This document shows, piece after piece, positions 1 through 64,000 of a DNA stretch of 64,000 nt. Made by a program: the position numbers and the translations under genes. Numbering within the stretch: position 1 is the first letter of the stretch; the number at the start of each line of letters is the position of its first letter. The notes beneath the pieces were generated by a model. It saw only the letters and a list, made by a program, of their open reading frames with translations, made no database searches and was not told the DNA's origin. This DNA is from Candidatus Accumulibacter affinis (GTDB lineage: Bacteria > Pseudomonadota > Gammaproteobacteria > Burkholderiales > Rhodocyclaceae). The stretch is from positions 110,051 to 174,050 of the forward strand of contig JADJOT010000013.1 in NCBI GenBank assembly GCA_016713625.1. The letters run 5' to 3'.

Positions 1-2211
1 CTTGTCGAAGCCTTCCGGCAAACGCGGGTCGTAGCCAGCCCGCAGCAGCAGTTCGATGACGACTTCCGGCAGTGTCGCCTCGTCGGGAGTGTTGGCGCCA
101 AAGATGCGACCGCCGCAAGCCGGGAAATAAACAACCGGATCGCCGGTGCCGGCATCTCTGCGTGGTTTTGGCACTTTGCCGGCCTGTGGCATGCCACGTT
201 TCCAGGTGCCGCCGGAGAGGCGAGCGACGAGGCCTTCGCCAACCACGCTGGAGACGGCATGGCCGATGGACAGCCCTATCCGGGAGGCGGTCGCCACCTT
301 GCCGAAATTGCCTGCGGTCCACTGCGCGACCTGGTGCGAGGGTGCCTTGTTCCCCAGCCCGCGGCCGCGCAGACGGCGCGTCAACTCCCCGGTGTCGATG
401 CCGACCGGGCAGGCGGTGGAGCACAGGCCGCAGCCGGCGCAGGTGTCGAGGCCAAAGTAGGCAAAATCTCTGCCGACGTCGGCCGCCTCTTCGCCGGCGG
501 CGGCGCGGCGCGACAGTTCGCGCCAGCTCACGATGCGCTGACGGGGTGAGAGGGTCAAGCGATGCGACGGGCACAAGGGCTCACAGAAGCCGCACTCGAT
601 GCAGCGGTCGATGATGTCTTCGGCGGCAGGCATTGGCTTGAGGTTTTTCAAGTGTGCCTGCGGGTCGTCGTTGATGATGACGCCGGGGTTCAGCAGGTTG
701 TCCGGGTCGAAGAGCTTCTTGATTCGGCGCATCAGGTCGGTAGCCTGCCGGCCCCATTCCATCTCGACGAAGGGAGCCATGTTGCGGCCTGTGCCGTGCT
801 CGGCCTTGAGCGAACCGTCGTACTTGTCGATGACCAGCTTGCAGACGTCGTCCATGAAGCGGGCGTAGCGCTCTACCTCCGCAGCGTCGGAGAAATCCTG
901 GGTAAACACAAAATGCAGATTGCCTTCGAGCGCATGCCCGAAGATGATTCCTTCGCTGTAGCCATGCTCGCGTAGCAGCGCCTGCAGGTCGAGAGTGGCG
1001 GCGGCCAGGGATTCGATGGGGAAGGCCACGTCCTCGATGATGACCGTGGTGCCGGCTCGGCGCATCGCACCGACCGAAGGGAAGGTACCCTTGCGCACTT
1101 TCCAGTACATTTCACAGGTCGCGGGGTCGGTTGAAAACGTCGGTGTTTCGACCGTGGCGATGCCGTCCAGCGCTGCGAGCGCTGCGTCAATGCGCTGCTG
1201 CAGGAGCACCGCGTTGTCCGCGCGTACTTCGATCAGCAGGGCAGCCGCATCGTCGCCCAGCGTGCGAATGATGGCGGGCAATCCGGGCTTTTCTTCAACC
1301 GAGCGCAGGGCTGCGCGATCGAGCATTTCCACCGCCGACACCGGCTCCTGCTTGAGGCGGATGACGGCTTGGCAGGCGGTCTCGATGGTCGGGAAAAACA
1401 CCAGCGTGCTCGCCTTGAAAGGGTCTTCGACGACGGTGCGGTAGGTGATGCGTGACATGAAGCCCAGCGTTCCCTCCGAGCCGATCAGCAGGTGCGCGAG
1501 AATGTCGATCGGGTCTTCGTAATCGATCAGCGCATTGAGGCTGTAGCCAGTGGTGTTCTTGATCTTGTACTTGTGGCGGATGCGCGCAGCCAGAGTCTCG
1601 TCGGCGCGCGTGGCGGCGCCCATGCTTGCCAGTTCCTCAACCAGGGCGGCATGGCTCTGGCGGAAACTGGCGACGCTGAGCGGGTCCTCGGTGTCGAGTA
1701 ACGTTCCGTCGGCGAATAGCACGCGCAGTCCGGCGAGGGTCCGGTAACTGTTCTGTGCCGTACCACAACACATGCCGGAGGCGTTGTTGGCAGCGATGCC
1801 GCCGATCTTGCAGGCGCTGATCGAGGCCGGGTCGGGGCCGATCTTGCGGCCATGCGGGGCGAGACGGTAATTGACCTCGCCGCCGATGATGCCGGGCCCG
1901 ACACGCACGGTGGTGGCATCTGGCCCGATTTCACAGGTGGCGAAGCCTTCGCCGATGAGCACCAGGATACCGTCGGTCACCGCCTGTCCCGAAAGACTGG
2001 TACCGGCGGCGCGGAAGGTCAGATGAATACCCTGCTGTGCGGCCACCGTCAGCACGTACGCCACGTCGTCTTCGTTCTCGACGACGACCACAACCTGTGG
2101 GATCAGCCGGTAAAAGCTGGCATCGGTGCCCCAGGCCAGCAGACGCAGTTCGTCGGTAATGACGCTCGCGACAGGGAAATACGTGCGCAGGGCAGAAATC
2201 AGTGAGTTCAT
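1..2211 (-). CDS. FAD-linked oxidase fused to Fe-S/Cys-rich (CCG-type) domains, D-lactate dehydrogenase / YdiJ-like. The C-terminal end lies beyond the window edge.
   Basis: Absent from the ORF track because there is no stop in the window. Hand translation of the minus strand from ATG 2211..2209 (GGAGGAGG upstream) gives MNSLISALRTYFPVASVITDELRLLAWGTDASFYRLIPQVVVVVENEDDV...RAAGTSLSGQA. An in-frame LLIGSEGTLGF motif lies near 1470. The Cys clusters CAGCGLCSTACP (near 430) and YFPACGGR (near 110) follow. The frame was spot-checked at three places, not codon by codon. Confidence 0.8.
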   Translation of the reverse strand, partial: MNSLISALRTYFPVASVITDELRLLAWGTDASFYRLIPQVVVVVENEDDVAYVLTVAAQQGIHLTFRAAGTSLSGQAVTDGILVLIGEGFATCEIGPDATTVRVGPGIIGGEVNYRLAPHGRKIGPDPASISACKIGGIAANNASGMCCGTAQNSYRTLAGLRVLFADGTLLDTEDPLSVASFRQSHAALVEELASMGAATRADETLAARIRHKYKIKNTTGYSLNALIDYEDPIDILAHLLIGSEGTLGFMSRITYRTVVEDPFKASTLVFFPTIETACQAVIRLKQEPVSAVEMLDRAALRSVEEKPGLPAIIRTLGDDAAALLIEVRADNAVLLQQRIDAALAALDGIATVETPTFSTDPATCEMYWKVRKGTFPSVGAMRRAGTTVIIEDVAFPIESLAAATLDLQALLREHGYSEGIIFGHALEGNLHFVFTQDFSDAAEVERYARFMDDVCKLVIDKYDGSLKAEHGTGRNMAPFVEMEWGRQATDLMRRIKKLFDPDNLLNPGVIINDDPQAHLKNLKPMPAAEDIIDRCIECGFCEPLCPSHRLTLSPRQRIVSWRELSRRAAAGEEAADVGRDFAYFGLDTCAGCGLCSTACPVGIDTGELTRRLRGRGLGNKAPSHQVAQWTAGNFGKVATASRIGLSIGHAVSSVVGEGLVARLSGGTWKRGMPQAGKVPKPRRDAGTGDPVVYFPACGGRIFGANTPDEATLPEVVIELLLRAGYDPRLPEGFDK

Positions 2212-2351
2212 TCTTCGCCTCCTCCTCCAGAGATCCGACGGCTGGTTGGGCCCCGTCCTGGCTGCGCCGGCGGGGTATTCATCTTATGGTAATACGTTGC
2301 ACTTAGCGAAACCACTGGCGCGAAGAATAATCAGAGATAAAATTGAGCGGA

Positions 2352-2368
2352 AATTGGTAGTACCAATT
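2352..2368. promoter_or_regulatory. Perfect palindrome AATTGGTAGTACCAATT, a PdhR/LldR-type (FadR-subfamily GntR) operator in the divergent promoter region.
   Basis: The sequence reads ATTGGT-N3-ACCAAT with extended arms. It lies between the divergent dehydrogenase gene and the GntR gene. Confidence 0.6.
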
Positions 2369-2411
2369 ATTTTTTCAGCGCCAGGCAGGTTTGGGAGGAA
2401 GCTCCCGGAGG

Positions 2412-3134
2412 ATGGCTATGGCATCGCACAGCGTTGCGGAACAGACCCGACGGGCACTTGAAGTGCACCTGTTGGATGGTTCCTGGCCGGTCGGCACGCG
2501 TTTACCGGCCGAACGGGTCCTGGCGGAAACGATGGGTGTTTCGCGGAACTCGGTGCGTGAAGCGATTTTTTGCCTGAAGGACCGTGGCCTGCTGTTCAGC
2601 AAGCATGGCAGCGGCGTTTTCGTCAGTGATCGCCTGCAAACGGCAATTTCGTCGCCGTGGCGGCAGCTGGTGGCCGAACATCCGGATTTGCGTTGGGATA
2701 CGCTGGAGTTTCGCCGCGAACTGGAGGGGGCGACCGCGTATTACGCCGCGCTACGTGCTAACGCGAGCGATTTGGAAAAGATCGAAGGCATCGTCAAGCG
2801 CCTGACCGCAGCCTACGACACGGGCGAAAAGGAGGAAGAATACCGTGCTGACGCCGACTTCCACGCGGCCATCGCCGAAGCCTCGCACAACAGCATGTTT
2901 CTTTACCTGCACTCAGGCATCGTACGCATGCTGCGCGAACACATCTGCCTCAATCTGATGGCCATGGAAGATCCGACCGGAGCCGTTACCGGACACCTTC
3001 GCCAGCAACATCTGGGCATCTGGGACGCCATCCGCGCGCAGCACCCGGACGAGGCGAGGCAGGCAATGCTCGCCCACATCGACTTTACGTGGTCGGAACT
3101 GGCGCGGCGGGAAGAGCGAAGGGCCAGCCAGTAG
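2412..3134 (+). CDS. GntR/FadR-family transcriptional regulator (winged HTH plus FCD domain), LldR/PdhR-like.
   Basis: ORF 2391..3134. The N-terminal HTH reads LPAERVLAETMGVSRNSVREAIFCLKDRGLLFSKHGSGVFV, and the C-terminal helical FCD-like region contains DFHAAIAEASHN. ATG codons at 2412 and 2418 follow GGAGG, and 2391 is a TTG. Confidence 0.85.
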   Translation: MAMASHSVAEQTRRALEVHLLDGSWPVGTRLPAERVLAETMGVSRNSVREAIFCLKDRGLLFSKHGSGVFVSDRLQTAISSPWRQLVAEHPDLRWDTLEFRRELEGATAYYAALRANASDLEKIEGIVKRLTAAYDTGEKEEEYRADADFHAAIAEASHNSMFLYLHSGIVRMLREHICLNLMAMEDPTGAVTGHLRQQHLGIWDAIRAQHPDEARQAMLAHIDFTWSELARREERRASQ

Positions 3135-3152
3135 GCAGCCCCCGCTATTGGA

Positions 3153-3341
3153 TCAAGGAAGGTTGATGAAGGTGGCCGGGTAGGCGGCCGGGTTGGTGAC
3201 CGTGCTCTGCGCTGGCTCGCCAAGGCCGGCGAAAAGCTGTTGCAAGCCTCGCCACGCGGCAAGAATGACCGAGCCGGGGGCGTCGTATGATTTCTGCTCG
3301 CTGTTAGCGTCAGCTACGGTAAGGATATCGGGATGGTTCAT
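3153..3341 (-). CDS. Hypothetical small protein (62 aa).
   Basis: The internal ATG at 3341 of ORF 3153..3434 is preceded by AGGAAG. The protein begins MNHPDILTVADANSEQKSYD... and I recognise no domain in it. Confidence 0.3.
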   Translation of the reverse strand: MNHPDILTVADANSEQKSYDAPGSVILAAWRGLQQLFAGLGEPAQSTVTNPAAYPATFINLP

Positions 3342-3612
3342 GGCGTCGCTTCCTTGCGCTTGAAATTGCCCTTCGTGAGGGAATGTCGCCACCATATAGA
3401 GCAGCTTGCCGCGCGGCAAACGATCGATTCTCATGCGATGCCCAAGAAAAACTCATCCATCCCTCAGCGGCCTCCCACCCGCGTCAAATGGCCAATCCCG
3501 CATACTCGCCTGCTAGCTGCGGGTCGTCGAAGCTGGCTGCCGGTGTTCGGTACTGCCGCCGGCCGTACCCGGAATGCTCGCGCAGGAACTGTGGAGGTTT
3601 GCCGCGCGACAC

Positions 3613-4857
3613 TTACAGATAGCGAAACACCACCCCATCAGCCCGCGTGTCGGTGCCTTGGCCTCTGGGCACCACTACGATGCCCGAATCGGTGACCGGA
3701 AAGCGTTGGCGGTCAGCGTCCGTATCGTAACCGATGCGGTCACCCGCCTCGATTGTGTTGTAACGGTCAACGATAACGCGCTTGAGCCGCACTCCTCTGC
3801 GCAGAACTGCGTAATCCATGACGATGCACTCATCAAGTTCGACATCCTCCTCGATAAGCACTTCGCTGCGAACGATCGAATTGCGGACTCGAGCACCCTG
3901 GATCAGCCCGCCGGAACTGATGATGCTGTTGTCGATCTCGGCGTGGATGAACTTCGGCGACGGGCCTTGATAGTTGCTGGAGCCGATCCGCCACTTCGGA
4001 TTGAACATGTCAAACTTCGGTTGGCTACCTAGGAGGTCCTGGTGGGCGGAGAAATAGGCATCGATCGTTCCAACGTCGCGCCAGTACGCCGGTTCCTCAT
4101 AGTCGCGTACGCCCGGGATTCGGTTGCCACAGAAATCGTACGCAAACACCCGCTGAGTCTGGATGAGCCGTGGCAGGAGGTCCTTGCCGAAATCCTTCTC
4201 GCCCCGCCGGTGACTCTCGCGCAGCGCTTTGACCAGGACATCGGTACTGAAAATGTAGTTCCCCATCGAGGCGTAGGCGCGTGTTGGATCGTGCGCCATC
4301 GGCGCCGGGTCGACGGGCTTCTCGCGGAAACCGCGGATCACCCCGTCGGCAGCGGCGTCGATGATGCCGAATGCCGAGGCCATAGCGATCGGCACCGGCA
4401 GCGCCGCGACGGTCACGTCGGCGCTGCGACTCAAGTGAAAGGCGACCATCTGGCGAATATCCATTCGGTAGATGTGGTCGGCACCAAACACCACCACGAG
4501 GTCCGGTGCCTGCCTCTCGATGAGCCGCAGGTTCTGATAGACGGCATCGGCAGTCCCCTGGAACCACTCGGGGCCTTCGCGCATCTGCGGCGGAACCACG
4601 GTGATGAACTGCTCGGGAAAGATTGGCGCCAGGCCCCAGGAACGTCGGATGTGCTCAATCAGCGACTGCGACTTGTACTGGACCAGGAGATAAATGGCGA
4701 CGATCTTCGAATTGACCAGGTTGGAGAGCACGAAGTCGACGATGCGGAAGCGGCCGCCAAAGGGAACCGAGGGCTTGGATCGATGGCCGGTAAGTGGATG
4801 CAGACGGGAGCCTTCGCCACCTGCAAGGACTACGGCCAGAATATTCGGCGTATCCAA
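3613..4857 (-). CDS. glgC: Glucose-1-phosphate adenylyltransferase.
   Basis: 414 aa. LAVVLAGGEGSRLHPLTGHRSKPSVPFGGRFRIVDFVLSNLVNS is the GlgC N-terminal signature. A left-handed beta-helix-type C-terminus follows. Confidence 0.95.
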   Translation of the reverse strand: MDTPNILAVVLAGGEGSRLHPLTGHRSKPSVPFGGRFRIVDFVLSNLVNSKIVAIYLLVQYKSQSLIEHIRRSWGLAPIFPEQFITVVPPQMREGPEWFQGTADAVYQNLRLIERQAPDLVVVFGADHIYRMDIRQMVAFHLSRSADVTVAALPVPIAMASAFGIIDAAADGVIRGFREKPVDPAPMAHDPTRAYASMGNYIFSTDVLVKALRESHRRGEKDFGKDLLPRLIQTQRVFAYDFCGNRIPGVRDYEEPAYWRDVGTIDAYFSAHQDLLGSQPKFDMFNPKWRIGSSNYQGPSPKFIHAEIDNSIISSGGLIQGARVRNSIVRSEVLIEEDVELDECIVMDYAVLRRGVRLKRVIVDRYNTIEAGDRIGYDTDADRQRFPVTDSGIVVVPRGQGTDTRADGVVFRYL

Positions 4858-5187
4858 TGTTTCCTCTACTCGATCTGATCCGGAAAAAGACCTGAGTCCG
4901 TGCCCTTATCCCGGATGATGGAAGAAGTTCGTGCTGCTTACACGACAGGCCACCCTCCCGCAAGCGAGCGAGTGGAGGTTCGCCACTTGCTGAAGCCACG
5001 TCCAGTTTAGCACATGCTTACGGGCGTGCAGTACGCACGTGGCGTCATCGCGCGCGGCGTGAACCCGCTGTGCATCGTGAATCCGGCGGGGTTGATCGGA
5101 TAGGGACTCTCCATCACCTTTGCTCCCGGCAGCTATTCTGGAACCTGCGCCGAGAGCAGGACGAGGGGGCGCACACGGTCGCGGCCA

Positions 5188-5712
5188 TCAGGCTCGCGCA
5201 GGGCCTGCGGAACTGGCAGAGTCCGAATGCTCGCAGAGACTTCGCAGCTGATCGCGGTCGACTCGCCACAGGTCTGGCGTTTCCTGCCAGCAGCGCCGCT
5301 CCGCACTGGACATTGCGTAGTGCTGGCTTTCTTCGGCGCTTTGCTGCAGGAAGGCACCGAGGGTACGTCGCAGATGGCTCGGAACGGGTGGCATGCTGCC
5401 GTAGAAGAGCACCCATTTCTTACGCTTGATGATCAGAGTCGGGAAGTTCTCGACCTCGAGATCGCCGAGTTCCTCGGCGTGCACCTCGATATCGAGCCAG
5501 TAGAATCCGGCCGCCGGGAACTGAGCGGCCAATTCCTCGAAGCCGCTTCGGTATTCCCGGCAAACACCGCACCATTCGGCACATAGACAGACGACCAGAA
5601 ACTCTCCGACGATGGCAGAGGGCCACGCCGGCGCCGGGGATTGCTGGTGCGGAGTCAGGTCCATGACACGGCTGCCCGGGTAGCCGCGATGGTGGATCCC
5701 CTCGGACACCAT
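5188..5712 (-). CDS. Thioredoxin-fold protein (WCGVC active site) with a C-terminal extension.
   Basis: Contains LVVCLCAEWCGVCREY and FPTLII, which are thioredoxin-like motifs. An alternative ATG lies at 5664. The gene starts 25 nt downstream of the REC-repeat gene stop. Confidence 0.7.
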   Translation of the reverse strand: MVSEGIHHRGYPGSRVMDLTPHQQSPAPAWPSAIVGEFLVVCLCAEWCGVCREYRSGFEELAAQFPAAGFYWLDIEVHAEELGDLEVENFPTLIIKRKKWVLFYGSMPPVPSHLRRTLGAFLQQSAEESQHYAMSSAERRCWQETPDLWRVDRDQLRSLCEHSDSASSAGPARA

Positions 5713-5737
5713 CCAGGTCGCTGCTGTCCGTCAGTCA

Positions 5738-7156
5738 TCAAGCACCAGCCTGTCCACGCATGAGTTGCTGAATGTGCCCGATGAGTTGCTCTTCGGGATA
5801 AGGCTTGCCGAGTACCACGTTGACTCCGGCGGCAACCGCTTCCGCACGCAATTGCTCACTGTCGGAAGTGACCATGATGATCGGGACGTTTGCGGTGTGC
5901 GGGTTGCCGCGTACCTGACGCGCCAGATCCAGTCCATTCATGCCCGGCATGTCCACGTCGGTAACCAGCAGGTCGGGCGCCGAACTCTCGATTTGCCGCG
6001 CCGCATCCAGGCCGTCTTCGGCCGTTACCACCTGATACCGGTGCGCGGCAAGGAGTCGGCCGGTCTTCACTCGTACGACCTTTGAATCGTCGGCCACCAT
6101 TACCACGGTCTGCTCCACGGTCTTGGCCGGCAACGCCAGCTTTCGCGTAACTTCGGCGAGTGCTCGACGCTGGGCTTCCTCGGCAGCCTGGCGTGCGGTC
6201 TCCCGCTCGATCGCTGCTTCAACGGCCTGGCGTTCGTCCTCCTCCTGACGAAGAGCTTCCTCCACCACCAGGCGGTCAGCCTCGCGCCGTGCGGCTTCCG
6301 CAGCGGCCTTGCGTTCAGCTTCGCGATGAGCGGCCTCCTCGGCTTCCTTGCGATCCGCTTCGCGACGAGCGGCTACCTCGGCCGCCTGGCGCTCCGTTTC
6401 CCGACGAGCGGCGACTTCAGCTGCCTGGCGCTCTGCTGCCCGACGAGCGGCGACCTCGGCTGCCTGGCGCTCCGCTTCCCGACGAGCGGCGACCTCGGCT
6501 GCCTGGCGCTCTGCTGCCCGACGAGCGGCGACTTCGGCTGCCTGATGCTCGGCTTCACGACGAGCGGCTACCTCGACCGCCCGGCGCTCCGCTTCCGCGC
6601 GTGCCGCTTCTTCGGCGGTCTTGCGCTCGGCTTCGCGACGAGCGGCGGCCTCGGCCCCTTGGCGCTCCGCTTCACGACGAGCGGCGACTTCGGCTGCCTG
6701 ATGTTCGGCTTCACGACGAGCGGCTACCTCGACCGCCCGGCGCTCCGCTTCCGCACGTGCCGCTTCTTCGGCGGTCTTGCGCTCGGCTTCGCGACGAGCG
6801 GCGGCCTCGGCCGTCTGACGTTCGGCTTCGCGGCGAGCGGCTAGCTCAGCCGCCTGGCGCTCCGCTTCACGATGCGCGGCTGCCTCGGCCGCCTTACGTT
6901 CGGCTTCGTGACGAGCGGCTTCCTCGGCGTTCTTGCGCTCCGCTTCACGATGCGCAGCGTCCTCGGCGGCTTGGCGTTCAGCTTCGCGGCGCGCGGCGAC
7001 CTCGGCGGCCTGACGGGTGGCCTCGGCGAGAAGCCGCTCACTCGTGTCTCGATCCTGCCGTTTGGCGGTCGATCGGCGAAGTTTGAAGAAATGCCGCGCC
7101 AGGATAGCCGCCAGCACACCCGCTGCGATCAACAACAAAATCTCAATGATTGACAT
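5738..7156 (-). CDS. Membrane-anchored response-regulator receiver (REC) protein with a long Ala/Glu/Arg tandem-repeat helical spacer.
   Basis: The track ORF 5738..7954 is over-extended. The real start is ATG 7156 (GAAGGA upstream), giving [28 protein letters not shown]: a TM helix followed by a positive flank. About 20 repeats of the type [13 protein letters not shown] follow. The C-terminal REC domain reads [11 protein letters not shown]...[13 protein letters not shown]...IIMVTSD...VLGKPY, so the acidic pocket, phospho-Asp, Thr and Lys are all present. Confidence 0.85.
6180..6997 (-). repeat. In-frame 39-bp (13-aa) tandem repeat array, about 20 copies, with a higher-order 156-bp duplication at 6521..6676 and 6677..6832.
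   Basis: Hand parsing of the protein gives [13 protein letters not shown] / [13 protein letters not shown] / [13 protein letters not shown] and so on. The two 156-bp units differ at 2 of their first 136 nt by hand alignment. Confidence 0.85.
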
Positions 7157-7571
7157 GGAAGGTCCTTCGCTCTGACGATCAGTTATCACCCTCGGAACCT
7201 GCCGAAGCAAACCCGGCCTCTGTCCCAACCATTGGCCGATGCAGCAGCCCAACTCGTAGCCACATGATAAAACGAATAACCAGGCGATTGGGTGATCGCT
7301 TCGTCGCGATGCTGCCCTGGCGTCGGTGCAAATAACGATCGAACAGCGACGGGCTGCCCGTCCGGGCCGGGCCACGACCGTCCGTCTGGAGAGCATGGTC
7401 CAGCCACCCACGCCCCCAACCAACAGGTCCTTGCGCAGGCCGACAAGGTCGCCGGCTCGACGCTCGCAGCCCGCCAGCCGGGTTTGCCAAGAAAGGGAGG
7501 AAAGCGTTCTCGGTCGACAAGCTCGCATAGCGGTCAGGCGCGGAAACTGAGAGAATCCGCCTTCGGGAACG

Positions 7572-7608
7572 CTGCGGGCCAATCGGAAGAGTCCAGATTG
7601 GCCCGCAG
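7572..7608. other. Perfect 12-bp-stem hairpin (CTGCGGGCCAAT-N13-ATTGGCCCGCAG) in a 544-bp gene-less region upstream of ribBA.
   Basis: The inverted repeat was read directly from the sequence. There is no flanking U-tract on either strand. Confidence 0.4.
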
Positions 7609-7700
7609 CGACACCACGGAACATCAGGATTCGCAGCGACTCCTGAACAACATGCTGTTCGCTGGCCCGGCAGACGGGTGCGGCGACAGAGGAGGCAGGA

Positions 7701-8834
7701 ATGGCACCACAAAGCACTTCTGGCGACGTCGCGCCGATCGAAGAGATCATTGTCGAAATGCGGGCCGGGCGCATGGTTGTCCTGGTAGACGAGGAAGACC
7801 GGGAAAACGAGGGCGATCTGATCCTGGCTGCCGAGCATGTAAGTCCCGAGGCGATCAACTTCATGGCGCGCTTTGGCCGCGGCCTGATCTGCCTGACTCT
7901 GACCGAGGCACGCTGCCGGCAACTCGGCCTGACGCAGATGGCGCGCGACAACAAGAGCCCCTACAGCACCGCTTTCACGGTCTCGATCGAAGCAGCCGAA
8001 GGGGTGACCACCGGCATCTCGGCGCAAGACCGCGCGCTGACCATCGCGGCGGCAGTGGCCAGAAACGCCCGGCCTGACGACATCGTGCAGCCAGGCCATG
8101 TCTTCCCGATCATGGCTCGCCCCGGTGGCGTCCTGGTACGTGCCGGCCACACCGAAGCCGGCTGCGACCTGGCGCTGCTGGCCGGACTCGAACCGGCGGC
8201 GGTGATCTGCGAAATTCTCAAGGAAGACGGCAGCATGGCGCGTCTGAGCGACCTGGTCGAGTTCGCCCGTGAGCATGGCCTCAAGATCGGCACCATCGCC
8301 GATCTGATTCACTACCGCAGTCGGCACGAAACGCTGGTCGAGCGCACGCTGTCCAAAACGGTGCAGTCCGAACACGGCGAGCTCACCCTGCACGCGTACA
8401 CCGACTGCACCTCGAATGAAGTGCACCTGGTCCTCACCAAGGGCGAGATCCGCCCGGACCGGGAGACGCTGGTGCGCGTACACGAACCGCTCTCGGTCGT
8501 CGACTTCCTCGATCCTGGCGGTGGTCGGCATACTTTCCCACTCAGCGTCGCCCAGGCAGCACTGGCGCGCGTGGAGGCCGGCGTGATCGTTCTCCTGCAC
8601 CGCCCCGAAAGCGGCCAGGACCTGCTGGCCATCCTGCGTGAGCCGGTCGCCACCAAACGTCCGGCCACGCGCTGGGATCCCCGCATCTACGGCATCGGCG
8701 CGCAAATCCTGCGCGACCTCGGGGTCGGGAAAATGAAACTTCTCTCGAGCCCGCGCCGGATGCCCAGCATGACCGGTTTCGATCTCGAAGTGACCGGCCA
8801 TATCGCCACGCCGGCAGACCTTGAAAGGCTCTGA
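7701..8834 (+). CDS. ribBA: 3,4-dihydroxy-2-butanone-4-phosphate synthase fused to a degenerate GTP-cyclohydrolase-II-like domain (RibBX-type).
   Basis: The N-terminal DHBP synthase region reads [40 protein letters not shown]. The C-terminal half aligns to RibA, but [18 protein letters not shown] lacks the Zn-binding Cys residues of RVHSECLTGD...RCDCG. Confidence 0.9.
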
Positions 8835-8869
8835 TGGGCACCCCGAACCAACTTGCAGGCACTCCTCAC

Positions 8870-9349
8870 ATGGCACGCTACGAGAACATTTACGAGTACA
8901 GGGTTTCGCTTCAGGGCGCCGGACTGACCATCGGCGTGGTCATGAGCCGCTTCAATCAGGACATCGGTGAAGGGTTGCTCAGTGCCTGCACCAGCGAACT
9001 CACACGCCTTGGGGTCGGCGAAGACAACATTCGCATCGCCACCGTTCCAGGGGCTCTGGAAATTCCGCTGGCGCTCCTGACAATGGCTCGCAGCGGCCGT
9101 TTCAATGCGCTGATCGCGCTTGGTGCGGTGATCCGCGGCGAGACCTATCATTTCGAGATCGTCGCCAACGACTCCTGCCGGGCGCTCATGGAGGTGCAAC
9201 TCACGACCAGCGTACCGATTGCCAATGGCATTCTCACCTGCGAAGACGACGACCAGGCACTCGCCCGCATGCATCAAAAAGGTTCTGATTGCGCACAGGC
9301 GGCGATCGAGATGGCCAACCTGCTGCGCGCCATCGGGGAGCCATCATGA
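8870..9349 (+). CDS. ribH: 6,7-dimethyl-8-ribityllumazine synthase.
   Basis: Contains [14 protein letters not shown]...[10 protein letters not shown]...[16 protein letters not shown]. The track ORF starts at 8834, but the in-frame ATG at 8870 fits RibH length better. Confidence 0.9.
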
Positions 9350-9843
9350 TGGCCAAGCAATCGCCAGCAAACCCGGCCGGCAAGACCGTCGGGGCCAGAT
9401 CACCCAGGCGGCGAGCGCGCGAATTCGTCCTGCAAGGGCTTTATCAGTGGCGGGTGAGCGGTAACGACGAAGCCGCGATCGAAGCGCATCTGCGCGACAC
9501 GGACGGTTTCGACCAGGCCGACCGCGACTTCTTCCTTGGGCTGCTGCGCGGCGTTCTCGCGCAGCGACTCGCCCTCGAGGGACAACTGCAAGGCTATCTT
9601 GACCGCCCGTTCAGCGAATTGTCGCCGATCGAAGCTTGCGTTCTGCTGGCCGGGGCTTACGAGTTGGGCAATTACCCGCAAACGCCTTACCGGGTCATCA
9701 TCAACGAGTCGATCGAACTGGCCAAGGCTTATGGTGGCACGGACGGTCACCGGTACGTCAACGGCGTTCTCGACAAACTCGCCGCCCGCTTGCGTCCGGC
9801 CGAGGTTGCCGTCCGCGGAGCGGCGCGTGGCAAAGGCCGTTGA
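9346..9843 (+). CDS. nusB: Transcription antitermination factor NusB.
   Basis: Contains [15 protein letters not shown]...[30 protein letters not shown] 9346 overlaps the ribH stop, and the track ORF is N-terminally over-extended. Confidence 0.9.
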
Positions 9844-9887
9844 GTAAGCGCGCCGACTGACCTGCCCGACCCTGCACGAAAGCGACG

Positions 9888-10841
9888 ATGCCCAGCGAGT
9901 TCGAACTGATCCGGCGCTTTTTCTCCAGACCGACGCCGCAGGCTGTCCTCGGTCCCGGTGACGATTGTGCCCTCCTCGCCGCGTCCCCGGGCATGCAGCT
10001 GGCCGTCACCACCGACATGCTGGTCGCCGGCACGCATTTCCTGCCCGACACGGATCCCTGCCAGCTCGGCTGGAAAACCCTGGCTGTAAACCTCTCGGAT
10101 CTTGCCGCGATGGGAGCGAGGCCGCGCTGGGCCTTGCTTGCCGCCAGCCTGCCAGAAGCGCGCGTCGCGTGGATCGCGTCCTTTGCCGAAGGGTTGTTTG
10201 CCTGCGCCAGTCACTACGCGGTCGATGTGGTCGGCGGCGATACCACGCGCGGTCCGCTCACCTTCTGCCTGACCGCGATCGGCGAGGTGCCGGCCGGTCT
10301 GGCACTGCGTCGCGACCTTGCGCTGGCTGGAGACGACCTCTGGGTTTCCGGCCAGCCTGGCCTGGCGGCACTGGCCCTAGCCCACCTGCAGGGCCGCACG
10401 CAGCTTCCAGCAGCGCTTGCCGATCGCTGCCTGGCGGCCCTGCAGCGGCCGCTGGCGCGCGTCGAACTAGGGCTGCGCCTGCGTGGTCTTGCGCATGCTG
10501 CGATCGACATTTCGGACGGCCTGCTCGCTGATCTTGGCCACATTCTCGAAGATTCAGCACTTGCCGCCGAGGTCTACCTGGCGCAGTTGCCGCCGCTGCC
10601 TGCGGCAGCGGAGCCGATCCTGGCGCGCAAATGTCAGCTCGCCGGCGGCGACGACTACGAACTCCTGTTCTCCGCATCTCCTGGAAAGCGCGCCGAGCTG
10701 AACGCACTCGCTGGCGAGCTGGCATTGCCGCTTTGGCGTTGCGGCCGGGTGAGCGGCGCTGCCCCGGGGCAGGTGATCGTGGTCGGCGAAGACGGCCGGC
10801 CGGTGGCCATCGAGGACAAAGGATTCGATCATTTTGGCTAA
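9888..10841 (+). CDS. thiL: Thiamine-monophosphate kinase.
   Basis: Contains EFELIRRFF...GDDCALL...AVTTDMLVAGTHF and the ...GGDT... motifs of the ThiL/AIR-synthase-related fold. Confidence 0.9.
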   Translation: MPSEFELIRRFFSRPTPQAVLGPGDDCALLAASPGMQLAVTTDMLVAGTHFLPDTDPCQLGWKTLAVNLSDLAAMGARPRWALLAASLPEARVAWIASFAEGLFACASHYAVDVVGGDTTRGPLTFCLTAIGEVPAGLALRRDLALAGDDLWVSGQPGLAALALAHLQGRTQLPAALADRCLAALQRPLARVELGLRLRGLAHAAIDISDGLLADLGHILEDSALAAEVYLAQLPPLPAAAEPILARKCQLAGGDDYELLFSASPGKRAELNALAGELALPLWRCGRVSGAAPGQVIVVGEDGRPVAIEDKGFDHFG

Positions 10842-11319
10842 ACCTCCGACGCTACAATTCCTGCTCGCGCATCCCGCGCACCTGGTCGCCTGCGGCTTCG
10901 GCAGTGGTCTGTCACCACTTGCGCCGGGAACCGTGGGTACTCTCTTCGCCTGGGCAATGTTCCCGCTGCTACGGCCATCGATGAGCGACTTCGGGATGCT
11001 GGGCTTTCTGCTATTGTGCTTCGTCGGCGGCGTCCTGGCGGTGCACCGGACCGGGGTTGACCTCGGCGTCATCGATCACGGCAGCATCGTCTGGGACGAG
11101 ATCGTCCCCTTCTGGCTGGTGCTGCTCTTCTGCCCGACGCCGTGGTTATGGCAGACGACGGCCTTCTGCCTGTTCCGCTTTTTCGATATCGTCAAACCGC
11201 AGCCGGCACGCTACTTCGACGAAAACGTCAAGAACGGCTTTGGCGTTATGTGTGACGACCTGATGGCCGCCGGCTATACACTGCTGGTGCTGGCCATCCT
11301 GCGCTTTGTGCTCGAATGA
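10834..11319 (+). CDS. pgpA: Phosphatidylglycerophosphatase A.
   Basis: Contains LACGFGSGLSPLAPGTVGTLFAW...FRFFDIVKP...GFGVMCDDLMAAGYT. Confidence 0.9.
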   Translation: MAKPPTLQFLLAHPAHLVACGFGSGLSPLAPGTVGTLFAWAMFPLLRPSMSDFGMLGFLLLCFVGGVLAVHRTGVDLGVIDHGSIVWDEIVPFWLVLLFCPTPWLWQTTAFCLFRFFDIVKPQPARYFDENVKNGFGVMCDDLMAAGYTLLVLAILRFVLE

Positions 11320-11825
11320 GCACTTGTGACCAGGGGTCGCTTGAAGGCCTGGCCACAGCCGTCGGCTGCTTGCTGTTGGCCAATGGTGAGCGCCTGGCGA
11401 CGGCGGAATCCTGCACCGGTGGCTGGGTAGGGCAGTGCCTGACTGCCATCGCCGGGAGCTCGGCCTGGTTCGAACGTGGCTTCATCACCTACTCGAACGA
11501 CGCCAAGACCGAGCTGCTTGGGGTCACCGCCAACACCCTGGCAACGCAGGGTGCCGTCAGCGAAGCGACCGCCGCCGCCATGGCCCTGGGCGCGCTGCGG
11601 CACAGCCATGCCGATTGGGCTCTGGCGATCACCGGCATCGCTGGCCCCGATGGGGGGTCACCAGACAGGCCAGTCGGCACCGTCTGCTTCGCCTGGGCCG
11701 GGCCGGCAGGTCGTGTAGATACCGCCACCCGATGCTTCCAGGGTGACCGTGCGGCCATACGAGCACAATCGGTCGCCCACGCGCTGACGGGTATCCTGGA
11801 CCTGGCCAGGCTCCGTCTGGCCTGA
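11316..11825 (+). CDS. pncC: CinA-C-domain protein / nicotinamide-nucleotide amidohydrolase PncC-like.
   Basis: Contains LATAESCTGGWVGQCLTAIAGSSAWFERGFITYSNDAK...ITGIAGPDGG. Confidence 0.85.
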   Translation: MSTCDQGSLEGLATAVGCLLLANGERLATAESCTGGWVGQCLTAIAGSSAWFERGFITYSNDAKTELLGVTANTLATQGAVSEATAAAMALGALRHSHADWALAITGIAGPDGGSPDRPVGTVCFAWAGPAGRVDTATRCFQGDRAAIRAQSVAHALTGILDLARLRLA

Positions 11826-11862
11826 TCGCTGGCGACCTGGACGCCGCTGGTCATTTCCTGAC

Positions 11863-11882
11863 AGCTGTATATAATGACAGTA
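11863..11882. promoter_or_regulatory. LexA (SOS) box upstream of recA.
   Basis: agCTGTATATAATGACAGta matches CTGT-N8-ACAG. It lies 83 nt upstream of the recA ATG. Confidence 0.75.
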
Positions 11883-11964
11883 TATTGGCGGTGCTGAGAC
11901 GGGCATCTTCAGGACGGTCGAACGTGGGATAATTCCTCTCAACCAAGAAAAAGGACAGGCGATA

Positions 11965-12981
11965 ATGGAAGACAACAAGTCAAAGGCGCTGGCTGCTGCG
12001 TTGGCCCAGATCGAGAAACAGTTTGGCAAGGGCTCGATCATGCGCATGGGCGAAGGTAGCGTCGTGACCGACCTGCCGGTGGTTTCAACCGGTTCGCTGG
12101 GACTCGATATTGCGCTGGGGATTGGCGGCCTGCCACGTGGTCGGGTGGTCGAAATTTATGGCCCGGAGTCTTCGGGGAAGACAACACTGACCCTGCAGGT
12201 GATTGCTGAAATGCAGAAACTCGGCGGTACGGCAGCCTTCATCGACGCCGAACATGCTCTCGATCCCGGTTATGCGCAGAAACTTGGCGTGAATCTGGAT
12301 GAATTGCTCATTTCCCAGCCGGATACCGGCGAGCAGGCTCTGGAGATCGCTGACATGCTGGTGCGCTCGGCAAGCGTCGATGTGGTAGTGATCGATTCGG
12401 TGGCCGCTCTCGTTCCGAAAGCGGAGATCGAAGGCGAGATGGGCGATTCCCTGCCGGGTCTGCAAGCCCGTCTGATGAGCCAGGCACTGCGCAAGCTGAC
12501 CGCCAACATCAACCGTACCAACACCCTGGTCATTTTTATCAACCAGATCCGCATGAAAATAGGCGTCATGTTCGGCAGCCCGGAAACCACTACCGGTGGC
12601 AATGCCCTCAAGTTCTACGCTTCAGTTCGTCTTGATATTCGCCGCATCGGCAGCATCAAGAAGGGGGACGAAGTCATCGGGAACGAAACCCGCGTCAAGG
12701 TCGTCAAGAACAAGGTCGCCCCACCCTTCCGCGAAGCAATCTTCGACATCCTCTATGGCGAAGGAACTTCCCGCGAAGGCGAGATCATCGAACTCGGAGT
12801 GCTGCACAAACTGGTCGACAAGTCCGGATCCTGGTACGCCTACAATGGTGAGAAGATTGGTCAGGGCAAGGACAACGCCCGTGAGTATCTCAAGAGCAAG
12901 CCGCATATCGCCCAGGAAATCGAAGCAAAAATCCGCGCAGCGGTCAATGTCCCGTCGCCGGCGATGATCGCACCCTCTTGA
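11965..12981 (+). CDS. recA: Recombinase RecA.
   Basis: Contains [23 protein letters not shown]...[13 protein letters not shown]...[37 protein letters not shown]. Confidence 0.98.
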
Positions 12982-12988
12982 AAGTCCG

Positions 12989-13441
12989 GTGATGCGCAAC
13001 GCGGTGCGCGAACGGGCTCTCCGTCTGCTCGCCCAGCGCGAACACACGCGCCAGGAACTATCGACCAGACTGGCAGCCTCAGCTGAATCGGCGGAGCTGC
13101 TTGAAGCCTTGCTCGACGAGTTGACCGCCAGCGGACTGCTTGCCGATGCGCGTTACGCAGCAGCGCGCTTCCACGCTCGATCCACGCGCTTGGGCGATGC
13201 GCGGCTGGCCTATGAACTGCGGTCAAAGGGGGTGTCAGTCGAACTGATCAGCGCCACGCTGGCCAACGGCGAAGACGAACTGACGCGCGCACGTCGCGTC
13301 TGGCAGCGACGCTTTGGCAGTCAGCCAACGGTCGCCGGCGATACTGCCGGGCGTGCTCGACAAATACGCTTCCTGGCCGGGCGAGGGTTTTCCGCTGAGA
13401 CCATTCGGCGCTTGTTGCGTACCACTCTTGAAGATGATTGA
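12989..13441 (+). CDS. recX: Recombination regulator RecX.
   Basis: 150 aa, helical-repeat protein immediately downstream of recA, beginning RERALRLLAQREHTRQELSTRL. Confidence 0.9.
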   Translation: MMRNAVRERALRLLAQREHTRQELSTRLAASAESAELLEALLDELTASGLLADARYAAARFHARSTRLGDARLAYELRSKGVSVELISATLANGEDELTRARRVWQRRFGSQPTVAGDTAGRARQIRFLAGRGFSAETIRRLLRTTLEDD

Positions 13442-13444
13442 ACG

Positions 13445-14179
13445 ATGGCAGACCCGCAGAGCACACTGTTTACACGCAACCTCAGAAAACGCTACAAGTC
13501 GCGCACGGTGGTACATGATGTTTCCTTCGACGTCGTCAGTGGTGAAGTGGTCGGGCTGCTCGGTCCAAACGGCGCCGGCAAGACCACCTGTTTCTACATG
13601 GTGGTTGGTCTGGTCGCTTGTGATGGGGGCGAAGTTCACCTCGACGCCGCCAGGCTTACGCACTTGCCGATTCACAAGCGTGCCCGACTGGGTGTTTCCT
13701 ACCTGCCGCAGGAAGCCTCCGTTTTTCGCAAGCTGACAGTCAGCGAAAACATCAAGGCCGTACTCGAATTGCAGAATTTGTCGGCTGACGACATCGAAGA
13801 GCGAACCGAAAGTCTGCTCGAGGAACTGCACATCAGCCATCTTCGCGCCAACCCCGCGACCTCGCTTTCCGGCGGCGAAAGGCGTCGAGTCGAAATTGCC
13901 CGTGCTCTTGCCAGCAGGCCACGTTTCATCCTGCTCGACGAGCCTTTTGCGGGCGTTGACCCGATCGCCGTGCTCGACATCCAGAAAATCATTGGTTTTC
14001 TCAAGGAACGGGGAATCGGCGTACTGATTACCGACCACAACGTCCGCGAAACGCTGGGCATCTGTGACCACGCGTACATCATCAACGAGGGCTGTGTGCT
14101 TGCCGCTGGTCGGCCAGAGGAAATCATTTATAATGAAAACGTCCGGAAAGTGTATCTGGGCGAGAATTTCCGCCTCTGA
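13445..14179 (+). CDS. lptB: LPS export ABC transporter ATP-binding protein LptB.
   Basis: Contains Walker [10 protein letters not shown], the signature [15 protein letters not shown] and Walker [13 protein letters not shown]. It lies directly upstream of rpoN. Confidence 0.95.
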
Positions 14180-14261
14180 ACCCCGACGGCCCTTCAGCTA
14201 TCATTCGAGAACCATACGGGCAGTATCCCATGCCAACGCGGCGGCTTACCCGGTTCCGTAC

Positions 14262-15683
14262 ATGAAACCATCCCTCCAACTCAGGCACACCCAGCATCTT
14301 GCGTTGACCCCACAACTGCAGCAATCGATCCGATTGCTGCAGTTGTCGACGATCGAGCTGGAACATGAGTTGGAAAAGTACTTGCAGGAGAACCCACTAC
14401 TCGAACGGGAAGAGGAGTACCCCCTGCCTGAGGCGACACCAGGGGAGAGGAACGAGGATGCTCCGCCTGAGGCGGGGCTTGCCGACAGCCAGGGAGAGCG
14501 CACTCTGAGCGATGACGAAAGCTGGGGTGACGACCAGACCATATCGTCTGGCTCGTCCAGTTCCTTTGATGACGATGACGGCGACGGCGACTACCAGGAC
14601 GTCCAGGCGGCAAATGTCTCGCTGCGCGAGCACCTGCTCTGGCAGCTCGGCCTGATGACCCTTTCCGATCGCGACCGGGTGCTGGTGCGCTGTCTGGTCG
14701 AGGCATTGGACGACGATGGCTACCTTACGCAGTCGCTCGATGAACTCGTTGAAGCAATGCCTTTGGAACTGGAGATCGCTCAGGAAGAGCTGCAGATCGC
14801 ACTCAGGCACCTGCAGTACTTTGACCCGACCGGTGTTGGCGCCCGCAGCGCACAGGAGTGCCTGCTGCTGCAACTCGAAGCTTTGCCCGCGGATCAAACC
14901 GGCAGTCTGGCGCAGGAAATCGTCTGCCATCATCTGGAACTGCTGGCCACTCACGATTTCCCCCGGATCAGGAAGCTGACGGGTTGTGACGACGACGCAC
15001 TGCGCGCTGCGCATTTGCTGATCTGCAGCCTGAATCCACGGCCCGGTGCTGCTTACGGGGCTGCTGAAACGCGCTATATCACCCCCGATGTGGTGGTGCG
15101 GAAAGTGCGTGGACAGTGGTCGGTGTTCGTCAATTCCGATGCCTTTCCGCGCCTGCGTATCAACAACCTCTATGCCCAGATTCTGTCCAGACAGCGTGGT
15201 TCCGGCCTTGCCGGCCAACTCCAGGAAGCCCGTTGGCTGATCCGGAATGTGCAACAACGGTTTGACACGATCCTGCGTGTGGCGCAGGCTATTGTGGAAC
15301 GGCAGCGGCAATTCCTCGACCACGGGGAAGTCGCGATGCGGCCGTTGGTATTGCGTGAAATCGCTGAGGTGCTCGGGCTGCATGAATCCACCATATCGCG
15401 GGTGACTACCCACAAGTACATGGCTACCCCACGCGGGATCTTTGAACTGAAGTATTTCTTTGGCAGCCACGTCGGCACGGAGGCCGGCGGGGCATGTTCG
15501 GCAACGGCCATTCGCGCGCTGATCAAACAAATGATCAGTGCTGAAGAGCCCAGGAAACCGCTCTCGGATAGCCAGATATCCGAGGTCCTTGGCCAGCAGG
15601 GCATTGTCGTCGCACGGCGAACAATTGCAAAATACCGTGAAGCGCTCAGTATCCCGCCGGTCAACTTACGCAAGTCCATCTAA
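14262..15683 (+). CDS. rpoN: RNA polymerase sigma-54 factor.
   Basis: Translation from ATG 14262 gives [34 protein letters not shown]. The C-terminus carries the RpoN box [10 protein letters not shown]. The track ORF starts at 14064 and is over-extended. Confidence 0.95.
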
Positions 15684-15698
15684 AGAAGGAGCCACATC

Positions 15699-16025
15699 AT
15701 GAACCTGCAAGTCAGTGGTCACCACCTCGAGATCACCCCGGCCCTGCACGCTTACGTCACCGGCAAGCTCGAACGAATCACTCGTCATTTCGATAACGTG
15801 ATAGACGTGAACGTGATTCTATCGGTGGACAAGCTGACGCAGAAGGCCGAAGTGACCGTCCATCTCGCGGGCAAGGATGTCTATGTCGAGTCAGTCGACG
15901 AGGACCTCTACGCAGCGGTGGATGGACTGGTCGACAAGCTTGAGCGCCAGGTCCAGAAGTACAAGCAGAAATTGCAGGACCACCATCGCGGCAACAAGAT
16001 TACCACTCACATCGTTGCCGAGTGA
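15699..16025 (+). CDS. hpf: Ribosome hibernation promoting factor (sigma-54 modulation protein family).
   Basis: [32 protein letters not shown]... is typical of HPF/YhbH. Confidence 0.9.
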
Positions 16026-16042
16026 TAGCGCTGTAGCCTGTG

Positions 16043-16073
16043 CACCGCTGGTCGTTGTCACCGACCAGCGGTG
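16043..16073 (+). terminator. Perfect 12-bp-stem hairpin after hpf (CACCGCTGGTCG-N7-CGACCAGCGGTG). It has no U-tract and could be a partial terminator or a processing site.
   Basis: The inverted repeat was read directly. It starts 18 nt after the hpf stop. Confidence 0.4.
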
Positions 16074-16123
16074 TGAGTCCTGGGCTATATTGATCCACGT
16101 CCGCTTTTTCAGGTTTTTGTCGC

Positions 16124-16576
16124 ATGAGCCAGATCACTCAATTACTACCCCTCGAAAACATCATTCTTGACCTTGACGCGAGCAGCAAGAAGCGCGTTTT
16201 TGAACACGTGGGTTTGCTTTTCGAAAACTATCTCGGCATCGCTCGCAGTACGGTGTTCGACAGTCTGTTTGCCCGCGAGAAGCTGGGATCGACCGGTCTC
16301 GGGCAAGGCGTGGCGATTCCGCACGGACGTATCAAGGGATTGAAAGATGCCACCGGCGCCTTCCTGCGGCTGGCCGCCCCGGTAGCCTTCGATTCACCTG
16401 ACGGCAAACCGGTCTCGTTGCTGTTCGTTCTGCTGGTCCCTGAGGTAGCGACCGAGCAGCACCTGCAAATCCTTTCTGAACTGGCGCAACACTTTTCCGA
16501 CCGCAAGTGCCGTGAAGCGCTTGCCAAGGCTACCGACTCGAGCAGCATTCGCCAGATCTTCGCCGACGGAGTATGA
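16124..16576 (+). CDS. ptsN: Nitrogen-PTS EIIA-Ntr.
   Basis: GLGQGVAIPHGR contains the phospho-His. The gene sits in the rpoN-hpf-ptsN context. Confidence 0.9.
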   Translation: MSQITQLLPLENIILDLDASSKKRVFEHVGLLFENYLGIARSTVFDSLFAREKLGSTGLGQGVAIPHGRIKGLKDATGAFLRLAAPVAFDSPDGKPVSLLFVLLVPEVATEQHLQILSELAQHFSDRKCREALAKATDSSSIRQIFADGV

Positions 16577-17517
16577 ATGCCCAGCGTCAGGCGAGTGTGA
16601 CTCAACTCTACGAGGACCACCGCGACAAACTGAAGCTTTCCTGGGTCATCGCCGTCGGCGTCGACCGACCGATCGAACTCAAGGATCAGGGCTATTTCGG
16701 CGCCGATGTCGTCGGCCACCTCAATCTGATTCACCCGGAACGGCTGCAGGTGATCGGCAGAGCCGAGCAAGCCTGGGGCCACCGCGTGACGACAGAACGT
16801 CTGCGCTCGCAGGTGAAGGAACTGATGGCCGCCAGACCACCGGCGTTGATCATCGCCGACGACCTTGAGATCCTGCCAACGATTCGTGATGCCTGCGAGT
16901 TGACGGAGACGCCGCTGTTTGTCAGTCCCAAGCCCTGCTCGGCGGTAATCGAGCTGTTGCGCATCTACCTTTCTCGCCGGCTCGCCGGCTCGACGTCAGT
17001 CCACGGTGTCTTGATGGATGTGTTCGGCATGGGTATTCTGATTACCGGCGATTCCGGCGTCGGCAAGAGCGAACTGGCGCTGGAACTGATCTCGCGCGGC
17101 CATGGTCTGGTGGCCGACGATGTCGTCGAACTGGCCTGCATTGCTCCGACCACCATCGAGGGACGCTGTCCAAGCATGTTGCGCGACTATCTGGAAGTGC
17201 GCGGCCTTGGCCTGCTCAACATTCGCACCATTTTCGGCGAAACCGCGTCGCGCCGGAAAATGAAACTGAAGCTGATCGCCCACCTGCAAAGACCGCTCAG
17301 TGGCACCGATGGTCCTCGCCTGCCGCTCGACGCCCAGTCTCAGGAAATTCTCGGGGTACCCATACGCAAGGTGGTCATTCCAGTTGCTGCCGGGCGCAAC
17401 ATTGCCGTGCTGCTCGAGGCGGCGGTACGCAACAGCATCCTGCAGCTTCGCGGTATCGACAGCATGGGAGATTTCATCAACCGTCAACAGCAGGCTCTTC
17501 TTGACGACGACCTGTAG
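16573..17517 (+). CDS. hprK: HPr kinase/phosphorylase.
   Basis: Contains GVLMDVFGMGILITGDSGVGKSELALELISRGHGLVADD (P-loop) and ...LEVRGLGLLNIR. Confidence 0.9.
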   Translation: MNAQRQASVTQLYEDHRDKLKLSWVIAVGVDRPIELKDQGYFGADVVGHLNLIHPERLQVIGRAEQAWGHRVTTERLRSQVKELMAARPPALIIADDLEILPTIRDACELTETPLFVSPKPCSAVIELLRIYLSRRLAGSTSVHGVLMDVFGMGILITGDSGVGKSELALELISRGHGLVADDVVELACIAPTTIEGRCPSMLRDYLEVRGLGLLNIRTIFGETASRRKMKLKLIAHLQRPLSGTDGPRLPLDAQSQEILGVPIRKVVIPVAAGRNIAVLLEAAVRNSILQLRGIDSMGDFINRQQQALLDDDL

Positions 17518-17564
17518 CAATGGCTTAATCACCAGACTTCCTCAACCCTACGGAGACAACCCCG

Positions 17565-17882
17565 ATGAAAGCCATGACCGTCCTTGTCGCTCTCGCCGTC
17601 GCTGCCGGCAGCGCACTTGCCGCCGATGAGAAGAAGGAACCCTCAGCAGCCCAGAAGGCGCAGCAGGAAAAGATGAGCGCCTGTAACGCACAGGCTGGTG
17701 AAAAGGATTTGAAAGGCGACGATCGCAAGCAGTTCATGAGCTCGTGCCTCGGCGCCAAACCGGCGACGGCAACTCAACAGGAGAAGATGAAAGCCTGCAA
17801 TGCCGATGCCGGCAGCAAACAGCTCAAGGGTGACGAGCGCAAAAAGTTCATGAGCGAGTGCCTCAAAGCGAGTCCGACATAA
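17565..17882 (+). CDS. psiF: PsiF-repeat secreted protein (two PsiF repeats).
   Basis: A signal peptide MKAMTVLVALAVAAGSALA is followed by two copies of QQEKMxACNAxAGxKxLKGDxRKxFMSxCL. Confidence 0.8.
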   Translation: MKAMTVLVALAVAAGSALAADEKKEPSAAQKAQQEKMSACNAQAGEKDLKGDDRKQFMSSCLGAKPATATQQEKMKACNADAGSKQLKGDERKKFMSECLKASPT

Positions 17883-18005
17883 TCGGCAGGTCGCCGGCAA
17901 TCGTCGCTTCCCGACCAGTAGCGGTTTCCCCGACGCTGGCGAGCAGCTGGCTGTGCTCGGCCGCTTGGCCGCGCAGTGGCCGGGCGCTCGGCACAGCGAA
18001 CGCGG

Positions 18006-18371
18006 CTAGCCATCGCCAGCCGCGTCCGTTATGCAAACCGCCAGGCAAGCCACGTAACCTCGGCGACCGCGCTTGAGCAGTTTGCCCAAGCGTCGATCAG
18101 CCTCTTGCGAAGTCACACAGACCTGGCTGAGAAAAACATTGCATGCTGCCCAGCGTCCTTCCTGAGTGCGCAAGACGACCACCGGACGGCCACCGTCAAG
18201 CATCGCAAACAGGCAACTCGACTCGGCCGCCACCCACGACGCGGCAACGATGTCCATCGCTTCGTCACGTGCGACACACAAGGCGACCAGCGCATCGATG
18301 GGTGAGTCACGCTCGACACAGACAATGGCTGGAAAATAGCCGTGACCGGAGGACCTGGCGGAGGTGTTCAT
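18006..18371 (-). CDS. Hypothetical protein (121 aa).
   Basis: This is the only ORF with plausible codon usage in the 570-bp gap between psiF and the ubiH-like gene. I recognise no motif. Confidence 0.35.
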   Translation of the reverse strand: MNTSARSSGHGYFPAIVCVERDSPIDALVALCVARDEAMDIVAASWVAAESSCLFAMLDGGRPVVVLRTQEGRWAACNVFLSQVCVTSQEADRRLGKLLKRGRRGYVACLAVCITDAAGDG

Positions 18372-18456
18372 GATCGTGAGCTTCTACCATCCCTGGCCAC
18401 ACTTGTAAATTCGCGATCGAGCAACGCACGCTCATCACCTATCTGAGTTCCCCAAC

Positions 18457-19626
18457 ATGCAAGTCACGGAGTTCGACGTCCTTATCGTTGGTGGTGGCCT
18501 GGCCGGTCTGTCGCTGGCCTGTGCGCTGCGCGACACACGTCTCCGGCTAGCCCTGCTGGAACAGCGGCCGCCGGTCGCTGCAACCGGCTGGGATGCCCGC
18601 GTCTACGCCATCTCGCCAGCCAACGCGGCTTTCCTGCAGACCATTGGCGCCTGGAAGCACCTGCCCGCCGAGCGCATGGCGCCGATCCAGGCAATGGTAA
18701 TCCATGGTGACAGCGGCGCCGAGCTCGATTTTTCAGCTTACGCAGCGGGCATCCCTGAGCTTGGCTGGATTATCGAGTCGTCGCTGATGGCTGGCGAACT
18801 GTGGGAGAGCGTCAAGCGCCAGGGCAACCTCACGCTGCTTTGCCCGGCGACGCCGCAGAGTGTGGAAATTGACGCCACAGCCGCAGTACTGACCCTGACC
18901 GATGACCACAGGGTGTCCGCTCGGCTGCTCGTCGGTGCGGATGGACGGGACTCCTGGGTACGCGCCAAAACAGGCTTGCGGGCGATCCAGACAAGCTATG
19001 GGGAGATGGGGTTGGTGGCCAATTTCGCGTGCGAACGTCCGCATCGCGGCATTGCACGTCAATGGTTTCGCCACGACGGGGTGCTGGCGTGGCTGCCGCT
19101 GGCGGGAAATCGCATTTCCATCGTCTGGTCTACCCCTGACGAAAACGCGCGCGCCATGCTGGCCATGGCGGCCGAAGAACTCTGTGCCTGGGTAGCCGCC
19201 GCCGGCAATCACGAGTTGGGTGCCCTCGAACTCTTGACCCCGGCGGCAGTCTTCCCGTTGCGCCTGATCCAGGTCCCGCAGACCGTCGGACATCGGGTGG
19301 CATTGCTTGGCGACGCCGCGCACGGCATTCACCCGCTGTCCGGTCATGGTATTAACCTCGGCTATCAGGATGCGAAAGCGCTCGCTGGCCTGCTCGCTGC
19401 CACGCCGACCTGGCAGGACATTGGTAGCGAGCGCCTGCTGGCTCGCTATCAGCGGGAACGACGCGAAGAAACGCTGCTGATACAGACGGCAACGCATGCA
19501 CTGCACCACCTTTTCCGGCGGGATTTCCCAGGAATCAGGCCTTTGCGCAATTGGGGAATGAACCTGACGAACGCTTTGCCAGTCTTGAAGAACCTTCTTG
19601 TGCGCTACGCCATCGGCGCTTTCTGA
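18457..19626 (+). CDS. UbiH/UbiF/VisC/COQ6-family FAD-dependent ubiquinone-biosynthesis hydroxylase.
   Basis: Contains FDVLIVGGGLAGLSLA (the GxGxxG FAD fold), ...GADGRDSWVR... and ...LLGDAAHGIHPLSGHGINLG. Confidence 0.85.
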   Translation: MQVTEFDVLIVGGGLAGLSLACALRDTRLRLALLEQRPPVAATGWDARVYAISPANAAFLQTIGAWKHLPAERMAPIQAMVIHGDSGAELDFSAYAAGIPELGWIIESSLMAGELWESVKRQGNLTLLCPATPQSVEIDATAAVLTLTDDHRVSARLLVGADGRDSWVRAKTGLRAIQTSYGEMGLVANFACERPHRGIARQWFRHDGVLAWLPLAGNRISIVWSTPDENARAMLAMAAEELCAWVAAAGNHELGALELLTPAAVFPLRLIQVPQTVGHRVALLGDAAHGIHPLSGHGINLGYQDAKALAGLLAATPTWQDIGSERLLARYQRERREETLLIQTATHALHHLFRRDFPGIRPLRNWGMNLTNALPVLKNLLVRYAIGAF

Positions 19627-19654
19627 TACCTTCCTTCTTCGGAGAAACCTACCA

Positions 19655-20362
19655 ATGTATGCAAGACTAGTGCCGTTCGCGCTCGCCGCAGTAATCAGCC
19701 TGCCCACCCTGGCCGACGAGGCAAGCGTCAAGAAAGCCATAGAAAGCAAGCTTGAGCGCACGGTGACCAGTGTTACCAAGACCCCCTACCTTGGTCTCTA
19801 TGAAGTGTACGTCGATGGCCAGATCGTCTACACCGACGACAAGGTTTCCGCCGTGCTCCTGGGCTCGCTGATCGACGGCAAGACGATGAAGAACGTCACC
19901 GATGAGCGGATGCAGAAACTCACTGCCATCAAGTTCTCGGACTTGCCGCTGCCGCAGGCGGTGAGGCAGGTGCGTGGGGATGGAAAACGTGTTTTCGCGA
20001 CCTTTGAAGACCCGAACTGCGGCTACTGCAAGAAAATGGCCAAGGAGATCGCAAAACTGGACAACGTGACGATTTACATCTTCCTCTACCCGATCCTCTC
20101 GCCGGATTCGCTGGAGAAGTCGAATCAGATTTGGTGCGCCGCGGACAAGGCCAAGGCATGGAATGACTGGATGGTTGATGGAAAGACACCCGCCGGCAAG
20201 GGTGATTGCGACACCACTGCGGTCAAGAAGAACATCGAACTCGGCCGAAAACTCGCCATCAACGGCACGCCGACGGTCTTCTTCGCGGACGGTGAGCGCA
20301 TTCCCGGTGCGCTTTCGCTTGCCAAGATCGAGCAGAAGCTCAGCCAGGCTCAGGCCAGGTAA
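19655..20362 (+). CDS. dsbC: Periplasmic thiol:disulfide interchange protein, DsbC-type (CGYC).
   Basis: ATG 19655 follows GGAGA. The protein has a signal peptide, then NCGYCKKM and ...INGTPTVFF. The track ORF starts earlier, at 19598. Confidence 0.85.
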   Translation: MYARLVPFALAAVISLPTLADEASVKKAIESKLERTVTSVTKTPYLGLYEVYVDGQIVYTDDKVSAVLLGSLIDGKTMKNVTDERMQKLTAIKFSDLPLPQAVRQVRGDGKRVFATFEDPNCGYCKKMAKEIAKLDNVTIYIFLYPILSPDSLEKSNQIWCAADKAKAWNDWMVDGKTPAGKGDCDTTAVKKNIELGRKLAINGTPTVFFADGERIPGALSLAKIEQKLSQAQAR

Positions 20363-20477
20363 GTCCGCGCTCGCCCACTGCTGCGAAGCAGCCGTCCGCT
20401 CACCAACGAGCTTGGCTAGCCAGGTTCTGGCCGAGCGGAGCCCGCTGCCGGCGCGTGCTCCCCGGCACTTGCAGCAA

Positions 20478-21668
20478 TCAGTGGCCGCGGGCTGGAAAGA
20501 CCTGCCGGGAATAGCTGATCGACAGGGCACCGAGCAGGGGATGCTCGGCAAGGCGCCTGGCAATTTCGCGTTCAGCCTTGATGACCAAGGCCGGGTCAGG
20601 GAGGGCGTGGCGAGGCAGATATACCTCGGCTTCCACCCGGCCGTTGAGGTAATGCAGAACGATCCGCTCGGCTTCCGGCAGGTCGCTGAGCATGGGTAAC
20701 AGGCGCTTCAGCAGTTCGCCGCGGTCCGGCATGACCTGGCTCTTGCTGTCGTGGTCCAGATCGTCCTCGACGTCGACGTGAACGAGCACGTCAGATACGG
20801 CAGCGTGGCTGTCGAGTACCCGCTTACGAGTCATCTCGGCGATGCGGTGGCCTTCCGAAACGCTGATGCGCGGATCGACACAGACGTGCGCATCGACCAG
20901 CGAGCGGTGAGCCATGCGACGGGTGCGCAATTCATGCAGACTGCTCACCCCGGGGGTATCGACGATCACCTGCCGGATGCTGTCGACTTCTTCTACCGAA
21001 AGCCCGGTGTCAATCAGCTCCTGCACGGCATCCCACGCAAACACCACGCCCATGCGGACGATCATGAAGCCGACGATCACCGCCGCCACCGAGTCGGCAA
21101 AATTGTAGCCCATCAGATTACCGACGATCCCCAGGGCCACCACCAGTGACGACGCGGCGTCGGAACGGGCGTGCCAGGCGTTGGCGATGAGCATTGGCGA
21201 GCGCAGGCGCTCGCCAATGCGGAGCATGTAGCGAAACAGTCCCTCCTTCGCCGCCAGCGCCGCAATCGCCGTCCATAGGGCCAGGGTAGCCACCGGCGGC
21301 AGGTCTTCGAGATTCTGCAACTTCACTCCGGCGCCCCAGATGATTCCGGCACCAGTCGCCGCGAGAATTGCTCCAAGCGCAAACGACGCCATGGTTTCGA
21401 TGCGAGCATGGCCGTAGGGATGCCGTTCATCGGCCGGATCCTTGCTATGGTGGGCAGCGAAAAGGACCAGGAAGTCGCAGACCAGATCGGAGAGTGAATG
21501 CAGGCCGTCGGCGATCAAACCCTGGGAATGGGCGACGATACCGGCAACCACCTGGGCAATGGTAAGGCAAACATTCACCACCACGCTGATCCAGGTCACC
21601 CGCTGGGTCATGCCGTGTCGCCCAGGATCATCGAAGGAGATTTCCTGGGCGTCGTTACGGGTGCTCAT
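20478..21668 (-). CDS. Cation diffusion facilitator (CDF) family metal efflux transporter.
   Basis: Translation from ATG 21668 (GGAAGGGA upstream) gives ...GLIADGLHSLSDLVCD...HPYGHARIE...NAWHARSDAASS. The track ORF is over-extended to 21800. Confidence 0.85.
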   Translation of the reverse strand: MSTRNDAQEISFDDPGRHGMTQRVTWISVVVNVCLTIAQVVAGIVAHSQGLIADGLHSLSDLVCDFLVLFAAHHSKDPADERHPYGHARIETMASFALGAILAATGAGIIWGAGVKLQNLEDLPPVATLALWTAIAALAAKEGLFRYMLRIGERLRSPMLIANAWHARSDAASSLVVALGIVGNLMGYNFADSVAAVIVGFMIVRMGVVFAWDAVQELIDTGLSVEEVDSIRQVIVDTPGVSSLHELRTRRMAHRSLVDAHVCVDPRISVSEGHRIAEMTRKRVLDSHAAVSDVLVHVDVEDDLDHDSKSQVMPDRGELLKRLLPMLSDLPEAERIVLHYLNGRVEAEVYLPRHALPDPALVIKAEREIARRLAEHPLLGALSISYSRQVFPARGH

Positions 21669-21694
21669 GGCTCGGTCCCTTCCTTCACCAGTGC

Positions 21695-22291
21695 TCAGTG
21701 GCTCAGCGAACTCACCACTTGCGAGAACGTTTGCGCGATTTCCGTGGATTGCGCAAGTCCGATATCGCGCTCGATGCGGGCCAGCGAAAAGACGCCGCAA
21801 AGGATGTGGTTCTCCTCTTCATCATGGTCCACAACCAGGCAATAAGGCGTTCCCAACTCCTTGAGGGTAGCCACCACGTTGCCGACTCTCGCCGCCGTCA
21901 CATCGCGCAGGTGCATCACCTCGGCATCGTCGTGCTGCTTGATCATGACATCGCCGACGACCAGTTCATTTGGATGAACTCCCAGGGTATGGGCGACAGC
22001 CAGTGGCCGGTGACCCTTGCTCCCGGCCTCGGTCACCAGCCCCTGTAACTGCCGGTGCTCATCGGCGACCAGCAGGTAATGCACGTGGCACAGATCCATG
22101 ACTCTGTTGGCATCGTCGAGCGAGGCGTCACGCGCAATCGTGACCGGCGTCACGCGCTGAAAATCGATCATGACAGCCAGCGCAGGTGAGTTAAGGTCCA
22201 CCGCGTGGTGGGCCGCCACCTTTGGCAGGTAACAAGGGACGCCTCTCTGCAGCCTAGTCCATGGCAGAGGCTTGAAGCGTGTATCAGGCAT
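21695..22291 (-). CDS. Stand-alone CBS-pair domain protein.
   Basis: ATG 22291 is preceded by GAGGAGGAA. Two CBS-like segments are visible: VTIARDASLDDANRVMDLCHVHYLLV and VGNVVATLKELGTPYCLVVD. The stop lies 27 nt upstream of the CDF gene start. Confidence 0.75.
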   Translation of the reverse strand: MPDTRFKPLPWTRLQRGVPCYLPKVAAHHAVDLNSPALAVMIDFQRVTPVTIARDASLDDANRVMDLCHVHYLLVADEHRQLQGLVTEAGSKGHRPLAVAHTLGVHPNELVVGDVMIKQHDDAEVMHLRDVTAARVGNVVATLKELGTPYCLVVDHDEEENHILCGVFSLARIERDIGLAQSTEIAQTFSQVVSSLSH

Positions 22292-22639
22292 TTCCGGATT
22301 CCTCCTCGTCGATGGTGACGCAAGGATTAAAGCACCGATACTTGGCAATTGACAAGCATCCTGTCGCACGGACTCACTTTCTGGTCCTTTGGCGCAGGTT
22401 CTGTGTACTGCATCTGCTTTCGCAACCGGCTTGGCACGGCGACACCAGAATTGCGTCAATCGAGTCTTGAAGGTAGTATCCATGCCGCGCGCCGCATGAT
22501 TGTGCAAGTCCTGTCACCCAGCCGGTTCGGCAACCCATGCCGAACCGATCTCCAGCTTTCAATGCGAGAAAGAACCGGCCCCGCTGGTTGACCGGGTCCT
22601 GATGTTAACTTCGCAGCAATTTTCTCTACCGTTCCCAGA

Positions 22640-25354
<2,715 letters not shown>

Positions 25355-25469
25355 GCGCTCGCGGCGAGTCGAGGGCCGCGGCGGGTAGGCGCAACCTGGG
25401 CCATCCCGCCAGGTGACCGCTTGGCTGCTGCCGCTAGCCCCCTCGGCCGTCTCCGCTCACGAGGTTGCA

Positions 25470-26708
25470 ATGCCCGTCAATTACCGCACCCCTTCCCCCG
25501 AACAACTCTTCCCGGTCGCTGGCGTTCGTCTCGGTGTTGCCGAGGCAGGTATCCGCAAGCTCGCGCGAAACGACCTCACCCTGGTCTCCCTCGCTGCGAA
25601 CGCCAGAGTCGCTGGCGTATTCACCACCAACCGCTTCTGCGCTGCACCGGTAGTCGTGTGCCGTCGCCACCTCGAACTGGGCAGCGACATACGTGCGCTG
25701 GTGATCAATACCGGCGTCGCCAATGCCGGCACCGGCGAACAGGGCCGGCAAGCGGCGGAACAAAGCTGCGCTGCCGTCGGCGAACTGCTGGGTATCGCAG
25801 ACCGGCAGGTATTGCCCTTCTCAACCGGCGTCATCCTCGAACCCTTGCCGGTTGACCGGCTGGTCGCCGGCCTGCCGTCTTGCGTCGCCGATCTGCAGGC
25901 GGACCACTGGCACGCCGCCGCACACGCGATCATGACCACCGACACGGTCGCAAAAGCGGCTTCGCGACGCCTTGAGGTCAACGGAAGAACGGTCACCATC
26001 ACCGGCATCAGCAAGGGTGCCGGCATGATTCGGCCGAACATGGCGACCATGCTCGCGCTGATCGCCACCGACGCCGGTATCGCCACACCCTTGCTACAGG
26101 AACTGTTGCACGCCGCCGCCGAGGCTTCGTTCAACTGCATCAGCGTCGACGGCGACACCTCGACCAATGACTCCTTCGTCCTGATCGCCACCGGGCAGGC
26201 GGGCGTCGAGTTTACGGCAGCGGCTGAGCCCGGCTACACGGCGCTGCGCGAAGCCGTGATCGCCGTCGCCGTCGAGCTCGCCCAGGCGATCATTCGCGAT
26301 GGTGAAGGCGCCAGCAAGTTCATCACCATCGCCGTTGAAGGCGGCCGCAATCGCGACGAGTGCAAGCGCATCGGCTACGCGATTGCACACTCGCCACTGG
26401 TGAAGACGGCTTTCTTTGCGTCCGATCCCAACCTTGGCCGCATCCTTGCCGCGATTGGCTATGCTGACGTTGACGACCTCGATGTGGAGCGCCTGAGCGT
26501 CTCCTTGAACAGTGCAGGAACCGAGATTCTGGTCGCTGAGAAGGGCGGGCGGGCGGCTTCCTACCGCGAGGAGGACGGTGCTGCGATCATGCAACAAGCG
26601 GAGATTGGCGTCCGCGTCAGCCTTGGGCGCGGTGTCGCCAAGGCCACCGTTTATACCTGCGATCTCTCCTACGACTACGTGCAGATCAACGCCGACTACC
26701 GCAGCTAG
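25470..26708 (+). CDS. argJ: Bifunctional glutamate N-acetyltransferase / amino-acid acetyltransferase.
   Basis: Contains [13 protein letters not shown]...[21 protein letters not shown] (autocleavage ATML) and ...[17 protein letters not shown]. The track ORF begins at an upstream GTG (25413). Confidence 0.92.
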
Positions 26709-26731
26709 ACTCGAGACTCAATGGCTAGCAG

Positions 26732-27115
26732 TCAATGCAGGACGTGCGGAACAGCGAGGGTGAATTCGGGGATTTCCGCCTCGAACTGACGGCCGTCCAC
26801 TGCCGTCAGCTGGTAGCTGCCACGCATCGTCCCAACCGGCGAGTCGAGCTGGCAGCCACTGGTGTAGGAAAACACCTCGCCAGGTTGCAACAGTGGCTGC
26901 CGGCCGACGACGCCAAGGCCGCGCACCTCCTGGACCTCGCCACTGGCGTCGGCGATGATCCAGTGCCGCGAAATCAGCTGCGCCGCCACCGTTCCGACAT
27001 TCTCGATGGTGATCGTATAGGCAAAAACGTAGTTGTCCTTCGCGGGATCCGACTGCTCGGCGATGTATTGCGGGAGCGCACTGACAGCGATCTCGTATTT
27101 CTTGCTTTCGGCCAT
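26732..27115 (-). CDS. apaG: ApaG (DUF525) protein.
   Basis: YVFAYTITIENVGTVAAQLISRHWIIADASGEVQEVRGLGVVGRQPLLQPGE is the typical ApaG fold sequence. Confidence 0.9.
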   Translation of the reverse strand: MAESKKYEIAVSALPQYIAEQSDPAKDNYVFAYTITIENVGTVAAQLISRHWIIADASGEVQEVRGLGVVGRQPLLQPGEVFSYTSGCQLDSPVGTMRGSYQLTAVDGRQFEAEIPEFTLAVPHVLH

Positions 27116-27261
27116 GTCTGCTCAATGTCGGAACGATCGGAACCAGCATTGCACACCAAACCGACGCCGCTGACAAGCTCATTTAAAAACCGGATCGTTC
27201 CTCTAAGCCGACGAGCCGATTCACGATAGAATCAAAGGCAATTTCCGAAGGGGTTCCTGCC

Positions 27262-27951
27262 ATGTACGTGATTGCTCCCAGCATCCTGTCCGCCAACTTC
27301 GCCAAGCTTGGTGAAGAAGTCGTCAATGTCATCGCCGCAGGCGCCGACTGGATTCACTTTGACGTGATGGACAACCACTATGTCCCCAATCTGACCATTG
27401 GTCCGCTGGTCTGCGAGGCAATCCGGCCGCTGACGCAGGCACCGATTGACGTGCATCTGATGGTCAGGCCGGTGGATCGCATCGTCCCCGACTTCGCCAG
27501 GGCGGGTGCCAATATCATCACCTTCCACCCCGAGGCTTCCGAGCATGTGGACCGCACGCTGGCGCTGATCCGTGAGAACGGTTGCCAGGCTGGCCTGGTC
27601 TTCAACCCCGCGACGCCGCTCGACTACCTCGATTACGTCATGGACAAGGTGGATATCATCCTGTTGATGAGCGTCAACCCGGGTTTTGGCGGACAGAAGT
27701 TCATTCCTTCAACGCTGACCAAGCTCGCCGCAGCACGCGCCAGAATCGACGCCTACCAGCGCGACAGCGGGCGGCGAATCCGACTGCAGGTAGATGGGGG
27801 AGTGAAGGTCGAAAACATTGCCGAAATTGCCCGCGCCGGAGCCGACGCATTTGTCGCCGGCTCAGCGGTTTTCGGCGCCGGTAACGACAACGATGGCCAC
27901 CGCTACGACAGCGTCCTCGCAGCGCTGCGTGCGCAGCTGGCGATGCCATGA
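27262..27951 (+). CDS. rpe: Ribulose-phosphate 3-epimerase.
   Basis: Contains [17 protein letters not shown]...[17 protein letters not shown]...[13 protein letters not shown]. Confidence 0.95.
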
Positions 27952-28634
27952 ATACCTCGGCCTTGGCGGTCCGCGCAGTGCTCATCGATCTGGACGGTAC
28001 GCTGCTTGACACCGTGCTGGATCTGCATGCCGCGGCGAACGCCATGCTCGGCGACCTTGGTCGCCCAGTGGTATCGGTCGACTCGATTCGCAGCTATGTC
28101 GGGCGCGGTATTGCCAATCTGGTGAAACGCGTACTCGCCGGCTCGATGGCCGCGGCAGATGATGGAGCGCCTCCACCAGCGGCAGCCCTGGCCAGCTTCA
28201 AAAAGCACTACACGACGGAGAACGGTCGCCATGCAGCTCTTTTCCCTGGCGTCCGCGAAGGTCTTGAAGCCCTCAAGGCACTGGCCCTGCCACTGGGTGT
28301 CATCACCAACAAAGCCGAGGCTTTCACTCTGCCGTTGCTGCAGCGTACCGGACTCTTCCCTTTTTTCGACGTGATCGTCAGCGGCGACGTTCTGCCACGC
28401 CCGAAACCGGACCCGATGCCACTGCTCTGGGCTAGCGGCCGCCTGGCGGTCTCGCCGATCGACGTCCTGATGATCGGCGATTCGGTGCACGATTTTAATG
28501 CCGGACGGGCTGCCGGCTGCCACGTCTTTCTCGTTCCGTACGGCTACAACGAGGGACGTGATGTTCGCGAGTTGGCCTGTGATGGTATAGTTTCGACCCT
28601 CGCCGAAGCCGCGCAACGCCTGACGCACGCATGA
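27948..28634 (+). CDS. gph: Phosphoglycolate phosphatase (HAD superfamily).
   Basis: Contains [12 protein letters not shown] (the DxDxT motif), ...ITNK... and ...[16 protein letters not shown]. It sits in the rpe-gph context. Confidence 0.85.
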
Positions 28635-28790
28635 CCGCACTCCACCACCAACTGCAGCCGGGACCCGCCCACAGGGTAGAGGCCTGGCCCTGGCGAAGCT
28701 GGCGCCCTTAGGCCGCTTCCTTGCGGCGCCGCGGCGGGCGTGCATGGCCAGCCCGCACCCGTTCTCGCAGTGTTCCCTAGTGGAGTTCCG

Positions 28791-30263
28791 ATGACCGAAG
28801 CTTATTTCAATCGCCTGGCTGCCGAAGGCTACAATCGCATCCCGGTAACCCTGGAGACCTTTGCCGATCTCGATACCCCCCTGTCGATCTACCTGAAGCT
28901 GGCCAACGGCCCCTACAGCTACCTGCTTGAATCAGTACAGGGTGGCGAGCGCTTTGGCCGTTACTCGATCATCGGTCTGGTGAGCCCCACCCGGATTGTC
29001 GTGAATGCGCACCAGGTGCTGGTCCTCAACGGCAATCGCATCGCCGAACGCGAAGACGACACCAACCCGCTCGACTTCATCGGCAAGTACATGAAGCGCT
29101 TTCGCGCCGCTCCAACCACCGGCCTGCCGCGTTTCTGCGGTGGCCTGGTCGGCTGTTTCGGCTATGACACCGTCCGCTATATCGAGACGCGGCTGACGCG
29201 CTCACAGAAAGCGGACGACCTCGGCATTCCCGACATCGTGCTGCTGCTGTCTGAAGAAATCGCCGTGGTCGACAATCTGTCGGGCAAGCTCACCCTCGTC
29301 GTCTATGCCGAGCCGGGGGTTCCCGGTGCTTACCAGAAAGCGCAGGCCAGACTCAGGGAGTTGCTCGCCCGGCTGCGTGAACCGGTTGGCATTCCACCCG
29401 AAGCACCGCAATCCTCACAGCCAGCAGCGTCGATGTTCGGTGAAGCACAGTTCCGGCAGGCGGTGTTGAAAGCCAAGCGCTATATCACCGAGGGCGACAT
29501 CATGCAGGTGGTCCTTTCGCAGCGCATGAGCAAGCCGCTCGCCGCCAGCCCGATGGCGCTGTACCGGTCGCTACGCTCACTGAATCCGTCGCCGTACATG
29601 TTCTATTTCGACTTCGAGGACTTCCACGTCGTCGGAGCGTCGCCGGAAATCCTCGTCCGCCTTGAAGGCGACATGGTCACCGTCCGCCCGATCGCCGGCA
29701 CTCGCCGGCGTGGCGTTTCTTTCGAGGAAGATCAGGAACTCGCCGCCGAGCTGCTGGCCGACGAAAAGGAACGTGCCGAGCATGTCCAGCTCCTCGACCT
29801 CGGTCGTAACGACGCCGGACGGGTCGCTCGCGTCGGCACCATCAAGCTCACCGAGAACATGATCGTCGAGCGCTACTCGCACGTGATGCACATCGTCTCG
29901 AACGTCGAAGCGCGGTTGCGGCCTGAACTCAACGCGCTCGACGTGCTCAGGGCCACCTTCCCGGCGGGAACCGTCTCCGGGGCGCCCAAAGTCAGGGCCA
30001 TGGAGATCATCGACGAGCTGGAACCGGTCAAGCGCGGCATCTATGCCGGGGCAGTCGGCTATCTCGGCTTCAATGGCGACATGGATCTGGCAATCGCCAT
30101 CCGCACTGCCATCGTCAAGGACGGCCAGCTGCATGTCCAGGCCGGCGCCGGTATCGTCGCCGATTCGGACCCATGTTCCGAATGGCAGGAAACGCAGAAC
30201 AAGGCGCGCGCCGTGCTGCGCGCTGCCGAACTGGCCGAGCAGGGCCTCGACACCCGTATGTGA
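28791..30263 (+). CDS. trpE: Anthranilate synthase component I.
   Basis: ATG 28791 follows TGGAG. Contains LESVQGGERFGRYS...GTRRRG...DLGRNDAGRV...FPAGTVSGAPKVRAMEII...RGIYAGAVGY. Confidence 0.95.
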   Translation: MTEAYFNRLAAEGYNRIPVTLETFADLDTPLSIYLKLANGPYSYLLESVQGGERFGRYSIIGLVSPTRIVVNAHQVLVLNGNRIAEREDDTNPLDFIGKYMKRFRAAPTTGLPRFCGGLVGCFGYDTVRYIETRLTRSQKADDLGIPDIVLLLSEEIAVVDNLSGKLTLVVYAEPGVPGAYQKAQARLRELLARLREPVGIPPEAPQSSQPAASMFGEAQFRQAVLKAKRYITEGDIMQVVLSQRMSKPLAASPMALYRSLRSLNPSPYMFYFDFEDFHVVGASPEILVRLEGDMVTVRPIAGTRRRGVSFEEDQELAAELLADEKERAEHVQLLDLGRNDAGRVARVGTIKLTENMIVERYSHVMHIVSNVEARLRPELNALDVLRATFPAGTVSGAPKVRAMEIIDELEPVKRGIYAGAVGYLGFNGDMDLAIAIRTAIVKDGQLHVQAGAGIVADSDPCSEWQETQNKARAVLRAAELAEQGLDTRM

Positions 30264-30331
30264 TGACCGGCGGCGCGCCTCCCTGCGGATGCAGCGGCAA
30301 GGTTGAGCGCCTGCGTGGTCATCGTCAACGC

Positions 30332-31756
30332 CTAGACCACCCGGACATTGCTGAACTGCCATGGATCGGAGCTGTCGATCTCTTCCGGGAACAGGCGCCC
30401 GCGCTCCAGCAGCGGGGTCCAGTCGGTGTAGACCCCGACGACCGGTCCGAGGTAGGGGCTGCAGATCTCGATGATGCGTTCAAAATCCATCGCTTCGGGC
30501 TCGATCACCCCGCGATCGGGATTCTCCATCGCCCAGATCATTCCGGCCAGCGCTGCTGCCGTGACCTGCAGGGTGGTCGCACTGTTGTGGGGAGCCAGCC
30601 GCCTCGCCTCATTGACGCTGAGTTGCGATCCATACCAATAGGTGTGACGGCCTCCGAGCAGCACCCCCAGCTCATCGACGCCACCCGGCGAGATCTCGTC
30701 GATCAGGATGCGCTTGCGCTCCTGCTGGACAAAGTTGCGGCCGCAGAACTCGTGCAGCGAAAGCACGGCATCGTCGCAAGGGTGATAGGCGTAGTGCACC
30801 GTCGGCCGATAGGCCGGCTGACCGCCCTGGCGAACGGTCAGGTAGTCGGCGATCGAAATGGACTCCCCGTGGGTTATCGCAAACCCATGGAAAGGTCCGG
30901 CGAGCGGCGTCCAGCTGCGCACGCGGGTCGCGCATCCCGGCTGGCGCAAGTAGATCGCCGCCAGCGAACCGCTGACATGCTCCCGACCGTCGGGCGGAAA
31001 GTGACGCTCATGCGACCCCCAGCCGAGCTCGCAGGGTTGCTGCGCCTCACTGACAAAGCCATCGACCGACCAGGTGTTGACGAATTCATTGGGCTGCTTG
31101 CGCTGTGGTGAAAGCTGCGTGTCGTGCTCGGCAATGTGAATGGTCCGCACCTCGAGCCGGCGGGCCAGATCTGCCCAGGCCGCGCCGCTATCTAGTTGGC
31201 CTGTATCGATAGCAGCGTCGGCAGCCAGGTTCAGCAAGGCGCGCTTGACGAAATGCGAAACCAGGCCCGGATTCGCGCCATGCGTCACCACCGCAGTCGG
31301 CACTGCCGAATTGCCCTCCTCGCGTAGTGCCAGCACTTCTTCGCGGAGGGCGTAGTTAGTGCGCTGCGCCGCTGCGATGGCCGGATTCGTGTAGCCGCCC
31401 GGCCACGGCTCAATGCAGGTATCCAGGTACAGCGCGCCCTTGCTGCGAGCATAGATGATCAGCGCTGCGGACGCGACGTCGACAGCAACGTTGAGCAGGA
31501 AGTCGCCGTGGCCCAGCAGGGGATCGAGCAACTGCCGGTAGTTCTCGGCCAGCAGCGGCGCGACGAGCAAGCGAACGCCGTAAGCCGCTGCCACGGGCCC
31601 TCCGTGCGCGTCGGCCGAGACGATCGTGATCGCCTCCGGCCGCATGCCGATATGCCGCCGGATCAGCGGCAGCAGACCCTGCCCGACACTGCCGAAACCA
31701 ATGATCACCAGGCGTCCCGGAAAGTGAACAAGAAGCTGCGGATCGTTCATGCTCAC
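30332..31756 (-). CDS. hss: Homospermidine synthase (bacterial HSS, saccharopine-dehydrogenase-like NAD-binding fold).
   Basis: 474 aa. Contains VIIGFGSVGQGLLPLIRRH...IHIAEHDTQ...FVNTWSVDGFVSE...VRSWTP...ESISIADYLTV...YRPTVHYAYHPCDDAVLSLHE...YWYGSQLS...YLGPVVGVYTDWTPL...SDPWQF. This closely parallels the Blastochloris viridis HSS as I recall it. Confidence 0.88.
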   Translation of the reverse strand: MSMNDPQLLVHFPGRLVIIGFGSVGQGLLPLIRRHIGMRPEAITIVSADAHGGPVAAAYGVRLLVAPLLAENYRQLLDPLLGHGDFLLNVAVDVASAALIIYARSKGALYLDTCIEPWPGGYTNPAIAAAQRTNYALREEVLALREEGNSAVPTAVVTHGANPGLVSHFVKRALLNLAADAAIDTGQLDSGAAWADLARRLEVRTIHIAEHDTQLSPQRKQPNEFVNTWSVDGFVSEAQQPCELGWGSHERHFPPDGREHVSGSLAAIYLRQPGCATRVRSWTPLAGPFHGFAITHGESISIADYLTVRQGGQPAYRPTVHYAYHPCDDAVLSLHEFCGRNFVQQERKRILIDEISPGGVDELGVLLGGRHTYWYGSQLSVNEARRLAPHNSATTLQVTAAALAGMIWAMENPDRGVIEPEAMDFERIIEICSPYLGPVVGVYTDWTPLLERGRLFPEEIDSSDPWQFSNVRVV

Positions 31757-31864
31757 CCTCCCGCGAAATCGGACGTGTGGATCAAGCCTCGCGGCCGACC
31801 CGGTCAGGTTCGGCTCCGCCCCGCTTCATTGTCTGCAGCGCTCGCGCCAGCAGCCCACGCCCTC

Positions 31865-34249
31865 TCACTGCCGCATCGCGTGACGCACCGCATCATCGAC
31901 GTTCTCCAGAAAGATGAATTCGAGCCTTTCCTTCGCCTGCAGCGGCACTTCCTCGAGGTCCCGTCGGTTCCGCGCGGGCAACAGCACGCGCTGAATTCCC
32001 GCGCGCATTGCTGCCAGCACCTTGTCCTTGATGCCGCCTACGGGCAGGACGAGTCCCCGCAGGCTGACTTCACCAGTCATCGCGGTATCGTTGCGTACCG
32101 GGCGGTCGACAAACAGCGATGCCAGCGCGATGAACATCGCCACGCCCGCACTCGGACCGTCCTTGGGGATCGCTCCGGCCGGCACATGCACGTGCACGTT
32201 GGTCTTCTCGAAGCTGGCCGCATCGATCCCGAGGTTCGCGGCGCGCGTTTTCACCAGAGTCAACGCCGCCTGCGCAGACTCCTTCATCACGTCGCCAAGC
32301 TGCCCGGTGAGGATCAGTTTGCCGTCGCCGGCGGTGCGACTCGCTTCAATGAACAGGATGTCGCCCCCGACCGGTGTCCAGGCCAGGCCGGTGGCCACGC
32401 CGGCGAGGCCGGTGCGCAGAGCGACTTCGTTATCGTATTTGCCCGGCCCGAGGATTGCCGCAAGATCGGATGCTTCAACGCGCAACGCGTGGATCGTTCC
32501 CTCGGCAATATTCACCGCCGCGCGGCGACAGACGGCGCCGATTTCCCTCTCCAGCGAGCGCACGCCGGCTTCACGCGTGTAGTCACGGATGATCGCCAGC
32601 AGCGACGGCTCGGTGAACTCGATCTGTTCCTCTCGGAGGCCATTCTGGATGAGCTGGCGGCCGACCAGATAACGCCGCGCGATTTCCAGTTTCTCCTCCT
32701 GTGTATAACCGGGTAACTGGATGATCTCCATGCGATCACGCAGCGGGCCGGGAATATTGTCCAGCACATTCGCCGTAGTGATGAACAGCATCCGAGACAG
32801 GTCGTAGGGCAAGGCCAGATAGTTGTCGCGGAAGCTATTGTTCTGCTCCGGGTCCAGCACCTCGAGCAGCGCCGACGACGGGTCGCCCTGAATACCGGCA
32901 CCGAGCTTGTCGATCTCGTCGAGCATCATCACGCAGCCGCGCGATCCGGCCTTGCGAATCGCCTGAATGATGTTGCCGGGCAAGGCGCCAATGTAGGTCC
33001 GTCGATGTCCGCGAATTTCGGCCTCGTCATGAACGCCACCGAGCGACGCACGCACGAACTTTCGCCCCAGCGCCCTGGCGATCGACTGACCAAGCGAAGT
33101 CTTGCCGACTCCGGGCGGACCAACGAAGCACAGAATGGGCCCATGCCCGCTGGGGTTGAGCTTGCGCACCGCGAGAAACTCGACGATGCGCTTCTTGATC
33201 TGTTCGAGGCCGAAGTGATCGGCGTCGAGGATGCGGCGTGCCTCGGCAATTTCGATGTGATCCGGTTCTGGTTCCTTCCACGGCAACTCGACCAGCCAGT
33301 CGAGATAGGCGCGCACCATCGAGTACTCGCCTGAACCATCGGACATGCGCTCGAGACGCCGCAGTTCCTTGTTCGCCTGCTTGACCACCTCCTCTGGCAT
33401 CTCGGCCTCGGCGATGGCTTTGCGCAGCGTCTCCATTTCGATGCTGTTGCCGCCATCCCCCTCACCAAGTTCCTTCTGGATCGACTTCAACTGCTCGCGC
33501 AGGAGGTATTCGCGCTGGCGCTGATCGATGTTGGCTTTGGTGCGCTCGTCAAGTTCGCGCGAAAGGCGAAGCACCTCAAGGCGGCCGAGCAGACAGTCGA
33601 GCACGACGTCGAGTCGCCGCTGCAAATCCACGCACTCGAGGACCCGTTGCCGGTCGGCTACCTTGAGCTCGGAGACGCTGGCGACCAGGTCAGCCAAAGC
33701 CCCTGCCTGACCAATGCTCTTCACCGCGTTCTGCAGTTCCTGCGAGGCCTGCGGCAGGAACTGCAGAACCTCCAGCGCGCGCTCCCTGAGCTGGATGATC
33801 CTCGCCTCGATCTGGCTGTCGGTCATCTCCGGCTCGTCGATACGCCCGATGCGCGCCACCAGGAAAGGATAGCCCTGCAGGTACTCGACGATGCGAAAGC
33901 GCTGCAGCCCCTGACAAACGATGACATGAGTGTTGTCGGGCAGGGTAACGTAGCGCAGAATGTTGGCCACCGTACCGACCAGACCAAGATCGTCAGGACC
34001 CGGCACCTCGACCTCGATGTTCCTCTGCAGGAGGATACCCACCGCTCGCTCCGTCTTGACGGCCTGCTGCGCCGCGAGCACCGACTGCTCACGGCTGATG
34101 GTCAGCGGCAGGATCATGCCGGGAAACAGCACGACATTGCGGATCGGCACGATGACCATCGCGTCGTCAGGAATCACCAGCACGCCATCGATTGCGACAC
34201 GGCGCCCGCTGCTTCCTTCTTGCCAGTCAAGCGACATGCTCTTCTCCAT
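31865..34249 (-). CDS. lon: ATP-dependent Lon protease (LonA type).
   Basis: 794 aa. It has a Lon N-domain, Walker A GPPGVGKTS, the catalytic segment PKDGPSAGVAM and ...GGIKDKVLAA. Its ATG overlaps the stop of the upstream sHsp gene (TGATG). Confidence 0.92.
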   Translation of the reverse strand: MEKSMSLDWQEGSSGRRVAIDGVLVIPDDAMVIVPIRNVVLFPGMILPLTISREQSVLAAQQAVKTERAVGILLQRNIEVEVPGPDDLGLVGTVANILRYVTLPDNTHVIVCQGLQRFRIVEYLQGYPFLVARIGRIDEPEMTDSQIEARIIQLRERALEVLQFLPQASQELQNAVKSIGQAGALADLVASVSELKVADRQRVLECVDLQRRLDVVLDCLLGRLEVLRLSRELDERTKANIDQRQREYLLREQLKSIQKELGEGDGGNSIEMETLRKAIAEAEMPEEVVKQANKELRRLERMSDGSGEYSMVRAYLDWLVELPWKEPEPDHIEIAEARRILDADHFGLEQIKKRIVEFLAVRKLNPSGHGPILCFVGPPGVGKTSLGQSIARALGRKFVRASLGGVHDEAEIRGHRRTYIGALPGNIIQAIRKAGSRGCVMMLDEIDKLGAGIQGDPSSALLEVLDPEQNNSFRDNYLALPYDLSRMLFITTANVLDNIPGPLRDRMEIIQLPGYTQEEKLEIARRYLVGRQLIQNGLREEQIEFTEPSLLAIIRDYTREAGVRSLEREIGAVCRRAAVNIAEGTIHALRVEASDLAAILGPGKYDNEVALRTGLAGVATGLAWTPVGGDILFIEASRTAGDGKLILTGQLGDVMKESAQAALTLVKTRAANLGIDAASFEKTNVHVHVPAGAIPKDGPSAGVAMFIALASLFVDRPVRNDTAMTGEVSLRGLVLPVGGIKDKVLAAMRAGIQRVLLPARNRRDLEEVPLQAKERLEFIFLENVDDAVRHAMRQ

Positions 34250-34677
34250 CAGTGGCGGCGAAGAACGAGGACCAGGCAGCCTTCCTCGATGAATTGTTCG
34301 GACAGTCGGTAGGGTCCTGGCGGCAGCGCGATCCTGCGCTCAAACCGTCCATAGGGGATCTCCAGGCGGTGGATGGCGGCCTGCTGGCAAGCCGATGGTA
34401 TCGGACGCTCACCACGCACTAGCAAGCCCTGTTCATCGAGGAGCACTTCCACCTGCCGGGAATTGACCCCCGGCAGGGCGACCAGCAGTCTGAGTTCGTC
34501 GGCATTCTCGTACAGATCCACCGACGGCTCCCAGCAGGGCAACGATTGCAGGCTTTCGACGGTGAAGAATCGGCGCCGCAACTGCTCTCCTCCCTGCAGC
34601 AGATCAAGCGCCTCCGCCCACATCCAGAACCTCTCGTCACGCGACCTCATAGCTTGCACCCTTGGCGAAACCCTCAC
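34249..34677 (-). CDS. Hsp20/alpha-crystallin family small heat-shock protein.
   Basis: Alpha-crystallin core: SVDLYENADELRLLVALPGVNSRQVEVLLDEQGLLVRGER...EIPYGRFERRIALP...GCLVLVL. Start candidates are the GTG at 34677, abutting the upstream TAG, or the ATG at 34650. Confidence 0.8.
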   Translation of the reverse strand: MRVSPRVQAMRSRDERFWMWAEALDLLQGGEQLRRRFFTVESLQSLPCWEPSVDLYENADELRLLVALPGVNSRQVEVLLDEQGLLVRGERPIPSACQQAAIHRLEIPYGRFERRIALPPGPYRLSEQFIEEGCLVLVLRRH

Positions 34678-34821
34678 CTATTTATGATAACCCCCGCCGC
34701 CACCCGCTACGCGCGCGGTCTGAGTGGCGGCGTCCCGCTCGAAGAGACTCCAGCCATAGTACTGAGCGTAGGTGAACAATGCCAGTGCCAGCAGGCCGGC
34801 AATCCAGTTGGCCTTGATCAT
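34678..34821 (-). CDS. Candidate 47-aa single-pass membrane micropeptide with a Gly5 tail.
   Basis: MIKANWIAGLLALALFTYAQYYGWSLFERDAATQTARVAGGGGGYHK. The ATG at 34821 lies 1 nt after the DUF4178 gene's TGA (TGAcATG), and its TAG abuts the sHsp GTG. The track lists a longer form, 34678..34860. Confidence 0.4.
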   Translation of the reverse strand: MIKANWIAGLLALALFTYAQYYGWSLFERDAATQTARVAGGGGGYHK

Positions 34822-34822
34822 G

Positions 34823-36748
34823 TCAGGCCGCACCGCCTGCGCCACCGAGATCGCTTGCACTCCAGCGCCGCGCCTCGAAAGCGTTCTTGCGCCAGCGCGT
34901 GAGCAGCGGGAAAACTGCCAGAAAGATCAGCACAAGCACGAAGTTTGACCAGCCTGCCGGATTGCGCACCACCTCCAGCGTGTCGACGATCGCGGCCGCA
35001 TTGTCTGTCCCGAGTTCGTATTCGATGACCAGGTAGTAGGTTCCGCCCGGCACCGCCTTGAAGACGATCTCGTCGGACGGTGAGCCTTCGGACCAGCCGT
35101 CGCCATCCTCGACTCCCTTGTAATGGCTGATCTCCTGCATTCCCAGGTAGGCCTCACCGGTGTTCTTCTCGACCAGCGTGGTGTTCACCGACAGCCAGTT
35201 ATTGGCGACATCGGTGCCGTGGCGTACCAGCAGGGAACGTGCGCGGCTGCCAAGGACGAACTCCTGGCTGGTCAGCGTCGCCTCATCATTCTGCGGCGAG
35301 AGTACGATCCGCTGCTTGAGCACCAACTGCGACGCGAAGAACAGGGCAAACGCGAGTTGCACCACGGTCGCCGCCAGCGCCAGTTGCCAGAACTGGCGGC
35401 AGATACAGCGATGGGTGTCGAGCAGGGGGTTCGGCTGGTTGGCATAAACACCGTTCTGCCTGGGCGCTGGCGTGTTGATGCCGAAAGCGGCACAGACCTG
35501 GTCTGGCGGCAGGTACTCTGCCTGCGACCAGCTGGCCTCCTTAGCCGTCACCTCGCGTGACAGCAGCAGCGGCGGGCAGATGTAGTCGTCCACGGCACAG
35601 CGCTCGCCGACGCTCACCCGCCAATAGAACTCGCCGACGACGTAAATCACTTCCGCCTCGCCGCTGTAGAAGAGTTTGAACTCCTGTCCGTCATGCCTGA
35701 ACTTTGCCTGCCGACGGCTGACGGCAGGTGGGCTGGCGAGAGTGCGGGCAAAATTCCAGTGGCCCTGATACTCGATCAGCCAGGCAAAACCCTGCCTCGG
35801 GTTGAACAGCAGGTATTCACACCACGAATCGTCGCTGCCTGGCGCGGCGCTACAGCGGCGCATGCAACCGATCACTTCCCAGTCGATGCCCTGCAGCTGG
35901 CCCTGGCTGGCCAACGGCAGCCAGGGCACCTCGCGCAGCGCCAGCGCTGCCGCTTGCAACAGTCTGACGTTTTCGTCGTCGACCCCGAGGAGCGAACCGC
36001 AACTGTCGCAGGCGATGCTTTCGATGGCTGACGAATGGATGCGCAGTGGCGCCGCACAGTGCGGACAATTGAAGGCACGCGCAACGACCTGCGACGAGCC
36101 GCCGGCAAGCGGATCGCGTGCCTCCTTGAGTTTTTCGAGCTGCAGGTCAGCAAAGGTGACCGCCTGGCCGACATAAACCAGCGGTGGGGTTTCGCTGTAG
36201 TCAATGGTCAGGAAACGATCCTTACTGCGCAGATCGGCGGTATCAACGTCGTAACCGGCCGCAACCTTGAAAGGCAGTTCCCCTTGTCCGGAGATACAGC
36301 GCGCCGTCTGCAGGTCGGTGACCGTAAAACTTCGTCCGTCCACAGTGACCAGCATTTCTGGCGTCAGGGTCGCGAACGCCGGCAAGGGGTCGCTGACCGC
36401 TACCTGCGCGCTGACCACCCATTCGCCAGCAGCTTCGGCAAGCCAGGCACTGCGCCCGTCGTCGAAGAGGATGTGCCACTCGTTCCAGATCCCCGATTGG
36501 TAGTTGAGCTGGATGCGGCCGATGACCAGAAAGTGGCGCTTGCGGAAAGTGCCTTCACTGCCGATCTGAATCAGTGAGCTGTCTTCCAGCAGTTCGGCCA
36601 TGCGTCCGAGATTCTGCAGGTCGTCGCCAGTGCGCAGCAGCGTGCTGCGGCAGAAGTCGCAGATGACATAGAGCGAGGCAGCTGACCGGAAGGTGAGCGG
36701 CGCACCGCAGGAGGGACAACTGGCTCTTTTCACGTAGCTGCGGCCCAC
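34823..36748 (-). CDS. Double zinc-ribbon / double DUF4178-like membrane protein.
   Basis: 641 aa. Module 1 reads CPSCGAPLTF...CDFCRS followed by a beta-rich region. Module 2 reads CPHCAAPLRI...CDSCGS followed by a second similar region (FYSGEAEVIYVVGEFYW). Next come TM helix FWQLALAATVVQLAFALFFASQLVL, a roughly 130-aa domain, and TM helix WSNFVLVLIFLAVFPLL. The start is uncertain: GTG at 36748 or GTG at 36733. Confidence 0.8.
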   Translation of the reverse strand: MGRSYVKRASCPSCGAPLTFRSAASLYVICDFCRSTLLRTGDDLQNLGRMAELLEDSSLIQIGSEGTFRKRHFLVIGRIQLNYQSGIWNEWHILFDDGRSAWLAEAAGEWVVSAQVAVSDPLPAFATLTPEMLVTVDGRSFTVTDLQTARCISGQGELPFKVAAGYDVDTADLRSKDRFLTIDYSETPPLVYVGQAVTFADLQLEKLKEARDPLAGGSSQVVARAFNCPHCAAPLRIHSSAIESIACDSCGSLLGVDDENVRLLQAAALALREVPWLPLASQGQLQGIDWEVIGCMRRCSAAPGSDDSWCEYLLFNPRQGFAWLIEYQGHWNFARTLASPPAVSRRQAKFRHDGQEFKLFYSGEAEVIYVVGEFYWRVSVGERCAVDDYICPPLLLSREVTAKEASWSQAEYLPPDQVCAAFGINTPAPRQNGVYANQPNPLLDTHRCICRQFWQLALAATVVQLAFALFFASQLVLKQRIVLSPQNDEATLTSQEFVLGSRARSLLVRHGTDVANNWLSVNTTLVEKNTGEAYLGMQEISHYKGVEDGDGWSEGSPSDEIVFKAVPGGTYYLVIEYELGTDNAAAIVDTLEVVRNPAGWSNFVLVLIFLAVFPLLTRWRKNAFEARRWSASDLGGAGGAA

Positions 36749-36777
36749 AGCAGCGCTGACTTAGAGGGTCATCCGGA

Positions 36778-37806
36778 TCACACCAGCTTGCCCAGCAATT
36801 CGGCCTTTTTGGCGTCGAACTCGGCCTGCGAAACGATGCCTTTGGCGACCAGCCCGTGCAGCTTCTCGAGCGTCGCGACGACCTCGTCGGCATGGCTCGC
36901 GGCTGCCGGTGAGGCTGCCGCTTGCGGCGCAGCGCTGCCTGCCTGCATGGCCTGGGTCATCGCCGCACTGATCGTCTGGCCGATCCCCAACCCGGCGCCG
37001 AGGCCGGCACCGATACCGGCGATGCCGCCCTCGTTCTGTGCCGCCAGCGGAATGCTGTTGGCTACCTGATACTGCGTGTAGCGCCCGAGGTCGCCGATCA
37101 TGTTCATGCCGATGCGGCTGTCGAGGATTTTCTGGAGTTCCTCAGGCAGCGAAACATTCTGCACGACGAAACTGTCCAGCGCCAGTCCGTAGCGATCGAA
37201 CACCGCTTCCAGCCTGGCTTTGAGGGTCCGGCTCAGCTCGTCCTGGTTGGCCGCCATGTCGATGAAAGGCACCCCCGATTCGCCGAACAGGTCGGTCATC
37301 GAACTGATCACCAGATTGCGCAACTGGCCATCGAGGTCAGCGACCGTGTATTGCTCGCGCGTACCCGAAATTTCACTGTGAAACTTGCGAGCGTCGATCA
37401 GCTTGTACGAGTAGATGCCGAAGGCGCGCATGCGCACCATCCCGAAGTCCTTGTCGCGGATGGTGATCGGGTTCGGCGTTCCCCACTTGCAATCGAGCTG
37501 CAGCCGGGTCGAAAGGAAATAGACATCCGACTTGAAGGGGGACTCAAAGAGCTTGTCCCAGTTCTTGAGATAGGTCAGCACCGGCAGAGTCCGCGTCGTC
37601 AGCGTGTAGAGACCAGGGCCAAAAACGTCGGCGACCTGTCCTTCATTGACGAACACTGCCATTTGCGATTCGCGCACCGTCAGCTGCGCACCGTATTGAA
37701 TCTCGAAGTCCCGCATCGGATAACGCACGGCGAGCACCCCGTCGCCATTTTCAGTCCATTGAATGACATCGATGAACTGTTTCTTGATGAAATCCATGAG
37801 AGCCAT
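36778..37806 (-). CDS. SPFH/Band-7 family protein (YdjI-like 'virion core protein' subgroup) with a Gly/Ala-rich linker and a C-terminal SHOCT motif.
   Basis: ATG 37806 follows AGGAGA. Contains MALMDFIKKQFIDVIQWTENGDGVLAVRYP...AQLTVRESQMAVFVNEG...FGPGLYTL, then the linker GIAGIGAGLGAGLGIGQ, then EKLHGLVAKGIVSQAEFDAKKAELLGKL (SHOCT-like). The track start at 37869 is a TTG. Confidence 0.85.
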   Translation of the reverse strand: MALMDFIKKQFIDVIQWTENGDGVLAVRYPMRDFEIQYGAQLTVRESQMAVFVNEGQVADVFGPGLYTLTTRTLPVLTYLKNWDKLFESPFKSDVYFLSTRLQLDCKWGTPNPITIRDKDFGMVRMRAFGIYSYKLIDARKFHSEISGTREQYTVADLDGQLRNLVISSMTDLFGESGVPFIDMAANQDELSRTLKARLEAVFDRYGLALDSFVVQNVSLPEELQKILDSRIGMNMIGDLGRYTQYQVANSIPLAAQNEGGIAGIGAGLGAGLGIGQTISAAMTQAMQAGSAAPQAAASPAAASHADEVVATLEKLHGLVAKGIVSQAEFDAKKAELLGKLV

Positions 37807-37865
37807 GGCAATCTCCTGCAAGCAAGCGGTGGCGATCCGGCGTCGAGCGTCGGGGGAGGGGTCGG

Positions 37866-38270
37866 TCAATAGGTCATGCAGGCGGCGTTGAGCAGGCCGA
37901 CGCTGAGCGACACGACAGCTAGAAAGGTCGCCGGGGCGACCTTGCCGGCCGGGATATCCTGATTGAGCTGCGGCAGCGCGAAGCGTGCCGCCAGGTAGGC
38001 GAGGATCTGGATGACTCCGGCGATCACGCCCCAGGCAGCCAGGTCGACCAGCGTATCGCTGTGCGCGATGACATTTGCCACCGGCATGGCAAAGCCGATG
38101 AGTGCGCCCGACAGACTGATTGCCGCCGCGCTATTGCCGGCACGAATCAGCGCCAGCTCATGGTACGGCGTGACGTTCACGTAGACCAGCAGGAACAGCG
38201 CCAGCAGCAGCAGCGCCACCGCGAAGTAGGCGAGAAAGGCGGGCAAGGTCGTCAGCAGATGCGGGGGCAC
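37866..38270 (-). CDS. DUF350 (YjfL-like) inner-membrane protein.
   Basis: 134 aa with four hydrophobic helices. TPYHELALIRAGNSAAAISLSGALIGFAMP is the typical DUF350 repeat. Confidence 0.85.
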   Translation of the reverse strand: MPPHLLTTLPAFLAYFAVALLLLALFLLVYVNVTPYHELALIRAGNSAAAISLSGALIGFAMPVANVIAHSDTLVDLAAWGVIAGVIQILAYLAARFALPQLNQDIPAGKVAPATFLAVVSLSVGLLNAACMTY

Positions 38271-38300
38271 GTGGCGTCTCCTCTTCGCGGTTCGAACTCA

Positions 38301-39020
38301 TCACAGGGAGTCGGCATAGCGCAGCAACCCGCTGAGGATCAGATTGTCCACCACCACGAAGGGAATGTTCAAGTACCTTGCCAGCCGTTCGGCGGCGCCA
38401 CCGGTCAATAGGCAGCTTGCGCCGGGCTGGCCAGCGATTGCCGCAAACATCCGTTCGACGGCGCCCAGCTGAGCCTGCAGGCAGCCGCTGACGATGGCAT
38501 CCATGGTGTTGCGCGGTTCGGCGCGAAAAACGCCATCCGCCAGCGGTAACTGGGCCGTATTGGCCGCCAGCGCTGCCCGCATCAGGTCGAAACCGGGAAC
38601 GATCAGGCCACCACGAAACACTCCGGAAGCGTCGAGCAGATCGACGGTGGTCGCCGTTCCGGCACACACCACCAGGCAGGCGCTGGCCGAGCGTGCGCGC
38701 GCACCGATCAGCGCTGCCCAGCGATCGGCACCGAGCTGACCGGGATGCTCGTAGGCACTGCGGACACCACAGGCCTCGGTGCTGGCATGCAGAAACGAGG
38801 CCTTCGCATGACGCTCGGCAAGAAGCGCAGAAATGCTTGCCGCAACCTCGCTGCCGGCGACATTGCACACCACCACGCGCGCTTTCGCCGGCCATTCGTC
38901 CGCGGCCTCGCTCAGCCAGGCGACATCGGCAGTGGCCAGCACGCCGGTGTCTAGCCACCGGCTCCCGTCATGGACGCCCCATTTGATGCGGCTGTTGCCT
39001 GCGTCGATGGCGATGTTCAT
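38301..39020 (-). CDS. coaX: Type III pantothenate kinase.
   Basis: Translation from ATG 39020 gives MNIAIDAGNSRIKWGV...GADRWAALIGA...VVCAGTATTVD. The track ORF is over-extended to 39188. The gene overlaps the birA stop by 4 nt. Confidence 0.9.
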   Translation of the reverse strand: MNIAIDAGNSRIKWGVHDGSRWLDTGVLATADVAWLSEAADEWPAKARVVVCNVAGSEVAASISALLAERHAKASFLHASTEACGVRSAYEHPGQLGADRWAALIGARARSASACLVVCAGTATTVDLLDASGVFRGGLIVPGFDLMRAALAANTAQLPLADGVFRAEPRNTMDAIVSGCLQAQLGAVERMFAAIAGQPGASCLLTGGAAERLARYLNIPFVVVDNLILSGLLRYADSL

Positions 39021-39823
39021 GCTGCGCGTAGCGACAGATCGCCAGACAGGCAGCGCTCGATTCCCGTGGCCGTGCGCAACAACAAGGCGCCGTCGGCATC
39101 TGCCCCGAGACAGATCCCCTCGCGATCCAGGAGTCCGCCATTGAGCAGGCGCACCTGGCGATCCTGCCAGACGTGGTGTGCCTGCCACTCGTCACGCAAG
39201 GCGCTGAAGCCGGCAGCCGAAAAGCGATCGAGAATGGCCGCCAGTTCGATCAGCAGCTGCGCCAGCAATTGGTGGCGATCGGGCACTGGCGACAGCGCTT
39301 GCGCCAGTGCCGCCGGGCGATGCAGGAACTCCTCAGTGTCGGCGGCAGGCAACTGCAGGTTGAGGCCGATGCCGATCACTGCCAACATGCTGCCGGGCGC
39401 GGACTCGAGTTCGACCAGAATGCCTCCCAGCTTGCCACCATCGAAAAGGATATCGTTTGGCCACTTCAGACCAATCTTGCTGACTCCGCTGGCCTCGAGC
39501 GCACGCGCCACCGCGACGCCAACCGCCAGGGACAGGCCGGCGAGCTGTGCCACGTTGCCCGCGAAACGCCAGAGCAAGGAAAAGGTCAGAGCGCCTTCCG
39601 GAGAGGATAACCACCGGCGACCACGGCGGCCGCGGCCGGCCGTCTGCCGGTCGGCGACCAGCAGCAAACCCGACGGCGCCGCCTGGCGGGCACGTTCGAG
39701 CAGCAGGGTGCTGGTCGAACTGCATTCGCGCAGTGTCTCGACCGAGAAGCGACGGCTTGCCTGACCGAGCAGGACGTGCAGGCGGACAGGATCGATCTGG
39801 CAGGGGCTGAGGGACTGGTGCAT
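39017..39823 (-). CDS. birA: Biotin--[acetyl-CoA-carboxylase] ligase (no N-terminal HTH, class I).
   Basis: Contains ADRQTAGRGRRGRRWLSSPEGALTFSLL...LKWPNDILFDGGKLGGILVE. Confidence 0.9.
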   Translation of the reverse strand: MHQSLSPCQIDPVRLHVLLGQASRRFSVETLRECSSTSTLLLERARQAAPSGLLLVADRQTAGRGRRGRRWLSSPEGALTFSLLWRFAGNVAQLAGLSLAVGVAVARALEASGVSKIGLKWPNDILFDGGKLGGILVELESAPGSMLAVIGIGLNLQLPAADTEEFLHRPAALAQALSPVPDRHQLLAQLLIELAAILDRFSAAGFSALRDEWQAHHVWQDRQVRLLNGGLLDREGICLGADADGALLLRTATGIERCLSGDLSLRAA

Positions 39824-39861
39824 GGCTTCGTCATCACAATCAACGCCGCCATTATCGCCGA

Positions 39862-41292
39862 TTATCGCGGCAATGAACCTTCCCGATCTTCGCCGGTGTT
39901 GCCGCTGTCGAGTCCGAGTTCCTGGATCTTGCGGGTAATCGTGTTACGACCGATACCAAGTGCCTGCGCGGCTTCGATCCTGCGTCCCCCGGTCTGCGCC
40001 AGGGCGCGGTTGATCAGGACCCGCTCGAAGCAGTGGGTCAGCTTCTCGTGCACCTGTCCGGGATCACCGACCAGCAGGCGGTCCACTTCGTTGGCCAAGG
40101 CGCCTTCCCAGTCGTTGACCGGCAGCGTTGGCAGTGCTTCACGCAATTCCGGCGGCAGGTCGGCGATTTCGACCAATTGCCCTGGCGCCATTACCGTCAG
40201 CCAGTGACAAAGATTCTCCAGTTGCCGCACGTTGCCGGAAAAGTCGAGCGAACATAGATGCTTCAAGGCCGCATCGGAGAAGCGCTTGCCCTCGACCCCG
40301 AGTTCCTGGGCGCTTTTGTGCAGAAAGTGACGTGCCAGTATGGGGATGTCTTCGCGCCGTTCGCGCAGGCTGGGCAGGCGCATACGGATGACGTTCAGGC
40401 GATGAAAGAGATCCTCGCGAAACAGGCCCTGGCTGACTCGCGCTTCGAGATCCTGATGCGTCGCGGCAATGATGCGGACCCTGGTTTTCAGCGGCGAATG
40501 GCCGCCGACCCGATAATAATGGCCGTCTGACAGCACACGCAGCAGGCGCGTTTGCAACTCAGCCGGCATGTCGCCGATTTCGTCGAGGAACAAGGTCCCC
40601 CCCTCGGCCTGTTCAAACCGTCCCTGTCGCTGCGCTGCCGCGCCGGTAAAGGCGCCGCGTTCGTGACCGAACAGCTCGGATTCGAGCAGATCGCGGGGAA
40701 TCGCCGCCGTGTTGATGGCAATGAAGGGCTTGTCGGCACGCGGACTGTGGCGATGCACGGCGCGCGCCACCAGTTCCTTGCCGGAACCGGACTCGCCGGT
40801 GATCAGAACGGTCGCGCTCGACTGACTGAGGCGGCCAATGGCACGGAAGACTTCCTGCATCGCCGGCGCTTGACCAAGAATCTCGGGCGTCAGCCCCTCG
40901 TCGTTTGGCGCACCGCTTTGGTGCATGCTTTCGCCGATAGCGCGGCGTATCAGTTCCAGAGCCTGATCGACGTCGAAGGGTTTCGGCAGATACTCGAAAG
41001 CCCCGCCCTGAAACGCCGAAACCGCGCTCTCCAGGTCGGAGTAGGCGGTCATGATAATCACCGGCAGGGCCGGAAAGCGCTCCTTGAAAAGCTGTAGCAA
41101 CTCGAGCCCGGACTGACCCGGCATGCGGATGTCGGAAACCAGCACCTGTGGTGCTTCGGCACCCGCGTCGAGCTGGGCAAGCGCTTCGGTTGCCGAAGCA
41201 AAGCTTTGGAAAGCGATCTTCTCGCGGGCCAGGGTCTTCTCGAGGACCCACCGGATTGATTTGTCGTCGTCTACGATCCAGACCGGTTTCAT
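39862..41292 (-). CDS. ntrC: Nitrogen regulation response regulator NtrC (sigma-54 enhancer-binding protein).
   Basis: REC domain ([14 protein letters not shown]...VSDIRMPG), AAA+ domain ([15 protein letters not shown]...GAFTGA...[15 protein letters not shown]) and a C-terminal Fis-type HTH. Confidence 0.95.
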
Positions 41293-41352
41293 CGATTCCT
41301 CAGGCAGATTGGCAAGTGTTATCGACTACAAGCAAAAACCTTGCCAAAGCGC

Positions 41353-42426
41353 TCAAGCCAAAGGCAAACGAACGGTAAAACAGGTGTGGCCCGGTTGGCT
41401 TTGACAATCGATCGTTCCCTGGTGCTGTTGTACAAAACTCTGTGCCAGCGTCAGGCCGAGACCGCTACCGCCTTCACGGCCGGAAACCAGCGGATAGAAC
41501 ATGCGTTCGCGAATGTCCTCGGGAATCCCCGGACCATCGTCGATCACCTGCACTTCAAGCGCCAAACGGTGGCGCCGCTTGAACAGGGTCACCTGGCGAG
41601 CGGCACGAGTGCGCAGCGTGATCTCGCCCTGCGCGACGGCAGTGCCACCGGATTGTCGCCCGATCGCCTGAGCGGCGTTCCTGGCGATGTTCAGGAAGAC
41701 CTGGATCAGCTGTTCCCGATCCCCGACCAGTTCCGGCAGGCTGGTATCGTAGTCGCGACGAACACTCAGGGTGGTTGGAAACTCGGCGGTCAGGAGACTG
41801 CGTACGCGCTCCAGGATCTCGTGGATGTTCACCGGCCCGGGCTGCATCGGGCGGTGTGGCGAGAGCAGGCGGCGCATCAGATCCTGCAGGCGATCGGCTT
41901 CCTTGATGATGACCTGGGTGTACTCGCGCAGTCCCGGATTGTTGAGCTCGCGCTCGAGCAATTGCGCTGCACCGCGGATGCCGCCGAGCGGATTCTTGAT
42001 CTCATGCACCAGGTTGCGTATCAACTCGCGATTGGCCTGTTGCTGCTCGACCAGGCGCTCCTCCCGGCTGGCTCGCAATTGCTGGTCGATAGGCCACAAT
42101 TCGACCAGCAGGCTGGCGTCCGGGGAATCCACCGGGTTAACCGTGCAGTTCAATTGCAAGACGTTACCACCGACCAGTCGCAGGGCGACATTCTGCCCGG
42201 TGTAACCCCAACCGTGCTTGAGAACTCTATCGAGCGCCGCCAGCAGTGTCGGCGGACACTCCATCACGCCATCCAGCGGGCAACCGGCGAAAACCTTGTT
42301 GCTGATCGCCAACAGGTTCTCGGCTGCCGCATTCAGATAGCGGATGGCCAGGCTCTTGTCCAGCAGAACCACCGCTGATGACAGCAGGTCGAGGCCGACA
42401 AAGGGATTTTGCGAACCCTCAGGCAT
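41353..42426 (-). CDS. ntrB: Nitrogen regulation sensor histidine kinase NtrB.
   Basis: MPEGSQNPFVGLDLLSSAVVLLDKSLAIRYLNAAAENLL forms a PAS domain and aligns with the E. coli NtrB N-terminus. The H-box is LVHEIKNPLGGIRGAAQLL, followed by the N and G boxes. An alternative GTG at 42459 overlaps the upstream stop. Confidence 0.9.
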   Translation of the reverse strand: MPEGSQNPFVGLDLLSSAVVLLDKSLAIRYLNAAAENLLAISNKVFAGCPLDGVMECPPTLLAALDRVLKHGWGYTGQNVALRLVGGNVLQLNCTVNPVDSPDASLLVELWPIDQQLRASREERLVEQQQANRELIRNLVHEIKNPLGGIRGAAQLLERELNNPGLREYTQVIIKEADRLQDLMRRLLSPHRPMQPGPVNIHEILERVRSLLTAEFPTTLSVRRDYDTSLPELVGDREQLIQVFLNIARNAAQAIGRQSGGTAVAQGEITLRTRAARQVTLFKRRHRLALEVQVIDDGPGIPEDIRERMFYPLVSGREGGSGLGLTLAQSFVQQHQGTIDCQSQPGHTCFTVRLPLA

Positions 42427-42458
42427 ACGCGTTGATCCGCAACGCCAGGTTCTGGCCA

Positions 42459-42947
42459 CTAGCGCAGATTGGCGATTTCTCTGTGGATGGCCTCGATATT
42501 GCGCTGGTGCAGGGCGACCTTGTCCTTGTAGGTCTGGATACGTTCCTGCACCTTGCCGCCACTGATCGCTCCGCCCTGCATCCGCTCGCTTGGCAGGACA
42601 ATCCCTTCCTGCTCGGCAAGTTCCTTTTTCGCCTGTTCGGCATTCTTCTGTTCCGCCGCCAGTTCGTTCTCGAGAATTCGTCGGCGATCACCATCGCGCG
42701 ACTTCTGCGTCTGCTCGTCGACCTTTGGAAAACTGCCAGGAGTCGCCGTCCTGGTCCCGGTTGCTGCCGGCGGCTTGGCCGACGGCGCCAGGTTGACCGG
42801 GTCGAGAATCAGTTTCCGGCAACTCTTGGTTGGCACGTTCGAGTAGGTGACCCGCCCATCGGGATCCGCACACTTGTAGATATCCTGCGCAAGTGCGGGC
42901 ACCGCAGCCAGCAGTGCGAGCGAAAGACACAGGTTTTGCAGCTTCAT
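42459..42947 (-). CDS. DUF4124-domain secreted protein.
   Basis: A signal peptide is followed by DIYKCADPDGRVTYSNVP (the DUF4124 signature) and then a charged helical tail. Confidence 0.8.
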   Translation of the reverse strand: MKLQNLCLSLALLAAVPALAQDIYKCADPDGRVTYSNVPTKSCRKLILDPVNLAPSAKPPAATGTRTATPGSFPKVDEQTQKSRDGDRRRILENELAAEQKNAEQAKKELAEQEGIVLPSERMQGGAISGGKVQERIQTYKDKVALHQRNIEAIHREIANLR

Positions 42948-43078
42948 CGTCGTCGTCTTCCTTTGTCACAAATCGCGCCGCCGCTGGAAATCCGTCACCA
43001 GTTTCGTGAATGCCACAACAGGTGCGCACAGTGGAGCATCCAGGCAATACTAACGCGTGCGGAAGGCGATCGGTAGAC

Positions 43079-43106
43079 AAAAAAAGGACGGGCAAACCCG
43101 TCCTTT
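43079..43106 (-). terminator. Rho-independent terminator of glnA.
   Basis: The minus strand reads AAAGGACGGG-TTTG-CCCGTCCTTTTTTTT, beginning 17 nt after the glnA stop. Confidence 0.8.
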
Positions 43107-43122
43107 CTGCCGCGAAGCTCGA

Positions 43123-44538
43123 TCAGCAGCTGTAGTACAGCTCGAACTCGACCGGGTGAGTGGTCATGCGGACCTTATTTACCTCGTCCATTTTCAGTTC
43201 CAGGTAGGCGTCGATCCAGTCGTCGGAGAAGACTCCGCCGCGGGTCAGGAACTCGCGATCCTGGTCGAGCGAGGCAAGCGCTTCTTCGAGGCTGGCACAA
43301 ACCGTCGGGATCTTTGCATCCTCTTCGGGTGGCAGGTCATAAAGGTTCTTGTCCGCCGGGTCGCCGGGGTGAATCCGGTTCTGAATACCATCGAGACCAG
43401 CCATCAGCAGCGCCGAGAAGCACAGATAAGGGTTGGCGATCGGATCCGGGAAGCGTGTTTCGATCCGCCGTGCCTTATCGGAAGCCACGTGCGGCACACG
43501 GATCGAAGCCGAGCGGTTCTTGGCCGAGTAAGCCAGTTTGACCGGCGCTTCGTAGTGCGGCACCAGACGCTTGTACGAATTGGTACCGGGATTGGTGATC
43601 GCGTTCAGTGCCTTGGCGTGCTTGATGATCCCACCAATGTAAAAGAGCGCCATTTCGGACAGGCCAGCATAGCCATTGCCGGCAAAGAGGTTCTTGCCAT
43701 CCTTCCAGATCGACTGGTGGACGTGCATGCCCGAACCGTTGTCACCGACGATCGGCTTCGGCATGAAGGTGGCCGTTTTGCCGTACTGGTGCGAGACATT
43801 GTGGACGACGTACTTGAGAATCTGCGTCCAGTCGGCACGCTTGACCAGCGTGCTGAACAACGTTCCGATCTCGCATTGACCCGCGGTCGCAACTTCGTGG
43901 TGATGCACTTCCACTGGTACGCCGAGCGACTCCAGCGTCAGGACCATCGCCGAACGAATGTCGTGCAGGCTGTCGACCGGCGGCACCGGGAAGTAACCGC
44001 CCTTGATCCCCGGACGGTGACCCGTGCCGCCTTCGCCTTCGGATTTTTCGCCACTGGTCCAGGCGGCTTCCTGCGAGTAGATCTTCAGGGTGCAGCCAGA
44101 CATGTCGACGTTCCAGGACACCGAATCGAAAATGAAGAATTCGGGCTCCGGACCGAAGTACGCCGTGTCACCGATGCCGCTGGACTTGAGATAGGCTTCG
44201 GCACGCCGGCCAATCGAGCGCGGATCACGGTCGTAGCCGCGCCCGTCGGCAGGATCAACCACGTCGCAGGTAATGACTACCGTCGTTTCGTCGAAGAAGG
44301 GATCGATGTAAGCGGTGCTCGGATCGGGCATCAGCTGCATGTCCGAAGCTTGAATCCCCTTCCAGCCGGCGATCGAAGAGCCATCGAAAGCATGACCGTT
44401 CTCGAACTTGTCTTCGTCGAAAGCGCTGACTGGGACGGTTACATGCTGCTCCTTGCCACGGGTATCGGTGAAGCGGAAGTCAACAAACTTCGCTTCGTTT
44501 TCCTTGACCATGTTGATTACGTCTTGCGGGCTTGCCAT
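43123..44538 (-). CDS. glnA: Glutamine synthetase type I.
   Basis: 471 aa. Contains [17 protein letters not shown]...DGSSIAGW...MHVHQSIW...NPYL and the adenylylation-site region. Confidence 0.98.
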
Positions 44539-44605
44539 TGCGAGGTCTCCTGAACAGGTGCCGGTTCAACCGGCGGCAGTAGAAAATAGGTGTGCGGGGG
44601 GTACT

Positions 44606-44621
44606 AGCAGAAAACGTGCCA
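44606..44621 (-). promoter_or_regulatory. Sigma-54 (-24/-12) promoter for glnA.
   Basis: The minus strand reads TGGCACGTTTTCTGCT, with GG and GC elements at the canonical TGGCAC-N5-TTGC spacing. It lies about 70 nt upstream of the glnA ATG. Confidence 0.7.
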
Positions 44622-44683
44622 ACCGATGCACTGCTGGATTTAATTGTGCCACAAGGGCTGGTAGCGTTCTTGAGCTTTTTTGT

Positions 44684-44729
44684 CGCACCGCGGTAGTGCG
44701 AACCGAAACGTAGCGCACCAAATCGGTGC
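44684..44729. promoter_or_regulatory. Two palindromic NtrC-type enhancer sites upstream of the glnA sigma-54 promoter.
   Basis: CGCACC-GCGGTA-GTGCG (44684..44700) and GCACC-AAATC-GGTGC (44715..44729) resemble the TGCACC-N5-GGTGCA NtrC consensus. Confidence 0.55.
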
Positions 44730-44819
44730 AAACCAACAGGAACGACCGCGCGCCGCGAACGAAGCAAGTGATTTATACTCTCACTTTCATGTTTCCTCTA
44801 ACAGGCCTCGCCGGACACC

Positions 44820-45269
44820 ATGGGAAGATTGACCGATCTGCTGCAACTCGCGCAGGAGCGCGGGCACGAACTTGGCCTGCCCTACGCGGGCGCACTGACG
44901 CCACAGGAAGCCTACGAAGTTTGGCAACTGGCACCTGGTGCCAAAGTTGTCGACGTGCGCACGCGCGCCGAGTGGGATTGGGTTGGGCGTATACCCGGTG
45001 CGATTGAAATCGAGTGGATGAGCTACCCGGACAACCGGCCGAACAGCCACTTCCTGTCGCAACTGAAGCAACAGGTCGATCGCGAAGCGCTGCTGATGTT
45101 CATCTGCCGCAGTGGCGCGCGTTCGCACAATGCTGCGGCATTGGCCAGCGAAGCCGCCCAGCGCGACTGCTACAACGTGCTCGAAGGTTTTGAGGGCGAC
45201 AAGGACGCCAGCGGCCAGCGTGGCAGGGTTGGGGGCTGGCGCCACGCCGGTCTGCCTTGGCATAGCTGA
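44820..45269 (+). CDS. Rhodanese-domain sulfurtransferase.
   Basis: Contains VVDVRTRAEWDWVGRIPGAIEIEW and ...MFICRSGARS, the active-site Cys loop (CRSGxRS). Confidence 0.8.
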   Translation: MGRLTDLLQLAQERGHELGLPYAGALTPQEAYEVWQLAPGAKVVDVRTRAEWDWVGRIPGAIEIEWMSYPDNRPNSHFLSQLKQQVDREALLMFICRSGARSHNAAALASEAAQRDCYNVLEGFEGDKDASGQRGRVGGWRHAGLPWHS

Positions 45270-45325
45270 AGGTTTTTGCCGCCAGCCTGGCCGGCCTTCA
45301 CTGACATCGATTCGAGTACCAGCCC

Positions 45326-46423
45326 ATGCAAACCGTTCCCATCAGCTTCGACCGCTTCAACCAGTTGCAGGACGACGCCTGTCATCAGCGTATTCGTTCC
45401 GCTCGCCAGCGACTCGGCAGTGAAGCGGTGCTGCTCTGCCACCACTATCAGCGCGCCGACGTCTATCAATACGCCGACCTCACCGGCGACTCGCTGAAAC
45501 TTTCTCGCCTCGCCTCGCGGACCGATTCCCGCTATATTGTTTTTTGCGGCGTGCACTTCATGGCCGAGGTCGCCGACATCATGTCAAAACCAGAGCAAAT
45601 GGCCATCCTGCCGGACCTGGCGGCCGGTTGCTCGATGGCCGACATGGCCAATCTGGCCAAGGTTGAGCGCTGCTGGCGCGAACTCGGCGAGGTGCTGGAC
45701 GTCGATCAGCAAGTGACGCCGGTGACCTACATCAACTCGGCGGCCGATCTCAAGGCCTTCTGTGGTGCCCGTGGCGGTATCGTATGTACCTCATCGAACG
45801 CCGGCACCATCGCCGCCTGGGCTTTCGAGCGCCGCCCGAAAATTCTCTTTTTTCCCGACCAGCATCTTGGACGCTGGACGGGTGCGCAAATGGGTATCCC
45901 GCTCGATGAGATGGTGGTCTGGGACCCCGACCTTGAACTGGGCGGCCTCACCGCAGAGCAGATCCGTCACGCGCAGCTGCTGCTCTGGAAAGGGCATTGC
46001 TCGGTGCACCAGATGTTTCAACCGGCGCACATCCTGCGTTTTCGCAATCAGCATCCGGACGGCCTGGTGATCGCCCACCCGGAATGCAGTTTCGAGGTCT
46101 GCAGGCAGTCGGATTTCGTCGGATCGACCGAGCACATCGTCAGAACCATCAAGGAAGCCCGCCCGAACACGCGCTGGCTGGTCGGTACCGAGCTCAATCT
46201 GGTCAACCGTCTCGCCGAAGAAGTCAGGGACGAGGGCAAGATCGTCCAGTTCATGGCGCCAACCGTCTGCATGTGCTCAACGATGCAGCGCATCGACCCG
46301 CAGCATCTGGCGTGGACGCTGGAGAACCTGGCCGACGGCAAGGTGGTCAATCGCATTACGGTTCCCGAGCACGAGAGGGATCTCGCCAAGCTGGCCCTCG
46401 AAAGGATGCTCTCGGTATCCTGA
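45326..46423 (+). CDS. nadA: Quinolinate synthase A.
   Basis: 365 aa. Contains VFCGVHFMAE..., ...TYINSAADLKA and ...CSTM, plus the NadA Cys ligands. Confidence 0.95.
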   Translation: MQTVPISFDRFNQLQDDACHQRIRSARQRLGSEAVLLCHHYQRADVYQYADLTGDSLKLSRLASRTDSRYIVFCGVHFMAEVADIMSKPEQMAILPDLAAGCSMADMANLAKVERCWRELGEVLDVDQQVTPVTYINSAADLKAFCGARGGIVCTSSNAGTIAAWAFERRPKILFFPDQHLGRWTGAQMGIPLDEMVVWDPDLELGGLTAEQIRHAQLLLWKGHCSVHQMFQPAHILRFRNQHPDGLVIAHPECSFEVCRQSDFVGSTEHIVRTIKEARPNTRWLVGTELNLVNRLAEEVRDEGKIVQFMAPTVCMCSTMQRIDPQHLAWTLENLADGKVVNRITVPEHERDLAKLALERMLSVS

Positions 46424-46552
46424 GGCAGCGCGCCGACTTGCTACGCCGACGCCATCGCGAGAATACCTTGCCGAAATGGTGAGGCGCGTGACCCGCCAGG
46501 CAAGATCGGCTTCCCGACCAGGAACACACAATTGCCGGAAGGAGTGTGGATC

Positions 46553-47491
46553 GTGCCTTTGGTTTCAGTCGTTATTCCAGCATACAACTGCGTCCTTTAC
46601 CTTGAGGAAACGATAAGAAGCATCCTTGGGCAAACCGCCAGCGACATTGAAATAATCGTCATCAACGATGGCTCGACCGATGCAACCGGCGCCATCGCTC
46701 GCAGTTTCGGAGAGCCAGTCAGAGTCTTCGATCAACCCAACTCTGGAGTCTCGACGGCGCGGAATCATGGCGTAAGGGAAGCGCGAGGGGCCTTCATAGC
46801 GCTGGTCGACCATGATGATTACTGGTTTCCCAACAAGCTGGCCAACCAGTTGACGGCTTTCGAAGGCCATCCTCAGGTCGACGTGGTCTTCAGCGATTTC
46901 ACGCGCTGGCACCAGAACGGCGGAGGTGGACGCTTCCCGGAGCCTTCCACCTTTCTCCCGCAGGCGGCTCCACAAGGAATTGATAACGAGTATTCAGGCT
47001 GGATCTACCACCAGATGTTGCTGGATAGCTGGGTGCTGACGAGTACTGCCCTGGTCCGAACCGAGGTGGTATTGGCAAATGGGGGTTTCGACGAAACCCT
47101 CCCCTATAGCGAAGATTGGGACTTCTGGCTGAGACTCTCCAGAACTTCGCAGTTTCTCAAGCTGCGTGAAGCCACGACGCTCTATCGACAGCACGCAGAT
47201 CAGGGGTCTCGGGTGACCAGAGCCGTCGACTACCGAACTCGCCTTCTTGAGGCAGCAGCAGAACGCTGGGGGCTTTGCAGTCCGGATGGGGGCTATGTTC
47301 CACCCAGGGTTTTCAAACGGCAATTAGCGCAGTATTCTGCCTTCTTTGGTCGCGATCACTTGCTGGGCGGGGTTGGCGCCAGTCGCTATATCGCAGCCAG
47401 GTCATTCATCAAGGCTTGGCAGATTGATCACACCTACTGGCGCAGCCTTCTTTACCTGGCCGCAACGCCTTTTTACACGCCCCGAGGATAG
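46553..47491 (+). CDS. Family-2 glycosyltransferase.
   Basis: VSVVIPAYNCVLYLEETIRSILGQT...IIVINDGSTDAT...ARNHGVREARGAFIALVDHDDYW carries the GT-A DxD motif. A GTG at 46553 lies 8 nt after GGAAGGAG. The track start at 46532 is a TTG. Confidence 0.8.
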   Translation: MPLVSVVIPAYNCVLYLEETIRSILGQTASDIEIIVINDGSTDATGAIARSFGEPVRVFDQPNSGVSTARNHGVREARGAFIALVDHDDYWFPNKLANQLTAFEGHPQVDVVFSDFTRWHQNGGGGRFPEPSTFLPQAAPQGIDNEYSGWIYHQMLLDSWVLTSTALVRTEVVLANGGFDETLPYSEDWDFWLRLSRTSQFLKLREATTLYRQHADQGSRVTRAVDYRTRLLEAAAERWGLCSPDGGYVPPRVFKRQLAQYSAFFGRDHLLGGVGASRYIAARSFIKAWQIDHTYWRSLLYLAATPFYTPRG

Positions 47492-47524
47492 CAGCCCGAA
47501 GCCAAGGTCGCCGACCAAAACAGC

Positions 47525-47548
47525 GAGACCCCGGCGCGCCGGGGTCTC
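47525..47548. terminator. Perfect 24-nt GC-rich palindrome (GAGACCCCGGCG|CGCCGGGGTCTC) between convergent genes. It is a likely bidirectional terminator.
   Basis: Read directly from the sequence. It lies between the GT2 stop (47491) and the Cache-protein stop (47568). Confidence 0.6.
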
Positions 47549-47567
47549 GGGATTGCTACGGCAGCAG

Positions 47568-48122
47568 CTACAGGGCTGGATACTTGGCCGGATCCGACAT
47601 TTTTTCGAGGACCTTGTTCAGCTCCGCCAGGGTGATCCCTTCATCATAGATTCCGGCGCTCACCTGGACCCCCGAGGAAAACGAAATGTCCGCAGCCATG
47701 GCGTAGGAAACCTTGCGCGACAGGCGTCCGGCACCGGGTTTGGGCCAGCTGTACTCGACCCAGCCACCGCGCGCTTCGCTGCCGACCTTGCAAAGCTCCT
47801 TGAAGATGAACTTGCCGGAGTTGTCGGTAATCTGCATGATCGGCTTGCCGACCAGATCCGGCCGCAACGGATGCGCGATCATCCGGTCCTTGCGACAATC
47901 ATAGACGAACACGTAACTGTCCTTCCACACCCACTTGCTGTCCTTGTGGTGGAAATCGGCAAAGGCTGACGTGCCCTTGTCGTGTAGATACCTGGCGGCG
48001 GCTCGTACCTTGCTGACCACCTCTTCGGCATTCGCCACCTCGGCTTCGCTCGGTCCGGCGGCGCGTGCCGCTCCGCAGGCAACTACCAGCCCCATCAAGC
48101 CAATCGTTTTTGCAAAGTTCAT
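47568..48122 (-). CDS. Stand-alone periplasmic single-Cache (sCache_2-like) domain protein.
   Basis: Translation from ATG 48122 gives a signal peptide MNFAKTIGLMGLVVACGAARA, then ...FHHKDSKWVWKDSYVFVYDCRKDRMIAHPLRPDLVGKPIMQITDNSGKFIF...GGWVEYSWPKPG...KVSYA. There is no output domain. The track ORF is over-extended to 48689. Confidence 0.7.
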   Translation of the reverse strand: MNFAKTIGLMGLVVACGAARAAGPSEAEVANAEEVVSKVRAAARYLHDKGTSAFADFHHKDSKWVWKDSYVFVYDCRKDRMIAHPLRPDLVGKPIMQITDNSGKFIFKELCKVGSEARGGWVEYSWPKPGAGRLSRKVSYAMAADISFSSGVQVSAGIYDEGITLAELNKVLEKMSDPAKYPAL

Positions 48123-48214
48123 CACTCGCTTATCCCCTTGTTTCTGTTCAGACAGATCGGAAACACCAGCCCTGGGCGTCCGTTTCTCGTCGCTGGCGGC
48201 TGCAGCCAGCATCC

Positions 48215-48778
48215 TTAACTTAGCCACGGCTTGCCCACCGGAAGAACGTCCCGACCAAACAAATCCGCATAAATGATATGCGCCATGATGTACCACGCCA
48301 TCGCCGCTGTCACCATCAACTCGTAGCCGGCCACCACCGTCAGGTCGGGATAGCCGAAGTGGGCCAGATCGAGCAGAATGAAACCGATCAGCAACAAGGT
48401 GAAGGTGATTGCCAGCGCGCTGCTGACGCGCATCGCACCAACCCAGAGGATGACTGTAAACAGTGTCCAGGCAACCAGGAACCACCCCACGTCCGTCTTG
48501 CTCGAGGTATAAATATTGTAGTGGTTGCCGAGCAGCAGCAAGGCCAGAGCGATCCAGAAACAACCATAACCGGTGAAGGCGCAATAGCCGAAATTGTTGC
48601 CGGTCTTCATTTCCTGCAAGCCGGCAATCATCTGCGCCAGGCCACCAAAGATCAATCCGAGCCAGACGACCGGACCCAATCCCATCCACCCCACGTTGTG
48701 AAACTGCAACACCATCGTCGTCAAGCCAAAGCCTGCAAGACCGACGACGGCCGGATTACCGAGCTTCTGATCTGCCAT
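48215..48778 (-). CDS. satP: GPR1/FUN34/YaaH-family acetate/succinate channel.
   Basis: LGNPAVVGLAGFGLTTMVLQFHN...NNFGYCAFTGYGCFW is the typical SatP/YaaH signature (NPAxLGL...). Six TM helices. Confidence 0.9.
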   Translation of the reverse strand: MADQKLGNPAVVGLAGFGLTTMVLQFHNVGWMGLGPVVWLGLIFGGLAQMIAGLQEMKTGNNFGYCAFTGYGCFWIALALLLLGNHYNIYTSSKTDVGWFLVAWTLFTVILWVGAMRVSSALAITFTLLLIGFILLDLAHFGYPDLTVVAGYELMVTAAMAWYIMAHIIYADLFGRDVLPVGKPWLS

Positions 48779-49001
48779 GAACTACCCCTTTTATGCTCGC
48801 TGCGAACGCGACGGGAACTGCCCCGCCGCCCTGTTTAACTGGTCTTCCTGAGCACCGGCGAATTCCCCTGACTGTGGTGTGGACGACCCCTGGAATTCTA
48901 CATGCAGGGACCCCGAACTGGCAAACCAGGCGCCCTGGCCGACGTGTGTCCTGCCGTCAGCCGCGTGCTAGAATCGACCCCCGCTTCAACTCACTGCCGC
49001 G

Positions 49002-51002
49002 ATGTCCGCGATCTCCGTCCTCAATCCTCCGCAACGAGAAGCGATCCGCTACCTCGATGGGCCGCTGCTGGTCCTCGCCGGCGCCGGGTCGGGCAAGACA
49101 CGGGTAATCACCGAAAAGATTGTCTACCTGATCGGTTCCTGCGGCTTCAACCCGAGCAACATCGCCGCGATCACCTTCACCAACAAGGCGGCGCGCGAGA
49201 TGCAGGAGCGGGTAGCCAAGCTGCTCGTCGGCAAGCCTTCGCGGGGGCTGACCATCTCGACCTTCCACGCCCTCGGAGTGCGCATCCTGCGCGAGGAGGC
49301 CAGCGCACTCGGCTATAAGCCGAGCTTCTCGATCCTCGATTCGAGCGACTGTTTCGGCATCGTTTCGGAACTGGCCGGCAGCGTAGACAAGGCGACCATC
49401 CGCAGACTGCAATCGCTGATCTCGAACTGGAAGAGCGCCCTCGTCTCGCCGGAGCAAGCCCGGAAGATTGCGCAGAATGAAAGCGAAACCCTCGCCGCCA
49501 ACGCCTTCGCAAGCTATGCGGCTACCCTGCAGGCTTATCAGGCAGTCGATTTCGATGACCTGATTGGGCTCCCCGTGGCGCTCTTCACGAACCAGCCGGC
49601 AGTGCGCGAGAAATAGCAGAACCGCCTGCGCTATCTACTGATCGACGAGTACCAGGACACCAATGTCAGCCAGTACCAGTTGCTCCGCCTGCTGGCCGGA
49701 GCACGCGCAGCATTCACCGCGGTCGGCGACGACGATCAGGCGATCTATGGCTGGCGCGGTGCCGACATCGCCAATCTGCGCGGCCTGCCGCGCGATTACC
49801 CGAACCTCAAGGTCATCAAGCTCGAACAGAACTATCGCTCAACGATACGCATTCTCAAAGCAGCCAACGCCCTGATTTCGCACAACGAGAAACTTTTCGA
49901 CAAGCAACTCTGGTCGGACCTCGGGCATGGCGATCCGATCACCGTCAACACCTGTCCCGACAAGGAGAAGGAGGCCGAGTCGGTGGTGATGAAGTTGCAG
50001 GCGCACCGTTTTGCGCATCAGGGAACGTTCCGGGATTATGCGATCCTCTACCGCGGCAATTTCCAGGCGCGCGCTGTCGAGCAGTTCCTGCGCAAGCAGC
50101 GCATCCCCTATCTGTTGTCCGGCGGCCAGTCGTTCTTCGAGAAGTCCGAGATCAAGGACATCACCTCCTATCTGCGCCTGCTGGCCAACAATGACGACGA
50201 CCCGGCCTTCATCCGCGCCGTCAACACACCCCGGCGCGGCGTCGGCACCAGCACCTTGCAGGCACTCGGCAGCTATGCAGGCGAACGCCAGATCTCGCTC
50301 TTCGCTGCCGCTTTCGAGCAGGGTTTCGCCCAGCGCGTGCAGGCGCGCCAGCTATCGCCCTTGCTCGAGTTCTGCGATTTCATCCAGCGCCTGCAGGCAC
50401 GCGCTGGCAGCGAACCCGCCGCGCAGCTACTTGCCGGCCTGCTCGGCGCAACCGCCTACGAGGCCTGGTTGTACGATCAGGACGAGGCGCGCGTAGCGCA
50501 AGTGAAATGGGGAAACGTCCAGGAATTCTGCGACTGGTTGGGCAGGAAAGGCAGCGAGGAACAGAAGACGCTGCTCGAACTCACCCAGGCCATCGCGTTG
50601 ATCAGCATGCTCGACCACGAAGATCCTGACGTCGACGCCGTCCAGTTGTCGACGCTGCACGCTGCCAAGGGCCTGGAGTTCAAACATGTCTTCCTGATCG
50701 GTATCGAGGAAGGCGTTCTGCCACACCGCGAAGCCGAGGCAGAAAGCCGCATCGAGGAAGAGCGCCGCCTGATGTATGTCGGGATCACGCGTGCGCAACG
50801 GTCGCTGCACCTGAGCTATGCCGAGAAACGCCAGCAGGGTCGGGACGTGATTCCCTGTCAGGCATCGCGCTTCATCGGCGAGATGGGTAGCGAGGACCTG
50901 CGCTTTTTTGGTGGCAAGAACGAAACGCCGCCGGACAAGGCGACCAACGCCGAGCGCTTTTCGGCGCTCAAGGCAATGCTTGGCAAAGCGAAAGTCTCCT
51001 GA
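49002..51002 (+). pseudogene. rep: ATP-dependent DNA helicase Rep (UvrD/Rep superfamily 1) interrupted by one in-frame TAG at 49614..49616.
   Basis: ORFs 49002..49616 and 49680..51002 share one frame. The junction reads VREK*QNRLRYLLIDEYQDTN, against E. coli Rep VRQRWQQRFRYLLVDEYQDTN, so the stop replaces the conserved Trp (TGG to TAG). Walker A is AGAGSGKTRV, and motifs through VGITRAQ are intact. Confidence 0.85.
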
Positions 51003-51124
51003 AGCCAGCCGCCAGGCCGCTCCCCACGCGACCGGCAGTGCGCCAAGCCGACGTCCCGCCGAGGAAAGCAACTCACTCCCGGCCCGGACTTTGCCAGAAC
51101 CCTCGGGCGACGTTCTCAGGGACG

Positions 51125-51143
51125 GGAGGCTGGACCAGCCTCC
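51125..51143. terminator. Short GC hairpin (GGAGGCTG-GAC-CAGCCTCC) between the convergent rep and cytochrome c5 genes.
   Basis: The inverted repeat was read directly. There is no clear U-tract. Confidence 0.3.
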
Positions 51144-51166
51144 TCCCACTTCGGATCAGAACAACT

Positions 51167-51613
51167 CTACTTGGAAAGATTGACCAGGTGCTCCACTGCA
51201 GCCTTGATCTCGCCGTCGGTCAAGTCGGGACTGCCACCCTTTGCCGGCATCGCATTCTTGCCGTTCGTCACGCTCGTGATCAACGCGGCGGTGCCGGTGG
51301 CAATTCGCGGCGCCCAGGCGGCCTTGTCGCCCGCTTTCGGTGCGCCGGCTGCACCACTGGCGTGGCAGGCCATGCAAACCGAGTTATAGACCGTGGCGCC
51401 GTCACGCGGCTTGCCGTCGCTCTTGGCCGCAGCCGCCTTCGCCAGTTCCAGCCTGGCCACCGGTTGTATGCGCAGGTCGACCTCATCGCCGCTGCCGGTC
51501 TTGACGCTGCCTTTTCCAATCATCGAAAGCGGCCAGATGACGATAATCAGAACGATCGCCACAACGATGGTGATGATCAGAGTCAACCGTGAAGAGTTTT
51601 GTTGTTGAGCCAT
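51167..51613 (-). CDS. Membrane-anchored cytochrome c5-family monohaem cytochrome.
   Basis: An N-terminal TM helix (LTLIITIVVAIVLIIVIWPL) is followed by the CMACH haem-binding motif and then ...KNAMPAKGG... (the Met ligand region). Confidence 0.85.
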   Translation of the reverse strand: MAQQQNSSRLTLIITIVVAIVLIIVIWPLSMIGKGSVKTGSGDEVDLRIQPVARLELAKAAAAKSDGKPRDGATVYNSVCMACHASGAAGAPKAGDKAAWAPRIATGTAALITSVTNGKNAMPAKGGSPDLTDGEIKAAVEHLVNLSK

Positions 51614-51732
51614 GCCAAATCCTTAGTGGTCTGCGCGTTAGATAGCGGATTGTACCGCCGTTTCGCATTGCCCAAAAGCCCCGGGGAGAGTGGACTAGCC
51701 AGTGCAAAGCGGTTAAGCTTCCGCCTCTGCAC

Positions 51733-51809
51733 GCGCCCGTAGCTCAGTTGGATAGAGTACTGCCCTCCGAAGGCAGGGGTCGGACGTTCGAATCGTCTCG
51801 GGCGTGCCA
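51733..51809 (+). tRNA. tRNA-Arg (anticodon CCG).
   Basis: Hand-folded cloverleaf of 77 nt: acceptor GCGCCCG/CGGGCGT, D arm GCTC...GAGT, anticodon arm CTGCC-CTCCGAA-GGCAG (anticodon CCG), T arm GGACG-TTCGAAT-CGTCT, and an encoded CCA. Confidence 0.9.
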
Positions 51810-52527
51810 TGAATTCACTGACTTCAGTTGCCGGGTCATGCGAATCATCCCGATGGGCCGCCACGCTACGTCGTACGTCCGCGAGGTGTGCGCGCCTCCA
51901 GGCGTCGGCCTGGAAAAGCGAGGGACGCGGACATTCCACAGCCCTCGCTATTATTGTTCTGGAGGCGAGCGGCGTACTAGCGGCGCGTGATCGGGATCTG
52001 GACCTCCTCGGGGTCATCGTGGTCGCGGCGATCACAGCCATCGGAGGAGGTACCCTTCGCGATCTCCTCCTGGACCGCCACCCCATTTTCTGGGTCACCG
52101 ATGCCCGGTACCTCGTCGTCATCATCGCATCCGCCATGTTGACGTTCGCATATGTACGGGTCTGGCCACCGCCGAGTGCCACACTCCTCGTGGCCGATGC
52201 CCTGGGACTAGCGCTTTTCGCGCTTTCTGGGGCCCAATTGGCGGAAGCGGTGCAGTGCCCACCGCTCATCGTGGTGCTGATGGGCACGATGACTGGCGTT
52301 ACCGGAGGTGTCTTGAGGGACGTCATCACGGCGCAGGTCCCGCTTATCCTGCAGCGGGAGATCTATGCGACGGCCGCGCCATCGTGGGAGTCGCTGTGTA
52401 CCTGACTTTGCACGCGCTCGGGATGCCACGTGCACCGGCATTTTGGGCCGGAATGATCGTGGTGGTGGCGATGCGCTTACTTGCCATCCGATGGGGCCTG
52501 CACCTACCCGTCTTCCGCAAATTCTAG
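51809..52527 (+). pseudogene. UPF0126 (YadS/YicG-type, TRIC-like) membrane protein gene with a 1-nt frameshift near 52372..52381 and an atypical N-terminus.
   Basis: The first frame reads ...ASGVLAARDRDLDLLGVIVVAAITAIGGGTLRDLLLDRHPIFWV...MTGVTGGVLRDVITAQVPLILQREIYATAA. It then stops, while the -1 frame (ORF 52255..52527) continues IVGVAVYLTL...MRLLAIRWGLHLPVF, matching the YadS C-terminus. The sequence upstream of the first helix is non-hydrophobic and starts inside the tRNA CCA. Confidence 0.65.
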
Positions 52528-52550
52528 CAGCCGGCGGCCATTCGATTCAT

Positions 52551-53180
52551 TTACGGCCGGAGCGAGCAGGGAAAGATCCCGGCTTCGGTGACCACCGCGT
52601 CCAGTCGCTGGTCGTGCGGCTCGGGCCCGATCGACTCCAGCCGCGACAGTTCGAAGCCGACGCCGACCGCTAGCGGGCGCGGGCAGAGCGAAGCCAGCGT
52701 TCGGTCGAAATAGCCGCCACCGTAGCCGAGGCGATAGCCGGCGGCGTCGAAGCCATTGACCGGCATCAGCAGGACCTGTGGGATCAGGAAATCGCCCGCC
52801 GCCGGAGCCGGTATGCCATAGCGGTCGGGCATCAGCAGCGTGTCTGGCAACCAGGCGCGAAAGGCGAGGGTCTGGCTTTCGTCGATCACTACCGGCAGCA
52901 GCGCCGCGAAGCCTTCCCTGCCCTCGTTCGCCCAGCTGGTGAGCAGAGGCCGCAGGTCGGGCTCATTGTTGAACGGCCAGCAGAAACCGACTCGCATGCC
53001 CGGAAGCTGTGGAAAACCAGACTGCAGTAGCGCACAGATTCGGCTGGAGTGGCGAATCCACTCGTCTGCCGGCAAGGCCCGCCGGCGTTCGAGCAGCGTC
53101 TTGCGCAGAGTGCGCCGGTCGGCAACGCCGGGGCTGACGAGGTTTTCGGCAACTATTCCAGGCGTCAACGGGGCAGCCAT
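52551..53180 (-). CDS. 5-formyltetrahydrofolate cyclo-ligase.
   Basis: Contains LRKTLLERRRAL...LLMPVNGFDAAGYRLGYGGGYFDRTL, the characteristic 5-FCL motif. Confidence 0.85.
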   Translation of the reverse strand: MAAPLTPGIVAENLVSPGVADRRTLRKTLLERRRALPADEWIRHSSRICALLQSGFPQLPGMRVGFCWPFNNEPDLRPLLTSWANEGREGFAALLPVVIDESQTLAFRAWLPDTLLMPDRYGIPAPAAGDFLIPQVLLMPVNGFDAAGYRLGYGGGYFDRTLASLCPRPLAVGVGFELSRLESIGPEPHDQRLDAVVTEAGIFPCSLRP

Positions 53181-53223
53181 GTGATATGCTCAAAACCGGT
53201 TTTTTCGAGAAGTCCAGCTTACC

Positions 53224-55167
53224 ATGAAGTTCCGCCACGCGATCCTGCTCATCCTCCTCCACCTGTTTCTGGCGCCGGTCACGACCTTCGCGCTGACCGT
53301 CGATGAACAATTCCTGGCTGCACGCGATGCGGTTCGCGCCGGCGACAGAGCCAAGCTGGAACGTCTGGCGACGTCGCTGCAAGGCTACGAACTGGAGGCC
53401 TACGTCGAGTACTGGACGCTTCTCCTTGATCTCAAGGAGACCGACCCGGCGACGGTCCGGGCTTTTTTTGGCCGCCATGCAAACACCTACGTTGCGGAAA
53501 AATTGCGCATAGACTGGCTTCGCCAGCTCGGCAGGAAGCAGCAATGGGAACTTTTTGACAGCGAGTATCCGCGGCTGGCACAGCCCGATCAGGAACTGGC
53601 CTGCTATGCGCTGCAGAGCCGACGCGCGCAGGGTGACGCACGTGCCCTTGACGACGCCTTGCCGCTATGGCTCACCCTTCTCGAACCGCCCGAGGCCTGC
53701 TACCCGCTACTGGAAGCGCTGATCGTCGAAAAGCGGGTGCTGGCCGATGCAGTTTGGGCGCGCATCCGGCGCCAGTTCGAGGCCAACAAGATTGCGGCGG
53801 CTATCTACACGATGAATTACCTGCCCGCCAGCCAGATGCCGGACAAGAAGCTGGCGCAGACGATCGCGGATGCGCCGTTGCCCTGGCTGAGCAAGTTACC
53901 AAGCGATTTCTCCGGCAATCGCGCGCAACGGGAACTGGCGGCACTGGCCATCCAGCGCGTGGCGCGCAACGATCCACGTATGGCGGCAGATCAACTCGAG
54001 CGAATCTCCGGATCGCTGAAGGGCGGTGAAAAGGCCTGGGCATGGAGTCAGATCGGCTGGCAGGCCGCACAGCGGCACCTGCCGGAGGCGATGGAATGGT
54101 ACCGGCAGGCCGGCGACACACCGCTTTCGGACGAGGCAGCCGAGTGGAAGGTGCGCGCCGCCCTGCGTGTGCAGGACTGGGGCAGTGTCCGGGCAACGAT
54201 CGAGAAAATGCCGCCGGCTCTCGCCGCGCAGCCAGCCTGGGTGTACTGGCTGGGTCGCGCGTACCGCGCTGGCGGCCGGCTTGAAGAGGCCAACGCGCTG
54301 TTCGCCAGAATCGCTGGACAGCCGGATTTCTACGGTAGCCTGGCCAACGATGAGCTCGGCCGCACCACCATGAGCCCACCCAAGGCGTCACCACCGAGTC
54401 GGGAGGAGCTGGCGCAAGTCAGTGCCAACCCAGGCGTACAGCGTGCACAGGCCTTCTTTCGCCTGAACATGCGTACGGAAGGCGTCAGGGAATGGAGCTG
54501 GGCTCTGCGCAACATGAGCGATCGTGAACTTCTGGCGGCCTCCGAGATTGCCGTGCGCTCGGGCAATTACGATCGTGCGATCGCTGCTGCCGACCGCACC
54601 CGCAATGAGCACGACTACTCGCTGCGTTACCTGGCGCCGTATGGCGACCAGGTGCGGCCGGCGGCGCGCAATCAGGCGCTCGACGACGCCTGGGTGTACG
54701 GGCTGATGCGCCAGGAGAGCCGTTTCATCAGCAGCGCCAAGTCGAATGTCGGCGCTTCCGGCCTGATGCAGCTGATGCCGGCAACCGCCAAATGGGTGGC
54801 CAACAAGATCGGCCTCAAGGATTTTAGCCAGAGTCGGGTCAACGACACCGAAACCAACGTCTTGCTGGGCACCACCTATATGCGCCTGGTCCTCGAAAGC
54901 CTCGACAACCACCCGGTACTGGCGTCGGCTGCCTACAACGCCGGCCCGGGGCGAGCACGCCGCTGGCGTGCCGATCGACCGCTGGAGGGCGCCATCTACG
55001 CGGAAACCATCCCCTTCAACGAGACTCGCGACTACGTAAAAAAGGTGATGAGCAACTCCGTCTATTACGCAGCCCTCTTCGATGGCAAACCACAAACCCT
55101 CAAGAGCCGGCTCGGCGTCATTGCGCCGCGCACCGGCGGCGAGTCCAAGGTTGAGGATTTGCCTTAA
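53224..55167 (+). CDS. slt: Soluble lytic murein transglycosylase (Slt70-like).
   Basis: A signal peptide is followed by a superhelical U-domain. The C-terminal SLT domain reads GLMRQESRF...ASGLMQLMPATA...AAYNAGPGRARRW. Confidence 0.9.
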   Translation: MKFRHAILLILLHLFLAPVTTFALTVDEQFLAARDAVRAGDRAKLERLATSLQGYELEAYVEYWTLLLDLKETDPATVRAFFGRHANTYVAEKLRIDWLRQLGRKQQWELFDSEYPRLAQPDQELACYALQSRRAQGDARALDDALPLWLTLLEPPEACYPLLEALIVEKRVLADAVWARIRRQFEANKIAAAIYTMNYLPASQMPDKKLAQTIADAPLPWLSKLPSDFSGNRAQRELAALAIQRVARNDPRMAADQLERISGSLKGGEKAWAWSQIGWQAAQRHLPEAMEWYRQAGDTPLSDEAAEWKVRAALRVQDWGSVRATIEKMPPALAAQPAWVYWLGRAYRAGGRLEEANALFARIAGQPDFYGSLANDELGRTTMSPPKASPPSREELAQVSANPGVQRAQAFFRLNMRTEGVREWSWALRNMSDRELLAASEIAVRSGNYDRAIAAADRTRNEHDYSLRYLAPYGDQVRPAARNQALDDAWVYGLMRQESRFISSAKSNVGASGLMQLMPATAKWVANKIGLKDFSQSRVNDTETNVLLGTTYMRLVLESLDNHPVLASAAYNAGPGRARRWRADRPLEGAIYAETIPFNETRDYVKKVMSNSVYYAALFDGKPQTLKSRLGVIAPRTGGESKVEDLP

Positions 55168-55207
55168 AATGACGGTTTTTCGATACTTAATTCACCGGTA
55201 GGACGCT

Positions 55208-56173
55208 ATGGAACTCGAGAACGTGCTGTTGATTGGCGGGAGTGGTTTTGTCGGCGGTTGGATTGCCAGCTGCCTATCGGAACGAGGCGTCCGGGTGACC
55301 ATACCGACTCGCCACCGCGACAACACCAAGAAGCTGATCATGCTGCCCATGGTCAGCATGATCGAGGCCAACGTGCACGATTCGCTGACCCTCGCTGCGC
55401 TGATGCAGGGTCAGGATGCCGTGATCAACCTGGTCGGCATTCTGCACGACAGCGATTCGCGACTGCCTTATGGCAAGGGTTTTGCGGCCGCGCACAGCGA
55501 ACTGCCGGGAAAGATCATCGCCGCCATGCGGCAAAGCGGAGTTCGCCGTCTGGCGCACATGAGCGCGCTGCAGGCAAGCATCAAGGGCCCGTCGGAGTAC
55601 CTCCGCTCGAAAGGCGAAGGCGAGGCGCTGGTCCGTGCCGCCATGCCTGATCTGGATATCACGATTTTTCGTCCGTCGGTCATCTTTGGTCCCGATGACG
55701 CCTTTCTCAACATGTTTGCCAAGCTGATCAGGCTTTTCCCGATTCTGCCGCTTGGCGGCGGCGCGGCGCGTTTCCAGCCGGTCTATGTCGGAGACGTCGC
55801 CAGGGCCTTTGCCGACTGCCTCAGCGACTGCAGCACCGTCGGGCAGACTTACGACCTTGGCGGGCCGGAGATCTACACCCTGCGTGAAATGGTCGAGTAC
55901 ACCGCACAACTGGTCGGCAAGTCGCCGCGCATCATCGACCTCGGAACCGGTGGCTGGGCTTATCTGCAGGCCGGCCTGCTGTGGCTGCTGCCAAACCCGC
56001 CGCTGTCGCCCGATAACCTACGTTCGATGGAAGTCGATAGCGTCACCGACGGCTCGCACGACTATCCCGGCTGGCAGCCAACGGCACTCGAAGCCATCGC
56101 GCCGACCTATCTTTCAGCGACCGAGATGACTCAGATCCGCCTCGACCGCTTTCGCTATCGCGCTGGTCGCTGA
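55208..56173 (+). CDS. NAD(P)H-binding NDUFA9-like / NmrA-like SDR-family protein.
   Basis: Contains VLLIGGSGFVGGWIA (Rossmann GxxGxxG), ...FRPSVIFGP... and ...YTLREMVEY. Confidence 0.8.
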   Translation: MELENVLLIGGSGFVGGWIASCLSERGVRVTIPTRHRDNTKKLIMLPMVSMIEANVHDSLTLAALMQGQDAVINLVGILHDSDSRLPYGKGFAAAHSELPGKIIAAMRQSGVRRLAHMSALQASIKGPSEYLRSKGEGEALVRAAMPDLDITIFRPSVIFGPDDAFLNMFAKLIRLFPILPLGGGAARFQPVYVGDVARAFADCLSDCSTVGQTYDLGGPEIYTLREMVEYTAQLVGKSPRIIDLGTGGWAYLQAGLLWLLPNPPLSPDNLRSMEVDSVTDGSHDYPGWQPTALEAIAPTYLSATEMTQIRLDRFRYRAGR

Positions 56174-56209
56174 ACGAACTGGCTGCGCGGACTGCTGGTC
56201 GCGGCGAGC

Positions 56210-57433
56210 ATGCAGATCTTCACGGTTGGTGGCGCGATTCGCGACGAACTGCTGGGTCTGCCGGTCAAGGATCGCGACTACGTCGTCGTCGGCGCATCGC
56301 CCGAGGAAATGCTGGCGCGTGGTTTCCGGCCGGTGGGCAAGGATTTCCCGGTTTTCCTGCATCCGCACTCGCACGAGGAATATGCGCTGGCACGCACCGA
56401 GCGCAAGACCAGCCATGGCTACCATGGCTTCGCTTTTCATACCACTCCCGCAGTTACCCTGGCCGAGGATCTGGCGCGCCGTGATCTGACGATCAACGCC
56501 ATGGCACGTGCTGCCGATGGCTCGCTGATTGACCCATTTCACGGCCTCGACGACCTTGGCGCACGCGTCCTGCGGCATGTCGGCCCGGCTTTCCAGGAGG
56601 ACCCGGTTCGCGTTCTGCGCCTTGCCCGTTTTGCGGCGCGGTTTCCGGAGTTCACGGTTGCGCCGGAAACGGTGGCACTGATGCGCAGCATGGTGGACAA
56701 GGGCGAACTCGATCATCTGGTTGCTGAACGCGTCTGGCAGGAGTTGGCCAGGGGCCTGATGGAAGACCGACCCGCACGGATGTTCGAAGTCCTCCGTGAC
56801 GGCGGCGCCCTGGCCCGTCTGCTGCCCGAGATCGAGCGGCTGTATGGGGTGGCCCAACGCGCCGACTATCATCCCGAAGTCGATACCGGGGTGCATGTGA
56901 TGATGGTCGTCGACCAGGCGGCCCAACGCGGCTGTGTGCTGCCGGTGCGCTGGGCGGCGTTGTTGCACGATCTTGGCAAGGGCACGACACCAGACGCCGA
57001 CCTGCCGCGTCATCCGGGCCACGAGGCACGCAGCGTCAAGCTCGCCGGCGAAGTCTGTGCGCGCCTCAAGGTCCCGTCAGACTGCCGCGATCTCGCTCTG
57101 CTGGTGGCTCGCTACCATGGCGACGTTCATCGCGGTGACGAGCTGACGGCAGCCACGATGGTCAGAATTCTCGAAAACACCGACGCCCTGCGCCGGCCCG
57201 GCCGCTTCGAGCAATTGCTGGAGGCCTGCGCCTGCGATTTCCACGGCCGCCTCGGCTGGCAGGAGATTCCCTACCGCGCGCCGGCACTCTTCCGGCAGGC
57301 GCTGACCGCGGTCCGCAGCGTCGACGCGGCCAGCATTGCCGGTGGCTGCCACGATCGCACGCAGATTGCTGCACGCCTGCACGAGGCGCGCGTCGCAGCG
57401 GTCAAGCGGGCGCTGCCGATGGCAGCGATGTGA
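56210..57433 (+). CDS. cca: Multifunctional CCA-adding tRNA nucleotidyltransferase with an HD domain.
   Basis: Contains MQIFTVGGAIRDELLGLPVKDRDYVVVG...RDLTINAMA, followed by an HD region (LLHDLGKG). Confidence 0.92.
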   Translation: MQIFTVGGAIRDELLGLPVKDRDYVVVGASPEEMLARGFRPVGKDFPVFLHPHSHEEYALARTERKTSHGYHGFAFHTTPAVTLAEDLARRDLTINAMARAADGSLIDPFHGLDDLGARVLRHVGPAFQEDPVRVLRLARFAARFPEFTVAPETVALMRSMVDKGELDHLVAERVWQELARGLMEDRPARMFEVLRDGGALARLLPEIERLYGVAQRADYHPEVDTGVHVMMVVDQAAQRGCVLPVRWAALLHDLGKGTTPDADLPRHPGHEARSVKLAGEVCARLKVPSDCRDLALLVARYHGDVHRGDELTAATMVRILENTDALRRPGRFEQLLEACACDFHGRLGWQEIPYRAPALFRQALTAVRSVDAASIAGGCHDRTQIAARLHEARVAAVKRALPMAAM

Positions 57434-57475
57434 GGCGCGGTGGGTCGCGGGCGAGCGAATCCCGGGGCTTTACGC

Positions 57476-58549
57476 TCATTCGGCAGCGCGAAAGCCTGGT
57501 GTAGGGGGCATCAACGTGCATTCCGGATAGGCCTGACCGGCGACGACCACGCTGGCGCGTTCGGCTTTTGACCAGAACGTCGAACGATCGTCGCTGACCC
57601 CGACGTAGCGTGCGCCCGATGCGGCGGCCACCGGGCGCAGGGCGACGCTTTGGTCACCCGCATTGAGTTGCCACTTGTCGCCACGCTGCGTCAGCACCAC
57701 CCGCTGACCACCGCAGCGATAGGTGAGCGTCGAATCAACGCTCGCGACTGGAGCCATGGTCACCGCAGACCCGCTGTCTGCCGCCGAGAGACTGAGTGCC
57801 AGAGCCCCGGCGGCGGTGCGCAGTTCCAGCCGATCGCCATCCAGCTGCCAGGTGGCTGCGCTGGCGAGTGCGCGCAGGAAGCGTCCTTCCTGTTCCATCA
57901 CTCCGTCCGGCTGAGCACATGTCCTGCGCGTAGCGGCGGCCTCGCCGATACGGATCTTCTGGCTCGAAGTCGAATACGTCGCATGGTAATGGTTGCAGCC
58001 GGCAAAGCCCGAGACATTCCCGCTGGCAGCGAAACCGACCGTCAGATCGCTACCAGAGAGCAGGCTCACCACCGCCTGCTTGCCGTTGTTGTAGCCAGTC
58101 ACCCGCCAGAGGGTGGCAGCCAGTTCGCGCGGTTGATCGCGCAGCGTGGCGAGAGTGCGGCCATCGGCGTCGAGCAGGGTCAGTTGCCGGCTGTCCTTGC
58201 GAAAGGCGGCGCTGCGGGTGAGCGCGTTGCTAAACGCATCGGCCTGGCGCATGACCGGCTCAGGGCAGGCCATTCGCGTCGAGGCGAGTGGGCCCACAAC
58301 GCGCAGCTTCTCTCCTGTGGCGGTATAGCTGCCGGAGTAACGATTACAGCCATCGCCGCCGTGGACCTTGCCGTCGGCAAAATGCAGCGTCACCCGCTGC
58401 CCGCTGAGCGGCTCCTCTCCGGACAGTGTCGACAGGACCCAGCTGCTGTCGTTGAGCACGTCGGCGCTGCCGGACGCAGCGGCGCCAGTACCGGCCAGGA
58501 GCATCTGACCGGTGATCAGCGAACCCGCGAGGAGCTTCCAGTTCTGCAT
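57476..58549 (-). CDS. Secreted protein with two META (HslJ-like) domains fused to a C-terminal MliC-like lysozyme-inhibitor domain.
   Basis: ATG 58549 follows GGAGAAGG. A signal peptide is followed by two copies of ...GGDGCNRYSGSY.../...FAGCNHYHATYS... (META). The tail reads TYRCGGQRVVL...ASGARYVG...FWSKAERASVVV...C (MliC-like). The track ORF is over-extended to 58687. Confidence 0.7.
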   Translation of the reverse strand: MQNWKLLAGSLITGQMLLAGTGAAASGSADVLNDSSWVLSTLSGEEPLSGQRVTLHFADGKVHGGDGCNRYSGSYTATGEKLRVVGPLASTRMACPEPVMRQADAFSNALTRSAAFRKDSRQLTLLDADGRTLATLRDQPRELAATLWRVTGYNNGKQAVVSLLSGSDLTVGFAASGNVSGFAGCNHYHATYSTSSQKIRIGEAAATRRTCAQPDGVMEQEGRFLRALASAATWQLDGDRLELRTAAGALALSLSAADSGSAVTMAPVASVDSTLTYRCGGQRVVLTQRGDKWQLNAGDQSVALRPVAAASGARYVGVSDDRSTFWSKAERASVVVAGQAYPECTLMPPTPGFRAAE

Positions 58550-58637
58550 TGCCTTCTCCGTTACTGATGGATTGCGATGTGCCAGGTCGTTGCGCCCGCG
58601 CGCTGGCCTCGCGATCCTGCCAGGCAGCGACCGCGGC

Positions 58638-59054
58638 TCACCATCCTGCCGACGCGCCAATGACCGGCGCCGGCAAATCAGCGGCAAGCCCCTGTCGCAT
58701 GCCGAGGAAACGATCGACGATCTGTCGGCTGGCCGCCGACATTCGCTCGCTCAGCGCGCGGTCGTCGGCAGTGAAAAGATGCAGGGCGGTCGCGTCGTCG
58801 CCGGCCAGCGCTGTTCCCGCCGCCGCTGCCCAGAAAACGGTGTGACAGTGGCTGGGCGACTCGTGGCTGAACAGGAAGAGTAGCGATCGTGCCACCAACT
58901 GGGTTTCTTCGGCGAGTTCGCGGGCCGCTGCCTGCAGTGGCGATTCGTTCGAAAGGATGCCGCCACCCGGCAGTAGCAGCAGTCCGCTGCGGTTCTGCAC
59001 CAGCAGGATACGCGTGTCGATCTCGACAATGACTGTGGCTCTCTGTCGTTTCAT
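58638..59054 (-). CDS. NUDIX hydrolase.
   Basis: Translation from ATG 59054 contains the Nudix box GGGILSNESPLQAAARELAEETQL (GX5EX7REUXEEXGU). Confidence 0.75.
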   Translation of the reverse strand: MKRQRATVIVEIDTRILLVQNRSGLLLLPGGGILSNESPLQAAARELAEETQLVARSLLFLFSHESPSHCHTVFWAAAAGTALAGDDATALHLFTADDRALSERMSAASRQIVDRFLGMRQGLAADLPAPVIGASAGW

Positions 59055-59218
59055 TTTGTCTTTCTGCGGTTTGCAGGACTGCTCCGGGAATCGGCATGAC
59101 CAGCGGCGGCAAGATTTGCCCAATTGCACTGGCCTTCCCTGCCGCGCCTCCGCTCTGCTGGTCATTATGCATAGGAGGCGGGTAGAATCAATTTTTTCCT
59201 ATCCGCTGGGATGAACCG

Positions 59219-60613
59219 ATGACTCCATTGCGTACCCGATCTTTGCTGGCTGTTGCATGTTTGCTGCTGCTCGGCGCTTGCGCCAGTCGACCGATCAATC
59301 CGCCGATTGAGCAGACCGACCTGCACACCGGCTACCGCTTCGAGACGCGCCAGGCGCACGCCAGGGAGAAAGACAAGGAGAGTCTGGTCATTCTCGCCTT
59401 CTCGGGCGGTGGCACGCGCGCCGCCGCCTTCTCCTACGGAGTTCTCGAGTTTCTTCGCCGTACCGAGATTGTTGGACCACAGGGACAGCACGTTCGCCTG
59501 CTCGATCAGGTCGACATCATCACCGGCGTTTCCGGCGGCAGCTTCACCGCGCTGGCCTACGGCCTGTACGGCGAGAAGCTGTTCGGCGAGTACGAACAGC
59601 GCTTTCTGAAGCGCGACGTGCAGGGCGAAATCATCGCCCGCACGCTCAGCCCGGGCAATTGGGGAAGACTCTGGTTCACGGACTGGGGTCGCTCTGAACT
59701 GGCCGCCGAGCTGTACGACGAAATCCTGTTCAATGGCGCCACCTTCGGCGATCTGGACCTCGTCCGCAGACCGCTGATCATGGCGTCGGCCACCGACATC
59801 TCGACCGGGGCCCGTTTTGTGTTCAACCAGACCACCTTCGACGTCATCTGCTCGCAACTCAATGCCTTGCCCCTGTCTCGCGCTGCTGCCGCCTCATCGG
59901 CTGTGCCGGTAGTGCTCTCGCCGGTGACGATCAACAACTATGGCGGCACCTGCAATGCGCTATTTCCCCCCTGGGTGAAGGTGTTTGCCGACGCTCCTGA
60001 ACCGCCGCGACCGGCGGCGCGGGCGATGCGCAGCTTGAAGGACATGCGGGCCTACACCGACGGTGCTCATCGGCCCTACCTGCACCTGGTGGATGGCGGC
60101 GTTTCCGATAATGTCGGTATGCGCGCGGTGCTCGACGCGCTGGAAATCTTCCAGGCCCTGCACGAGGCGGGCGCACCAACACCACTCGACAGCGCACGCC
60201 GGATCGTCGTCTTCATCGTCAATTCGCTATCTTCGCCACCCACCAACTGGGACGAATCCGAAGCTCCGCCGGGCGCCGTCGGCATCCTGTTGAAGTCGGC
60301 CGGCGTGCCGATCGACCGCTACTCGTACGAAGCGGTCGAACTGCTGCGAGACATGGCATGGCGCTGGAAGACCTTGCGCCTGATCGGCAACTCGGCCGCG
60401 ATGGCCGATAACAGGGATCCAGCAGTCGCCAAGGCGGTGCGCGTGCCGAACGCCGAGATCTATGCCATCGACGTATCTTTCCCCATGTTGAAGGACCCGG
60501 CGGAGCTGGCGTATCTCAATGAACAGCCGACGTCGTTTGTGTTGCCTGCCGAGGCCGTGGATCGCCTGCGTGTCGCGGCAGGTACGATCATCATGGACTC
60601 GCCGGAATTCTAG
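59219..60613 (+). CDS. Patatin-like phospholipase lipoprotein.
   Basis: Lipobox LLLGAC, oxyanion motif SGGGTRAAAF, nucleophile elbow GVSGGS, and catalytic Asp motif DGGVSDN. Confidence 0.85.
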   Translation: MTPLRTRSLLAVACLLLLGACASRPINPPIEQTDLHTGYRFETRQAHAREKDKESLVILAFSGGGTRAAAFSYGVLEFLRRTEIVGPQGQHVRLLDQVDIITGVSGGSFTALAYGLYGEKLFGEYEQRFLKRDVQGEIIARTLSPGNWGRLWFTDWGRSELAAELYDEILFNGATFGDLDLVRRPLIMASATDISTGARFVFNQTTFDVICSQLNALPLSRAAAASSAVPVVLSPVTINNYGGTCNALFPPWVKVFADAPEPPRPAARAMRSLKDMRAYTDGAHRPYLHLVDGGVSDNVGMRAVLDALEIFQALHEAGAPTPLDSARRIVVFIVNSLSSPPTNWDESEAPPGAVGILLKSAGVPIDRYSYEAVELLRDMAWRWKTLRLIGNSAAMADNRDPAVAKAVRVPNAEIYAIDVSFPMLKDPAELAYLNEQPTSFVLPAEAVDRLRVAAGTIIMDSPEF

Positions 60614-60789
60614 CGACTGCTGAAGGACGTCGGGGCTAGGGTCGTGGCTGAGCCGCCGCGCGCCGCGCCAGCGGCGACGGACCCGGCTGCAAACTAGCTT
60701 TTGTCGGCGTGAACTTTTTTGCACGATTAGCACTCTAATGCGGCGAGTGCTAAAATCATGCACGTAACGTTTGCAAAGGAAGCATCGAC

Positions 60790-61649
60790 ATGACCCAAGT
60801 CCTGGCTTTTCCCACGGTCTCCGCAGCCGGTAGCATTGACGCGTATATGCAGGCCGCCAGACAGTTTCCTCTGCTGACCGCAGAGGAAGAATTCAGTCTG
60901 GCAACCCGTTTTCGCGAGGAAGAAGATCTCGACGCCGCGCGGCAGTTGGTACTGTCGCACCTGCGCTTGGTGATTGCCATCGCGCGAGGCTACCTTGGCT
61001 ACGGCCTGCCACACGCCGATTTGATTCAGGAGGGCAATATCGGCCTGATGAAAGCGGTCAAGCGCTTCGACCCGGGGCGAGGTGTGCGGCTGGTTTCGTT
61101 CGCCATTCACTGGATCAAGGCCGAGATTCATGAGTATGTGCTGAAGAACTGGCGAATGGTCAAGGTGGCCACGACCAAGGCGCAGCGCAAGCTCTTCTTC
61201 AACCTGCGCAGCATGAAGCCGACCAACGAGACGCTCGCTCCGGGACAGGTGGCCAATATTGCTCACCGCTTGAGCGTCAAGGCGGACGAGGTTGTCGAAA
61301 TGGAAGCCCGCCTGTCGGGTCATGATCTGGCGCTGGATGGCGACACCGACGATGATGATGTGTATGCACCGATCACCTACCTGGCCGACAATTCGAGCGA
61401 ACCCTCGCAGGTGCTCGAAACCCGTGCGCGCAACCGTTTGCACAACGAGGGCCTGCAAAGCGCCTGGCCCGCCTCGATCCGCGCAGCCGCCGGATCGTCG
61501 AGGCGCGCTGGTTGGTCGACGAAAACCCGGCAACCTTGCACCAGCTGGCGGCAGAGTTCGGTGTCTCCGCGGAGCGCATACGCCAGATTGAAGTCAAGGC
61601 AATGCAAAGGATGCGTGCCAGCCTGGCGCTGCAGGTGGACGCAGCCTAG
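60790..61649 (+). pseudogene. rpoH: RNA polymerase sigma-32 (RpoH) with a 1-nt deletion frameshift near 61462..61464.
   Basis: The first frame carries regions 2 and 3 plus the RpoH box (LVIAIARGYLGYGLPHADLIQEGNIGLMKAVKRFDP...QRKLFFNLR). After ...NEGLQSA it becomes nonsense Arg/Pro/Ser-rich text. The -1 frame from 61464 reads LARLDPRSRRIVEARWLVDENPATLHQLAAEFGVSAERIRQIEVKAMQRMRASL*, which is region 4 ending at TAG 61647..61649. Confidence 0.85.
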
Positions 61650-61917
61650 CGCTTCGCGCCTGACGGCTGGCACTGTCGGCTCGCTTGACTCGTCCGGAAG
61701 CTCTTGCCCCGCGCCCGCCCCCTCTGGTGTCGAGCCCTCAACCCGAAGGCCGGCACCGAGACCACCGTCGCCGCCGGTCGCTACAGCATTTCAAGAGACC
61801 TTTCCAGAGACTCCCCCAATGGGTGCGTTTGTTAAAGCGCCCTGAGGGGCTCACCCCCTCAACATCGCCCTGCTGATCATTCAGGCAGGGAATTCCATCA
61901 CGATCCTCAGCGGTGTA

Positions 61918-62100
61918 CTACTCAAGCTCGCGCCGAAGGACTTTGATATATGGACTGCCCCAGACAGCCTCCTCGCGGCATTCCAGTTTACCGGCACCCA
62001 TGCCCTTAACAATCAAGACCCGGCTCACGCCATATTCCTTGGTCGCCGTTACGTCACTGAGACTTGCGCCTTTGCTGATCCATTCTCCGTGTTCCGCCAT
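61918..62100 (-). CDS. Hypothetical small protein (60 aa).
   Basis: MAEHGEWISKGASLSDVTATKEYGVSRVLIVKGMGAGKLECREEAVWGSPYIKVLRRELE. The gene lies in a lower-GC stretch, co-directional with the upstream hypothetical gene. I recognise no family. Confidence 0.4.
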   Translation of the reverse strand: MAEHGEWISKGASLSDVTATKEYGVSRVLIVKGMGAGKLECREEAVWGSPYIKVLRRELE

Positions 62101-62196
62101 TCCTCATCTCTCGATCGCACCATGCTGGCGGCGGCTACTGCCTTCGGGACATCCCACGCCGCATCTACTCTCACACGCCTGAGCCCCGATAGTCCT

Positions 62197-62646
62197 CTAG
62201 CTCTTCTGCGCAAGCGCTCGCTTGGGCGGTTTCGAGAAGTTCTTGAACATCGTGTAATGGCGTTTCAGCCGATCGACGTAAGACTTGTCCTGGAGCGCTA
62301 CGTGCTTGAACAGGCCGAGGAAGGCTCCGGCGTGCGCGGACTGCGGATTCAGAGGGTCGAGAGTCGGGCCGAGCCACTCCGCAGCGCTCTGCGTTCCCGG
62401 TGACCACTGGCGATAGAAGGCGGCGTCTTCCCATCCGTAGCTGATTGTCGCCCAGACCTTGTCGGCGCTATTCTCGCTGACGACCTTGATGATCACCCGC
62501 CGGCAGTCGCAATCGTCGTCGGTACAATAGAATTCGAGCAAGCCATACACGCCAGCCGGTACCGCTTTCCCGGGAGGAACGGTGACTACCCACGTTTCCG
62601 CAAACGCGAGATCGCCAAATCTCTCGAAAAACGCCAGCATTTCCAT
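62197..62646 (-). CDS. Hypothetical protein (149 aa) with a compact Cys cluster (FYCTDDDCDCRRV).
   Basis: The ORF has coherent codon usage. I cannot name a domain with confidence. Confidence 0.55.
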   Translation of the reverse strand: MEMLAFFERFGDLAFAETWVVTVPPGKAVPAGVYGLLEFYCTDDDCDCRRVIIKVVSENSADKVWATISYGWEDAAFYRQWSPGTQSAAEWLGPTLDPLNPQSAHAGAFLGLFKHVALQDKSYVDRLKRHYTMFKNFSKPPKRALAQKS

Positions 62647-62872
62647 CGTCCATCCTCGTCGGGCCAGAGCGAATATGCTACAACAGAAACGCTGCTCTGG
62701 TCAGATCGGCGACGACGAAACGCGGCATACCTGCTTGCTGATCCTCGTCGCACGTCTTGCTTACCGCTACACCAACCGGAAATTTCGCGTTGGCCTACCT
62801 CACCAAACCAAAGTATACGCCAATGCGAAACCCGTGAAACGCCGTCAAAAGTTTGCCGCGCCCGGTTGGAGG

Positions 62873-63283
62873 CTACGCGAGTCCCTCCGGTGCGAGCAGC
62901 ACCACGCTGGGAAAATACGAGGCGTAGCGTCGTGTGTCCCTGGTCAGAACGGGATAGCCCGACACTGCTGCGTGCGCCCCAATGAAGAAATCGCCAAGGA
63001 CATTGATCCTGGTGCCCCCTTGTCGCCGGTAACGTACGAATGCTTTGCCGGCGAGAAACAGGGCTGGACGCGGCGCCTCAATCAGGACCAGGCTGAGGTC
63101 ATGGAGGGCCTGATCCAGGGCTTCCACCGTCGAGAAGGTCAGCGACAGTTCGGAGTAGATGATCGGGTTGATTGCCAGCCGATGAATCTTCGATTGGGCA
63201 CGCAATTGATGAGTCGACCAGTCGGCCCATTCTGGATCGTCCTCCAGAACGTCGACCAGCACGTTGGTGTCGACCAACAGCAT
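62873..63283 (-). CDS. vapC: Type II toxin VapC (PIN-domain ribonuclease).
   Basis: MLLVDTNVLVDVL carries the first PIN acidic residue, followed by ...YSELS... and ...FFIGAHAAVSGYPVLTRDTRRY. The ATG overlaps the antitoxin stop (TGATG). Confidence 0.85.
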   Translation of the reverse strand: MLLVDTNVLVDVLEDDPEWADWSTHQLRAQSKIHRLAINPIIYSELSLTFSTVEALDQALHDLSLVLIEAPRPALFLAGKAFVRYRRQGGTRINVLGDFFIGAHAAVSGYPVLTRDTRRYASYFPSVVLLAPEGLA

Positions 63284-63522
63284 CAGCCCTCACCACGTAG
63301 CAGGGCCATCAAGTCGTCAGTTCGCCACTTTACGTCAGCCTTGCCTCGAGCCGCATCGAAACGGTCTGGCTGACGGCTTGGACAAGCGTCAACCTTGTGG
63401 ATCACCACATCGCCATCGCGATTGACGGCGAACTCCACAGTGCAACCCGGTGCCAAATTGAGGGCATCGCGAATCTGCTTGGGGATAGTGACTTGTCCTT
63501 TGCTGGTGAGTGTCGTCGACAT
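63283..63522 (-). CDS. vapB: AbrB/SpoVT-fold antitoxin (VapB/MazE-like).
   Basis: ATG 63522 follows AGGAGA. MSTTLTSKGQVTIPKQIRDALNLAPGCTVEF is a SpoVT/AbrB swapped-hairpin motif. The track ORF is over-extended to 63681. Confidence 0.8.
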   Translation of the reverse strand: MSTTLTSKGQVTIPKQIRDALNLAPGCTVEFAVNRDGDVVIHKVDACPSRQPDRFDAARGKADVKWRTDDLMALLRGEG

Positions 63523-63536
63523 GGCAAATCTCCTGT

Positions 63537-63563
63537 GTATTACACATGGTCGCATTGTAATAC
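63537..63563. promoter_or_regulatory. Inverted repeat GTATTACA-N11-TGTAATAC immediately upstream of vapB, a candidate autoregulatory operator.
   Basis: The arms are a perfect 8 bp, read directly from the sequence. The repeat begins 15 nt upstream of the vapB ATG, on the minus-strand promoter side. Confidence 0.5.
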
Positions 63564-63775
63564 CTTTGCGAGTCCCCCGCGTGTTCCTGGCCCGGTCAGC
63601 TGCGAAAAAACTTCCAGTATTCCTGGGAAAGGATGTGGGCATTCGATGGCGCCAAGTACATTGCGCTGCTGCCTTTAGCAATCCGGCTAGTGCGGAAATG
63701 CTGTGTACCTGCTGTGCGCACCCGCCAACCCCTGATCAGCGCGCGTGGTCGGCAAAGCTCCATCGCTGCGTTTTT

Positions 63776-64000
63776 TCAGGCGGCCAGTTTCCCTCGCAGT
63801 GCGCGCATCAGCCAGCCAAGCCCTGGCAGTTTGGCATAGAGCTCTTCCGCGGCATCCCAGTAATCGCGATGCCACACCACTTTGCCTTCAGGGTCGAAGC
63901 GAAGATGCGAGGAACCACGAATCAACTCCCTGCGGTCCGGTCCCCACGGTAATCGAAGTCGATAGTGAAAATCCCATACCAGCAGCGCACCCTGCCCGTC
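63776..64000 (-). CDS. C-terminal fragment of an NTF2/SnoaL-like fold protein. The 5' part lies beyond the window end.
   Basis: Absent from the ORF track because there is no start in the window. Hand translation gives DGQGALLVWDFHYRLRLPWGPDRRELIRGSSHLRFDPEGKVVWHRDYWDAAEELYAKLPGLGWLMRALRGKLAA*. The family call is tentative. Confidence 0.45.
   Translation of the reverse strand, partial: DGQGALLVWDFHYRLRLPWGPDRRELIRGSSHLRFDPEGKVVWHRDYWDAAEELYAKLPGLGWLMRALRGKLAA

Follow-up and report, generated by a model that had tools for sequence, protein, structure and literature searches.

A membrane-anchored receiver domain on an Ala/Glu/Arg repeat stalk in Candidatus Accumulibacter affinis, a member of a conserved, unnamed family with kinship to the ChpA receiver

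The analysed window is a stretch of 64,000 nucleotides from Candidatus Accumulibacter affinis (contig JADJOT010000013.1, positions 110,051 to 174,050), and all positions below are those of the window. On its minus strand, positions 5738-7156 encode a protein of 472 amino acids that consists of an N-terminal transmembrane (TM) helix, a basic juxtamembrane flank, a long helical stalk built of 13-residue repeats, and a C-terminal receiver (REC) domain. The gene starts with an ATG at 7156 and ends with a stop codon at 5738-5740, and a Shine-Dalgarno-like GAAGGA was read from the sequence at 7163-7168 (minus strand), 6 nt 5' of the ATG. A longer form starting with TTG (frame to 7954, 738 amino acids) was rejected because it overlaps the divergent ribBA gene on the opposite strand and is absent in homologues. 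The homologues start a few residues ahead of the membrane helix, which upholds the ATG at 7156 against the concern that a start elsewhere would remove the TM helix.

A thioredoxin-fold gene with a WCGVC motif (5188-5712, minus strand; Pfam Thioredoxin, E = 1.6e-8) begins 25 nt past the stop codon of the receiver gene, as noted in an earlier reading of this DNA made without database searches (hereafter the sequence-only reading). This neighbor is kept in six same-genus loci and is absent at the loci of distant relatives examined; it is thus only a genus-level synteny, and any functional link with the receiver is putative. The distant family members were found at six loci in six different contexts, including a PQQ operon with TctC, MarC with TauD, an ABC/MacB exporter, and minCDE with a pyrophosphatase, and the gene neighborhood was therefore rejected as a clue to the partner. 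The closest HATPase_c match on the contig lies at ~41.4 kb, which is 35 kb from the receiver gene, in agreement with the earlier statement that no cognate kinase is encoded nearby. An Rfam search between the receiver gene and ribBA revealed no riboswitch or other RNA above threshold, a promoter scan near the receiver gene gave no match, and terminator-like matches near the gene were no more numerous than in shuffled sequences. Metatranscriptome contigs match both ends of the gene (the REC-coding and the TM-coding end), and one contig from an RNA run crosses the junction of the receiver gene and the thioredoxin-fold gene. The presence of transcripts is supported by these matches, with the caveat that the RNA-run contigs are shallow and DNA carry-over is possible.

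The TM helix covers approximately residues 3-21 (19 residues; 7094-7150, minus strand) and was assigned by hydropathy, with a value of 2.88 for the best 17-residue window. It holds a GxxxA-like motif (G13-A17) and is kept in 115 of 121 compared proteins, a set made up of the query and 120 listed homologues. A basic stretch of 16 residues follows directly after the helix, and the basic juxtamembrane flank comprises 15 residues (aa 22-36; 7049-7093, minus strand). Among 115 full-length homologues, the mean net charge is -1.1 in the N-terminal flank and +3.8 in the 15 residues past the helix. These charges support a signal-anchor with the N-terminus outside and the rest of the protein probably in the cytoplasm; the cytoplasmic stalk and REC domain proposed in the sequence-only reading thus fit a positive-inside pattern that is kept family-wide. 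The description of the protein as "TolA-like" did not survive, since the topology is inverted (an N-out anchor with a cytoplasmic stalk, as in ZipA) and the Pfam and NCBIfam searches detected no TolA, TonB, or ZipA domain.

The stalk extends over residues 37-345 (6122-7048, minus strand), and its approximately 300 residues are 33% alanine, 22% glutamate, and 20% arginine. Its core is an array of 19 tandem 13-residue (39-nt) repeats at residues 50-296 (6269-7009, minus strand) identified by Tandem Repeats Finder and a register listing. At the nucleotide level, Tandem Repeats Finder placed a 39-nt unit with a copy number of 19.0 at 6272-7011 and gave super-periods of 78 and 156 nt; at the protein level, the units conform to a 13-residue consensus with 39-nt spacing, and the earlier count of about 20 repeats corresponds to 19 clean units with degenerate units on the flanks. 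A block of four units (156 nt) is duplicated within 6519-6812 (minus strand), where 6519-6656 and 6675-6812 differ by two mismatches, and this duplication appears to be recent. Metagenome contigs obtained independently match the gene with an identity of 99% or more, and its sequence is confirmed to ~6455 and again from ~6627 by short-read contigs of four independent studies. The array center between these points (~6455-6627), which includes a stretch of the duplicated block, is bridged by no short-read contig. Because short-read contigs collapse there, the copy number is uncertain, and its exact value comes from the present assembly alone. The array flanks, reproduced in the four studies, and the intact genes of the same design in relatives answer the concern that the repeats could stem from faulty assembly.

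The charge pattern of the stalk is far from random. Opposite charges occur at i,i+4 in 64 instances compared with 28.6 +/- 4.3 in shuffled sequences, at i,i+3 in 43 compared with 28.8, and at i,i+7 in only two compared with 28; these counts were made with a custom script and shuffled sequences, distinct from the published predictors of single α-helices (SAHs). Charged residues constitute 48% of the stalk, and the z-score of the i,i+4 ion pairs is ~8-10. Of 115 homologues, 82 have the same enrichment at z > 3 despite their differing stalk sequences. Large hydrophobic residues are found at 15 of 256 stalk positions (6%) and are spaced every 13 residues. No heptad or hendecad hydrophobic periodicity was detected, the Fourier spectrum peaking only at ~13 residues and weakly, and a canonical coiled coil was rejected by the absence of the heptad a/d pattern. 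The charge pattern fits a single α-helix better than a heptad coiled coil, and the helix may be monomeric. AlphaFold2 predicted two helices, at residues 3-169 and 184-337, mostly with pLDDT near 90, and both models contain a break at 169-183 with pLDDT 40-50. The apparent hairpin that results was not interpreted, since the low pLDDT of the break and the pTM of 0.25-0.37 make the tertiary arrangement unreliable. The single-helix idea of the sequence-only reading fits the charge pattern, and the AlphaFold check that it proposed gives a helical stalk, apart from the low-confidence break. More distant members have stalks that are richer in alanine and lower in charge, some with up to 10% proline, so not every stalk of the family need be a rigid helix.

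The REC domain occupies residues 352-462 (5771-6103, minus strand) and matches Pfam Response_reg PF00072 with E = 1e-23; its 84 bits exceed the cut-off of 30.2, and the alignment spans positions 1-110 of the 111 in the profile. The residues of the phospho-chemistry are all present, namely D356/D357, the phospho-acceptor D400, T430, and K451, and they align to D9/D10, D53, T83, and K105 of PleD; the set is kept in 120 of the 121 compared proteins. With an alignment of 46 sequences, AlphaFold2 predicted a (βα)5 fold with pLDDT 94-98, and the PDB sequence matches of the domain are PleD and CheY-type receivers. Pfam gave PF00072 only, with no output or other domain, and NCBIfam gave generic REC matches only, all far under their cut-offs. 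The two earlier claims on this part of the protein, a complete receiver with all its phospho-acceptor residues and no output domain, are confirmed. The domain is complete and, judging from its residue set, phosphorylatable, and its actual phosphorylation is presumed.

The most informative clue, missed by the sequence-only reading and newly recognised here, is the kinship of this domain with the receiver of ChpA. Within the genome, its best paralogue belongs to a protein of 1782 aa that has four Hpt domains, HATPase, CheW, and REC, and is the REC domain of that protein. The two receivers are 44% identical (103-108 bits), while every other REC domain of the genome scores 68 bits or less. In an order-level search of 301 genomes at E <= 1e-18, 168 (~56%) had a ChpA-like REC match; among the matches listed outside the genus, nearly all lie in open frames of ~1,400-2,800 aa, and the identity of the REC to ChpA receivers across the order is 40-55%. 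In the tree, the receivers of the family are monophyletic (97/88) and fall inside a clade with the ChpA receivers (92/94), which also contains one long-branch REC from elsewhere in the genome; the sole PilG/PilH-type REC included, a PilG-like one, branches outside it. Both receivers have the motifs DDS...VR..T.RLL and LGKPY.E. The signature of the α1 docking helix (S358, V361, T365, R367, and L368) is common to ChpA receivers and nearly absent in the other receivers of the genome; V361, T365, and R367, each with a conservation of 80% or more in the two groups, were found in 0, 0, and 1 of 13 other RECs of the genome, respectively. The family differs from the ChpA receivers at the conserved positions K359, K364, G405, and A443 and at the K-3 "switch" residue, which is aliphatic in the family and Tyr in ChpA receivers. 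The kinship is thus directly visible in scores, tree, and motifs, and by these sequence comparisons the domain branched off from the C-terminal receiver found in a multi-Hpt, ChpA-type CheA; the protein is a derivative and not a ChpA itself, nor part of a CheA polypeptide, as it comprises only the TM helix, the stalk, and the REC domain.

The gene of the 1782-aa protein adjoins an MCP gene, two single-domain REC genes, and a putative pilI-like open reading frame, which was assigned by position only and has no match in NCBIfam, and this kinase cluster resembles pilG-pilH-pilI-pilJ-chpA. The receiver gene is never inside a pil-chp cluster at the loci examined (here it lies on contig C13 and the cluster on contig C10); in the genomic contexts examined, it is an orphan everywhere and has no link to ChpA. 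Co-occurrence with ChpA was also considered and rejected as evidence. In a second taxonomic family of the order, all 15 carriers of the tethered receiver have a second match, ChpA-sized where listed, but ~90% of the genomes of that family have a ChpA-like match anyway, as do ~56% of the order-level sample, which makes the co-occurrence uninformative.

A homologue was identified in 24 of 24 same-genus genomes, the genus being taken as Accumulibacter from the organisms named for the nearest database proteins. The same layout is also found in Propionivibrio, and in the second family of the order 15 of 201 genomes (~7%) have members, including one of 514 aa. Homologues in the databases bear the names Piscinibacter, Rhizobacter, and Albitalea. 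The whole architecture (TM helix, basic flank, Ala/Glu/Arg stalk, and REC) was directly observed in 115 of the 121 compared proteins, so that the membrane-tethered receiver on a repeat stalk described in the sequence-only reading is confirmed family-wide. The protein is no singular case but one member of a conserved, unnamed, and uncharacterised signaling family, and is neither an artefact nor a one-off. Across the family, the stalk ranges from ~115 to 390 residues with 25-48% alanine, and within the genus the proteins are 365-506 aa long. What is conserved is the REC domain and the composition of the stalk, not its length. The homologue search proposed earlier recovered the same layout with lengths that vary between relatives, and this variation leaves the "fixed" part of the proposed "fixed, and possibly tunable" distance from the membrane unsupported, while a free or tunable distance agrees with it. 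Full-text literature searches turned up no account of a family with a TM-stalk-REC layout, which is a weak sign of novelty given its incomplete coverage.

Taken together, the protein may be described as a membrane-leashed receiver on a single α-helical stalk that acts as a phospho-acceptor of the ChpA phosphorelay, a reading to which a probability of about 0.4 is given and in which ChpA is the presumed phosphodonor. It would be a bitopic inner-membrane protein with a very short outward N-terminus, one helix, and all else in the cytoplasm. The stalk would form a semi-flexible helix stabilised by salt bridges and serve as a leash, with a stand-alone, phosphorylatable receiver at its end that would pass phosphoryl groups to and from the ChpA Hpt domains. 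Published work regards CheA-attached receivers, including that of ChpA, as sinks or sources of phosphate for Hpt domains (PMC10542144). The leashed receiver could be a membrane-confined phosphate sink or buffer, or it could be a phosphorylation-dependent dock that keeps a partner within a few tens of nanometers of the membrane. Unequal recombination among the 39-nt repeats would be expected to change the stalk length fast.

A bolder and rather improbable extension would make the family a third, array-docked receiver of the Pil-Chp system, in which the repeat copy number tunes reach and phosphate flux. Cryo-tomography places the CheA/ChpA kinase layer of chemoreceptor arrays ~20-30 nm below the inner membrane, and a fully extended helix of 115-390 residues would span ~17-58 nm, the length needed to reach this layer. 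If the array-docked extension were true, signaling strength would be set by a physical distance encoded in the repeat number, and the gain or loss of repeats, such as the near-perfect 156-nt duplication, would tune the reach.

The ChpA phosphorelay reading has to be weighed against other explanations. The same leashed receiver could obtain its phosphate from another orphan or hybrid kinase and be unrelated to pili, the ChpA likeness reflecting descent only. REC sequence kinship is only a loose predictor of common phosphodonor specificity, the gene is orphan at every locus examined and never in a pil-chp cluster, the genome encodes two further proteins with Hpt domains and has ~36 HATPase_c matches, and the family-specific K359 and K364 lie in or near α1. 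Against these points stand the α1 signature shared with the ChpA receivers and the wide margin by which the ChpA receiver is the closest paralogue, so that another donor is considered somewhat unlikely, though a serious candidate. The doubt may also concern the stalk, which could self-associate as an antiparallel hairpin or an Ala-rich dimeric coiled coil; the repeats would then serve oligomerisation and not reach, and the REC domain would sit near the membrane or be presented as a dimer. Both AlphaFold2 models split the stalk mid-way into two long helices, alanine (25-48% of the family stalks) can pack in "alacoil"-type coiled coils, and the TM helix has its GxxxA-like motif. Self-association is nevertheless unlikely, as the hydrophobic residues are few and follow the 13-residue spacing with no heptad or hendecad period, the conserved i,i+4 ion-pair enrichment is strong and typical of single α-helices, and the arrangement of the two modeled helices is unreliable at the confidence values given above.

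Two further explanations deny the cytoplasmic leash or the gene itself. An artefactual assembly of the repeats, or decay of the gene into a pseudogene, is very improbable. The unbridged array center, the near-perfect 156-nt duplication inside it, and a relative (G024) in which the array is in two frames could suggest so, but the reading frame is open from end to end, both array flanks recur in the four independent studies, and relatives have intact genes of 365-506 aa, including those from complete single-contig genomes; the uncertainty is limited to the exact copy number. A TolA-like periplasmic or envelope-spanning protein, with stalk and head outside the cytoplasmic membrane, is near refuted. 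It is suggested only by the superficial domain order (TM helix, long charged helix, and C-terminal globular domain) and is contradicted by flank charges that are the reverse of an N-in anchor in 115 homologues (acidic or neutral before the helix and basic after it), by the absence of a detected TolA or TonB domain, and by the intact phospho-chemistry of the REC domain, which needs cytoplasmic phosphodonors.

The individual parts of the protein, the REC domain, the TM anchor, and the charged helix, are all of known kinds, and the function proposed for their combination is putative. The closest relative in sequence is the ChpA receiver of the Pil-Chp system known from Pseudomonas aeruginosa, and neither has an output domain. 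The present receiver differs from it in being a separate gene product encoded outside the pil-chp cluster, anchored in the membrane on a stalk of ~300 residues and with an aliphatic K-3 switch in place of Tyr. The kinship leads to a testable hypothesis in which the chemosensory phosphorelay of the type IV pilus has an additional branch or sink leashed to the membrane. Among the carriers is Accumulibacter, the key organism in biological phosphorus removal, a process in which aggregation and surface behavior matter.

In topology and tether logic, the protein matches ZipA of Escherichia coli, which has a short N-terminus outside, one TM helix, a cytoplasmic charged region with a long linker, and a globular binding domain at the C-terminus. 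The two are unrelated in sequence; the linker of ZipA is a flexible Pro/Gln-rich chain and not a charged helix, and the head of ZipA is an FtsZ-binding domain and no phospho-receiver. TolA has a like domain order and a similar low-complexity stalk (rich in Ala, Lys, and Glu), but its helical domain II and head are periplasmic behind an N-in anchor, so that the topology is opposite and the flank charges are inverted, and the present protein lacks the TolA C-terminal domain.

The stalk itself resembles the ER/K single α-helices that act as semi-flexible leashes and set the reach of signaling domains, such as those of myosin VI and X and the "dog leash" of INCENP that tethers Aurora B (PMC4571873, PMC4183817, PMC5347031). 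It has in common with them the richness in glutamate and arginine, the dense i,i+4 pairs, and the lack of a hydrophobic seam, and it differs in being bacterial, membrane-anchored, much richer in alanine (33%), and made of exact 13-residue repeats, its helix being predicted. Work on long SAH spacers has dealt mainly with proteins of eukaryotes, and a bacterial example in signaling would be useful.

FrzS and AglZ of Myxococcus xanthus, regulators of pilus and gliding motility, are further proteins that combine a receiver with a very long helical domain and lack an enzymatic or DNA-binding output. They differ in that the REC domain is N-terminal, the helices are true heptad coiled coils, and the proteins are soluble; the receiver of FrzS lacks the phospho-acceptor chemistry that the present receiver keeps. 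Response regulators are normally viewed as freely diffusing, with the site of action set by bound partners, and a leashed stand-alone receiver would offer simple spatial confinement of a phospho-signal, encoded in the gene itself. CheY, PilG/PilH, DivK, and CpdR are REC-only proteins that presumably act by protein-protein contacts, as would be the case here, but they diffuse freely or are recruited by partners, whereas the present receiver is covalently tethered to the membrane.

The gene under study encodes a protein of 472 aa on the minus strand, read from the ATG at 7156 to a stop codon at 5738–5740, with a Shine–Dalgarno sequence (GAAGGA) 6 nt upstream of the ATG. A 738-aa version starting from TTG 7954 in a mechanical ORF list was rejected, as it overlaps the divergent ribBA gene (7701–8834, plus strand) and its extension exists in no homologue. 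The protein is composed of Met-Ser, a hydrophobic helix (approximately residues 3–21), a basic flank ([16 protein letters not shown]), a long Ala/Glu/Arg region, and a receiver (REC) domain; ORF, repeat, and Pfam analyses confirmed the layout proposed for 5738–7156 by the sequence-only reading, namely, a transmembrane (TM) helix, repeats, and a complete receiver with no output domain. Pfam detected Response_reg alone (residues 352–462, E = 1e-23), NCBIfam gave generic receiver matches only, far under every family cut-off, and neither database has a curated family model covering the combination of TM anchor, stalk, and receiver. The phospho set is complete, as had been claimed, consisting of the acidic pair D356/D357, the phospho-acceptor D400 (LVTDVDMP), T430, and K451, aligned with the corresponding PleD residues, and the receiver was modelled by AlphaFold2 with an alignment as a canonical (beta-alpha)5 domain (pLDDT 94–98).

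The kinship of this receiver with that of ChpA, a multi-Hpt Tfp-class CheA kinase, is the most informative new result. Of the genome's receivers, the C-terminal one of a 1782-aa protein is by far its best paralogue (103–108 bits, 44% identity), every other receiver scoring at most 68 bits. In the 1782-aa protein, an ATPase of CheA type, CheW, and REC accompany four detectable Hpt domains, and the possession of several Hpt domains is a typical feature of Tfp-class CheA (PMC10542144). Next to its gene are an MCP gene, two single-domain receiver genes, and an ORF putatively pilI-like (by position alone, with no NCBIfam match), a layout reminiscent of pilG-pilH-pilI-pilJ-chpA in type IV pilus chemosensory systems. 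Order-wide, of the matches listed from outside the genus, almost all fall within open frames of approximately 1,400–2,800 aa, at identities of 36–55%. In a maximum-likelihood tree of 58 receivers (25 of the family, 19 of ChpA, 13 others of the window's genome, and that of G313, a genome from a second family of the order), the family is monophyletic (97/88) inside a clade common with the ChpA receivers (92/94), while neither the one PilG/PilH-type receiver in the tree (PilG-like) nor the CheY- and OmpR-type receivers belong to that clade. Another receiver of the window's genome (G000:C2:169092-169460), located beside CheY and flagellar-type CheA genes, falls within the ChpA-plus-family clade with a branch of great length; its placement is unreliable, yet it has a DDS...R motif like this group.

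Helix alpha1 is the main docking surface for phosphodonors, and the positions common to family and ChpA receivers concentrate in it: S358, V361, T365, R367, and L368 reach no less than 80% conservation in each group and are seen in 2, 0, 0, 1, and 3, respectively, of the genome's 13 other receivers. The two groups differ at K359, K364, G405, and A443, and at the "switch" position, three residues ahead of the conserved Lys, every one of the 120 scorable members has Leu, Val, or Ile, where ChpA has Tyr.

A protein search gave 292 significant matches (E ≤ 0.001), and the 120 listed are all annotated merely as "response regulator" or "CheY-like." By source name, the closest among the listed matches are Candidatus Accumulibacter, and the other labels include Propionivibrio, Piscinibacter, Albitalea, Rhizobacter, and unclassified Burkholderiales. 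In the comparison set of the query plus these 120 (n = 121), a hydrophobic helix within the first 20–40 residues followed by a basic flank was found in 115, the remaining six including entries labelled partial; all 115 have a stalk of approximately 115–366 residues (25–48% Ala, 8–29% Glu, 11–24% Arg) and a receiver. The family receiver shares 55–80% identity, while the stalk is conserved in composition and not in sequence or length. The homologue search and length comparison suggested by the sequence-only reading found a member in all 24 other genomes of the genus searched, with complete genes encoding 365–506 aa. Several same-genus copies are cut by contig ends and that of G024 is in two frames, as expected of a repeat that breaks assemblies; the G024 matches (locus L009, G024:C5:416826-420905) switch reading frame across the array, reflecting either a frameshift introduced by assembly within the repeats or a copy that is truly disrupted. 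Across 301 genomes sampled evenly from the order, members are limited to the genus and G313, whose protein has 514 aa with a stalk of approximately 390 residues, and carriers make up 15 of the 201 genomes sampled from its family; the distribution is therefore patchy.

The repeat comprises a 39-nt unit in 19.0 copies at 6272–7011, with stronger 78- and 156-nt super-periods (Tandem Repeats Finder), and in the 13-residue register, residues 50–296 hold 19 clean units patterned as [13 protein letters not shown] and flanked on both sides by degenerate ones. A four-unit block is almost perfectly duplicated (6519–6656 versus 6675–6812, two mismatches), which points to recent growth of the array. Long shadow ORFs, among them ones of 308, 172, and 92 aa, lie on both strands across it, including 6160–7086 (plus strand); their translations are Pro/Arg/Leu- or Gly/Leu-rich repeats, matched too in six-frame searches, and they were rejected as genes, being by-products of the repeat. 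Short-read contigs from four unrelated wastewater or activated-sludge studies (2015–2024) match the gene at no less than 99% identity, from the REC end to approximately 6455 and from approximately 6627 through the TM end and beyond, so the protein design is independent of this assembly; no short-read contig of the four studies bridges the most repetitive centre (approximately 6455–6627), and the exact copy number is that of this assembly alone. An assembly artefact, considered in the sequence-only reading, is thus contradicted by the same design in homologues and independent contigs. In metagenome run X7, one contig joins 6637 back to 6223 via 23 foreign letters, and several metagenome contigs have clustered substitutions inside the array, both hinting at variant arrays in other populations or in close relatives.

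The mean net charge is −1.1 before the helix (neutral or acidic) versus +3.8 over the 15 residues after it across 115 homologues, and the positive-inside rule therefore places the short N-terminus outside and the stalk and receiver in the cytoplasm, as first proposed; a receiver with intact phospho-chemistry would need that location in any case. This orientation, the architecture, and the membership of a conserved family are together near-certain.

In residues 45–300, 48% are charged, and opposite charges are paired at i,i+4 64 times (28.6 ± 4.3 in shuffles), at i,i+3 43 times (28.8), and at i,i+7 twice (28). Leu, Val, Ile, Met, or Phe occupy 15 of 256 stalk residues, and their sole periodicity is the 13-residue repeat, so a heptad seam is absent. 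The i,i+4 enrichment exceeds z = 3 in 82 of 115 homologues despite their differing sequences and looks like a selected property. Such a pattern reads as the signature of a salt-bridge-stabilised single alpha-helix (SAH or ER/K motif) rather than a coiled coil (PMC5347031, PMC4183817). AlphaFold2, without and with an alignment, made the entire stalk helical (pLDDT near 90), in agreement with the helical stalk expected at the outset, and a monomeric helix is likely; its apparent fold-back was set aside as evidence, the mid-stalk break (184–187 or 169–183) having pLDDT 40–50 and the overall pTM being 0.25–0.37. At 0.15 nm per residue, a fully extended stalk of 300 residues would be approximately 45 nm long (family range approximately 17–58 nm), comparable to the roughly 40 nm estimated originally for about 270 residues; a fixed distance is not supported, as stalk length is not conserved. 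With the persistence length of approximately 15 nm reported for ER/K helices, the longest stalks would have an effective reach closer to 30 nm.

The nearest histidine-kinase ATPase domain on the contig is 35 kb away, bearing out the remark that no kinase lies nearby. The next gene, 25 nt downstream, is indeed of thioredoxin fold with a WCGVC motif (5188–5712, minus strand); conservation in relatives begins at approximately residue 19–28, so its translation probably begins at an internal Met, residue 17 (MDLTPHQQ...), rather than at the ATG listed. In metatranscriptomes, the REC-coding part and the 5′ end of the receiver gene are represented by contigs, one of which crosses into the thioredoxin-fold gene, which suggests low-level expression and possible co-transcription, subject to DNA carry-over. 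One metatranscriptome contig runs from inside the gene out to 7498, approximately 340 nt upstream of the ATG (within 7157–7700), and could represent either an extended 5′ UTR or transcription from the divergent rib promoter; an Rfam search of the interval between the receiver gene and ribBA detected neither an FMN riboswitch nor any other family. Two of six distant loci with homologues, the Propionivibrio one included, have a gene for an MshEN+T2SSE (PilB/MshE-type) ATPase at a distance of one gene, or approximately 6 kb, from the family member (L037:8647-10440; L038:14008-15068); in the window's genome, the closest T2SSE gene on the contig is approximately 100 kb off, and the proximity may be coincidence.

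CheA-attached receivers, including that of ChpA, are thought to be phosphate sinks, or sources and relays, for Hpt domains (PMC10542144). Given the orientation, the nature of the stalk, and the receiver kinship, the simplest reading is that a stand-alone copy of the ChpA receiver, leashed to the membrane, would exchange phosphoryl groups with the ChpA Hpt domains, acting as an additional, spatially confined sink or buffer or as a phosphorylation-dependent docking site. The whole chain, SAH-type stalk included, is given a probability of roughly 0.4. The partnership with ChpA, which we infer by reasoning, is opposed by the gene never being found in the pil-chp cluster and by its neighbours, which differ in every distant lineage; co-occurrence of the family with ChpA is a test without power. 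The boldest reading, in which the length of the stalk would match how deep the kinase layer of chemoreceptor arrays lies and repeat copy number would tune it, is improbable.

The receiver domain, signal-anchor helix, and charged helix are each of a known kind, while the combination of a TM anchor, a variable-length SAH-type stalk, and a ChpA-lineage receiver without output had no description in the literature searched. In TolA, the anchor is N-in and the stalk periplasmic, the reverse of this N-out protein with its cytoplasmic stalk; the earlier label "TolA-like" therefore holds for the helical stalk layout and not for the topology, in which the charges are reversed and ZipA is the match. For the leash proposed here, a well-studied eukaryotic parallel is INCENP, which tethers Aurora B by a similar SAH-leash logic (PMC4571873).
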